In this document: in pieces, positions 1-37,134 of the stretch
Layout: each line of letters starts with the position of its first letter
How positions within the stretch are numbered: position 1 is the first letter of the stretch
Virus genome (UHGV): UHGV-1374865
DNA length: 37,134 nt
Direction: 5' to 3' (one strand)
Origin: a virus
Position numbers and translations under genes: made by a program
The notes under the pieces: generated by a model
Told to the model about the DNA's origin: nothing
Database searches by the model: none
What the model saw: the letters and a program-made list of their open reading frames with translations, nothing else

Positions 1-357
1 CAGTATTGCAACGTAGAGTCCGTATTTTGGGATAATGCAGAGACAGTGCTCGGTAATTCGATCCGAAACGCCGTAGAAAAAGAATATCCGTGGATCGCTG
101 TCAAACCGGCAAAAAAAAGACCAATCAACGACAGAATCAGATGCACCGTCAAGCTCATGGGGGCTGGGCGGTTTTTTATTACAAAAGACTGTGAGTCGCT
201 ACAAACCGCTTTTTCGGATGCAGTTTGGAATAAAGAAGCTGTTGGGAAAGACGAACGTCTGGATGACGGCAGTACAGATATTGATAGCCTGGATGCATTT
301 GAATACACGATCGAACGTGATATGAAATACCTGATTGAAGAGGTGGAAGATGTTTGA
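1..357 (+). CDS. terL: Large terminase subunit, C-terminal part. The ORF is open at base 1 and is the in-frame continuation of the terL 5' part at 36157..37134.
   Basis: Frame 1 is open from base 1 to the stop at 355-357. The C-terminal sequence (RFFITKDC...DDGSTDIDSLDAFEY) resembles PBSX/XtmB-type large terminases from memory. The portal gene follows directly. Confidence 0.8.
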   Translation, partial: QYCNVESVFWDNAETVLGNSIRNAVEKEYPWIAVKPAKKRPINDRIRCTVKLMGAGRFFITKDCESLQTAFSDAVWNKEAVGKDERLDDGSTDIDSLDAFEYTIERDMKYLIEEVEDV

Positions 358-1900
358 TGGAATTAAGAGATTATGGAAAGGAATCATGAGGATGTTTGGA
401 TATACGACATTAAAACAGATCATCGGCAAGGATATCGCACTATCCAACGACATGATAGATGCAATCAACAGGTGGAGACAGATGCTAAACGGTGATGCAG
501 ATTGGGTTTCAGATAGCATCGTTTCTCTTGGGATTGAAGATGGAATCTGCCGAGAGTTTGCAGACTGCGCGCTGGTTGAAATGGAAACCAGCGTGACAAA
601 TGAACGTCTGGACAAGATCTATCAGAAGAATATCGCGAGCCTGAATGAGAATCTTCAGGAAGGTCTTGCACTCGGATCATTTGTTTTGAAACCACTGGGA
701 GAATCGGCTGCCGAATTCGTTTCCGCTGACAAGATTATCCCGATCAGATTTGGGGATGATGGAAAGCCGAATGATATTGCGTTTTTGACCGTAAAAAAGG
801 TTGGGGACGCTGATTATTTCACGAGGCTTGAACGGCACTATTTCATTGACGGGAATCTGACTATAGAAAACAAGTGCTTCCACTCTCAGACAGCGAATGA
901 TATCGGTCTTCCGTGCAGCCTAGAAGCAGTGGAGGAATGGGAGAATATCCTACCTGGACCGATTACATACCCCGGCATGAATCGAATGGACTTCGGATAT
1001 TACAGGAATCCAATTAAAAACAAGGTGGATGGTTCTGCATGTGGTGTATCAGTGTATGAGTCGGCTGCGGAGTTGATTCGAAAAGCGGACACGCAGGGTG
1101 CGAGGCTTGACTGGGAATACGAATCGGGAGAGCGTGCAATACATGTTGACAACAGGGCTCTGAAACAAGACAAGGCAACTGGCAAGTTTGGACTACCAAA
1201 ACTTAAAAACAAACTGTACCGGGGAATGAATCTGGATGCTGGAAAGGATCAGGAACTCCTGAAAGAATACTCCCCAGAAATGAGGGACGAAGCCTTTAAG
1301 CGTGGGTTGGAGGAATACAAGCGTGAGATTGAATTTTCCGTAGGTCTTGCTTATGGAGACCTGTCAGATGCGCAGGAAGTAGCAAAGACAGCCACGGAGA
1401 TCAAAGCATCGAAGAACCGCAAGTACAACCGAGTGACGGCGATTCAGAATAACTTATACGATTGCTTAGAGGACTTTGCCGCGGGACTTGCATTCTACAA
1501 CAGTATGCTTAATTCGGGATATGAGTTCTCTTGTAAATTTAACGATTCTATTCTGACCGATGAAGAAACAGAGCGTCAGCAGGATAGACAGGACGTGAGT
1601 ATGGGCGTGATGTCGCACTTGGAATACCGCATGAAATGGTACAACGAGGATGAAGCCACAGCAAAGAAGATGTTGCCGGAACAGAACCAAGTTATAGACG
1701 ATCAAATGTTTTCAGACTTAGGGGGGGCACAAGTACAAAGTAAAACATTAAATGGTGCTCAAACACAGAGTCTTATTGCTATTATGTCTCAATACACAGC
1801 CGGAGAGCTGACAGAGGGACAGGCAGTGAATTTGATCGCGACAGCAATTGGAATCGAAAAAGACGAAGCAAGAAAAATTTTAGATGGAGAAGTGATCTAA
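350..1900 (+). CDS. Portal protein, SPP1 gp6-like by position and size. ATG 350 is preferred; an alternative TTG start lies at 335.
   Basis: A ~515-aa ORF immediately downstream of terL. AGGTGGAAG RBS before ATG 350, with start overlapping the terL stop. Size and position are typical of a portal. Confidence 0.7.
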   Translation: MFDGIKRLWKGIMRMFGYTTLKQIIGKDIALSNDMIDAINRWRQMLNGDADWVSDSIVSLGIEDGICREFADCALVEMETSVTNERLDKIYQKNIASLNENLQEGLALGSFVLKPLGESAAEFVSADKIIPIRFGDDGKPNDIAFLTVKKVGDADYFTRLERHYFIDGNLTIENKCFHSQTANDIGLPCSLEAVEEWENILPGPITYPGMNRMDFGYYRNPIKNKVDGSACGVSVYESAAELIRKADTQGARLDWEYESGERAIHVDNRALKQDKATGKFGLPKLKNKLYRGMNLDAGKDQELLKEYSPEMRDEAFKRGLEEYKREIEFSVGLAYGDLSDAQEVAKTATEIKASKNRKYNRVTAIQNNLYDCLEDFAAGLAFYNSMLNSGYEFSCKFNDSILTDEETERQQDRQDVSMGVMSHLEYRMKWYNEDEATAKKMLPEQNQVIDDQMFSDLGGAQVQSKTLNGAQTQSLIAIMSQYTAGELTEGQAVNLIATAIGIEKDEARKILDGEVI

Positions 1901-3085
1901 TTGAGAGAGGACTACAAGAAACAACTATCCGGACAGATTGAAAAGCATTTTCTGGATTTGGAGCATATGATTCTTGAAGATATTATCCGCAGAATTAAAA
2001 AAGCTGGAAAAATCACAAGCACGGCAGACTGGCAGATTAACCGGTTGCAGATCATTGGGTACTCTTCCGAGGACATCGAAAAGATGATAAAAACCACGCT
2101 GAACCTGTCATATCCGGAAGTGTTTAAACTGCATGACAAGGTTATCGACTGGGAATATGTTCGTAACAAAGACATATACGAACAAGTCAATGTGGAATAT
2201 ATCCCCTACGAGGATAATAAGGAGTTGCAACAGCTTGCAGATGGATTCATCCAGCAGAGCAATGATGATCTGCGGAACGTCACAAAGTCCATGGGATTTT
2301 ATGTGGATTACGGAGGCGGTAGGCTTGTTATGACTCCATTATCCGACATCTACCAAGGATATCTTGATAAGGCTATCACAGGCGTTGTTTACGGAGCATT
2401 TGATTACAATACCATGATTCGCAAGGTGGTCACTCAGCTCACAAACAGCGGACTCAGGAATATTGATTACGCTTCTGGGTGGCATAGCAGGGTAGACGTG
2501 GCGGCAAGGAGAGCGGTTATGACAGGAGTGGCGCAGCTTACCGGGAAAATTACAGAAATGAACGCCGAGAAGTTAGGAACAGAACATTTTGAGATTGCGT
2601 GGCACGCCGGAGCGAGACCATCACACGCCGTCTGGCAAGGCAAGGTGTGGAGCAAAAAAGAGCTTGTTACGGTATGCGGTCTTGGAACAGTCACCGGACT
2701 ACTTGGAGTAAACTGTTACCACGAATATTACCCTTTCGTAAAGGGCGTGTCAGAGCGGAATTGGTCTGATTCTTGGCTTGCAGAGCAGAACCGCAAGGAA
2801 AGTATACCTAAGACATTTAACGGCAAGGAATACACCTTGTACGAAGCCAGACAGCAACAGAGAAAAATGGAAACAGCAATGAGAGCGCAGAGAGAAAAGG
2901 CTGTGCTACTAAAACAGGGTGGTGCTGATCCAGACGATGTGGTGCTTGCGAAAGCAAAATATCAAGGACAACTTGGTGAGTACACCAGATTTTGTAAACA
3001 AATGGGGCTGCATCAAGAACGTGAGCGCATCTATTACGATATGCGCGGCAGAGTGGCACCTGTACCAAAACGATTTAGGAGGTAG
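1901..3085 (+). CDS. Minor head protein, phage Mu F / SPP1 gp7-like head morphogenesis protein.
   Basis: Follows the portal. Conserved core (...GVAQLTGKITEMNAE...EIAWHAGARPSHAVWQGKVWS...) resembles the Phage_Mu_F domain from memory. Basic C-terminus. Confidence 0.65.
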   Translation: MREDYKKQLSGQIEKHFLDLEHMILEDIIRRIKKAGKITSTADWQINRLQIIGYSSEDIEKMIKTTLNLSYPEVFKLHDKVIDWEYVRNKDIYEQVNVEYIPYEDNKELQQLADGFIQQSNDDLRNVTKSMGFYVDYGGGRLVMTPLSDIYQGYLDKAITGVVYGAFDYNTMIRKVVTQLTNSGLRNIDYASGWHSRVDVAARRAVMTGVAQLTGKITEMNAEKLGTEHFEIAWHAGARPSHAVWQGKVWSKKELVTVCGLGTVTGLLGVNCYHEYYPFVKGVSERNWSDSWLAEQNRKESIPKTFNGKEYTLYEARQQQRKMETAMRAQREKAVLLKQGGADPDDVVLAKAKYQGQLGEYTRFCKQMGLHQERERIYYDMRGRVAPVPKRFRR

Positions 3086-3087
3086 AA

Positions 3088-3369
3088 ATGAGTAAAGTAA
3101 AAGTAATCAGACAGCCGACAGCGGAAGCAACATTGATTTTTGAATTTGAGATAGCATCATCAGAATTTCTGGTCAAGAATTTCACAGACGGAGATATCTA
3201 CGCATCTCTGGAAAGGGACGCGACAAAAGAGCAGAGCGTATTGATTCCGGCGCAGACCGCACAGCGATTGCAGTACGGTTCTTACGGCGGTGGAAAGAGT
3301 AGCACCGTCCAAATCATCCCAACAGCAACCTCGGAAAAAGGAGTAGAAGTACAATGCTTAAAATGGTAG
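3088..3369 (+). CDS. Hypothetical protein in the head module.
   Basis: ORF with GGAGG-type RBS (aggaggtagaaATG), tightly packed in the operon. Confidence 0.5.
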   Translation: MSKVKVIRQPTAEATLIFEFEIASSEFLVKNFTDGDIYASLERDATKEQSVLIPAQTAQRLQYGSYGGGKSSTVQIIPTATSEKGVEVQCLKW

Positions 3370-4868
3370 ACGGAACTGGAATCATAGGAGTGGATACGAT
3401 CTGCCCTCTTGGAATCTCCACTCCACAGCCACCGAATTATGACAGGGTAGAGCTAGAGGGTACAGGGATGTTGGTACTGCCGAACAGCTTGGATGCGCCG
3501 CTTGAGAGGTTGGAGCTTGGTGGGAAGACGGAGCAGGTGCAGACTACTGGAGCGCAGTTGTTTGATAAAAATAGTGTCGTAAATGGTGTTATTATCGCTG
3601 ATGAATCTGTAACAGATAATGCACCGTTATATGTAACAAGCGATTATATTCCTGTAAAACCAAGCGTAATGTATGCATGTACAGAAACCGGATCAAAAAG
3701 ATTAAAATTCTTCGATATAGACAAACAGCCTGTTCAAAAGATCAACTTCGAAGATGCGAATGTCGAACGAGGAAGCACATTCACAACAGGAGAAACTACA
3801 AGGTTTATAAGATTGTCGTTATTGCGCGAAAAACTTGATTCAATCATGTTAAATGAAGGCTCTAAATCCATTTCTTACGAACCCTACACAGGCGGTAAAC
3901 CCTCCCCAAGCCCAGAATATCTACAGGAAATTAAAAACTCTGGGAAGTGGAATGAGGAAACAAGGAAGTATGAAGTGGATGTGAAGGTTACTGGAAGAAA
4001 TCTTTTTAACGGGAAACTATTAAAGGGAAAATTCATAACGGACGACATGAATGTTGTTAGCGATCTAGTAACAATGAATACTTTTGACAAACCAGTTGAA
4101 ATTGAACCAAATACAGATTATGTCATTTCTGCAAATGGAGTAATATGGGAAGGTAATATCAACGTATATGACGAAAACGGAAAGAAGATAGTTCAGCATT
4201 TTACTGGAAAATTTAAAACTCCATCAAACGCAAAATACATTCGGGCTAGTATATCGAATGCAAGAGCGCCGATTGATTCCAAAATCCAAATGGAATATGG
4301 AACAGCTATGAATGAATTTGAGCAATACCATCAACCGCAAACCCTCACTCTAACTTCCGACCGCCCTCTCACAAAGTGGGACAGACTGGTAGAGCAGGGT
4401 GGACAGATTGGGTGGTTGTATAAGAGCGAGATAATTGACGGTTTTGATGGACAATCTAGTAATATAACCCTGGGTGGGAAACAAGGAGAAGTTCAGCATT
4501 TTTCGGTTGTTTTTACAGATGTACCGAATGGAATCGGAAATGGCGATATTTATGTAGACAGATATAGAGCCATAGCAATATCGTACACAAAAGCAGAATT
4601 CGGAATCTGTTGTAATTGGAATATTGGAGTTAAATTTTTTTCAGCACCGAACGAAAATGTTACAACCGTCCAAGAATTTAAAACGTGGCTCGTAGAAAAT
4701 CCGTTAAAAATCGCTTACGAAACTACGAACCCCGAATTCGTCCCCCTACCACAATCCGAACAAAACGCTATCCGAGCATTAAAAACCTACTACCCTACCA
4801 CAGTAATCACAGCAGACGGAGGGGAGCTTGACCCAGACATTAAAGTAACCTATCGAAAGGAGATATGA
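3354..4868 (+). CDS. Hypothetical 504-aa structural protein with an internal duplicated ~110-aa module. Possible capsid decoration or adhesin protein.
   Basis: Long ORF between the minor head protein and scaffold. Two similar segments (FFDIDKQPVQKINF...RFIRLSL versus VYDENGKKIVQHF...KYIRASI) suggest tandem beta-sandwich domains. No enzymatic motif recognised. Confidence 0.55.
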   Translation: MLKMVDGTGIIGVDTICPLGISTPQPPNYDRVELEGTGMLVLPNSLDAPLERLELGGKTEQVQTTGAQLFDKNSVVNGVIIADESVTDNAPLYVTSDYIPVKPSVMYACTETGSKRLKFFDIDKQPVQKINFEDANVERGSTFTTGETTRFIRLSLLREKLDSIMLNEGSKSISYEPYTGGKPSPSPEYLQEIKNSGKWNEETRKYEVDVKVTGRNLFNGKLLKGKFITDDMNVVSDLVTMNTFDKPVEIEPNTDYVISANGVIWEGNINVYDENGKKIVQHFTGKFKTPSNAKYIRASISNARAPIDSKIQMEYGTAMNEFEQYHQPQTLTLTSDRPLTKWDRLVEQGGQIGWLYKSEIIDGFDGQSSNITLGGKQGEVQHFSVVFTDVPNGIGNGDIYVDRYRAIAISYTKAEFGICCNWNIGVKFFSAPNENVTTVQEFKTWLVENPLKIAYETTNPEFVPLPQSEQNAIRALKTYYPTTVITADGGELDPDIKVTYRKEI

Positions 4869-4869
4869 T

Positions 4870-5157
4870 ATGAACTACGCAAAAATCATGGAAAACGGAA
4901 CTGTAAGAATCAGCTCCATCAAAAAAGAGGGCTACAAGCCACTCAAGGAAGAGAAACCAGAGGGATTTAGTAACCTTGTCTTTGTTGGATATACAGAGAC
5001 AGAAGAAAATGTAATCAAAGAATATGAAGCTGTCGATGACGGAATGAGCGCCTATGGGAAATTGCAGAATGACCTGAAAGCAACACAGGCAGCACAGGAA
5101 GTCACAGATCAGGCGGTACAGGAGTTAATTTTAGCAACAATGAAAATGGGGGTGTAA
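4870..5157 (+). CDS. Hypothetical protein.
   Basis: 95-aa ORF. Its start is ATGA-overlapped with the upstream stop. Confidence 0.55.
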   Translation: MNYAKIMENGTVRISSIKKEGYKPLKEEKPEGFSNLVFVGYTETEENVIKEYEAVDDGMSAYGKLQNDLKATQAAQEVTDQAVQELILATMKMGV

Positions 5158-5160
5158 ATT

Positions 5161-5256
5161 ATGGCACAGTTTTTGGCAAACAGAATTAAAGGTGGACACT
5201 TGACAATTGATGATGTACCGGAGAGCTTAAAAGAACAGGTACAGGCGTTACTTTAG
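5161..5256 (+). CDS. Small ORF, 31 aa (MAQFLANRIKGGHLTIDDVPESLKEQVQALL), resembling short conserved phage miniproteins.
   Basis: ATG 4 nt after the upstream stop, preceded by a GGGGGTG SD-like sequence. Below the ORF-track cutoff, so only weakly supported. Confidence 0.3.
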   Translation: MAQFLANRIKGGHLTIDDVPESLKEQVQALL

Positions 5257-5404
5257 GAGTAAAAATTGAATAAGTAGGACATTAGCACATAGAGATATGT
5301 GTTATTTTTATACCTTTTTGGTCAGTAGATGAGACCTTAAACAGTCAATTCGTGGTGGATGGTTACACACCTTAAACAACCTAAAACGAAAGGAGAACGG
5401 AAAC

Positions 5405-5959
5405 ATGAAAACAGAATTTTTAAAAGGACTCGGATTGGAACAGGACGCGATTGATAAGATCATGGCAGAGAACGGGAAAGACATTGCCGCTGAAAAGGCA
5501 AAGACAACCAAAGCAGAGGGTGAGCGTGACAATTACAAGAGTCAGCTTGAGACTGCAACGGAATCTTTGGAAAAATTTAAAGATGTTGACCCAACAGCTA
5601 TGCAGGGCGAGATTGATAAGCTGAATCAGCAGTTGAAAGATAAAGACGCTGAGTATGCTGCCAAAGAAGCAGATCGCATCTTTTCCGACACGATCAAAGA
5701 AGCGATCAAGACAGCAGGTGGACGCAATGAAAAAGCGGTCATGGCTATGCTTGATATGGACGCTTTAAAAGAATCGAAAAATCAGTCTGAGGACATCAAG
5801 AAAGCATTGGAAACCGTAAAGGAATCTGATGCTTATTTATTTGGCTCTGATGAGCCTTTTAAGAACCCGGTGGGAGCAACTGGCGGCTCTGGTGGCGAGA
5901 TTGGTAGAGACATGCATTCTGCTATGCGAGCGGCGATGGGGCTTCCACCAGAAAAATAG
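5405..5959 (+). CDS. Scaffolding protein.
   Basis: Strong RBS (AAAGGAGAAcggaaacATG). Charged, coiled-coil-like sequence rich in K/E/A. Lies immediately upstream of the major capsid gene. Confidence 0.7.
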   Translation: MKTEFLKGLGLEQDAIDKIMAENGKDIAAEKAKTTKAEGERDNYKSQLETATESLEKFKDVDPTAMQGEIDKLNQQLKDKDAEYAAKEADRIFSDTIKEAIKTAGGRNEKAVMAMLDMDALKESKNQSEDIKKALETVKESDAYLFGSDEPFKNPVGATGGSGGEIGRDMHSAMRAAMGLPPEK

Positions 5960-5990
5960 CAAACAATATTAGAAAGAACGAGGTAATAAT

Positions 5991-6848
5991 ATGGCAAACA
6001 ACATTGCATTAAGAAAAGAATATTTATCAGGTTTACTTGACCAGGTATACAAACTGTCATCTCTCACAGCTGTCCTTGACGGGGCAAACGAGTTGGCGCG
6101 AGAGGGAGCGAACGCGAACGAAATCTTAATCCCGAAAATGACAATGCAGGGATTAGCGAACTACAATAGACAGTCAGGATATGTAGCAGGTGACGTAACT
6201 CTCGAGTACGAAACAAAGAAATGCGGATATGATCGCGGACGAATGTTCACGATTGATGCCATGGACAACATTGAATCCGCAGGTCTGGCGTTCAGCCGAC
6301 TTTCTGGAGAGTTCCTGCGCACCAAAGTAGTGCCAGAACTTGATGCGTACCGTTTGGCTGGATATGCATCTGTTTCCGGTGTCACGACTGTAGAAGCAGC
6401 TCTCAATGATGGAAAGGCGGCTCTTGCAGCGCTTAGAACAGCTAGAAGCAAAATTGAGAACGCAGAAGCAAACCTTGCAACTTGTTATCTGTTTATCAAT
6501 CCAACAATCTACGGATTGATCGAGGACTTGGACACAACGGCATCCAAGAAAGCTATTGATGGATTTGCAGGAATTGTCAAGGTTCCAGAGGGAAGATTCT
6601 ATTCAAAAATCGATCTGACAGCTTCTGGCGCAGGAGGATATGCTAAGAATTCCGAAGGTAAAGCAGTAAACTTCATGATCGTGGACAAACAGGCAGCAAT
6701 TCAGTACCAGAAACACACTGTATCCAAGATTATTACACCAGACCAGAACCAGGATGCGGACGCTTGGAAATTTGGATACCGTACTGTTGGTATCGCAGAA
6801 TGCTACGATAACAAGAAAGATGGTATCTATGTACACACAGTAGTGTAA
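5991..6848 (+). CDS. Major capsid protein, HK97-fold family by position.
   Basis: A 285-aa ORF after the scaffold with a good RBS. Composition is typical of siphovirus major capsid proteins. Confidence 0.75.
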   Translation: MANNIALRKEYLSGLLDQVYKLSSLTAVLDGANELAREGANANEILIPKMTMQGLANYNRQSGYVAGDVTLEYETKKCGYDRGRMFTIDAMDNIESAGLAFSRLSGEFLRTKVVPELDAYRLAGYASVSGVTTVEAALNDGKAALAALRTARSKIENAEANLATCYLFINPTIYGLIEDLDTTASKKAIDGFAGIVKVPEGRFYSKIDLTASGAGGYAKNSEGKAVNFMIVDKQAAIQYQKHTVSKIITPDQNQDADAWKFGYRTVGIAECYDNKKDGIYVHTVV

Positions 6849-6859
6849 GGAGTGATCGA

Positions 6860-7240
6860 ATGAATCTGTACGCAGATTATGAATATTACATCTCTGCATA
6901 CAAGGGAAAACTGGCGAAAGAAGAGTTTGAAAAATCCATTATGAAAGCATCAGCTTATGTCCGAAGGATTACCTTCGGGCGCGCTGATGACAATATGGAA
7001 ATGGAAGAAGTAAAGCTTGCCACATGCTCTGTCTGTGATTTGATTGCAAATGACGAAAAGGTCAGAAGCAAGCATTCTGGACGTGCGGTCACATCCGAAA
7101 ACACAGATGGATACTCCGTCAGCTACGAAAGCGGAGGAAACGGGGAAACAGCAGATGAACTGCTTGGCAGAAAGATATTTGATACATTGAAACTCTATCT
7201 TATGCCGACTGGTCTCTTATATATGGGGGTAGAATCATGA
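6860..7240 (+). CDS. Head-tail connector protein, gp6-like.
   Basis: Small ORF directly after the capsid gene, in the usual position for a head-tail connector. Confidence 0.45.
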   Translation: MNLYADYEYYISAYKGKLAKEEFEKSIMKASAYVRRITFGRADDNMEMEEVKLATCSVCDLIANDEKVRSKHSGRAVTSENTDGYSVSYESGGNGETADELLGRKIFDTLKLYLMPTGLLYMGVES

Positions 7241-7572
7241 TAGCCAACACAGACGCAACACTGTACAGCAGAAAATACAACTCTGAAACCAGACTGGATG
7301 AGTGGGAGCGAACGTATATCCCGGCGGTATGGTGGTACAAAAATGAAAAGTCGCAGATCACGACAGATGGATTGAAACAAGCAGACACCTACACAATTAG
7401 AATCCCGGATACGAGCGTGGAAATCAAGAAAGACGATTACCTTGTAAAAGGCGATTGCAAGGTTGACATGCAGACGATTAAGGACTTGGACGGACTGGAC
7501 AAGACTAGAATTACATCTGCAAACTACAATACTTTTGGCGGCAATCCGCATATTAAGGTGGTGGGAGTGTAG
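7237..7572 (+). CDS. Head closure / head-tail adaptor protein.
   Basis: ATGA-overlapping small ORF within the connector gene run. Confidence 0.45.
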   Translation: MIANTDATLYSRKYNSETRLDEWERTYIPAVWWYKNEKSQITTDGLKQADTYTIRIPDTSVEIKKDDYLVKGDCKVDMQTIKDLDGLDKTRITSANYNTFGGNPHIKVVGV

Positions 7573-7961
7573 TGGCAAAAGGAAAGAAAAAATTCCAGAT
7601 TGAGACACCGAGAGGTGTAATTTATACGCAAGCAACAAAAGGTGGAAAAGTGACGGCAAGACTTGACTGGAATCCCAGCTTTAAGCCAAGCATGGAATCC
7701 GGTTTTGCAAACGCACAGTCTTTTGTGGACTCTGAATGTATCCGTCGTATGAACCCAGAGACTCCAAGACGGACAGGAGCGCTTGTTAAGTCAGTAACCC
7801 TTGGAACCGTAATTGGAAGTGGTGAGATCAACCAGATTGCGCCTTATGCACGTAGACAGTATTACGAGCACAAGGAAAAATCACGATGGTTTGAGCGCAT
7901 GAAAAACCGCCACAAAGACTCTATCCTGAAAGGAGCGGCAAAGTATGTCAAATCTCATTGA
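7572..7961 (+). CDS. HK97 gp10-like / minor capsid (neck) protein.
   Basis: GTG start with AAGGTGG RBS. Basic protein in the connector gene run. Confidence 0.45.
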   Translation: MAKGKKKFQIETPRGVIYTQATKGGKVTARLDWNPSFKPSMESGFANAQSFVDSECIRRMNPETPRRTGALVKSVTLGTVIGSGEINQIAPYARRQYYEHKEKSRWFERMKNRHKDSILKGAAKYVKSH

Positions 7962-8364
7962 CAGCGTAAGATCATATATTCTCACATGTCCGTTTTTAAG
8001 CGATGGACGTGTGAACGTGGACTACATTGGAACGGATATGGGGTACTCTGTTGACCCTCTCCCTTGCGACCCGATCATGCAGAGATACATGGATGGAGGG
8101 GCGAAGAAGCAGTTCCAGTTTGCGTTTACGAGCCAAGAGGAATACGATCAGGACGCAAGAATCAATATCGAAAACAGTGGATTCTTCCAGAGCTTCGAAG
8201 AGTGGTTGGAACAGCAGAGTTTTAACAACAACCTCCCAAAACTCGAAGAAAAGAAGAACCCAATATCAATCGAAACTTTAAACAGCGGTTACTTGTACGA
8301 TATCAACGAGGAAAAAGCTAAGTATCGTATTGAGTGCCGCTTAATTTATACACAGGAGGTATAA
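7945..8364 (+). CDS. Tail completion / tail terminator protein.
   Basis: Position just upstream of the major tail protein gene. Confidence 0.4.
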   Translation: MSNLIDSVRSYILTCPFLSDGRVNVDYIGTDMGYSVDPLPCDPIMQRYMDGGAKKQFQFAFTSQEEYDQDARINIENSGFFQSFEEWLEQQSFNNNLPKLEEKKNPISIETLNSGYLYDINEEKAKYRIECRLIYTQEV

Positions 8365-8366
8365 GT

Positions 8367-8894
8367 ATGGCAGTAACAGCAGCACCAAAATTAGTCGGCA
8401 GACATTTGCGTGTGGCATTTATGAACACGGATGCAACAGGCAGTTCGCCAAAATTCGAGAGAATGACTAATTTCACAACAATGACAAACGGGAAAAACCC
8501 GAAAGAGTATTCCAGACAGTACGTGGATGAAAGCACCGAGAGATCAGATGTAGTTGGATATGCTCCGGCTACAGAGTACTCTTTTGATATGTATGCAGGG
8601 AATCCTGTACATGAGCGAATTGCAAAAATCCATGACGGTGAGAAAGTTGCGGATGATGCACATGTGGAAGTGGTCACGGTGGATTTTTACAAAAAAAGCG
8701 CAACAGGTGATAAGTGCTACGCCACGAAAAGGACTTACGCAGTTATCCCAGATTCCGATGGAGATGGAACGGACGCATTGGTTTATAGCGGATCACTGAA
8801 AGCTGTATCCGAAATCGAGGAAGGATATGTTACAGAGACTGATATTACATCCAAGACAGTTACTTACGCCAAGGGAGATTACATGGGGGAGTAG
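8367..8894 (+). CDS. Major tail protein.
   Basis: ATG at 8367 preceded by ACAGGAGGT. A ~175-aa ORF upstream of the chaperone pair and tape measure. Confidence 0.6.
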   Translation: MAVTAAPKLVGRHLRVAFMNTDATGSSPKFERMTNFTTMTNGKNPKEYSRQYVDESTERSDVVGYAPATEYSFDMYAGNPVHERIAKIHDGEKVADDAHVEVVTVDFYKKSATGDKCYATKRTYAVIPDSDGDGTDALVYSGSLKAVSEIEEGYVTETDITSKTVTYAKGDYMGE

Positions 8895-8949
8895 CTGCCG
8901 CAGATTTTAAGGCGGTAAAAAATACGAGAAAGAATAGGAGAGCGAGCCA

Positions 8950-9315
8950 ATGAGCCAGTGGAAATGGAACGATGTAGAACTTGAAATAGATATGGATGAC
9001 GTAGAGTTTTTGGAAAGATACGAAAAAGTATTTGAAAGCATTGAGCCGAGAGAGAAGAAGCTTGAAAAGGTTGGAAAAATATCCGAAATAACCAGAGAAT
9101 ATTGTTTGTTGTTTTATGATATTTTTGACGGGATTTTCGGAGAAGGTACTTCCGAAAAACTTTTTGACGGGAAAATGAATTTGAGAGTTTGCGAAGAGTG
9201 CTATGATTCGTTCATTGCTGTATGTGAAAAAGAAATCAATGCCGTAAACAAGAGAAGAAATTCTGTTGTTAGCAAGTACACTCCGAATAGAGCGCAGAGA
9301 CGAACAAAGAAATAA
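8950..9315 (+). CDS. Tail assembly chaperone, gpG-like.
   Basis: An acidic ~120-aa protein immediately before a -1 frame overlapping ORF and the tape measure gene. Confidence 0.55.
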   Translation: MSQWKWNDVELEIDMDDVEFLERYEKVFESIEPREKKLEKVGKISEITREYCLLFYDIFDGIFGEGTSEKLFDGKMNLRVCEECYDSFIAVCEKEINAVNKRRNSVVSKYTPNRAQRRTKK

Positions 9316-9316
9316 C

Positions 9317-9889
9317 ATGAATTTTTTTTATGAAGAGTTGCCAAACACAGTAAATGTGAAGGGTGAAAATATCAAGGTCATTACGGATTTCCGTGAATAC
9401 ATCAGGCTTTTGGACATGTTAAAAGACCAAGAGCTTGATGCTCTTCAAAAATTCGCGATCATACAGCAGTATTTTCTTGATGACGTAGTCGCAGACGAAG
9501 AAGCTATAAGCGCATTGTCCCGCTTTATAACGATGGATACAAATTGCGTAGAGGTTGCGGAGACGGGTGATTGTGGGAGACCGCAAGAAAGGCCAAAGAA
9601 AAATTTGTTCTCGTACTCCATTGATTATCCGTATATATTATCCGGCTTTCTCAGGGATTATGGGATTGATTTAATCGACATTAAATATATGCACTGGTGG
9701 AAATTCCGGATGCTTTTCGATGGTCTGTCTGATGATACAGAAATCAAGCAGCGAATATTGTACCGCAGCGTTGATTTATCGGAAATCAAAGACAAAGAAG
9801 AGAGAAAACGAATTAAAAAGATCCAGAAATCAATTCAATTGCCATCTGAGAGCCTGACTGATTATGATATCGGAAATGCTTTTATGTGA
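9317..9889 (+). CDS. Tail assembly chaperone, gpT-like. Its frame is open from ~9248 in the -1 frame relative to gpG.
   Basis: The ORF overlaps the gpG 3' end in the -1 frame. The weak RBS on its own ATG is consistent with frameshift-dependent expression. Confidence 0.45.
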   Translation: MNFFYEELPNTVNVKGENIKVITDFREYIRLLDMLKDQELDALQKFAIIQQYFLDDVVADEEAISALSRFITMDTNCVEVAETGDCGRPQERPKKNLFSYSIDYPYILSGFLRDYGIDLIDIKYMHWWKFRMLFDGLSDDTEIKQRILYRSVDLSEIKDKEERKRIKKIQKSIQLPSESLTDYDIGNAFM

Positions 9890-9897
9890 GGTGACAG

Positions 9898-19359: not shown

Positions 19360-19626
19360 ATGGGTAGTAGAGAATTTTTAAACATTTGTAAAGCAAAGGT
19401 GGCAGATTATTTTAATCAGAATAAAGACAAGACGGATACGTCTGGCAACATGACTTCGGATGATGTATTTGTAGTTTGGTATTGCAAGACACTGCAAAAT
19501 CACAAGGCGTTACTTAGTACGCCAGTGAGTGACGGTATGTATCATGAGATCACATACAATGGAGACAAAAACGAGTTATATTTTGATGCTTACAAAAAGT
19601 GGGAAAACATTAAATACGATATGTAA
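19360..19626 (+). CDS. Hypothetical 88-aa protein preceding the endolysin.
   Basis: RBS GGGAAGGAATAAAG. Ordinary coding composition. Confidence 0.55.
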   Translation: MGSREFLNICKAKVADYFNQNKDKTDTSGNMTSDDVFVVWYCKTLQNHKALLSTPVSDGMYHEITYNGDKNELYFDAYKKWENIKYDM

Positions 19627-19659
19627 GTTGTGCGTCATCGCGCAGGAAGGAGAGAAAAT

Positions 19660-20637
19660 ATGAGTATTTGTCGTGGAGTAGCAGGAAACAGAGGAAGAAA
19701 TCCGGTAGGAATCTTTTTTCACAATGACGCTGGAAGCAAGAACGCCAATGCAGAATTTTACAGAAATTGGTTACAGACACATCCTCTGGAAAACGGATTT
19801 GCGCACTATTATGTAGCGCAGGATGGAATCTTGCAGGCAGAGGATGACTGGAATTGCGCTTGGCACTGCGGAGACACAAACGGGAACTTAAATTATCTTG
19901 GCATCGAAACGTGTCAGAGTATGGGCGATCTGGATGTATTTAAAGCAAATGAGGAAAAAGCATTGCAGTTGGCAGCGCAGAAGTGCAAGCAGTATGGAAT
20001 CACACCAAGCACAAGCACGATAAGGCTACATCAGGAAGTGTATGCCACATCATGCCCTCACAGATCTGTGGAGATTCACGGTGGCAGAGAAGCTACAAAG
20101 TCCTACTTTATCAAACGGATTAAGGAGTACATGGGTGGTAATGTCACGCCACCAACTTACGTATCTGGTGGACAGGGATCCGGACAGGCATCGGCGTCAC
20201 AGCAGCCGGAAGTAGTATTTACCTACGCTGTCAAGCTGGAGGACGGACGCATCTTGCCGTTTGTACGGAATCTTACAGACTTTGCCGGAATTCAGGGTAA
20301 GAAAATCACAGACGTGGCTATCAAGGTAGACAAGGGATCCGTAAAATACAGAGTCCACGTGATTGGCAGAGGGTGGCTGCCTTATGTGACCGGATGCAAC
20401 TGGAATGATCACAACAATGGTTATGCAGGTACCGGACAGCCGATTGACGCAATCGAGGTGTACTACAATACTCCAGCGGATTATGCGGCAAAATACGGCT
20501 ATCAGAAAGCACAGTACCGTGTCAGCCCTGTAAATGGAGCTTACTGGTCATGGCAGTATGATAACGAGACCGGAAACGGGCAGGACGGATATGCTGGAGC
20601 GTTCGGACAGGCAATTGATCGGTTCCAGTTATTCTAA
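19660..20637 (+). CDS. Endolysin: N-acetylmuramoyl-L-alanine amidase (Amidase_2/PGRP-type) with a C-terminal cell-wall-binding region.
   Basis: The N-terminal ~170 aa (...GIFFHNDAGS...HYYVAQDG...WHCGD...LGIETCQ...SCPHRS) resemble zinc amidase_2 motifs. RBS GGAAGGAGAG. Position after the holin. Confidence 0.8.
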   Translation: MSICRGVAGNRGRNPVGIFFHNDAGSKNANAEFYRNWLQTHPLENGFAHYYVAQDGILQAEDDWNCAWHCGDTNGNLNYLGIETCQSMGDLDVFKANEEKALQLAAQKCKQYGITPSTSTIRLHQEVYATSCPHRSVEIHGGREATKSYFIKRIKEYMGGNVTPPTYVSGGQGSGQASASQQPEVVFTYAVKLEDGRILPFVRNLTDFAGIQGKKITDVAIKVDKGSVKYRVHVIGRGWLPYVTGCNWNDHNNGYAGTGQPIDAIEVYYNTPADYAAKYGYQKAQYRVSPVNGAYWSWQYDNETGNGQDGYAGAFGQAIDRFQLF

Positions 20638-20640
20638 TAA

Positions 20641-20682
20641 AAATCCCCTCGAAGATTAGCTCTCTGAGGGGTGAATATTGTA
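20641..20682. terminator. Hairpin (CCCCTC...GAGGGG) flanked by A/T runs. Likely a bidirectional terminator for the convergent endolysin and integrase transcripts.
   Basis: A 6-bp GC stem. The upstream AAAAT reads as a T-run on the minus strand. Approximate coordinates. Confidence 0.4.
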
Positions 20683-20724
20683 TCAATCTTATTTTTATCA
20701 AAAAGTTACTACTTATTTAATGTG

Positions 20725-20780
20725 TATTAGTTGCATCTTAGATGTGCGAAAGAATACGCTCGTAGAAGATGCAACTAATG
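20725..20780. repeat. Perfect 14-bp inverted repeat (ATTAGTTGCATCTT / AAGATGCAACTAAT) separated by 26 bp. Candidate attP core for the adjacent serine integrase.
   Basis: Seen directly. It sits between the lysis genes and the 3' end of the integrase gene, the classic attP position. Approximate coordinates. Confidence 0.35.
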
Positions 20781-20800
20781 AATAGAATCCGAAAGCACCA

Positions 20801-22333
20801 TTATTTCGGTACTTTCGGGTAAACGTCAATAGTGAATTCGGAGTTTTTCTGATTCTTCTTGTTCCGTTTTGTTTTGGTCAGTATAATTCTGTCAATAAGC
20901 TGTCTCAATGCGCTGTTCTTTTCTGGGACAGTCAGAGATCCCCACTCGCTTAATAAATTCTTGCATTTCGGGACGAAATTCTTCCGGTTAGTCTGTCTTG
21001 CGATTATGGTATGCAAGTCTTCCTGAGCGGTAGCGATGTTGTTCATGCAGTCTCTGATCCGCTGCTCCAACGCATTGGATCGTTCGATGAAAATCTCTTT
21101 CGTGTAAATTCCCTGCTCTAAAAAATCGAATAAGGATTCTCGCTGTTTTAAAAGAGTCTGATGCTCTGTTTCAAAATTCGTGACGATCATTTCTTTTGCA
21201 GCAATGGCAGCAGCGTCTTCCTCATGAGTGTCGGTAAATTCATACTTAACGATGTAGTCTTTCAGCCATTCAAGCAGAGCCTCTTCCAGTTCATCGATTC
21301 GGATCCCGACGGTGGAACATTCGGTATACTGGCAGATCAGCACATCATAAGGCGTTTTTGTCTGCGCTGTTTTGCGGACCATAAGTCGGCCACATTGAGA
21401 GCAGCGAACCAAACCGGCAAATAGATTCTGAATCGGTCTGTCATTTCTGACCGGAGAGGAAAAACAGCCTTTTGGCTGATTCGCACGTTTGAATAGGTCT
21501 GTGCTGATGCGTGGCGCCCATGCTGCATCAGCGAGAATGTAATCCGTGGCGTTTGGTCGGGATTTTACCACACGACCATCCTTTACGGCTCTGACCGTTT
21601 TGCGATATCCCCAGCGGACTTTTCCGATGTTGGCCGGATTTGAGATAATACCCTTGAGGGTGGAGGGGGAGAATGGCTTTCCACTCCTTGCAAGAATCCC
21701 CATGTTGGTCATGTAAGTGCAGGCTTTCTGATATCCATACTGTTTATTTCCACACAGATCATACATTAGATCAAGAACCGGCGCCTCTGTTTGGCTGGGA
21801 GTAAGAGAATAGTGTTTTCCATCCGGTGCAATGATACGTTCCCATCCATAAGGGGCAACATTGCCGACATAATAACCATCAGAACTGGAACGTTCCCTGC
21901 CACGCTGCATTCGGCGCTTGATTGTGGCGTACTCCCGGCGGCTCATAAATAAACTGAACTCAAAGTACTCATTATCATACTCATTTGCAGGATCGTAGGT
22001 TTTATTCGGTGTTACAATCCGGGTGTTGGAATAAAAAAATGCACGCTGCACACGCCCCTGATCGATCGTATCACCTCTGGCCAGACGATCTACGTCCATT
22101 ACGAGGGCACCATCCCACATACAGGCTTCTACCTCAGAGAGGACTTGCGTCATGACTGGGCGGGCATCAATACTGTCTCCGGACACAACTTCCCGGTAAA
22201 TCGCACCGATCGGAAGAGAGAGAGTCTTTGCCAACTCTAACAGGGTAGTAATGTGGCGTTCCAGAACATCAATCCCTAGCGCTTCCAGTTCGGCGTCTTT
22301 TCTTGACTTTCGTGCGTAGATAAAATAAGACAT
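20801..22333 (-). CDS. int: Large serine recombinase (phage integrase).
   Basis: N-terminal resolvase domain with catalytic Ser in FIYARKSRKD. Recombinase domain, zinc ribbon (CSQCG...CQYTEC) and coiled coil. 510 aa. Confidence 0.85.
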   Translation of the reverse strand: MSYFIYARKSRKDAELEALGIDVLERHITTLLELAKTLSLPIGAIYREVVSGDSIDARPVMTQVLSEVEACMWDGALVMDVDRLARGDTIDQGRVQRAFFYSNTRIVTPNKTYDPANEYDNEYFEFSLFMSRREYATIKRRMQRGRERSSSDGYYVGNVAPYGWERIIAPDGKHYSLTPSQTEAPVLDLMYDLCGNKQYGYQKACTYMTNMGILARSGKPFSPSTLKGIISNPANIGKVRWGYRKTVRAVKDGRVVKSRPNATDYILADAAWAPRISTDLFKRANQPKGCFSSPVRNDRPIQNLFAGLVRCSQCGRLMVRKTAQTKTPYDVLICQYTECSTVGIRIDELEEALLEWLKDYIVKYEFTDTHEEDAAAIAAKEMIVTNFETEHQTLLKQRESLFDFLEQGIYTKEIFIERSNALEQRIRDCMNNIATAQEDLHTIIARQTNRKNFVPKCKNLLSEWGSLTVPEKNSALRQLIDRIILTKTKRNKKNQKNSEFTIDVYPKVPK

Positions 22334-22512
22334 TGTATCACACTCCTATGTAATTGTATTTAAATTTGGGTACAAAAATAACAGCCAGCGTAAAACATAT
22401 GTTCCGCTTGCAAGCTGTTTCCGAAGATGATACAATATTCTTGGATTTTAATCGCATATCTTCGGATATGTAGACCGTCTCAGTGTTGGTAGCACTGGGG
22501 CGGTTTTTTATT

Positions 22513-23043
22513 TTATTGCACGGCGATTTTCTGAGTATCCTTCTTGTTGTCAAACGATATCATATCGGATGCTTCGATTGTGAGCTCAGTATCACTCTTC
22601 AATTTATATACCTGGCATACTTCAACCGTTCCACCCGGCTGCACTTCATTTATAGCGTAATTGTTCATAGAGTCGTTCTGTTCTGCCATAATTCCCATTT
22701 CACACTCGCCACCGTCCTGAAAACACTGTACGTTTGCAGCAATTCCAGCTGTTGCGTTTTCGTCCGAATTATTTGTAAAGGTATAATAGTAAAGCAGACA
22801 TTTATTTCCCTCATAATCATTCGCAAATTCATGTCGTACATATTTTACATTAAATTTTTCTGCTGTAAAATCTATGATTCCGTCATCCACTGGCTGAGCT
22901 TCTTCTTTTGGCTCTTCTTTCTGCTCTGTTGTTGCTTCTGTCGTTGTCTCGGCGTCTCTGGATGGTTCGGCATCCCCACCACATGCTGTAATGGATAATG
23001 CCATAGCTCCTACTAATAACATTGCTACAATTTTCTTTTTCAT
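22513..23043 (-). CDS. Lipoprotein (signal peptide + lipobox LSITAC). Candidate superinfection-exclusion / lysogenic conversion protein.
   Basis: MKKKIVAMLLVGAMALSITAC lipobox. AGGAGAAAAGAGG RBS. Location between int and the repressor genes. Confidence 0.7.
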   Translation of the reverse strand: MKKKIVAMLLVGAMALSITACGGDAEPSRDAETTTEATTEQKEEPKEEAQPVDDGIIDFTAEKFNVKYVRHEFANDYEGNKCLLYYYTFTNNSDENATAGIAANVQCFQDGGECEMGIMAEQNDSMNNYAINEVQPGGTVEVCQVYKLKSDTELTIEASDMISFDNKKDTQKIAVQ

Positions 23044-23136
23044 ATTTTCCTCTTTTCTCCTGTACCTCAACACCACTTTACTCTATATAAACGCCGAAGC
23101 GGTTATATCGTATTATTACCATTATTTACCTGTAGT

Positions 23137-23150
23137 TTCCAGATCTGGAA
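23137..23150. promoter_or_regulatory. Perfect 14-bp palindrome TTCCAGATCTGGAA overlapping the putative promoter of the small HTH gene. Candidate operator.
   Basis: Seen directly, ~20 bp upstream of ATG 23171, adjacent to a TATACT -10-like hexamer. Confidence 0.45.
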
Positions 23151-23170
23151 TATACTACAATAAAACCACT

Positions 23171-23368
23171 ATGAAAATACTACTCGATAAGATCATGCTT
23201 AAGAAAAATCTATCAGTCCGGCAAGTATCCATTGCGACCGGAATATCAAAATCAACGATTAACCGTATTGCAAACGGTGAAATATCACCGACAGCCGACA
23301 CGCTGGAATTGCTTGCCAAGGGCTTAAAAGTCCGAATTTCTGACCTTATCGACTCTCCATATCAATAA
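23171..23368 (+). CDS. Small XRE-family HTH protein (65 aa), Cro/C1-type. Accessory regulator or possible recombination directionality candidate.
   Basis: Classic HTH (SVRQVSIATGISKSTINRIANGE). The ORF-track N-terminal extension is antisense junk. A hairpin plus ATTTT follows the stop. Confidence 0.6.
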   Translation: MKILLDKIMLKKNLSVRQVSIATGISKSTINRIANGEISPTADTLELLAKGLKVRISDLIDSPYQ

Positions 23369-23487
23369 GTGTCCCAGATATGGGACGATTGTCCATTTTC
23401 GCGTAAGTTTCCCGATTTTAGATTGTTAACTTAATAGAGAGGTACATAAGTACCAAAAAATAACAGAACAAATGTTCGAACAAAATA

Positions 23488-23516
23488 TTGATTTTTATCC
23501 ACTGAAATAGTATTAT
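23488..23516 (+). promoter_or_regulatory. Promoter TTGATT - 17 bp - TATTAT, flanked by two TGTTCGAACA-type palindromic operator sites (~23473-82 and ~23528-39).
   Basis: Seen directly. The 10-bp palindrome TGTTCGAACA lies upstream of the -35, and a second copy (TTTCGAACATGT) lies at the transcription start region. Confidence 0.45.
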
Positions 23517-23565
23517 ATGTTCAGGGATTTCGAACATGTGTTTTTGCAGTTAGGGGGATTGCGAA

Positions 23566-23664
23566 ATGGACTACAAAAAACTTATCATCGAATTGGTCAA
23601 CAAGTCCAACAATATTGAGGTGTTGGAACTTGTGTACCGATTCTGCATAAAGCTTTTAGGCTAG
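23566..23664 (+). CDS. Orphan 32-aa peptide gene (MDYKKLIIELVNKSNNIEVLELVYRFCIKLLG) with its own promoter, strong RBS and terminator.
   Basis: AGGGGGAT SD 7 nt upstream of the ATG. A perfect terminator hairpin follows directly after the stop. The peptide has no signal sequence. Confidence 0.35.
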   Translation: MDYKKLIIELVNKSNNIEVLELVYRFCIKLLG

Positions 23665-23684
23665 GGGAAACCCTAGTCTTTTTT
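23661..23684 (+). terminator. Intrinsic terminator CTAGGG-GAAA-CCCTAG + TCTTTTTT. Overlaps the stop of the minus-strand repressor gene.
   Basis: A 6-bp perfect stem with a GNRA-like loop followed by a T-run. Confidence 0.6.
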
Positions 23685-24056
23685 AATTAAGCTCTCTGCG
23701 AGCTTTTCTAGGACATCCCATTCACTTTCATCCAGCTTTGCAAGAGCTTCTACTAATCTTTTTTTAAATGTATCATTTTCCATTATAAGATCAGCAGCAA
23801 AGTCTGTAATCAACTGGTCTCTTGTTAATTGGATAAACATTTCACCGTTTCCGGTTCTTAACCATTCTTCGTTCACATTGAACTCTTTACAAATCAACTT
23901 ATATAAGGATTCTTTTTGATCTGGGCGTTTCAAGCGATCGTATTCTATATTAACAATAACGCTTTCACTGACGCCAAGCCTTTCTCCAAAAACTCTCCTG
24001 GACATACTTAAGTCTTTTCTTAAGATTTCAATTCTTTCTCCTATATTTAATTCCAA
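23673..24056 (-). CDS. CI-like repressor (XRE HTH, 127 aa). TTG start with AAGGAGG RBS.
   Basis: N-terminal HTH (MSRRVFGERLGVSESVIVNIE). Divergent from the early operon. Its promoter overlaps a palindromic operator. Confidence 0.7.
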   Translation of the reverse strand: MELNIGERIEILRKDLSMSRRVFGERLGVSESVIVNIEYDRLKRPDQKESLYKLICKEFNVNEEWLRTGNGEMFIQLTRDQLITDFAADLIMENDTFKKRLVEALAKLDESEWDVLEKLAESLIKKD

Positions 24057-24079
24057 AAGGCTTCCTCCTTTCTGAAATC

Positions 24080-24185
24080 AGTATATCATTATTATACTTG
24101 TTAGTCAACAAGAAAAATATTTAATTTTTTTAAAAATCTTATTGACAAACAAAATAAAACGAGTTATGATTTGTTCATCAACAAG
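24080..24185. promoter_or_regulatory. Genetic switch region with two divergent promoters and two copies of an 18-bp operator. P-cI on the minus strand is TTGACT-17-TATACT. P-early on the plus strand is TTGACA-17-TATGAT (~24142-24170). The operators are TTGTTAGTCAACAAGAAA at ~24098 and TTGTTCATCAACAAGAAA at ~24170.
   Basis: Seen directly. The near-identical operators (palindromic arms CTTGTT/AACAAG) overlap the -35 of the minus-strand promoter and the -10/+1 of the plus-strand promoter. Confidence 0.55.
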
Positions 24186-24262
24186 AAAGCAACAACACAA
24201 ACCAAAACAAAAAAACGCTGACCTATCGGCATGACGGGGAAAAAGAAAGCGAGGTGAGAAAG

Positions 24263-24685
24263 ATGTGGGTTTCAAGACGATCATGGGATTGCTTGCTGTA
24301 TCGCATCAAAAAGTGTGAAGATGACATCAAAATTCAGAAGGAAAATACGGAGAATTTAATCAGGAATACTGCAAAAAAAATTCTTGAACAACCAGAAGAG
24401 TTGCGCGAAGAAATTCAGGGGGTTGAACGTATCGAAAAATATATCGATGAGTTTATAGGTCTTGACGAAGAAAATAAGGATAGAAAGATAAAAAAATTCG
24501 ATGTATTGAAATCCATTACTAGAGAGAAAGAGTTTTCTAATATGGTATTTGGCTTGATCGAAGTCAAAAAAACTCCTGAAGCATTTGCAGAACTTCTTGA
24601 AGAGGAGATGCCTGAAAAAGAGCTACCTCATTTAAAAGAAGCAGCTCTTAATGGTTATCCGTTGTTTTTCTCTGGCATGCAGTGA
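24263..24685 (+). CDS. First early-operon protein, acidic, 140 aa. No HTH recognised; Cro-position gene.
   Basis: GAGGTGAG RBS. Glu/Asp-rich, with predicted helical/coiled composition. Confidence 0.55.
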   Translation: MWVSRRSWDCLLYRIKKCEDDIKIQKENTENLIRNTAKKILEQPEELREEIQGVERIEKYIDEFIGLDEENKDRKIKKFDVLKSITREKEFSNMVFGLIEVKKTPEAFAELLEEEMPEKELPHLKEAALNGYPLFFSGMQ

Positions 24686-24912
24686 GCGCATCCGTTTCTT
24701 CTGATGTCAAGCATGGAAGAAAAAACAACAGCTTCCTCATAGGAACTGCAATTAAAGATATGTTCGGACTTTATATCATTTATGCGGCAGCACGAGGTTT
24801 CGCGGTCTAAATCATGGATTTCACCAGTGTTTTTATTAAGCACATAGCGATTGCCGTTAAATGGCGAATTACAACGTCTCATAAAATCGCTCCTTTCGTA
24901 ATACTCAGGCAT
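24655..24912 (-). CDS. Antisense-oriented 85-aa Cys/His-rich protein with its own promoter (minus strand TTGCTT-17-TATACT at ~24930-24960).
   Basis: Clean 85-aa ORF with Cys/His residues (C14, CC41-42, C55, C75-H77-C78). Tail-to-tail overlap of ~31 nt with the preceding plus-strand gene. Its SD is weak. Confidence 0.4.
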   Translation of the reverse strand: MPEYYERSDFMRRCNSPFNGNRYVLNKNTGEIHDLDRETSCCRINDIKSEHIFNCSSYEEAVVFSSMLDIRRNGCAHCMPEKNNG

Positions 24913-25008
24913 GGCAGTGCCCTGTATTTACAGTATAGGAGATAAACAAAAAGAAAGCAATCCCGCCACGGAGGTTACGACGGCAATAAAAATAGGAGGT
25001 AAAAGGTA

Positions 25009-25722
25009 TTGAACAAATTGCAGCAAAAATTAGATAGCCGAGAAGTGGCTGAAATGGTTGGAAAGGAACACAAGAACATCATCAGAGACATAAGAGGGTA
25101 TTTAGAAGAATTTTCACAGCTCAATTTTGAGCCGTCAGATTTCTTCCATGAATCTACATATAAGCGTCGCGGAAAAGAATACCCGTGCTATTTAATCACA
25201 AAAGAGGGCTGCGAATTTATCGCCCACAAACTCACAGGAGTCAAAGGGACGGAGTTCACAGCAAAATACATCAAACGGTTTCATGAGATGGAAAATATCA
25301 TCAAAGAGCACGTTCCGCAGGGTAAAGAACTTCTTGCACTGGCAGTTCTGGAAGCGCATAAGACCATTGAAGAGCAGACAGCGCAGATTGAGGAAATGAA
25401 GCCGAAAGCGATATTTGCGGATGCTGTCGCTACCAGTCATACATCCATCTTAATCGGCGATCTGGCGAAGATTTTGAAACAGAACGGCGTTGAAACAGGG
25501 CAGAAGCGCTTATTTGAGTGGTTGCGTGAAAATGGATATCTGAGTAAGAGAAAAGGAACGGAATGGAACTCGCCCACACAGAAATCTATGAATTTAGGGC
25601 TGTTTGAAGTGAAAGAGACAACAGCTATGAATCCAGATGGTTCCGTTCGGATTAACAAAACCACAAAAGTAACCGGCAAAGGACAGCAGTATTTTATCAA
25701 CAAATTCCTGAATGTAGCATAG
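25009..25722 (+). CDS. Antirepressor: N-terminal Rha-family domain plus C-terminal KilAC domain.
   Basis: LDSREVAEMVGKEHKNIIRDIR resembles the Rha regulatory domain. The C-terminus ...ILIGDLAKILKQNGVETGQKRLFEWLRENGYL resembles KilAC. TTG start with GGAGGT RBS. Confidence 0.7.
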   Translation: MNKLQQKLDSREVAEMVGKEHKNIIRDIRGYLEEFSQLNFEPSDFFHESTYKRRGKEYPCYLITKEGCEFIAHKLTGVKGTEFTAKYIKRFHEMENIIKEHVPQGKELLALAVLEAHKTIEEQTAQIEEMKPKAIFADAVATSHTSILIGDLAKILKQNGVETGQKRLFEWLRENGYLSKRKGTEWNSPTQKSMNLGLFEVKETTAMNPDGSVRINKTTKVTGKGQQYFINKFLNVA

Positions 25723-25731
25723 GAGGTACAC

Positions 25732-25887
25732 ATGAGCGAAAAAGAGAAAGAAATCATCAGAAAAGTGGCGCAAGCACTGCCGGATATGTCGGACATGAAT
25801 AAAGGGTATTTTCTCGGCTTTGCAGAAGCTATGGCATCTCAGAAGAGCCAGAAGAACGAAGAAAATAAAGAAAAAGAAGATGACTAG
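25732..25887 (+). CDS. 51-aa acidic miniprotein.
   Basis: AGGAGGT RBS 7 nt upstream. Below the ORF-track cutoff. Confidence 0.5.
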   Translation: MSEKEKEIIRKVAQALPDMSDMNKGYFLGFAEAMASQKSQKNEENKEKEDD

Positions 25888-25898
25888 GACAACATATC

Positions 25899-26093
25899 AT
25901 GGACAATCTAACCATCATACATAGTAGAGAGGTGATGATTTTGATCGTAGAAACAGTAAAAGTAAAAAATGCAACAATCCGAGTACATGATGATTGTTAT
26001 GTGGATCGCACAGAAGAGGAAGTCAAAAAACTTATAGATGGATGTTGCCGGATTATTCAGGGAGCATTGATACGAAAAGAGAAAACCGCCTAG
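25899..26093 (+). CDS. Hypothetical small protein (alternative start ATG 25935).
   Basis: A 64/52-aa ORF. AGAGAGG lies close to the internal ATG. Confidence 0.45.
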   Translation: MDNLTIIHSREVMILIVETVKVKNATIRVHDDCYVDRTEEEVKKLIDGCCRIIQGALIRKEKTA

Positions 26094-26114
26094 GCGGTAG
26101 AAGGGAGGACAAGC

Positions 26115-26300
26115 ATGGAGATTAAAGGAACCTACCACTGCCAGACTACCCACCACCCCAACACTTTGAACAGTTGGGATATCCGCTCCGTATCGGTTGA
26201 ATTGCCGGAAAAGGACAAGCCTTACTGGCATAAGATTACAGCATCTGTGATCGGGTTTGTACTGGTGCTACTTGCGTGGTATCTGGTGTTTGGGTATTAA
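26115..26300 (+). CDS. Small membrane protein (61 aa, C-terminal transmembrane segment).
   Basis: GAAGGGAGG RBS. C-terminal hydrophobic helix VIGFVLVLLAWYLVFGY. Confidence 0.55.
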   Translation: MEIKGTYHCQTTHHPNTLNSWDIRSVSVELPEKDKPYWHKITASVIGFVLVLLAWYLVFGY

Positions 26301-26383
26301 AAATGAGCACCTACGAAAAGGGTAGATGTAGGTACTCTGGTAAAAAATCAATTTAATTTTAAGCGAAAAGGAGAGAAATGTAA

Positions 26384-27022
26384 ATGAAAAAATTTGAATT
26401 AACCAGTGAATTTGTAACTTTTTTAGGAAAGAAGCTCTTTAGAATCAAGGCTCTTGTGTCGTTTGGTGATGTAGTAGAGGGAGAATTAGGCGGATTCGTA
26501 GAAAAAGAAGAAAACCTTGATCAGTCCGGTAACGCTTGGGTATACGGTGACGCTAAGGTATTCGGTGACGCTTGGGTATTCGGTGGCGCTAAGGTATACG
26601 GTGACGCTCGGGTATTCGGTGACGCTCAGGTACACGGTAACGCTTGGGTATTCGGTGACGCTCAGGTACACGGTAACGCTTGGGTATACGGTGACGCTCG
26701 GGTATACGGTGACGCTTGGGTATACGGTGACGCTAAGGTATTCGGTGACGCTTGGGTATTCGGTGGCGCTAAGGTATACGGTGACGCTCAGATACAATGC
26801 TGCCGTGATTATTCTGCTACAAGTTGTTTTGGATCAGAAAATAGGGCGACAACATTTTTCCGCACGAAAAATGAAGGAATCAGCGTGAGATGTGGATGTT
26901 TTTACGGAACACTGTCGGAATTTAGAGAAAAGGTGAAAGAACGCCACGGAGACAGCCGACTGGCAAAGGAATATTTGATGCTGGCAGATTTGATGGAGTT
27001 TAGATTATCCAAGGATGAGTAG
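26384..27022 (+). CDS. Hexapeptide-repeat (predicted beta-solenoid) protein with a Cys-rich C-terminal domain. Function unknown.
   Basis: AAAGGAGAG RBS. Fifteen consecutive 6-aa repeats G(D/N)A(W/K/R/Q)V(Y/F/H), followed by CCRDY...SCFG...VRCGCFYG. Confidence 0.8.
   Translation: MKKFELTSEFVTFLGKKLFRIKALVSFGDVVEGELGGFVEKEENLDQSGNAWVYGDAKVFGDAWVFGGAKVYGDARVFGDAQVHGNAWVFGDAQVHGNAWVYGDARVYGDAWVYGDAKVFGDAWVFGGAKVYGDAQIQCCRDYSATSCFGSENRATTFFRTKNEGISVRCGCFYGTLSEFREKVKERHGDSRLAKEYLMLADLMEFRLSKDE
26528..26797. repeat. Near-perfect 18-bp tandem DNA repeat, 15 units (GGTGACGCTNNGGTATWC), with a 54-bp higher-order duplication.
   Basis: Seen directly. Units 2-4 (26546-26599) are identical to units 12-14 (26726-26779). 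Every unit preserves the reading frame. Confidence 0.9.
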
Positions 27023-27033
27023 GAGGATAAACA

Positions 27034-27249
27034 ATGGAAGATAACAAAATTTATGTAAGCGAACAGGAATATGCCCGTCTTTGTAGATTAGATGGGAAGA
27101 TGGATGCGCTGATTGGGTATATTGCAACGGCTGAAAAGGAGTATAAATCAAAAAGAAGCACTGATTTAATCGCATACAACACGGATGACGATAAGTATTT
27201 TTTGGATGCAAATGTTGTGAAAGCAATTATCGGCATGGAGGAAGAATGA
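27034..27249 (+). CDS. Hypothetical 71-aa protein.
   Basis: AGGAGGATAAACA RBS. Confidence 0.5.
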   Translation: MEDNKIYVSEQEYARLCRLDGKMDALIGYIATAEKEYKSKRSTDLIAYNTDDDKYFLDANVVKAIIGMEEE

Positions 27250-27461
27250 TGTATGTAGGTATCGGACCGGAAAAAGGAAAGAAAGTGCATGACGAAGATG
27301 CATTCCCTTATGCTTGCGAGAGGATCAATAACGGATCGGAAAGAGAACAGGAAGCATTTATGCAGATCATGAAGGAAGCTGAAAGTTTTTACATGGCTGC
27401 AATTGCAGTGGTTCTGTGGTACTTTTCTGGGAATTGGGTGCACGAGGAGGTGAAGCCATGA
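27246..27461 (+). CDS. Hypothetical 71-aa protein with a C-terminal hydrophobic segment.
   Basis: ATGA overlap with the upstream gene. Confidence 0.5.
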   Translation: MMYVGIGPEKGKKVHDEDAFPYACERINNGSEREQEAFMQIMKEAESFYMAAIAVVLWYFSGNWVHEEVKP

Positions 27462-27619
27462 TTACGATGCAGCAGCGCAAGGAGAGAATTGGGGATTTGT
27501 TGGACGAGCGTCTTGGCATGATCGAGAGCGGGGAGGTGAATACATATTATCAGACTAGGGATATCGCAAATCTAACACAGGCACTTTTAAATATTGTGAG
27601 AATTATGAAGGAGGAATAA
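27458..27619 (+). CDS. Hypothetical 53-aa protein.
   Basis: ATGA overlap, GAGGAGGTG RBS. Confidence 0.5.
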   Translation: MITMQQRKERIGDLLDERLGMIESGEVNTYYQTRDIANLTQALLNIVRIMKEE

Positions 27620-27623
27620 AAAA

Positions 27624-28280
27624 ATGGCAACACCAGTATTGATTATTGGCAAATCAGGAAGTGGAAAATCTACCAGCATGAGAAACTGTCAGAACAACGA
27701 TTTTAACCTTATCAGGGTCCTTAATAAGCCGCTACCTTTTAAAGGAAAGGTAAATGGATGGTTTTCAGACGATTACCAGCAGATCATGAAATTATTGATT
27801 GCATCAAAAGCAGATTCCATCGTGATTGATGATGCCGGCTATCTAATAACAAATCATTTTATGAGGGGACACAGCTCAGCCGGAAAAGGAAATGGGGTAT
27901 TCTCCCTGTACAACGACATTGGAGACTATTTCTGGAACTTAATCCAGTTTATTGTGACAAAAGTGCCAGAGAATAAAATCGTGTATATTATCATGCACGA
28001 AGAAAAAGACGAAGCAGGGGAAGTGAAACCAAAAACCATCGGGAAACTACTCGATGAAAAAGTTTGCATCGAAGGAATGTTTACGATAGTGCTTAGATGC
28101 ATTGAGGAAGGCGGAAAGCATTTGTTTGTCACTCAAGCAAGCCAAGGAGCAGTAAGTAAATCTCCGATCGGAATGTTTGAGGATTTAGCAATAGATAATG
28201 ACCTACTGTTGGTCGATAAGAAAATTAGAGAATACTACGGATTGGCAAAAGGAGAAGAAAACAATGCAGAAACCAAATAA
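27624..28280 (+). CDS. P-loop ATPase, AAA_24 / Sak4-like (phage recombination ATPase).
   Basis: Walker A IIGKSGSGKST near the N-terminus. ~218 aa with Walker B-like VIDDAGY. Followed by a DUF669-like gene, the usual pairing. Confidence 0.6.
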   Translation: MATPVLIIGKSGSGKSTSMRNCQNNDFNLIRVLNKPLPFKGKVNGWFSDDYQQIMKLLIASKADSIVIDDAGYLITNHFMRGHSSAGKGNGVFSLYNDIGDYFWNLIQFIVTKVPENKIVYIIMHEEKDEAGEVKPKTIGKLLDEKVCIEGMFTIVLRCIEEGGKHLFVTQASQGAVSKSPIGMFEDLAIDNDLLLVDKKIREYYGLAKGEENNAETK

Positions 28281-28869
28281 TTTTGACAACACACAGGCAC
28301 AGGGAGAATTTACACCGGTAGAGCTTGGAGGGCATATCTTGATCATTAAGGAAGTTCTGGAAATGAAATCAAAGACAAATAAAGACATGATTAAGGTGTC
28401 TTTCGACTTCGCACAAAATGATAGCCAGCCTGGATATTTCGAAAAAGCGTTTCGAGATGATATAAGACCGGATAAGAAATGGCCGGCAAATGGAACTACA
28501 TATATTTTAACCGAGGATCAGAATGGTGACTGCAGTAAATCTTTCAAGACATTTATCACATCTGTTGAGAAGTCAAATCCGGGGTTCGTGGTAAATTGGG
28601 GCGATGGATTTGCGGAATGTTTTAAAAACAAGTTGGCTGGAGCGGTGTTTGGCATTGTAAATGATTATTACAATGGAAGGAACATTGCAAAGCATCAACT
28701 CCGCTGGTTCAGAAGCGCAGAAGGAGTGAAAGACGCTGATATCCCTGCGGAAATCGAAACAAAGGCATACAAGGATAATAACGGAGCGTCTGCAGCAGCG
28801 CCGCCGATCGGATCTGATGGATTTATGAATATTCCGGATGGAATTGATGAAGAATTACCGTTTAATTAG
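28264..28869 (+). CDS. DUF669-like protein (phage SSB-like partner of Sak4).
   Basis: The N-terminus MQKPNNFDNT...FTPVE and the C-terminus ...DEELPFN match my recollection of DUF669. RBS GGAGAAG. Confidence 0.55.
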   Translation: MQKPNNFDNTQAQGEFTPVELGGHILIIKEVLEMKSKTNKDMIKVSFDFAQNDSQPGYFEKAFRDDIRPDKKWPANGTTYILTEDQNGDCSKSFKTFITSVEKSNPGFVVNWGDGFAECFKNKLAGAVFGIVNDYYNGRNIAKHQLRWFRSAEGVKDADIPAEIETKAYKDNNGASAAAPPIGSDGFMNIPDGIDEELPFN

Positions 28870-28880
28870 GAGCGAGACAG

Positions 28881-29390
28881 ATGGATATACAGATTGACAG
28901 CAGGGAAAAAGCAAGGGCGATTCGAAAGATCGTGAAGACTTTTGATGATAATGGAGTCAAGCATTTTTCCAGTAAATTATTAGTTGGGGATTACATGTCT
29001 TTGGACAATCCCCGGCTCATAATCGACAGAAAGCAAAATCTCCAAGAGTTATGCGGAAATGTCTGCCAGCAGCACGAAAGATTTAAAAGGGAACTGCTTA
29101 AGGCTATGGATGCAGGAATACAGTTGATCATACTGATTGAGCACGGGAATGATATCAAAAGCATCGAGGATGTGTATTTTTGGAAAAATCCAAGAAAACA
29201 TGAAGTACGATGGCGCACTGTGAATGGAAAGAAGGAGAGGTATGTAGCATCTCCTAAAGCAGTCGATGGGAATCAGCTATACAAGTCCCTTTGCACAATT
29301 AGAGATCGGTATAACGTGAGGTTTGAATTCTGTGAGAAGAATGATACCGGAAAGAAAATTATTGAGTTATTGAGCGAAAGACATGAATAG
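28881..29390 (+). CDS. ERCC4-type nuclease-like protein (possible Holliday-junction / branched-DNA nuclease).
   Basis: QIDSREK ... VGDYMS ... IIDRK resembles the ERCC4 motif pattern (GDxn-ERKx3D variant). ~169 aa. Confidence 0.45.
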   Translation: MDIQIDSREKARAIRKIVKTFDDNGVKHFSSKLLVGDYMSLDNPRLIIDRKQNLQELCGNVCQQHERFKRELLKAMDAGIQLIILIEHGNDIKSIEDVYFWKNPRKHEVRWRTVNGKKERYVASPKAVDGNQLYKSLCTIRDRYNVRFEFCEKNDTGKKIIELLSERHE

Positions 29391-29874
29391 AGAAGAGATT
29401 AAACATTCATACAGCATGAGGGAGATTGTGGAGAGATATGGGTTCCATGTGAATCGGGCGGGGTTTGTTCACTGCCCGTTCCACAAGGGAGACAAGGGAG
29501 CTTCATTGAAAATCTACCCAGACAGCTTCCATTGTTTCGGATGCGGAACAAATGGAGATATCTTTACATTCGTACAGCTAATTGATCATGTCGATTTCAA
29601 AGAAGCGTTCCAGAGTCTTGGAGGAACTTATGAAAAGCCGACATTCCAGTCGAAATTGGCGATATATAGAAGCAGGAAGAAGGCAGAGCAGAGAAAGCGA
29701 GAAGAGGAAAAGCTCCGGAGAAAAAGAGAGCTGAATAACGTTCTGATTGATGTGTACCGCGATTATATGAATAAGTCGGAACCATTCAGTGACGTCTGGT
29801 GCGATTGTTGCAATGCTCTGCAATATCAGTTGTACTTATACGAAATATTAAACGAGAAGGAGGCGAGAAAGTGA
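29383..29874 (+). CDS. Primase zinc-finger (zf-CHC2) domain protein.
   Basis: CPFHKGDKGASLKIYPDSFHCFGCGTNGD is a CHC2 zinc-finger signature. The basic C-terminal tail overlaps the next gene by GTGA. Confidence 0.7.
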   Translation: MNREEIKHSYSMREIVERYGFHVNRAGFVHCPFHKGDKGASLKIYPDSFHCFGCGTNGDIFTFVQLIDHVDFKEAFQSLGGTYEKPTFQSKLAIYRSRKKAEQRKREEEKLRRKRELNNVLIDVYRDYMNKSEPFSDVWCDCCNALQYQLYLYEILNEKEARK

Positions 29875-31739
29875 AAGAAATAAACGAATTTGATGCAGAC
29901 AGCATACTGGATGATGAAGTTTTCATCGAATTATTTGAAATGGAAGATCCGATTCTCCGATCAAAAACAAAAGTGCAGCTTATCAGAAGAGCGAAACAGC
30001 TGGGCGTCAAGTCAGATTTTGAAGAGATTTTGAAAGGATACAATCAGGCTGACCGAGAAATGAAGAGACAGGAACGGGAAAACAGAACTGTTTGCACAGT
30101 AGATAACTATACGAATTTCACAGGACCTCACGATCGTATGTATTGCGGCGCCTGGATTGCGGATGATCGCGGCGTGTTCGCACAGAATTCCGGAAGGGTT
30201 GATGAAGTGGCTTGCTACCACCCAATCCTGCCAGTAGAGCGGCTGCGAAACTTAGAGACCGGGGAAGAGCAAATAAAACTGTCGTACAGGCGAAATAACC
30301 AGTGGCACGATATTGTGGTCCCAAAAACGATGATCACATCGGCGAATAAGATCGTGGCATTATCAGGAAGAGGGATTGCAGTTACGTCAGAAAATGCAAA
30401 ATTACTGGTCAAGTATCTGGCAGACGTAGAAAATGGAAATGATGACTACATAGATGTACAATATTCCACCAGTAAACTTGGATGGATAAATGACCAGTTT
30501 ATCCCCTATGATACAGATATCGTTTTTGACGGAGATAATCGGTTTAAACAGACTTTCGAGAGTGTTTCCGAGCATGGAAGTTTTGATGTGTGGCTAAATC
30601 ATATTCGGGAGTTGCGGTCATCTGGAAGAATGGAAGTGAAATTCTTATTGGCAGCTTCATTTTCCAGTGTACTGGTTCATGTTCTTGGTGGACTTCCATT
30701 TTTTGTCGATCTGTGGGGAGAGACAGAGGGAGGAAAGACGGTATCTTTAATGGTCGCAGCTTCCGTGTGGGCGAATCCAGACGAAAGCAGATATATTGGA
30801 GACTTCAAAACAACGGATGTTGCACTGGAAGCGAAAGCGGATATGTTAAATAATTTACCCATGTTTCTGGATGATACAAGCAAAACCTCCGCAAGAATCA
30901 GGGATAACTTTGAGGGAATTGTTTATGATCTGTGCTCTGGAAAAGGAAAGAGCCGGTCAAACAAAGACCTCGGAATCAATCGAGAGAATCGGTGGCGGAA
31001 CGTAATGATCTGCAATGGTGAGAGACCGCTTAGCAGCTACGTCAGTCAGGGCGGTGCAATCAACAGGATTCTGGAGGTTGAGTGTGGCGAGAAAATCTAT
31101 CAGGATCCGCAGAAGACAGCGGAAACGGTAAAACGGAATTACGGTCACGCAGGTAGGAAATTTGTGGAGATCATCAAAGAAATGGGAGAAGATGAAATTC
31201 GTTCTATCCAGAAAGAGTTTCAGAAGGAGTTATTCAACACGGACAAGATGCAGAAGCAGAGTATTTCACTTTCCATCGTTCTGACAGCCGATAAAATAGC
31301 CACGGATCTAATTTTTAAGGATGGACAGTATATTTCTATGGACGAAGCGAAACAGGTGCTTATAGACCGAAATGAGCTGTCTGACAATGAGCGGTGCTAC
31401 CAATATATCCTTGATAAAATCGCAATGAACAGCCAGAGATTTGATGTGTCTTCAAATTGTGAAAAATGGGGAATTATTGAGGACGGGTACGCAGTAATTT
31501 ACGGACAGGCATTTAAGGAAATCTGCGAATCTGGGAAATTCTCAAAAAAGTCCTTCCTGTCATGGGCTGCAAAGAAAGGCGTTATCCAGCAGGACAGCAG
31601 GGGAAATCCGACAAGGCAAAAAAAGATTGATGGGAAGAATTCAAGATGCGTGTTTTTGCGACTTGAATCGGAAGAAAATGTAGATAATGACGGGTTTAAA
31701 AGTATCGATGAGACACAGGAGAAACTGCCGTTTGAGTAG
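29871..31739 (+). CDS. DUF927-like primase/helicase NTPase (replication initiator).
   Basis: GTG start with AAGGAGG RBS. Walker A-like GETEGGKT. A 622-aa protein of the kind that partners zf-CHC2 proteins in phage/plasmid replication modules. Followed directly by an iteron region. Confidence 0.55.
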   Translation: MKEINEFDADSILDDEVFIELFEMEDPILRSKTKVQLIRRAKQLGVKSDFEEILKGYNQADREMKRQERENRTVCTVDNYTNFTGPHDRMYCGAWIADDRGVFAQNSGRVDEVACYHPILPVERLRNLETGEEQIKLSYRRNNQWHDIVVPKTMITSANKIVALSGRGIAVTSENAKLLVKYLADVENGNDDYIDVQYSTSKLGWINDQFIPYDTDIVFDGDNRFKQTFESVSEHGSFDVWLNHIRELRSSGRMEVKFLLAASFSSVLVHVLGGLPFFVDLWGETEGGKTVSLMVAASVWANPDESRYIGDFKTTDVALEAKADMLNNLPMFLDDTSKTSARIRDNFEGIVYDLCSGKGKSRSNKDLGINRENRWRNVMICNGERPLSSYVSQGGAINRILEVECGEKIYQDPQKTAETVKRNYGHAGRKFVEIIKEMGEDEIRSIQKEFQKELFNTDKMQKQSISLSIVLTADKIATDLIFKDGQYISMDEAKQVLIDRNELSDNERCYQYILDKIAMNSQRFDVSSNCEKWGIIEDGYAVIYGQAFKEICESGKFSKKSFLSWAAKKGVIQQDSRGNPTRQKKIDGKNSRCVFLRLESEENVDNDGFKSIDETQEKLPFE

Positions 31740-31740
31740 T

Positions 31741-31960
31741 ATGGTAACAAAAGTAGCAAGGTAACAACAGGAAATTGCACTATATATAAAGAATAAAAAT
31801 GCGAGAAATCCAAAAAATATGAAGTCTATATATAGATTAAAAATCATTGTTACTTTTGTTACCAACCTCAAAAACCTGTCAACCATGCTGGTTTGATAGG
31901 GTAACAGACTTTTGTTACCGGAAGAAAAATTTTGTTGCTTTGTTACGAAGAGGGTAGTGT
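31741..31960. repeat. Candidate origin of replication: eight GGTAACA/TGTTACC iterons in direct and inverted orientation flanking an AT-rich core.
   Basis: Seen directly. GGTAACA lies at ~31743, 31760 and 31899. TGTTAC(C) lies at ~31848, 31857, 31913, 31933 and 31941. AT-rich TATATATAAAGAATAAAAAT...TATATATAGATTAAAAAT lies between them. Confidence 0.55.
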
Positions 31961-32164
31961 ATGCACGAAAAAATAACAGATATCCAGAATTCGTTCTGGA
32001 AAGCATATAAAAATTATAAGTGTACCGGCTCAATGAGTCAATACAATGCAGATGTCGATGGGATTATTGAGAAGTACAGGGATGATCATGCTATGTTGAA
32101 TTTCTGCAAGAACTTGGCAATATCATGGGCGCCGGTTATTAATGAAATGAAAGAAGATGATTAA
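31961..32164 (+). CDS. Hypothetical 67-aa protein.
   Basis: RBS AGAGGGTAG. Confidence 0.5.
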   Translation: MHEKITDIQNSFWKAYKNYKCTGSMSQYNADVDGIIEKYRDDHAMLNFCKNLAISWAPVINEMKEDD

Positions 32165-32500
32165 ATGCAAGAAAGAAAAAGGGATTTATACGAGCCGTAT
32201 TTTGACGAAATAAAGCAAATGCTTGAAGATGGGTGCACAATCACTCATATACACAAAGAAATTGCGAAAAAGAGCGGAATTGACGCCAATATTAAGACGA
32301 TGAAGCGTTTTATGAGAGAAAAAGGCTTAATCCAAGAATCGGAGTATGAAAAGACCGAAATCAATAAATTGATAAAGGATAAGTTTAAAGGGATCGGTGA
32401 ATACATGGATTTTTATGAGCGCTGGGTCAAGCAGAGTTGCAGCCTAAACCGCACAATCCAGAATCCAAACCGGATATTGATGCGGAGGTATTTACAGTAG
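32165..32500 (+). CDS. Hypothetical protein with an HTH-like segment (CTITHIHKEIAKKSGIDANIKTMKRFM).
   Basis: 111-aa ORF. The HTH call is pattern-based only. Confidence 0.45.
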   Translation: MQERKRDLYEPYFDEIKQMLEDGCTITHIHKEIAKKSGIDANIKTMKRFMREKGLIQESEYEKTEINKLIKDKFKGIGEYMDFYERWVKQSCSLNRTIQNPNRILMRRYLQ

Positions 32501-32503
32501 GTT

Positions 32504-32695
32504 ATGGGAAAGAAAGAGAAACCAAAGAAAAATGAAGTACATATCTGCTCTTCCTGCGGACGGGAAATTATTGGAGATTACGAGTACATAAAAACAAAGA
32601 GAGGGACAGAGTTGTATTTTTGTAAAGATATGAGGTGTAGATGTGGAAAAAACAAAAGAGACACCAGAACAAATTATAAACAAATGTGTGAATAG
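32504..32695 (+). CDS. Zinc-ribbon miniprotein (CSSCG...CKDMRCRCG).
   Basis: 63 aa with two Cys clusters. Overlaps the next ORF by ~50 nt, so one of the two boundaries is uncertain. Confidence 0.4.
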   Translation: MGKKEKPKKNEVHICSSCGREIIGDYEYIKTKRGTELYFCKDMRCRCGKNKRDTRTNYKQMCE

Positions 32696-33008
32696 CATAG
32701 TTAAAGAGATAGCGAGCTGGAAATACATACAAGAGCATGGATGCAACGATCCGTTCTGGCCAGACGGCTGCAATATGAATCTTACAAGAAATCATATTAT
32801 AAGCTACAAGTATGATATACGGGGAATATGCGAAGAGAATAATATACCACTGCCAGAGGGATATTACCTGCCAACGCCACCGGAAGTTGATAACAACTAC
32901 ATGGCGAACTTAAAACAGAAGGAAAGAGTTAATAGGATGCGACGGCAGGGAGTGAAGTTCGCGAAGAAAAAGACGGAATATGACTTGGAACAAATGAGTT
33001 TGTTTTAA
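32643..33008 (+). CDS. Hypothetical protein (GTG start).
   Basis: 121-aa ORF. Its start is uncertain. Confidence 0.4.
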   Translation: MEKTKETPEQIINKCVNSIVKEIASWKYIQEHGCNDPFWPDGCNMNLTRNHIISYKYDIRGICEENNIPLPEGYYLPTPPEVDNNYMANLKQKERVNRMRRQGVKFAKKKTEYDLEQMSLF

Positions 33009-33022
33009 CGGAGGAATGACTA

Positions 33023-33433
33023 ATGCCAAAAACAGAAGAAACATGGATGGACGGGATTACAACAGAAATGATGGAGCATATATGCGACGACCTGTGCAAG
33101 TATCCAGATCAGCTAAGTGAAATGGAACTGGAAGATAAATGCGCAGAGTGCAAGATGGGGCGGTTTGTGTGCGATATATTGAACCAGTATAACAAGGTTA
33201 TTGATTTTGAAAACAGCCAGCGTGCGAAGATGATGAATGAAATTCATGAGCTGAAGAAGGAGAAAATGAGAGAACAAACATTTGAAGATATCCTGTACAT
33301 GATTAAAAGATCGTGTGACAAGAATTTCTACAAAGGCACTGATTACGATGGATTAAAACCGGAGATTGTAAGATGCGCCACAAATATTTACATAGAGCAG
33401 ATGCGACAGAACGGAGGAAAGGAAAATGAATAG
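33023..33433 (+). CDS. Hypothetical Cys-containing protein.
   Basis: RBS GGAGGAATGA. Contains CDDLC and CAEC pairs. Confidence 0.5.
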   Translation: MPKTEETWMDGITTEMMEHICDDLCKYPDQLSEMELEDKCAECKMGRFVCDILNQYNKVIDFENSQRAKMMNEIHELKKEKMREQTFEDILYMIKRSCDKNFYKGTDYDGLKPEIVRCATNIYIEQMRQNGGKENE

Positions 33434-33791
33434 AGAAATCCTTTTTAAAGCAAAGAGAAAAGATGATGGTGAATGGGTAGGAGGATATTACGCTTATTGC
33501 AGGAAACGACATTATATTCTTCCGGTACTAAATAAAGCAATTGGCTTTGATGAAAGAGAATACGAATGGGTTGAAGTTGACCCAGACACTATCTGCCAGT
33601 ACACAGGACTTACCGACAAGAATGGTAAGAAGATTTGGGAGAATGACCTTTTAGGACACAAACTGAATCGCGTTGAATTTTTAAATGGAACATACTGCAT
33701 AAATGGAGATAGATCTTTATTTTTCGAAGCGAACACAAATGAAGTCATTGGCAATATTTTTGACAATCAAGAGATGTTGGAGGTGGAGTGA
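33426..33791 (+). CDS. YopX-family protein.
   Basis: ILFKAKRKDDGEWVGGYY...GLTDKNGKKIWENDLL matches the YopX pattern from memory. Confidence 0.6.
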   Translation: MNREILFKAKRKDDGEWVGGYYAYCRKRHYILPVLNKAIGFDEREYEWVEVDPDTICQYTGLTDKNGKKIWENDLLGHKLNRVEFLNGTYCINGDRSLFFEANTNEVIGNIFDNQEMLEVE

Positions 33792-34009
33792 TGAAGTATA
33801 AATGCAAGCAGTCTTTTTGTGTAGATAAATACGATGATGACGGATTTTTGGTTGATAACGAAGCCATAGTAATCGAAGAAGGGAAGATTTATGAATTGGA
33901 TGAAAGCGGATACATGATGATCGGTGGTTCTGATCATGTTCATCTTGATACTATAGATGATAGTTCGTGGCTAGAAATCACGAATGATGATTTGGAAAAA
34001 ATATTTTAA
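33788..34009 (+). CDS. Hypothetical 73-aa protein.
   Basis: ATGA overlap, GGAGGTGGAGTG RBS. Confidence 0.5.
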   Translation: MMKYKCKQSFCVDKYDDDGFLVDNEAIVIEEGKIYELDESGYMMIGGSDHVHLDTIDDSSWLEITNDDLEKIF

Positions 34010-34024
34010 ACTGTTGGAGGTGGA

Positions 34025-34438
34025 GTGATGTCAAGTCCCAAAGGCTTTATTTTATATCGAATTTGGTACGGAAATTGTCTGGCGTATATTGGAAGAACCA
34101 AGCAACCATTACAAGCTAGGATTAGAGGACATATGTTTGCGAAACCAATGCACAGAGCAATAGATATCCATAATGTAACGAAGATTGAGTACACAGAGTT
34201 TCCAACAGAAGCAGATATGAACCTGTATGAAATATATTACATAAATCTGTGGAAACCACCGTTAAATGTGGATGATAAAGCAAGAGACAATCTATCTATT
34301 ACACTACCTGATAAAAAATGGGATGAATTCATTCCGGCAAATTGGGTTAATTGGAAAAAAGAAATAAGTAAAGACAACAGCGGAGTTGCTTTGTGGCATA
34401 GATTAAGAAATGAAAAAGCGTTGAGAGGAGTGGAATAA
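34025..34438 (+). CDS. GIY-YIG domain protein.
   Basis: GFILYRIWYGNCLAYIGRT...R..H resembles the GIY ... YIG motif pair. RBS GGAGGTGGAGTG. Confidence 0.45.
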   Translation: MMSSPKGFILYRIWYGNCLAYIGRTKQPLQARIRGHMFAKPMHRAIDIHNVTKIEYTEFPTEADMNLYEIYYINLWKPPLNVDDKARDNLSITLPDKKWDEFIPANWVNWKKEISKDNSGVALWHRLRNEKALRGVE

Positions 34439-34482
34439 ATGAACGTACTAGAGAAGATTTTGGAAGAGATTGAGGTGACGGC

Positions 34483-34707
34483 ATGACCAGAGAGACCATG
34501 AAACGTAGAAAGGAGACGGCAGGAGTCATCCGAAAGATAGATGCACATGATATGGCAACGAAAAAGCCCTGCGAGACAGCTTTAAAGCAACAGGAGCATA
34601 AAGCCTTTGCCTGTGATTTTAAAAGGGCTGACAGAACAAATACGGACACTCTAGGATACATAGCAAGCAAGTACAACATCAAAAAGCCAATTCCGGGAGG
34701 TGATTGA
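34483..34707 (+). CDS. Hypothetical basic 74-aa protein.
   Basis: ORF following a 15-aa mini-ORF. Confidence 0.45.
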   Translation: MTRETMKRRKETAGVIRKIDAHDMATKKPCETALKQQEHKAFACDFKRADRTNTDTLGYIASKYNIKKPIPGGD

Positions 34708-34708
34708 G

Positions 34709-37134: not shown

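What the first reader, a model, noticed from the sequence alone, without database searches (positions are those of the whole stretch)
23133..23690. Second regulatory tier next to the switch: small HTH with its own palindrome, plus an orphan 32-aa peptide gene bracketed by TGTTCGAACA operators
Between the lipoprotein and the repressor there are two extra transcription units. The first is a 65-aa XRE HTH whose promoter overlaps the perfect palindrome TTCCAGATCTGGAA. The second is a 32-aa ORF with a strong promoter (TTGATT-17-TATTAT), an AGGGGGAT SD and a perfect terminator. Its promoter is bracketed by two copies of a different palindrome, TGTTCGAACA. That makes three distinct palindromic operator types within 1.1 kb, implying at least two or three DNA-binding specificities. 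The peptide has no signal peptide, so an arbitrium-like secreted signal is not supported. It could be a small anti-repressor/modulator, or the transcript could act as an RNA.
Basis: seen in the sequence. Interest (0 to 1): 0.6.

Follow-up and report, generated by a model that had tools for sequence, protein, structure and literature searches.

The report
SOS-controlled mini antirepressor of a gut prophage
The 32-amino-acid gene is most likely a DNA-damage-triggered (LexA-controlled) mini-protein that switches off the neighbouring prophage repressor in Ruminococcus gnavus phages; this is a known kind of switch, but here it uses an unannotated peptide family that is very common in human gut bacteria.

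Summary
Only one exact copy exists. The conserved units are two host LexA (SOS) boxes, GAACAAATGTTC and GAACATGTGTTT, which bracket the promoter TTGATT-17-TATTAT. The same motif sits in the lexA/LysM-gene (yneA-like by arrangement) divergent promoter region of Mediterraneibacter, the host genus.

The 32-aa ORF is a real gene. It has about 30 variants, pN/pS is about 0.17, and the exact peptide occurs on 390 contigs. It is predicted to be a helix-loop-helix.

In phage contexts it always lies tail-to-tail with a short HTH repressor that has no peptidase domain but has a helical C-terminal domain (CTD). In 89 of 93 peptide/repressor pairs there is a strict LexA box upstream of the peptide gene. 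Sixty-six loci share this promoter cassette yet carry at least four unrelated-looking peptide families. Each family pairs 1:1 with its own repressor CTD class, and pairs with several different HTH domains.

Best reading: a LexA-repressed small antirepressor that targets the repressor's oligomerisation domain. It is analogous to AimX/AimC, Sar/SroF, 186 Tum and SinI/SinR, but without arbitrium.

The 65-aa HTH is real but optional, and its perfect palindrome is not conserved even beside identical proteins. No binding or expression experiment was possible.

The parts
23465..23478 (.). LexA (SOS) box 1, AGAACAAATGTTCG. It ends 9 nt upstream of the -35 hexamer.
   Evidence: Core GAAC-N4-GTTC. It is the only site in the window scoring >=19/22 against CGAACATATGTTCG. 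All 14 of 14 columns are invariant across two diverged promoter groups, with identical spacing to the -35. The same motif lies in the Mediterraneibacter lexA promoter region.
23488..23516 (+). Promoter of the peptide gene, TTGATT-17-TATTAT.
   Evidence: Consensus scan. The -35 and -10 hexamers are retained in the diverged group G2 as TTGAAA-17-TAATAT. It resembles the host lexA promoter TTGATTTTT...TAGTATTAT.
23531..23544 (.). LexA box 2, CGAACATGTGTTTT. It starts 14 nt after the -10 hexamer, roughly +8 to +21 of the inferred transcript.
   Evidence: Core GAAC-N4-GTTT, the clostridial variant found at lexA, recA and ruvC of C. difficile (PMC4234289). A box is kept at the same spacing in group G2 (CGAAAGTTTGTTCG). 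Other lineages place a single box inside or just after the core promoter.
23552..23558 (+). Shine-Dalgarno sequence AGGGGGA, 7 nt before the ATG.
   Evidence: Read directly from the sequence. A purine-rich SD is present upstream of every family member.
23566..23664 (+). 32-aa peptide gene, MDYKKLIIELVNKSNNIEVLELVYRFCIKLLG; proposed SOS-induced antirepressor.
   Evidence: About 30 variants exist. pN/pS is about 0.17 while pS reaches 0.76. AF2 predicts helix 3-13, a loop, then helix 17-31, with pLDDT 83. The exact peptide is on 390 contigs, named 'hypothetical protein'. The homologue is annotated as gp44 in phage RG-TP1. It has no Pfam, PHROG or PDB match.
23658..23685 (+). Intrinsic terminator (9-bp stem, then a T-run) shared by the convergent peptide and repressor genes.
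   Evidence: The hairpin spans both stop codons.
23673..24056 (-). 127-aa prophage repressor and proposed target. It has an N-terminal HTH plus a three-helix C-terminal domain, and no S24 peptidase domain.
   Evidence: Pfam finds HTH_19 only, at residues 6-72. AF2 gives the HTH (residues 1-70) pLDDT >90 and helices 79-92, 95-106 and 110-126 pLDDT 59-71. The exact protein is named as a Mediterraneibacter protein and occurs on 873 contigs. It is always convergent with the peptide gene, and the peptide type follows the CTD class, not the HTH type.
23171..23368 (+). 65-aa XRE-family HTH protein. It is an optional neighbour of the cassette and its function is unresolved.
   Evidence: HTH_3 E=1.9e-12. 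It is present in 20 of the 52 viral loci retrieved through the peptide and absent from phiRM10 and phiRg519T2. There is no SD, and a -10-like element lies directly before the ATG in all lineages, which suggests a leaderless mRNA. It occurs with both serine and tyrosine integrases.
23137..23150 (.). Perfect palindrome TTCCAGATCTGGAA in the divergent region between the lipoprotein gene and the HTH gene.
   Evidence: Exact and unique. It is not conserved: relatives have TTCCAGATTTGGAA, TTCCAGTATCGGAA, TTCCAGTTTTGGAA and TTCTATATCCTGAA next to HTH proteins that are 92-100% identical.
23371..23386 (+). Hairpin GTCCCAGATATGGGAC immediately after the HTH stop codon.
   Evidence: The stem is conserved, with changes kept on both sides in distant lineages (GTCCGGTTTACCGGAC, GTCCGGGTACTCGGAC). 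It is not followed by a T-run.
23441..23454 (.). Second hairpin GGTACATAAGTACC, just upstream of LexA box 1.
   Evidence: Compensatory variants are GGCAAAAACATTGCC and AGGAAAATTTTTCCT.

Best explanation
The 32-aa ORF encodes a small helix-loop-helix antirepressor whose gene is kept silent in the lysogen by host LexA.

1. LexA dimers occupy two SOS boxes, one just upstream of the -35 hexamer and one at about +8 to +21 of the promoter TTGATT-17-TATTAT.
2. DNA damage activates RecA, LexA cleaves itself, and the promoter fires.
3. The peptide binds the helical C-terminal oligomerisation domain of the adjacent 127-aa repressor. That repressor has no autocleavage domain and cannot sense RecA itself.
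4. The resulting peptide-repressor heterocomplex cannot oligomerise on its operators, so the divergent early lytic promoter is released.

Shown here: the anatomy, the conservation, the coding constraint, the identity of the motif with the host SOS box, and the peptide/CTD co-inheritance.

Inferred: LexA binding, damage-induced transcription, and the peptide-repressor interaction.

The 65-aa HTH upstream is a frequent but dispensable neighbour. It is not the regulator that explains the boxes.
For: **LexA control**
- The boxes match GAAC-N4-GTTC/T, the B. subtilis and clostridial SOS box (PMC4234289).
- In a Mediterraneibacter genome, the 270-bp region between lexA and a divergent 109-aa LysM-domain gene (yneA-like by its arrangement; my reading) holds GAACTGTTGTTC and GAACACATGTTT plus two near-boxes. 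There is no other strict box in that 6.6-kb locus (3 matches against 0.34 expected).
- Box 1 is the longest invariant block across diverged promoters, and both box-to-hexamer spacings are preserved.
- At least six different promoter architectures all carry a box: flanking the promoter, in the spacer, or just after the -10. One promoter was separated from its gene by an IS30 insertion.
- 89 of 93 peptide/repressor pairs have a strict box within 150 nt upstream.

**Translated gene**
- pN/pS is about 0.17 with near-saturated synonymous sites.
- An SD is present, and the exact peptide occurs on hundreds of contigs.

**Target**
- The repressor has only an HTH plus a helical CTD, with no S24 domain.
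- The peptide gene always abuts the 3' end of such a repressor gene.
- 66 loci share the window-type promoter but carry at least four peptide families. Each pairs strictly with one CTD class and combines with 2-4 different HTH domains.
- The peptide family profile aligns to repressor residues 97-126, the last two helices, at P=7.9e-4. None of 200 column shuffles reached the score.

**Precedent and consistency**
- AimX is a 29-aa ORF behind a LexA site, convergent with the short repressor AimC. It binds the AimC CTD and blocks oligomerisation (10.1101/2025.11.23.689978).
- The relative RG-TP1 carries the same cassette. Its GenBank record gives 'antibiotic induction' as its source, and the paper describing it used mitomycin C to induce temperate phages.
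Against: - There is no experimental evidence of any kind.
- Box 1 lies upstream of the -35 hexamer rather than over the core promoter, so its contribution to repression is uncertain.
- Co-inheritance of peptide and CTD could partly reflect physical adjacency. However, the equally adjacent promoter is not co-inherited.
- Pairwise peptide-versus-CTD similarity is not significant and is not highest for cognate pairs. BLASTP sees nothing.
- Fold similarity of the repressor model to AimC (9iaq) is weak: E 0.07-0.1, TM 0.39-0.45.
- Two genome loci (L064, L066) have a peptide/repressor pair without a LexA box.
- Paralogue arrays exist in elements with no adjacent repressor, so the family may have other partners.
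Confidence: 0.65

Rival explanations
1. The SOS-induced transcript acts at the RNA level. Convergent transcription or antisense pairing with the repressor mRNA lowers repressor synthesis, and the ORF is incidental.
For: The two genes are convergent with abutting or overlapping 3' ends; the overlap is 4 nt in L064, L066 and L067. The same idea was long held for aimX.
Against: The peptide is under strong purifying selection. A strong terminator sits between the two ORFs in the window. The peptide type tracks the repressor's protein domain. In the arbitrium analogue, recoded and stop-codon alleles led the authors to conclude that the sense-antisense RNA interaction is most likely not consequential.
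Confidence: 0.08
2. The peptide is SOS-induced but targets something other than the adjacent repressor. Candidates are a host factor (division, LexA/RecA modulation as with GIL01 gp7) or a type I toxin like TisB.
For: LexA-regulated small proteins with such roles are known (general knowledge; GIL01 gp7 is). Paralogue arrays occur without a neighbouring repressor.
Against: There is no hydrophobic segment and the net charge is about +1, so it is not TisB-like (read from the sequence). The gene is itself LexA-repressed, unlike gp7, which acts in the lysogen. Strict synteny and 1:1 pairing with repressor CTD classes hold across 93 pairs. The profile resembles the repressor's C-terminal hairpin.
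Confidence: 0.15
3. The palindromes are operators of phage-encoded DNA-binding proteins (the 65-aa HTH and/or CI), forming a second phage-internal regulatory tier over the peptide gene, as in TF-smORF modules.
For: The HTH gene lies directly upstream of the cassette in many loci; 76 loci were retrieved through it. TF-plus-small-protein modules that control induction are known (PMC10432266).
Against: The boxes equal the host SOS box. They persist in loci without the HTH, including phiRM10, phiRg519T2, L025-L040, L060 and L067. They also persist next to repressors with several different HTH domains. The probable CI operators have a different sequence, TTGTT-N4-AACAA, at 24098-24111 and 24171-24184. 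The HTH's own palindrome is not conserved.
Confidence: 0.07

Closest known systems
AimX-AimC module of 'extended arbitrium' phages (phi106, phiW23, BMBtp14; Kabel et al., bioRxiv 10.1101/2025.11.23.689978)
   Same: - The small helical ORF is 29-80 aa and is convergent with, sometimes overlapping, a short repressor.
- That repressor is 80-140 aa, is non-cleavable, and is built from an N-terminal HTH plus a helical C-terminal oligomerisation domain.
- In phi106 a LexA site lies directly upstream of the small ORF.
- Antirepressor and repressor variants co-vary.
   Different: - There is no AimR/AimP here, so control appears to be LexA alone.
- The hosts are Lachnospiraceae (Clostridia), not Bacillus.
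- No sequence similarity was detected. The fold match of the repressor model to AimC 9iaq is weak.
- Two boxes bracket the promoter.
LexA-controlled antirepressors of Gram-negative and SPbeta-like phages: 186 Tum, Gifsy-1/3 antirepressors (PMC3121763), Sar-SroF of phi3T/SPbeta (10.1101/2025.11.27.690993)
   Same: The logic is the same. A non-cleavable repressor is inactivated by an antirepressor whose gene is repressed by host LexA.
   Different: - Those proteins are unrelated to this peptide. From my own knowledge, Tum and the Gifsy antirepressors are also much larger.
- Sar mimics DNA and binds an integrase-fold repressor.
- Here the peptide is a 32-aa helix-loop-helix that seems to target a helical CTD.
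SinI-SinR of Bacillus subtilis (PDB 1b0n)
   Same: - SinR is an HTH repressor with a C-terminal helical multimerisation domain.
- It is antagonised by a small protein that resembles that domain and forms a heterodimer with it.
- SinR/SinI ranks 4th among full-length fold matches.
- The peptide profile aligns to the repressor's last two helices.
   Different: - There is no Pfam SinI match.
- The peptide is half the size of SinI.
- The setting is a phage lysis-lysogeny switch under SOS control, not a developmental circuit.
- The similarity holds at class level only and is not cognate-specific.
TF-smORF induction modules of linear plasmid-like phages (Silpe et al. 2023, PMC10432266) and Qtip of VP882
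   Same: A small protein inactivates cI, and a small regulator gene lies next to it.
   Different: - Those modules are SOS-independent and use a phage transcription factor as activator. From my own knowledge, that factor is transcribed divergently from the small-protein gene.
- Here the HTH is co-oriented and dispensable, and the promoter carries LexA boxes.

Membership tests
LexA (SOS)-controlled phage antirepressor systems | Host LexA box(es) at the antirepressor promoter | tested here: met
   GAACAAATGTTC and GAACATGTGTTT bracket the promoter. The same motif clusters at the Mediterraneibacter lexA/LysM-gene promoter region. It is conserved across at least six promoter architectures and in 89 of 93 pairs. 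This is motif-level evidence only.
LexA (SOS)-controlled phage antirepressor systems | The phage repressor lacks a RecA-dependent autocleavage (S24) domain | tested here: met
   Pfam finds HTH_19 only. The AF2 model is an HTH plus three helices.
LexA (SOS)-controlled phage antirepressor systems | The product binds and inactivates the repressor, and induction follows DNA damage | not testable with these tools
   The support is indirect. It consists of synteny and 1:1 pairing, plus the relative RG-TP1, whose GenBank record gives 'antibiotic induction' as source and whose paper used mitomycin C for temperate-phage induction.
Extended arbitrium module (AimR-AimP-AimX-AimC-AimL) | Small helical ORF convergent with a short HTH repressor that carries a helical CTD | tested here: met
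Extended arbitrium module (AimR-AimP-AimX-AimC-AimL) | AimR receptor and AimP signal peptide gene upstream of the small ORF | tested here: not met
   Upstream are a 65-aa HTH, a DUF5067 lipoprotein and a serine integrase. No larger (receptor-sized) ORF lies between the integrase gene and the peptide gene, and the peptide has no signal sequence. The cassette is therefore not a member, although it seems to work like the AimX/AimC part.
Extended arbitrium module (AimR-AimP-AimX-AimC-AimL) | Homology of the repressor to AimC | tested here: inconclusive
   Foldseek finds 9iaq chains at ranks 37-50, with E 0.07-0.1 and TM 0.39-0.45; the match is driven mainly by the HTH. 9iaq does not appear in the sequence search.
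SinI/SinR-type antagonist-repressor pair | The antagonist is similar in sequence to the repressor's C-terminal multimerisation helices | tested here: inconclusive
   hhalign aligns peptide 3-32 to repressor 97-126 at P=7.9e-4, and 0 of 200 shuffles reach the score. BLASTP is negative, and pairwise tests are not cognate-specific.
SinI/SinR-type antagonist-repressor pair | Match to the Pfam SinI domain | tested here: not met
   The peptide has no Pfam family at E<=0.1.
TF-smORF prophage induction modules | A phage transcription factor is obligatorily paired with, and controls, the small ORF | tested here: not met
   The 65-aa HTH is co-oriented and absent from 32 of the 52 viral loci retrieved through the peptide, including phiRM10 and phiRg519T2. 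Its palindrome is not conserved.
LexA-regulated type I toxins (TisB/DinQ-like) | Hydrophobic membrane-spanning peptide | tested here: not met
   There are nine charged residues spread over 32 aa, and the longest uncharged run is 4 residues (read from the sequence). The model is an amphipathic helical hairpin.

The most novel reading that the evidence does not exclude
The helix-loop-helix peptides form a large, unannotated superfamily of repressor C-terminal-domain mimics. Small integrase-bearing, phage-like elements of about 17-20 kb in Blautia, Ruminococcus and other Lachnospiraceae carry tandem batteries of 3-5 divergent paralogues. These arrays have no LexA box and no cognate repressor next to them. 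They could serve to derepress resident prophages of several immunity types in trans. That would be a satellite-like strategy for triggering helper prophages, or more generally a means of cross-talk between elements.
Probability: 0.12. Interest if true: 0.8.

Novelty: new variant of a known kind. Interest (0 to 1): 0.55.

Why it matters
- **Induction mechanism.** R. gnavus (Mediterraneibacter gnavus) is an abundant, IBD-associated gut species. Its prophages, and those of many other Lachnospiraceae, have repressors without an autocleavage domain, so how they sense DNA damage was unclear. This cassette gives a concrete, testable route: LexA, then a 32-aa antirepressor, then the repressor CTD.
- **Annotation.** A class of 'hypothetical' or uncalled small ORFs would be annotated. 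It suggests that induction specificity (peptide/CTD) is modular and separable from immunity specificity (HTH/operators).
- **Tools.** The cassette offers compact parts for inducible switches in gut Firmicutes.
- **Generality.** It suggests that the AimX/AimC principle recently found in Bacillus arbitrium phages also operates outside arbitrium systems and outside Bacilli.

Tried and rejected
- **Database searches on the peptide.** Pfam, PHROGs and PDB sequence searches found nothing. Rfam found nothing relevant in 22300-24300.
- A genome scan with the broad peptide alignment failed for lack of a conserved stretch.
- **Direct peptide-repressor similarity.** BLASTP of the peptide against the repressor found no similarity. 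Smith-Waterman scores of peptide against cognate versus non-cognate CTDs were not cognate-specific, so I claim only class-level resemblance.
- **Repressor as an AimC homologue.** Sequence and fold evidence are too weak to file it there. The PDB hit 9sf2 (E=0.03) was not pursued.
- **65-aa HTH as a recombination directionality factor for the serine integrase.** Rejected as an association, because it occurs with both serine and tyrosine integrases.
- **65-aa HTH palindrome as a conserved operator.** Rejected.
- **Boxes as operators of the phage repressor.** Rejected, because the same boxes sit beside several different HTH domains.
- **Structure prediction of the peptide-repressor complex.** Not possible with the single-chain tool.
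Full report
**1. What is in the sequence**

The region lies in the lysogeny module of a roughly 37-kb siphovirus-like prophage or phage genome. The order of features is as follows:
- large serine integrase, 20801-22333 (-);
- DUF5067 lipoprotein, 22513-23043 (-);
- 65-aa XRE HTH, 23171-23368 (+);
- 32-aa ORF, 23566-23664 (+);
- 127-aa HTH repressor, 23673-24056 (-);
- divergent promoters at 24080-24170;
- early genes, including a Rha/KilAC Ant.

The exact repressor protein is named in NCBI as a Mediterraneibacter protein and occurs on 873 contigs. The closest sequenced phages are Ruminococcus gnavus phages RG-TP1, phiRM10 and phiRg519T2.

The claimed pair of TGTTCGAACA sites is not present. 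There is one exact copy. The other site has two mismatches, and matches at <=1 mismatch occur at chance frequency.

**2. The bracketing sites are LexA boxes**

Shifting the register by a few bases turns both sites into GAAC-N4-GTTY. The first is GAACAAATGTTC (23466-23477), which ends 9 nt before the -35 hexamer. The second is GAACATGTGTTT (23532-23543), which begins 14 nt after the -10 hexamer. A third copy lies at 22393-22404, and there are no more in 37 kb.

GAAC-N4-GTTC/T is the SOS box of B. subtilis and of clostridia, found at lexA, recA, ruvC and uvrB of C. difficile (PMC4234289).

I tested this in the host genus. I retrieved a LexA protein named as Mediterraneibacter and read its locus. 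There, lexA is divergent from a 109-aa LysM-domain gene, which by its arrangement I read as yneA-like. The 270-bp intergenic region holds GAACTGTTGTTC and GAACACATGTTT plus two one-mismatch boxes. There is no other strict box in the 6.6-kb locus (3 matches against 0.34 expected).

The host lexA promoter (TTGATTTTT...TAGTATTATCATATGTT) also resembles the phage promoter (TTGATTTTT...TAGTATTATATGTT).

**3. Conservation of the boxes**

An alignment of two diverged promoter groups shows that box 1 is invariant at 14 of 14 columns. It is the longest invariant block, and both box-to-hexamer spacings are identical although the spacers have diverged.

Other lineages use different promoters, but each keeps a box:
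- just after the -10 hexamer (AAACAAATGTTCG; AGAACATACATTCT);
- inside the spacer (TTGACA-at-CGAACAAACGTTTG-a-TAAAAT; TTGACA-at-CGAACAAATGTTTG-a-TAATAT; TTGACAaaaaCGAACGTATGTTCTAAAAT).

The one apparent exception among the viral loci, L051, has the boxed promoter displaced 1.7 kb by an IS30 insertion flanked by a 15-bp duplication.

Over all fetched loci, 89 of 93 small-ORF/repressor pairs have a strict box within 150 nt upstream.

The boxes persist without the 65-aa HTH and beside several unrelated repressor HTH domains. They therefore cannot be operators of either phage protein.

**4. The ORF is a real, translated gene**

A pattern-plus-tblastn search of IMG/VR returned 52 loci with about 30 peptide variants of 30-39 aa. 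They share the pattern MDYKK-IIE-L ... L--(V/I)Y-F---L.

Among eleven distinct 32-codon alleles, mean pN/pS is 0.17. pS reaches 0.76 while amino-acid identity stays near 70-80%.

The exact peptide is in public protein sets as 'hypothetical protein' on 390 contigs. A sister variant is on at least 1,000 contigs. RG-TP1 annotates its homologue as gp44, whereas phiRM10 and phiRg519T2 leave it uncalled.

AlphaFold2 predicts helix 3-13, a loop, then helix 17-31 (pLDDT 83). The peptide has no hydrophobic segment and no signal peptide, and it matches no Pfam, PHROG or PDB family.

**5. The partner**

In every phage-context locus the peptide gene is tail-to-tail with a repressor of 114-136 aa, sharing a terminator or overlapping by 4 nt. 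The repressor consists of an XRE HTH plus a helical C-terminal domain, with no S24 peptidase.

The AF2 model gives a confident HTH (pLDDT >90) and three less confident C-terminal helices (79-92, 95-106, 110-126; pLDDT 59-71). That pattern fits a domain that needs a partner.

The repressor family is large. Named members come from Mediterraneibacter, Faecalimonas, Coprococcus and Oscillospiraceae.

The key comparative result concerns 66 loci that share the window-type LexA promoter cassette, mostly at 92-100% identity. They carry at least four dissimilar peptide families (MDYKKL..., MDYKN/SK..., MDELNILLSKL..., MDEQK...), and two more families sit at 73-75% promoter identity. Each family pairs strictly with one repressor CTD class. 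The same peptide is combined with 2-4 different N-terminal HTH domains.

So the peptide is co-inherited with the repressor's C-terminal domain. It is not co-inherited with the repressor's DNA-binding specificity, nor with its own equally adjacent promoter.

A profile of the peptide family aligns to repressor residues 97-126, the last two helices (FKKRLVEALAKLDESEW...). The P-value is 7.9e-4, and none of 200 column shuffles reached the score (21.1 against mean 9.0, maximum 18.1).

This resemblance holds at class level only. Single-sequence tests are not significant and are not highest for cognate pairs. One non-cognate case is striking: the L127 peptide against the window CTD gives z=7.3.

**6. 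Mechanism and precedent**

The most economical model is an SOS-triggered antirepressor. LexA silences the peptide gene in the lysogen. After DNA damage the peptide is made. It binds the repressor's C-terminal oligomerisation domain, perhaps taking the place of the second subunit's helices, and so abolishes cooperative operator binding.

This is what Kabel et al. (bioRxiv 10.1101/2025.11.23.689978) demonstrated for AimX/AimC in Bacillus arbitrium phages:
- AimX is a 29-aa ORF behind a LexA site, convergent with a short non-cleavable HTH repressor.
- The authors conclude that the sense-antisense RNA interaction is most likely not consequential.

Related logic is seen elsewhere:
- Sar/SroF;
- the Gifsy LexA-controlled antirepressors (PMC3121763);
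- 186 Tum (my own knowledge);
- SinI/SinR, where the antagonist resembles the repressor's C-terminal helices. SinR/SinI (1b0n) is the fourth-ranked, full-length fold match of the repressor model.

Membership in the arbitrium module fails, because there is no AimR/AimP. Homology to AimC is not established: 9iaq scores E 0.07-0.1.

One observation is consistent with SOS control. RG-TP1 carries the same two boxes and a peptide/repressor pair. Its GenBank record gives 'antibiotic induction' as its source, and the paper describing it used mitomycin C for temperate-phage induction.

I found no paper describing this cassette in Lachnospiraceae.

**7. The 65-aa HTH**

It is a genuine XRE protein, annotated in M. 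gnavus including strain ATCC 29149. It lacks an SD and has a -10-like element immediately before the ATG in all lineages, which suggests a leaderless mRNA. A conserved hairpin follows its stop codon (GTCC...GGAC), with compensatory changes between lineages.

It frequently sits just upstream of the LexA cassette; 76 loci were retrieved through it. However, it is absent from 32 of the 52 viral loci retrieved through the peptide, including phiRM10 and phiRg519T2.

Its 'own' perfect palindrome is peculiar to this variant. Proteins 92-100% identical sit beside TTCCAGATTTGGAA, TTCCAGTATCGGAA, TTCTATATCCTGAA or TTCCAATCGTTACG, and a group at 83-85% identity has an unrelated upstream sequence.

It co-occurs with both serine and tyrosine integrases. 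Its role is open. It may regulate the divergent lipoprotein gene or the moron region, or act as an auxiliary immunity factor. It does not account for the boxes.

**8. Limits**

Nothing here shows binding, transcription or induction.
- Box 1's upstream position makes its repressive role uncertain.
- Co-inheritance could owe something to linkage.
- L064 and L066 have a peptide/repressor pair without a LexA box. A 20-bp palindrome, TTTCCATATATATATGGAAA, lies upstream instead.
- Arrays of paralogues occur in elements without an adjacent repressor.

I put 0.65 on the full model. I put more on its first two steps (LexA control; translated peptide) and less on the specific CTD-binding mechanism.

**9. 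Verdict**

The finding is real and biologically meaningful, but it is a new variant of a known kind rather than something categorically new. It is a stand-alone, LexA-gated, AimX/SinI-like mini-antirepressor cassette that is widespread and unannotated in human-gut Lachnospiraceae prophages.

Noticed in passing
window 22391-22515 (+): Candidate SOS-regulated small RNA (sRNA) between the integrase and lipoprotein genes. A LexA-like box (AAAACATATGTTCC; GAAC-N4-GTTC in L007 and L020) abuts the -35 of an extended -10 promoter (TTGCAA-17-TGATACAAT). It is followed by a C(UUCG)G-capped hairpin and a strong terminator. The unit is conserved in R. gnavus-type phages with different integrases, and 3 of 11 predicted pairs show compensatory changes. 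It matches no Rfam family.
   Followed up: partly
L041-L050, L052, L055, L057-L059, L061, L068; L146 9545-10099: Tandem arrays of 3-5 divergent MDYKK-type peptide genes (33-39 aa each), located just upstream of a tyrosine integrase. The host elements are phage-like contigs of about 13-20 kb (one is 8.8 kb). In the element read in full (L146) they encode a tape-measure-like 1322-aa protein, a Rha-like protein and an Mrr-type nuclease. Hosts are Blautia, Ruminococcus and other Lachnospiraceae. There is no LexA box and no convergent repressor. The preceding 118-aa and 97-aa ORFs end in a similar helix-loop-helix motif.
   Followed up: partly
L051 1203-3000: An IS30-family transposase insertion, flanked by a 15-bp duplication (CACATAAATGCTTAC), separates the LexA-boxed promoter (TTGACA-ag-CGAACAAATGTTTG-g-TATTAT) from its peptide gene. 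This is presumably a natural 'uninducible' variant.
   Followed up: yes
window 24098-24111 and 24171-24184: Two TTGTT-N4-AACAA inverted repeats (TTGTTAGTCAACAA, TTGTTCATCAACAA) overlap the divergent promoters between the repressor gene and the early genes. They are the probable operators of the 127-aa repressor and are distinct from the LexA boxes.
   Followed up: no
window 23084-23108: Imperfect inverted repeat TATATAAACGCCGAAGCGGTTATAT upstream of the lipoprotein gene. It is conserved in RG-TP1, phiRM10 and phiRg519T2, and part of it is duplicated in phiRg519T2.
   Followed up: no
window 23371-23386 and 23441-23454: Two conserved hairpins lie between the HTH gene and LexA box 1. Stem changes are compensated across lineages, and neither hairpin has a canonical T-run. 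They might be RNA stabilisers, insulators or protein sites.
   Followed up: partly
L064 and L066, about 100-140 nt upstream of the peptide ATG at 2501: A 40-aa family member, convergent with a repressor of a different CTD type, has no LexA box. It has a 20-bp perfect palindrome, TTTCCATATATATATGGAAA, upstream instead. This hints at a non-SOS input in some lineages.
   Followed up: no
L180 2400-3618 (Mediterraneibacter genome): Host lexA is divergent from a 109-aa LysM-domain gene, yneA-like by arrangement. Four SOS boxes or near-boxes lie between them. The lexA promoter sequence resembles the phage peptide promoter.
   Followed up: partly
window 5320-5383 and 35484-35556: Rfam hits above the gathering threshold: the GP20-b RNA motif (44.9 bits) upstream of structural genes, and a tRNA gene (73.7 bits) near the right end of the window.
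   Followed up: no
proteins P0121-P0124 and P0136: The top profile hits to the repressor family are proteins of 194-218 aa. They are longer than the usual 123-136 aa and carry extra precomputed Pfam hits. They may be fused or duplicated forms.
   Followed up: no

Follow-up and report, generated by a model that had tools for sequence, protein, structure and literature searches.

The window analyzed here is a stretch of viral DNA of 37,134 nucleotides (UHGV virus genome UHGV-1374865). It contains a complete open reading frame (ORF), most conspicuous for a run of 18-bp units that follow one another in frame (Table 1). What kind of protein does such an array encode, how does the array evolve, and what could the product do for the phage?

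The product is a three-part cytoplasmic protein, composed of a YdcK-type cap, 15 hexads, and a conserved C-terminal domain. The cap consists of beta-hairpins followed by the motif G-x-x-G-G-x-x-E-x-E-x-N-L. No database record of the exact 212-aa product was found but, judging by sequence similarity, it is a member of a very large, uncharacterized family of phage proteins. We are highly confident of its anatomy and evolutionary behavior, taken together, as described below.

Table 1. Features of the locus and its neighborhood, with positions counted from the first nucleotide of the window
Feature	Position	Strand	Basis or remark
Rha/ANT antirepressor, upstream, same early operon	25009..25722	+	Pfam PF09669, PF03374
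Accessory cassette	26322..27019	+	In the window and phiRM10; ~53 bp instead in RG-TP1
RBS, GGAGAG	26370..26375	+	ATG 8 nt further on; read from sequence
Complete ORF	26384..27022	+	ATG start, 212 aa plus stop
N-terminal cap, aa 1-48	26384..26527	+	Homologous to YdcK N-terminus
Array, 15 x 18 bp, aa 49-138, hexads G-(D/N/G)-A-x-V-x	26528..26797	+	In-frame parsing
78-bp exact direct repeat, copy 1 (units 1/2-5 boundary)	26532..26609	+	
78-bp exact direct repeat, copy 2 (units 11/12-15 boundary)	26712..26789	+	
C-terminal domain, aa 139-212	26798..27019	+	AF2 model, conservation among relatives
Sak4-like AAA_24 recombination protein, downstream, start of recombination/replication module	27624..28280	+	PF13479; RG-TP1 annotation

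The repeat array at the DNA level

An earlier note on this DNA had described 15 back-to-back hexads encoded by 18-bp units, and the in-frame parsing agrees with that description. The hexads read GNAWVY, GDAKVF, GDAWVF, GGAKVY, and GDARVF (1 to 5), GDAQVH, GNAWVF, GDAQVH, GNAWVY, and GDARVY (6 to 10), and GDAWVY, GDAKVF, GDAWVF, GGAKVY, and GDAQIQ (11 to 15). Most of them fit the pattern G(D/N)A given in the note, but two carry G at position 2, and the last unit is degenerate. Units 2 to 4 are identical to units 12 to 14, as had been noticed, although the exact run is not the 54-bp duplication proposed; it extends over 78 bp, and its two copies are offset by 180 bp, that is, 10 units. Calling the repeat near-perfect was also too strong, with units differing from one another at 0 to 7 of their 18 positions. 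TRF detected a single array here (26527-26788, period 18, 14.6 copies, 81% matches), and a period of 36 as well (91% matches, score 405), which indicates a periodicity of two units.

In units 1 to 14, only codons 2, 4, and 6 vary, always at their first or second base. The array is written in the codons GGT, GAC/AAC, GCT, NNG, GTA, and TNC (log10 P = -42 against the phage's own codon usage). Since this choice is so far from the usage of the phage, the units must share recent ancestry rather than reflect convergent selection on the protein, and the recent homogenization suggested in the earlier note is supported by this uniformity of codons. A diversity-generating retroelement is unlikely: the bases that vary show no adenine specificity, and TRF detected no further tandem repeat in the 37-kb window except for one of 33 bp. 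No reverse transcriptase was found among the genes called on an identical contig (a scan covering the window beyond its first 16 kb).

Family assignment

The protein could be placed in named families, which the earlier note had not considered possible with confidence. Three stretches match the Pfam family PF18836 (B_solenoid_ydck, the YdcK beta-solenoid repeat), with 54.8 bits against a cut-off of 30, and the full-length protein matches PHROG 7964 (E about 1e-77 to 9.5e-77) and PHROG 5070 (E 2e-54). Searched by themselves, the N-terminal and C-terminal parts match phrog_20149 and phrog_20532, respectively. With phmmer, aa 19-125 align with residues 27-138 of YdcK (PDB 2f9c/2pig, E 2.9e-13), and a profile of the family searched against PDB sequences matches YdcK as well (E 9e-23, 84 bits), in both cases with the N-terminal cap included. 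As the earlier note proposed, this is a hexapeptide-repeat protein. Its score against the NCBIfam model NF040481 (YdcK_fam) is 60.7 bits, below the equivalog cut-off of 350. The product is a YdcK homolog, not a YdcK equivalog. YdcK of Salmonella and Escherichia coli (2F9C, 2PIG) shares the homologous cap motif and the hexapeptide solenoid, but it has 326-334 aa, irregular repeats without tandem identity in the DNA, and no such C-terminal domain.

A word-indexed search returned at least 7974 homologs, and the family is widespread, in the early region, in phages of Firmicutes, Proteobacteria, Bacteroidota, and Actinobacteria. Encoded with different codons, proteins from different phyla share the G-x-A-x-V-x pattern as well as both end domains. 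The PHROG 7964/5070 proteins orf229 of Streptococcus phage Sfi19 and gp34 of Ruminococcus phage phiRM10, both annotated as hypothetical, have the same architecture and the same early position. They differ from the protein described here in their surface residues and in the number of hexads (18 in orf229 and 25 in gp34, against 15), and the C-terminal domain of orf229 is divergent, keeping only the GCFYGT core. Several kinds of misannotation were noticed among homologous arrays and genes, which appear in databases as CRISPR arrays, acyltransferases, glycerol kinase, or cytoskeletal proteins.

Predicted fold

By homology to the crystal structure of YdcK, the array probably folds as a left-handed beta-helix. 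With about three hexads per turn and a rise of 4.8 A, the hexads would make about five turns here, or about 24 A. The G, A, and V residues would point inward, leaving the variable residues 2, 4, and 6 on the surface. With a MAFFT alignment of 67 homologs, AF2 modeled the end domains well (about 90 pLDDT, 88-92 for the cap). Over the repeats, pLDDT was 30-50 in two runs, and confidence was lower still in the second (which used in-register prefixes and suffixes of homologs). Because of these low values, the inward and outward assignment rests on homology and on the pattern of conservation. Foldseek against the PDB gave the N-terminal region of YdcK as its only match (E 0.06). Along the arrays, the variable residues have no periodicity at lags 1-7, apart from identical neighbors being slightly avoided, so they give no independent support to three hexads per turn.

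The C-terminal domain is predicted to contain four strands and two helices (aa 143-208, AF2 pLDDT 80-95). G171, C172, and Y197 are invariant across the family, and G150, C170, F173, G175, F180, and H188 nearly so. This part had been described as a Cys-rich domain, but it is not a general Cys-rich or zinc domain: of its five cysteines here, CC139/140 and C148 are specific to the lineage, and C172 is the sole invariant one. Its members form 1075 clusters at 50% identity. Nothing significant was found with a profile against PDB sequences, with the members against Pfam, or with the domain of the window against NCBIfam; there was a marginal local match to the active-site segment of MsrA. Elsewhere the domain occurs standalone or after pentapeptide or CxFGxx repeats, while the cap and solenoid also exist without it, in up to seven places in a single phage genome.

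Length variation among relatives

The number of hexads ranges from 2 to 26 among relatives, which clearly contradicts an invariant copy number. Within 77 IMG/VR loci it ranges from 6 to 26, and the counts modulo 3 are distributed 27:26:24; whole helix turns are therefore not preferred. Among close alleles, protein lengths climb in steps of 6 aa (152, 158 ... 218 aa), and metagenome alleles with identical ends have 210, 216, and 270 aa. Short-read data, in which assembly may shorten or lengthen arrays of this kind, are the source of most length variants, and array lengths from such assemblies are not to be trusted. Over 20 kb, contig L003 matches the window with 100% identity, save for exactly the 180 bp between the 78-bp repeats. 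The junctions of the long and short arrays had no match in IMG/VR or JGI metagenomes.

The array gains and loses units without leaving the reading frame, by recombination or slippage between near-identical copies, and the easy gain and loss anticipated in the earlier note agrees with both the range of hexad numbers and the 180-bp difference in L003. As 18-bp units stay in frame, changes in the array alter the length of the protein, not its expression on or off. The comparison with contingency loci made in that note fits only loosely. Like in-frame VNTR and contingency loci, this is a tandem repeat within coding sequence whose copy number differs between near-identical genomes (as seen in short-read assemblies), but it does not have the on/off switching by frameshift of contingency loci.

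Concerted evolution and signs of selection

The repeat DNA undergoes concerted evolution, as seen in its codons, of which every lineage uses a uniform set of its own. Within an array, residues 1, 3, and 5 (G, A, V) and the synonymous sites are uniform, while residues 2, 4, and 6 are diverse: at four-fold sites, heterozygosity is 0.054 for the G codon, 0.000 for the A codon, and 0.002 for the V codon, against 0.37-0.58 where the first or second base of a codon for residue 2, 4, or 6 is considered. Within arrays pN/pS is 5.3, and it is 17 in the array of the window (pS 0.011, pN 0.187), against 0.14 (the cap) and 0.22 for the flanking domains compared with relatives, although pN/pS between gene-converting repeat units is a nonstandard test. 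High values in the arrays and low values in the flanks point to concerted evolution combined with diversifying selection on positions 2, 4, and 6. The diversity at these positions could also maintain a mixed surface for solubility or folding instead of reflecting an arms race.

Genomic context

The virus is a temperate siphovirus of the gut that infects Ruminococcus (Mediterraneibacter) gnavus, and the ORF is an early gene of accessory status in it. The antirepressor is upstream of the ORF and the recombination genes are downstream, in agreement with the early-region location proposed before. The gene is absent from RG-TP1, a 94.5% identical phage with the same regulatory and replication modules. 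The order cro/antirepressor, gene, Gam/Sak4/RecT recurs in phages of Streptococcus, Ruminococcus, and Mannheimia, and the homolog in Liberibacter phage SC2 adjoins a repressor and a Bro-N antirepressor. Clustering of the neighboring genes in 78 loci revealed no constant partner gene, PADLOC gave no match, and literature searches found no functional study of the family.

Possible functions

The likeliest functional reading, which we put forward tentatively and at somewhat less than even odds, is that of a fast-evolving early interaction protein directed at a host, defense, or competitor target. Made early in infection, it would attach to a protein of the host or of a competitor, such as a defense or takeover target. 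The solenoid would provide an adjustable, diversifying binding surface or spacer between conserved functional ends, the cap and the C-terminal domain. With a pN/pS above 5 in the array, about 0.2 in the flanks, and a length free of constraint, the family is a good candidate for a new class of proteins in phage-host interaction. The product is probably neither an enzyme nor a bactofilin filament. The variable gene neighborhood, the negative PADLOC result, and the low model confidence over the repeats count against this reading.

A bolder version of this reading, which we consider doubtful, takes the hexad array as a programmable recognition surface, in which rapid unit turnover and diversifying selection at three residues per hexad would generate new specificities and lengths. 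The targets would be rapidly changing host defense or competitor proteins, with the conserved cap and Gly-Cys C-terminal domain serving as effector ends. If true, this would be a beta-solenoid counterpart of the variable repeats of LRR or TAL type, common to thousands of phages across phyla. The analogy with the RVDs of TAL effectors and with LRR immune receptors lies in near-identical repeats with selected variation at fixed surface positions; there is no relation in sequence or fold, and the variable residues here have no periodic order.

It is unlikely, although several observations would fit, that the product is a regulatory or adaptor protein of the lysis-lysogeny decision or of early replication and recombination, with ends that bind a phage or host regulator and a solenoid that is a near-neutral spacer. 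The gene recurrently adjoins cro/antirepressor and recombination genes, a copy number unconstrained modulo 3 is what a neutral spacer predicts, and in three proteins (P0238, P0318, and P0337) the C-terminal domain is joined to HTH or Bro-N-like N-termini. However, these fusions are singletons and maybe chimeric gene calls, RG-TP1 keeps the same regulatory and replication module without the gene, and a neutral spacer leaves the high pN/pS at positions 2, 4, and 6 (well above 1) unexplained.

Pentapeptide-repeat proteins such as Qnr and MfpA act as DNA mimics, and Gam and gp5.9 block nucleases likewise. The protein could similarly be a rod that blocks a restriction enzyme or a RecBCD/AddAB-type nuclease, a reading that extends the DNA-mimic anti-restriction role suggested in the earlier note and that we think quite unlikely. 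Its inferred rod shape, the repeat region with a pI of 4.65 and a net charge of about -4 over 90 aa, the presence of the C-terminal domain behind pentapeptide repeats in other phage proteins, and the proximity to Gam/Sak4/RecT-type genes would agree with it. Nevertheless, that charge makes the surface only mildly acidic, whereas the earlier note spoke of strictly periodic acidic hexads. The net charge per hexad averages -0.25 in 76 arrays (range -0.78 to +0.27), so that some arrays are net positive. In addition, W, Y, F, R, and K are abundant on the surface (with W, Y, or F making up about 40% of the residues at positions 4 and 6), arrays go down to 2 hexads, and no known DNA mimic was matched in the PDB searches. 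Qnr, MfpA, and AlbG thus resemble the product as regular solenoid rods, but they are built from another type of repeat, and its charge is weak and variable by comparison.

The other role suggested in the earlier note, a bactofilin-like polymer that would reorganize the infected cell, is improbable. Bactofilins (PF04519) are also small beta-helical proteins and there are weak cross-matches; some homologs are named "polymer-forming cytoskeletal protein" in NCBI, many have a precomputed PF04519 match, and the aromatic surface could favor self-association. However, the match of the protein itself to PF04519 (E 0.026) is 15.2 bits against a cut-off of 27.9, and the family profile matches YdcK and LpxA-like proteins, with no bactofilin chain among its PDB matches. 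Moreover, bactofilins form a right-handed helix and polymerize end to end through the helix itself, whereas here the predicted helix would be of a different type and handedness and has globular domains capping both ends.

An LpxA-like hexapeptide acyltransferase, or another enzyme, is highly improbable. Several phage records carry the names "putative acyltransferase" or "trimeric LpxA-like", and there are marginal profile matches to acyltransferases and gamma-carbonic-anhydrase-like proteins (E 0.003-0.9), but the score for PF00132 is 12.6 bits against a cut-off of 27, the repeats are idealized and have no loop insertions, and a fixed active site is incompatible with a hexad number that ranges so widely.

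Finally, the chance that the array works at the level of DNA, as replication-origin iterons or in the manner of CRISPR, the ORF being incidental, is next to negligible: these are 18-bp direct repeats near replication genes with uniform synonymous sites, and homologous arrays are labeled as CRISPR spacers in Vibrio phage records, but the protein pattern and end domains are kept across phyla despite the different codons, RG-TP1 has the same replication module with no array, and the units abut one another with no spacers between them.

A YdcK-type solenoid gene in the early operon

The window represents a temperate Ruminococcus (Mediterraneibacter) gnavus siphovirus that is 94.5% identical to phage RG-TP1 across the early region. 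The ORF studied here is a real gene, located in the rightward early operon.

Features of the early region around the solenoid gene
Feature	Position	Strand	Remarks
Rha/ANT antirepressor	25009-25722		upstream of solenoid gene
Three small ORFs	nearest, 26115-26300		upstream of solenoid gene; nearest has hydrophobic C-terminus
Solenoid gene (ORF)	26384..27022	+	ATG start; GGAGAG 8 nt upstream
15 in-frame hexads	26528-26797 (aa 49-138)	+	in-frame parsing
Sak4-like, DUF669-like, ERCC4, primase genes			downstream of solenoid gene

Its product scored 54.8 bits against Pfam PF18836 (YdcK beta-solenoid repeat), above the cut-off of 30, and matched PHROG 7964 and 5070, both lacking an assigned function. 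The sole relative with a solved structure is YdcK (2F9C/2PIG), found at an E value of 2.9e-13 with the single sequence and 9e-23 with the family profile; since the profile match spans positions 19-132 (YdcK 26-138), the N-terminal cap is homologous too. The NCBIfam YdcK equivalog cut-off was missed by far (60.7 versus 350); the protein is a homologue, not an orthologue, of YdcK. The protein, which the earlier note had not been able to place in a named family, belongs to one that is known but uncharacterised, the YdcK-type phage solenoid proteins (PHROG 7964, Sfi19 orf229), for which a word-indexed search gave at least 7974 homologues and a literature search found no work addressing the family. 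After YdcK, the next PDB matches of the family profile were LpxA-like acyltransferases and gamma-carbonic-anhydrase-like proteins, all marginal. An acyltransferase was rejected (Pfam Hexapep below threshold, 12.6 versus 27; PDB acyltransferase matches marginal).

Homologues in phage records carry unrelated names, such as glycerol kinase (Javan prophages), MFS-type transporter, acyl-carrier-protein, UDP-3-O acyltransferase, or polymer-forming cytoskeletal protein. Hexad arrays homologous to this one are labelled "CRISPR spacers" in the GenBank records of Vibrio phage 1.209.O (3508-3821), MG592510, and MG592419, which is a false call on coding repeats.

Repeat array and length turnover

Tandem Repeats Finder detected one array at 26527-26788 (score, 405), with a period of 18, 14.6 copies, and 81% matches, or 91% matches at a period of 36, and no comparable tandem repeat elsewhere in the window. 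The array shows an additional two-unit periodicity. In-frame parsing bore out the identity of units 2-4 with units 12-14; the higher-order duplication that the earlier note had described as 54 bp does exist in those units, but its exact extent is 78 bp (26532-26609 repeated at 26712-26789, an offset of 180 bp). The other-frame ORFs 26486..26797 (-) and 26517..26888 (+) are by-products of the repeat, and Sfi19 orf129 (3089-3478), annotated inside orf229, resembles the same artefact. A 17-bp tandem repeat of 1.9 copies (AGTAGCAAGGTAACAAA) at 31735-31767, at the very end of a primase/helicase-like ORF (29799-31739), could be origin related.

The number of hexads varies among relatives, from 2 to 26, as expected from the in-frame gain and loss of units that had been proposed. 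The closest relatives form a ladder of lengths (152, 158 ... 218 amino acids) in one-hexad steps, and 77 IMG/VR loci contain 6 to 26 hexads, with counts evenly spread modulo 3 (27:26:24) and modulo 2 (40:37), these variants being mostly taken from short-read assemblies. Alleles of just two or three hexads were also found, phiRM10 gp34 has 25, and identical-ended alleles of 210, 216, and 270 amino acids occur across different gut metagenomes. The 37009-nt contig NODE_72 (ENA ERZ652150) is 100% identical to window 16384-37022 (~20 kb) except that it is missing precisely the 180 bp (10 hexads) that lie between the 78-bp repeats, so that its product has 152 amino acids, although this contig and the window could represent alternative assemblies of a single data set (37009 - 55 + 180 = 37134). 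The exact 212-amino-acid product was not found on record elsewhere.

Homogenisation and selection

Units 1-14 differ solely at codons 2, 4, and 6, in their first or second base. G, A, and V are invariably encoded by GGT, GCT, and GTA, while the phage prefers GGA and GCA; this choice has a probability of 10^-42 under the phage's own codon usage. Every lineage has a uniform codon set of its own, e.g., GGT-AAC-GCA-NGG-GTC-TAT in Sfi19, GGC-AAC-GCC-GAA-GTG-TAT in a Mannheimia phage, and GGC-GAC-GCG-TGG-GTG-TTC in mycobacteriophage Boilgate; therefore, the arrays are continually homogenised. Within arrays, heterozygosity was 0.054, 0.000, and 0.002 at four-fold sites in the codons for G, A, and V, respectively, against 0.37-0.58 at codons 2, 4, and 6 (first or second base). 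The pN/pS ratio among units was 5.3 overall, rising to 17 in the window (0.14 and 0.22 in the flanking domains), values that for gene-converting units are indicative and not a formal test. Homogenisation erases neutral differences, yet others only a few bases off survive, which implies selection for a diverse surface at hexad positions 2 (N/D), 4 (W/R/E/K/M/Q), and 6 (S/Y/F/C). The order of the variable residues along the arrays is near random. This family-wide behaviour, in which hexad number varies freely, arrays evolve in concert, and diversity is selected at three fixed positions, seems to be previously undescribed; its nearest functional analogies, and no more than analogies, are coding VNTRs and variable repeats of the leucine-rich or TAL type.

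Fold and modularity

Two AlphaFold2 runs yielded no confident solenoid; the repeats had a pLDDT of 40-50 with an ordinary alignment and of ~33 with an in-register one, although the model from the latter placed a strand every six residues. Homology to YdcK and the conservation pattern suggest that the repeats form a beta-helix. A left-handed helix of the YdcK/LpxA-like type needs an inward-facing pattern matching the invariant G-x-A-x-V-x, which would here be the inside of the helix. W, Y, or F account for ~40% of residues at positions 4 and 6, and with such an aromatic-rich surface the predicted helix may be stable only as an oligomer.

The C-terminal 74 residues had no match in Pfam, NCBIfam, or PDB sequences and were confidently modelled (pLDDT, 80-95) with four strands and then two helices. 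An exhaustive search recovered this domain in 1075 clusters (50% identity); in nearly all inspected proteins it lies at or near the C-terminus, a few having a further C-terminal extension. G171, C172, and Y197 are invariant and G150, C170, F173, G175, F180, and H188 nearly so; of the cysteine richness previously noted, this retains C172 and C170, the remaining cysteines being lineage specific. In other phage proteins, the domain is fused to pentapeptide or CxFGxx hexad repeats (P0336, P0315, P0260, P0275, P0304, P0327, P0361, and BFVD A0A6J7X720, A0A6J5NJK4, and A0A6J5RFV7) or stands alone as a ~70-amino-acid protein (P0203, P0208, P0322, P0323). The cap and hexads exist without it in the four paralogues read in Lactobacillus phage LfeInf, where the query matched seven places (5171-7086 and 9568-9951); these four are grouped around recA. 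The domain's conserved core, RCGCFYGTLSEFRE (26891-26932, residues 170-183), showed a marginal local similarity to the active-site segment of MsrA (residues 11-49 of yeast Mxr1, 3PIM, ACGCFWGTEHMYRK), not significant with the domain profile (E, 0.38) or the full profile (E, 0.026).

Genomic context and possible role

The whole gene is a cassette (26322-27019), with its downstream boundary at the next gene's shared ribosome-binding site (TAGGAGGATAA). In RG-TP1, ~53 bp (2747-2800) replace it and the flanking genes are kept; hence, the replication module can do without the gene, and its origin does not reside in the repeats. Homologues elsewhere have the same kind of placement, being found between cro and Gam/Sak4 (Sfi19), before Gam/Rad52 (phiRM10), after RecT/exonuclease (Mannheimia phage), next to the C2-type repressor and a Bro-N antirepressor (Liberibacter phage SC2), and, in an early-looking region of Boilgate, between methyltransferase genes and a primase/polymerase/helicase gene. 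SC2 gp140, gp145, and gp150 (2109-2956) resemble one homologue split into three ORFs.

The gene's position suggests that it is expressed early; it is accessory and found across phyla, and its paralogues have multiplied in some phages. Taken together with purifying selection on the end domains and, between them, diversifying selection and turnover of length, these features tentatively point to engagement in host-phage or phage-phage conflict, a reading we hold at somewhat less than even chances. PADLOC gave no match. A regulatory adaptor role is possible. DNA mimicry, one of two roles suggested in the earlier note, is weakly supported, the charge being small and variable. The other, a bactofilin-like polymer, fails at family membership, with Pfam Bactofilin below threshold (15.2 versus 27.9) and no bactofilin among the PDB matches of the family profile. 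Action of the repeats at the DNA level is contradicted by two observations: the protein is conserved even where codon sets differ, and RG-TP1 lacks the array yet keeps the flanking genes.

Neighbour clustering over 78 loci revealed no constant partner, just small membrane proteins, Sipho_Gp157, and Sak4. On its upstream side, the solenoid gene is flanked, both here and in phiRM10, by a small protein whose C-terminal segment is hydrophobic, and RG-TP1 retains this protein without the solenoid gene. Another small family lies directly downstream of the homologue in 41 of the 78 related loci.

What the first reader, a model, noticed from the sequence alone, without database searches (positions are those of the whole stretch)
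31741..31960. Iteron-type replication origin immediately downstream of the primase/NTPase gene
Eight copies of GGTAACA / TGTTACC in both orientations, including a 7-bp inverted pair spaced 7 bp apart and a direct pair spaced 17 bp apart. They flank a ~60-bp AT-rich stretch (TATATATAAAGAATAAAAAT...TATATATAGATTAAAAAT). This is the signature of an initiator-binding origin plus a DNA-unwinding element. It sits just after the DUF927-like NTPase, which is the likely initiator.
Basis: seen in the sequence. Interest (0 to 1): 0.55.

Follow-up and report, generated by a model that had tools for sequence, protein, structure and literature searches.

The report
SaPI-type phage replication origin
The 221-base gap after the helicase gene of this gut-bacterium (Ruminococcus gnavus-type) phage is very probably its replication origin, built like the origins of staphylococcal pathogenicity islands: short repeats on both sides of an AT-rich core, apparently read by the tail domain of the helicase.

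Summary
Five of the window's six exact GGTAACA copies lie in 31743-31919. Counting GTAACAA with up to one mismatch gives nine sites in three groups.

The upstream gene encodes a DUF927 helicase with a C-terminal Cch-type winged helix. It is homologous to a PDB chain named 'Pathogenicity island protein' (8tch) and to SCCmec Cch.

The layout matches the published SaPI/PICI origin: iterons start 4 nt after the stop codon, and two convergent sets flank an 83-bp, 78% AT gap.

Of 174 related phage and prophage loci, 160 show the same layout. The iteron word varies (GTAACA, GTAACC, GTTACA, GTTACC).

Phages more than 90% identical on both flanks carry different iteron words, and only the last ~100 helicase residues plus the intergenic region differ. 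That makes a ~500-bp cassette. Helicase residues 575 and 579 track iteron bases 3 and 6.

No neighbouring protein other than the helicase C-terminal domain co-varies with the iteron word. GC skew is uninformative here.

Verdict: a new member of a known kind, a self-loading-helicase origin in a full-size phage. No binding or replication data exist, and physical linkage is a caveat for the covariation.

The parts
29383..29874 (+). 163-aa CHC2 zinc-ribbon ('primase-like') protein. It sits in the position of pri in SaPI pri-rep-ori modules, and its stop overlaps the helicase ATG (ATGA).
   Evidence: Pfam Zn_ribbon_DnaG E 2.6e-14, residues 4-81 only. PHROG hits to primase families cover only the zinc finger. 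No catalytic primase domain was detected.
29871..31739 (+). 622-aa DUF927 helicase with a C-terminal Cch-type winged helix. It is the proposed self-loading initiator-helicase (Rep).
   Evidence: Pfam DUF927 E 3.9e-40 (residues 105-369) and HTH_56 E 4.1e-20 (residues 506-601). PHROG 8841 E 8e-199. phmmer to PDB 8tch_A 'Pathogenicity island protein' E 1.6e-30 and to 5dgk_A Cch 'Active helicase' E 1.3e-10.
31593..31643 (+). Codons for helicase residues 575-591 (DSRGNPTRQKKIDGKNS), the proposed DNA-reading segment just after the presumed recognition helix.
   Evidence: The highest mutual-information columns of a 560-column alignment (123 unique C-terminal domains) for iteron base 3 are residues 590, 575 and 583. 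For base 6 they are 579 and 580. Signatures by iteron type: D575/N579 with GTAACA, E575/K or R579 with GTAACC, Q575/Q579 with GTTACA, Q575/R579 with GTTACC.
31480..31960 (.). Exchangeable specificity cassette: the helicase C-terminal domain plus the whole intergenic origin.
   Evidence: Against L017, L019 and L020 the 60-nt blocks are mostly 83-100% identical from 30761 to ~31420 and mostly 83-98% for at least 180 nt after 31961. They are only 38-71% identical in 31481-31960. The right edge falls exactly at the next gene's ATG.
31743..31767 (+). Left iteron set, three tandem sites reading toward the centre: GGTAACAA (31743-50), AGTAGCAA (31752-59, degenerate), GGTAACAA (31760-67).
   Evidence: The first iteron begins 4 nt after the helicase stop codon. 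In the family, left sets hold 2-4 sites with core spacing of 7-9 bp.
31768..31846 (.). AT-rich centre, the proposed melting region. It holds symmetric TATATA boxes (CTATATATA 31780-88, TATATATAG 31827-35) and a 25-nt direct repeat (31776-31800, 31820-31844).
   Evidence: 77% AT, in the top 0.7% of 79-bp windows. Repeats D1 and I8. The TATATA box and the second TATAG are conserved in an alignment of 135 unique origins, while the rest of the centre varies. The gap between inner cores is 83 bp here; the family median is 83 and the main peak is 81-83 bp.
31847..31863 (-). Right iteron set, two tandem sites reading toward the centre: TTGTTACT (31847-54) and TTGTTACC (31856-63).
   Evidence: Right sets of 2-3 sites with the opposite core occur in 160 of 174 loci.
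31864..31899 (.). 36-bp spacer with a short inverted repeat, AAACC (31873-77) ... GGTTT (31891-95). Its role is unknown.
   Evidence: Partly conserved columns (AAAAAC, GGGTTT) in the family alignment. AAACC-N8-20-GGTTT occurs in 20 of 121 unique loci and in 0 coding controls.
31900..31947 (.). Second iteron cluster: a convergent pair GGTAACAG (31900-07, +) / TTGTTACC (31912-19, -) with a 6-bp gap between the heptamers, then TTGTTGCT (31932-39, -) and TTGTTACG (31940-47, -). It ends 2-3 nt before the downstream ribosome-binding site.
   Evidence: At least 2 core sites in the equivalent position occur in 115 of 121 unique loci. These sites switch word together with the main sets.
31961..32164 (+). 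First downstream gene (67 aa, PHROG 23374, unknown function). It marks the right boundary of the origin and is not the specificity partner.
   Evidence: A 95.5% identical homologue sits next to a different iteron type in L030, GTTACC.

Best explanation
Positions 31740-31960 are the phage's origin of replication. It is of the SaPI/PICI 'self-loading helicase' kind.

**Proposed mechanism**
- The DUF927 helicase encoded immediately upstream binds the 7-8 bp iterons (consensus GGTAACAA, core GTAAC) through its C-terminal winged-helix domain.
- The two convergent iteron sets on either side of the 83-bp AT-rich centre would each nucleate one hexamer.
- The AT-rich centre, with its symmetric TATATA boxes, melts.
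- The helicase loads itself without a separate loader, and priming and host polymerase follow.
- The second iteron cluster (31900-31947) is part of the same unit. It may act as an auxiliary loading or control site.
- The helicase C-terminal domain and the origin form one ~500-bp cassette that is exchanged between otherwise near-identical phages. This sets the specificity of the replicon.

**Shown here**
- The repeats and their non-random clustering.
- Homology of the helicase.
- Recurrence of the architecture in the family.
- Variation of the iteron word.
- Covariation of the word with the C-terminal domain only.
- The cassette boundaries.

**Inferred**
- Binding, melting, double-hexamer loading and origin activity.
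For: **1. The clustering is not chance.** Five of six exact heptamers lie in 177 bp. There are 9 near-copies against 0.8 expected. None of 200 simulations reach the observed cluster.

**2. The helicase is of the right family.** It carries DUF927 and HTH_56. It is homologous to PDB 8tch 'Pathogenicity island protein' (E 1.6e-30) and to SCCmec Cch, 5dgk (E 1.3e-10).

**3. The published SaPI origin definition is matched point by point.** The definition is:
- pri upstream of rep;
- origin immediately 3' of rep;
- 6-12 penta- or hexanucleotide iterons;
- a central AT-rich region;
- at least 2 iterons per side in opposite orientation;
- Rep's C-terminal winged helix reads the iterons.

Sources are PMC9371898, PMC7581432 and PMC6092414.

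**4. The layout recurs across the family.**
- 160 of 174 related loci from phage records, IMG/VR and bacterial genomes have 2-4 GTWAC sites, a 51-129 bp gap (median 83 bp, median 71% AT), then 1-4 (mostly 2-3) sites of the opposite core.
- The layout starts within about 100 bp of the helicase stop in 140 of the 160.

**5. Iterons are conserved while the centre drifts**.

**6. The iteron word varies and all sites of a locus switch together**.

**7. Covariation points to the helicase C-terminal domain.**
- The helicases of L017 and L019 are mostly 92-100% identical to the window's (50-column blocks) up to about residue 510, but 45-61% in the last ~110 residues.
- Among pairs with at least 90% body identity, C-terminal identity has a median of 87% when the iteron type is the same and 61% when it differs.
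- Distant Roseburia phage Jekyll has the same word and the same wing motif, TKQKKIEGKNxRCVFL.

**8. Only the C-terminal domain lacks close homologues next to a different iteron word.**
- Its maximum identity in such loci is 57.7%.
- The zinc-ribbon protein, the helicase body, the ERCC4 nuclease and both downstream ORFs all have homologues at 90% identity or more next to a different word.

**9. The best-associated protein columns cluster in residues 575-591.**
- MI/H there is 0.58-0.78, against at most 0.43 elsewhere.
- They give a two-position code.
- R/K579 pairs with a C:G base pair and N/Q579 with A. By general knowledge of protein-DNA contacts this is chemically sensible.

**10. The cassette has sharp edges.** The right edge is at the next gene's ATG.

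**11. No competing signal was found.** There is no Rfam family, no + strand promoter or terminator, and no DnaA-box cluster in the region.
Against: - There is no experimental evidence of binding, melting or origin firing for this phage or any member of this phage family. The R. gnavus phage papers do not address replication origins.
- The covariation could partly reflect physical linkage. The C-terminal domain and the iterons are adjacent, so one recombination event replaces both. The mutual-information test is not corrected for phylogeny.
- GC skew gives no support, but it is uninformative in this genome.
- The AT-rich centre is only the third most AT-rich locus in the window.
- The upstream 'primase' has only a zinc ribbon detectable, so the priming step is unclear.
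- 14 of 174 loci did not pass my automated architecture test. At least one of them, L028, has a diverged core (TAACC), but I did not inspect them all.
- The structure model of the C-terminal domain was of low confidence (pLDDT 45). The 'wing' assignment therefore rests on Pfam, the alignment to Cch and weak secondary-structure hints.
Confidence: 0.8

Rival explanations
1. The repeats are operator sites for transcriptional or translational control of the downstream genes, or for autoregulation. They would be bound by the helicase C-terminal domain or by another small DNA-binding protein, and would not be where replication starts.
For: The last iteron ends 2-3 nt before the ribosome-binding site of ORF 31961. 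The second cluster has no AT-rich centre of its own. In the phiRg507T2_2 group a small gene annotated 'DNA binding regulatory protein' is inserted just before the repeats.
Against: No + strand promoter-like site lies in 31740-31960. The inserted small gene is absent from the window and from most loci. Downstream ORFs and all neighbours except the helicase C-terminal domain occur at 90% identity or more next to different iteron words. Two convergent sets around a gap of roughly constant length (about 83 bp, AT-rich) immediately 3' of a homologue of a PDB 'Pathogenicity island protein' chain (presumed SaPI Rep) is the published origin layout. A regulatory side-role is not excluded and is compatible with the origin reading.
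Confidence: 0.08
2. The conserved feature is a DNA or RNA hairpin or cruciform formed by the left and right arms, for example a single-strand initiation signal or an RNA element. In that case the joint switching of both arms would be compensatory base-pair change, not a protein code.
For: In the window the arms 31742-31759 and 31847-31864 are 94% complementary. The single strand folds with z = -3.75. Inverted binding sites and a stem give the same covariation signal.
Against: Across 111 unique loci the longest arm-to-arm complementarity (up to 1 mismatch) is bimodal. 53 loci have 12 nt or fewer (about one iteron) and 58 have 13-20 nt. This is what chance register of 8- or 9-bp spacings would give, so a long stem is not conserved. 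Sites are tandemly repeated within each arm, and unequally (3 versus 2). The second cluster switches word too. There is no Rfam match. The association with specific helicase residues is not explained by a stem.
Confidence: 0.04
3. The repeats are a packaging (pac/cos) site or recombination (attP arm-type) site.
For: Repeated short protein-binding sites do occur at such loci (general knowledge).
Against: The terminase-small-subunit-like gene is at 35670-36188 and the serine integrase at 20801-22333. Both are far from the repeats. Serine integrases do not use arm-type sites (general knowledge). The repeats track the helicase gene in 160 of 174 loci regardless of what follows.
Confidence: 0.02
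4. The cluster is a chance clustering of an AT-biased word in an intergenic region.
For: The whole-window count alone is unremarkable: 6 observed against 3.1 expected, and 12 of 100 shuffles reach 6.
Against: The clustering is the signal, not the total. Five of six copies lie in 177 bp. None of 200 simulations reach the 7-copy 6-mer cluster. The same architecture is present in 160 related loci with different words.
Confidence: 0.005

Closest known systems
SaPI / PICI pri-rep-ori replicons (SaPIbov1 / Rep2-type Rep, a DUF927 MCM-like helicase)
   Same: - A helicase homologous to PDB 8tch 'Pathogenicity island protein' (E 1.6e-30), with DUF927 and a C-terminal winged helix.
- A primase-like gene upstream.
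- An origin immediately 3' of the helicase gene.
- 6-12 short iterons in two opposed sets around an AT-rich centre.
- Initiator specificity residing in the C-terminal domain.

Sources: PMC9371898, PMC7581432, PMC6092414.
   Different: - The host element is a complete 37-kb temperate siphophage of Lachnospiraceae, not a satellite island. It has its own integrase, repressor, terminase-like and minor-capsid genes.
- There is an additional conserved iteron cluster downstream of the main origin.
- The upstream 'primase' is only a 163-aa zinc-ribbon protein.
- The iteron word (GTWACMN) and its two-residue code are specific to this family.
[quoted passage not shown] That statement would need widening.
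SCCmec Cch / Cch2 helicases with a downstream putative origin
   Same: - The Cch helicase (5dgk) is a homologue (E 1.3e-10), and the Pfam HTH_56 'Cch helix turn helix' domain is present.
- Cch2 binds direct repeats just downstream of its own gene (PMC7581432).
   Different: - Only three 5-nt direct repeats were found for Cch2, and Cch2 belongs to a different helicase family (D5/SF3).
- No AT-rich centre flanked by opposed sets is described there.
SV40 large T antigen and papillomavirus E1 origins (functional analogy only)
   Same: - Short pentanucleotide-core sites in opposed orientation.
- Adjacent AT-rich and easily melted DNA.
- An initiator that is itself the replicative helicase and assembles as a double hexamer.

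The analogy is drawn in PMC7581432.
   Different: - These are unrelated SF3 helicases.
- The origin-binding domain is N-terminal to the motor.
- They are eukaryotic viruses.
Iteron plasmids (pPS10, RK2, F, R6K) and the phage lambda O/ori
   Same: Repeated initiator-binding sites next to an AT-rich unwinding element.
   Different: - The iterons there are 17-22 bp direct repeats at roughly helical spacing, on one side of the unwinding element.
- The initiator is a Rep_3 or O-type protein that recruits the host DnaB through loaders, often with DnaA boxes (general knowledge; PMC4980987 was listed but not read).
- Here the sites are 7-8 bp, in opposed sets, spaced 7-9 bp apart. The initiator is itself a helicase, and no DnaA-box cluster is present.

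Membership tests
SaPI/PICI-type Rep-ori replicon | The initiator is a helicase homologous to a SaPI Rep type (the SaPIbov1/Rep2 type carries DUF927). | tested here: met
   Pfam DUF927 E 3.9e-40. phmmer to 8tch_A 'Pathogenicity island protein' E 1.6e-30 over residues 106-550. That 8tch is a SaPI Rep is inferred from its name and from PMC7581432; no paper on the entry was found.
SaPI/PICI-type Rep-ori replicon | A C-terminal winged-helix domain that recognises the iterons. | tested here: inconclusive
   The domain is present (HTH_56 E 4.1e-20, residues 506-601). It co-varies with the iteron word. Binding itself was not tested, and the AF2 model of the domain was of low confidence.
SaPI/PICI-type Rep-ori replicon | The origin lies immediately downstream of the rep ORF. 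| tested here: met
   The first iteron starts 4 nt after the stop codon. In the family, 140 of 160 loci start within about 100 bp of the stop, and 15 more start after one inserted small gene.
SaPI/PICI-type Rep-ori replicon | Six to twelve penta- or hexanucleotide iterons. | tested here: met
   Nine sites with a 5-nt invariant core (GTAAC) and a 7-8 nt consensus.
SaPI/PICI-type Rep-ori replicon | A central AT-rich region with at least two iterons on each side pointing in opposite directions. | tested here: met
   Three + sites (31743-67), an 83-bp gap at 78% AT, then two - sites (31847-63).
SaPI/PICI-type Rep-ori replicon | A primase gene (pri) upstream of rep. | tested here: inconclusive
   The upstream 163-aa protein has a DnaG-type CHC2 zinc ribbon only. 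No catalytic domain was detected by Pfam or PHROGs.
SaPI/PICI-type Rep-ori replicon | pri-rep-ori supports autonomous replication, and Rep binds and melts its cognate origin without ATP. | not testable with these tools
   Requires EMSA or footprinting and a replication assay.
PICI (phage-inducible chromosomal island) as an element | A small satellite island lacking most structural genes and dependent on a helper phage. | tested here: not met
   The window is a 37-kb genome about 89% identical over the 3.1-kb replication-module query to the cultured temperate phage phiRg507T2_2. It carries minor-capsid, long virion-module ORFs, integrase, repressor and terminase-like genes. It uses a PICI-type replicon but is not a PICI.
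Plasmid-type iteron origin (Rep_3 / RepA family) | 17-22 bp direct repeats in one orientation, a Rep_3 initiator, DnaA boxes and a unilateral unwinding element. | tested here: not met
   The repeats are 7-8 bp in opposed sets with 7-9 bp spacing. No Rep_3 domain was found in the ten replication-module and neighbouring proteins scanned. There is no DnaA-box cluster at the locus.

The most novel reading that the evidence does not exclude
The pri-rep-ori design has been described as unique to PICI satellites. It may in fact be a mainstream replication module of full-size temperate phages of gut Lachnospiraceae. Supporting numbers are at least 4,718 protein clusters and at least 500 IMG/VR contigs.

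In this family, origin specificity would be set by a simple, readable code. Helicase residue 575 (D/E versus Q) would read iteron base 3 (A versus T). Residue 579 (N/Q versus R/K) would read base 6 (A versus C).

The C-terminal domain plus origin would be traded as a ~500-bp cassette between near-identical phages. This would create replicon specificity groups, which could keep co-resident prophages or satellites from firing or hijacking each other's origins.
Probability: 0.45. Interest if true: 0.6.

Novelty: new member of a known kind. Interest (0 to 1): 0.45.

Why it matters
- **First origin for these phages.** It gives Ruminococcus gnavus and other Lachnospiraceae temperate phages their first concrete candidate replication origin and initiator. 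These phages are of interest for gut-microbiome work, and their papers do not treat replication origins.
- **Evolution of satellite replicons.** It shows that the SaPI/PICI origin design is not confined to satellites. That bears on where satellite replicons came from.
- **A testable recognition rule.** The natural variation yields a two-residue, two-base rule that a few point mutations and gel shifts could confirm. There are four main iteron words, and at least four helicase backbones carry more than one word.
- **Practical use.** A compact helicase-plus-origin cassette could serve as a replicon for genetic tools in Lachnospiraceae, which are hard to manipulate.

Tried and rejected
- **GC and cumulative skew.** It follows transcription direction only, so it was rejected as a test of the origin.
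- **Rfam search of 31400-32300 at E up to 1.** Nothing was found.
- **Promoter and terminator scans.** No + strand signal lies inside the intergenic region. The only hits nearby are on the minus strand inside ORF 31961.
- **DnaA-box search.** There is no cluster at the locus. One 1-mismatch site lies inside the helicase gene.
- **AlphaFold2 of the C-terminal 153 residues without an alignment.** Mean pLDDT was 45, which is unusable except as a weak secondary-structure hint. I did not run fold searches on it.
- **The search for homologous proteins.** The 120 proteins listed were all 90% identical or more, so it gave family size and domain architecture but no diverse alignment for a better model.
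- **Overall C-terminal identity as a predictor of iteron type among distant pairs.** It did not discriminate (0.50 versus 0.51). Only specific columns do.
- **My first automatic placement of the AT-rich centre.** It sometimes picked the second A/T tract. I replaced it with the core-switch method.
- **Literature search for the PDB entry 8TCH.** No paper was found.
- **Hairpin or cruciform reading.** Considered and largely rejected.
Full report
**1. What is in the sequence**

Positions 31740-31960 are the 221-bp gap between the stop codon of ORF 29871-31739 and the ATG of ORF 31961-32164.

Exact GGTAACA/TGTTACC occurs six times in the 37,134-bp window. Five of these fall in 31743-31919. The background density corresponds to 0.006 per 221 bp.

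Taking the word as GTAACAA with up to one mismatch gives nine sites, against 0.8 expected. They are arranged as follows:
- Three tandem sites on the + strand (31743-50, 31752-59 degenerate, 31760-67).
- An AT-rich stretch.
- Two tandem sites on the - strand (31847-54, 31856-63).
- A 36-bp spacer.
- A convergent pair (31900-07 +, 31912-19 -).
- Two more - sites (31932-39 degenerate, 31940-47).

In a scan of all 6-mers, this is the second strongest word cluster in the window. None of 200 first-order Markov simulations reached it.

The 79 bp between the inner sites are 77% AT, against 57.6% for the window. That puts them in the top 0.7% of such windows. They contain a 25-nt direct repeat and a perfect 9-nt inverted repeat, CTATATATA/TATATATAG.

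The corrections are:
- There are five exact copies, not eight.
- The gap in the inverted pair is 6 bp, not 7.
- A degenerate copy lies inside the '17-bp direct pair'.
- The AT-rich gap is about 80 bp, not 60.

**2. Context**

Over the 3.1-kb replication-module query, the window is about 89% identical to the cultured temperate Ruminococcus (Mediterraneibacter) gnavus siphophage phiRg507T2_2.

It carries:
- a serine integrase (20801-22333, minus strand);
- an HTH repressor (23673-24056, minus strand);
- an anti-repressor;
- a replication and recombination module, made of Sak4, an unannotated 223-aa protein, an ERCC4 nuclease, a CHC2 zinc-ribbon protein and a DUF927 helicase;
- small ORFs and a terminase-small-subunit-like gene.

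The gene before the repeats encodes a 622-aa protein with DUF927 (E 3.9e-40) and the 'Cch helix-turn-helix' domain HTH_56 (E 4.1e-20). By sequence it is homologous to PDB 8tch 'Pathogenicity island protein' (E 1.6e-30) and to the SCCmec helicase Cch, 5dgk (E 1.3e-10). No primase domain was detected in it. The zinc-ribbon 'primase-like' protein is a separate 163-aa gene upstream.

**3. Comparison with the published model**

For SaPIs the origin is defined by these features (PMC9371898; PMC7581432; PMC6092414):
- It lies immediately downstream of rep, with pri upstream.
- It has six to twelve penta- or hexanucleotide iterons.
- It has a central AT-rich region with at least two iterons on each side pointing in opposite directions.
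- The iterons are read by the C-terminal winged helix of Rep, which is also the helicase and loads itself, probably as two hexamers.

Every sequence-level item is met here. The iterons on both sides read 5'-GGTAACAA-3' toward the AT-rich centre.

**4. Relatives**

I collected 178 loci encoding a homologue of the helicase. They came from GenBank phages, IMG/VR and one genome per bacterial species. Almost all are Lachnospiraceae or other Clostridia prophages. The protein family has at least 4,718 clusters, and all 120 listed clusters carry DUF927 plus HTH_56.

Of 174 loci with enough downstream sequence:
- The most frequent non-AT 5-mer in the 260 bp after the stop is GTAAC/GTTAC in 89 loci, and a word overlapping it in most of the others. 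The median top count is 8, against 4 in a coding control.
- 160 loci (92%) show 2-4 GTWAC sites, a 51-129 bp gap (median 83 bp, main peak 81-83 bp, median 71% AT), then 1-4 (mostly 2-3) sites of the opposite core.
- The second cluster is present in 115 of 121 unique loci.

An alignment of 135 unique origins shows that the iteron cores, the TATATA box and a few spacer positions are conserved, while the rest drifts. Roseburia phage Jekyll illustrates this. Its helicase is only 62% identical, yet it has the same iterons around a quite different AT-rich centre.

**5. The iteron word varies and tracks the helicase tail**

The word is GTWACMN, with four main types: GTAACA (46 loci), GTAACC (42), GTTACC (40) and GTTACA (27). 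All sites of a locus, including the second cluster, carry the same type.

The 3' flank shows this is a change of word, not an inversion. An example is GTTACAA in L017 at the positions of GTAACAA in the window.

- **Identity profile.** The helicases of L017 (GTTACA) and L019 (GTTACC) are mostly 92-100% identical to the window's, in 50-column blocks, up to about residue 510. They are only 45-61% identical in the last ~110 residues.
- **Mosaic block.** At the DNA level the divergent block runs from about 31480 to exactly 31960. Flanking 60-nt blocks are mostly 83-100% identical from 30761 to ~31420, and mostly 83-98% identical for at least 180 nt after 31961.
- **Close pairs.** Among pairs with at least 90% identical helicase bodies, C-terminal identity has a median of 87% when the iteron type is shared and 61% when it differs.
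- **Neighbouring proteins.** The zinc-ribbon protein, the helicase body, the ERCC4 nuclease, ORF 31961 and ORF 32165 all have homologues at 90% identity or more in loci with a different iteron type. The C-terminal domain does not; its maximum is 57.7%.
- **Mutual information.** Over a 560-column alignment with 123 unique C-terminal domains, the columns most informative about iteron base 3 are residues 590, 575 and 583. Those for base 6 are 579 and 580. All lie within 17 residues of the HTH_56 domain. Their normalised values are 0.58-0.78, against at most 0.43 anywhere else.

The resulting signatures are simple:

| Iteron word | Residue 575 | Residue 579 |
|---|---|---|
| GTAACA | D | N |
| GTAACC | E | K or R |
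| GTTACA | Q | Q |
| GTTACC | Q | R |

Arg/Lys opposite a C:G pair and Asn/Gln opposite A are the usual preferences. That comparison is general knowledge, not tested here. Four of 67 helicase-backbone clusters contain more than one iteron type, so the exchange has happened repeatedly.

**6. Caveats**

- The C-terminal domain and the iterons are physically adjacent. A single recombination event replaces both, and the mutual-information test is not corrected for phylogeny.
- Two observations argue for functional coupling rather than mere hitch-hiking. The signal is concentrated in 17 residues, and the cassette edges are sharp. They do not prove it.
- The structure model of the domain was poor (pLDDT 45).
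- Fourteen loci failed the automated test and were not all inspected.

**7. Rivals**

- **Operator role.** This is not excluded as a side function, since the last iteron abuts the next gene's ribosome-binding site. However, no + strand promoter lies in the region, and no other DNA-binding neighbour co-varies.
- **Hairpin or cruciform.** This would give the same two-arm covariation, and the window's arms do form an 18-nt stem (z = -3.75). Across 111 unique loci, though, arm complementarity is bimodal. About half pair over no more than one iteron, as expected from chance register of 8- and 9-bp spacings.
- **Packaging or attachment site.** This does not fit the positions of the terminase-like and integrase genes.
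- **Chance.** This is excluded.

**8. Verdict**

This is very probably the phage's replication origin, of the SaPI/PICI self-loading-helicase kind, with the DUF927 helicase as initiator (confidence about 0.8).

It is a new member of a known kind rather than a new mechanism. Three things go beyond the textbook case:
- It sits in a full-size temperate phage and in a large family of Lachnospiraceae prophages. [quoted passage not shown]
- A second conserved iteron cluster exists.
- A compact C-terminal-domain-plus-origin cassette carries a readable two-position code.

All functional steps (binding, melting, loading, firing) remain to be shown.

Noticed in passing
L001 3872-4048 (phiRg507T2_2 gp43); also 15 of the 160 loci, with the first iteron about 175-187 bp after the helicase stop: In the phiRg507T2_2 group a 58-aa gene annotated 'DNA binding regulatory protein' is inserted between the helicase gene and the origin. 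Its N-terminus looks ribbon-helix-helix-like to me. Its stop codon is the TAA inside the first iteron (GGTAAC). It is absent from the window. It could be a copy-control or origin regulator.
   Followed up: partly
window 31873-31895: A short inverted repeat, AAACC-N13-GGTTT, lies in the spacer between the right iteron set and the second cluster. AAACC-N8-20-GGTTT occurs in 20 of 121 unique related loci and in none of the coding controls. Matching conserved columns appear in the family alignment. Its role is unknown.
   Followed up: partly
window 32041-32013 and 32000-31983 (minus strand): A strong promoter-like site (TTGACT-17-TATAAT, 11 of 12) lies inside ORF 31961-32164 and points leftward toward the origin. 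A weak terminator-like hairpin follows at once. This might be an origin-directed or antisense transcript, or it might be chance.
   Followed up: no
window 26545-26760, inside ORF 26384-27022: This is the strongest word cluster in the window: nine copies of CGGTGACGCT-type words in about 220 bp. It lies inside a gene whose product matches the YdcK beta-solenoid repeat, so it is a coding tandem repeat, not a binding-site array.
   Followed up: partly
window 29383-29874: The 'primase' of the module is only 163 aa. Only a DnaG-type CHC2 zinc ribbon is detectable (residues 4-81), with no catalytic domain. How priming is done is open. Candidates are the host DnaG, or an undetected activity in this protein or in the helicase N-terminus.
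   Followed up: no
window, whole: DnaA-box-like 9-mers (TTATCCACA with one mismatch) occur 20 times, against 10.35 expected. None of 100 shuffles reached 20. They are scattered over the genome, with no cluster at the proposed origin.
   Followed up: no
window 24082 and 18978 (79-bp windows): Two loci are more AT-rich than the origin centre, at 85% and 84% AT. The first lies between the divergent repressor gene and the best early promoter (24142-24170), so it is probably the lysis-lysogeny switch. The second lies in the low-GC block at 18-19.5 kb.
   Followed up: no
window 34025-34438: A 137-aa ORF with a GIY-YIG nuclease domain (E 3.6e-5) lies among the small ORFs downstream of the origin. It is possibly a homing-endonuclease-like insertion.
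   Followed up: no
L028 4897-5130, and 13 other loci listed: Fourteen related loci failed the automated GTWAC architecture test. In L028 the repeats appear to be TAACC/GGTTA-type with the same overall layout. This suggests further iteron words with a changed core.
   Followed up: partly
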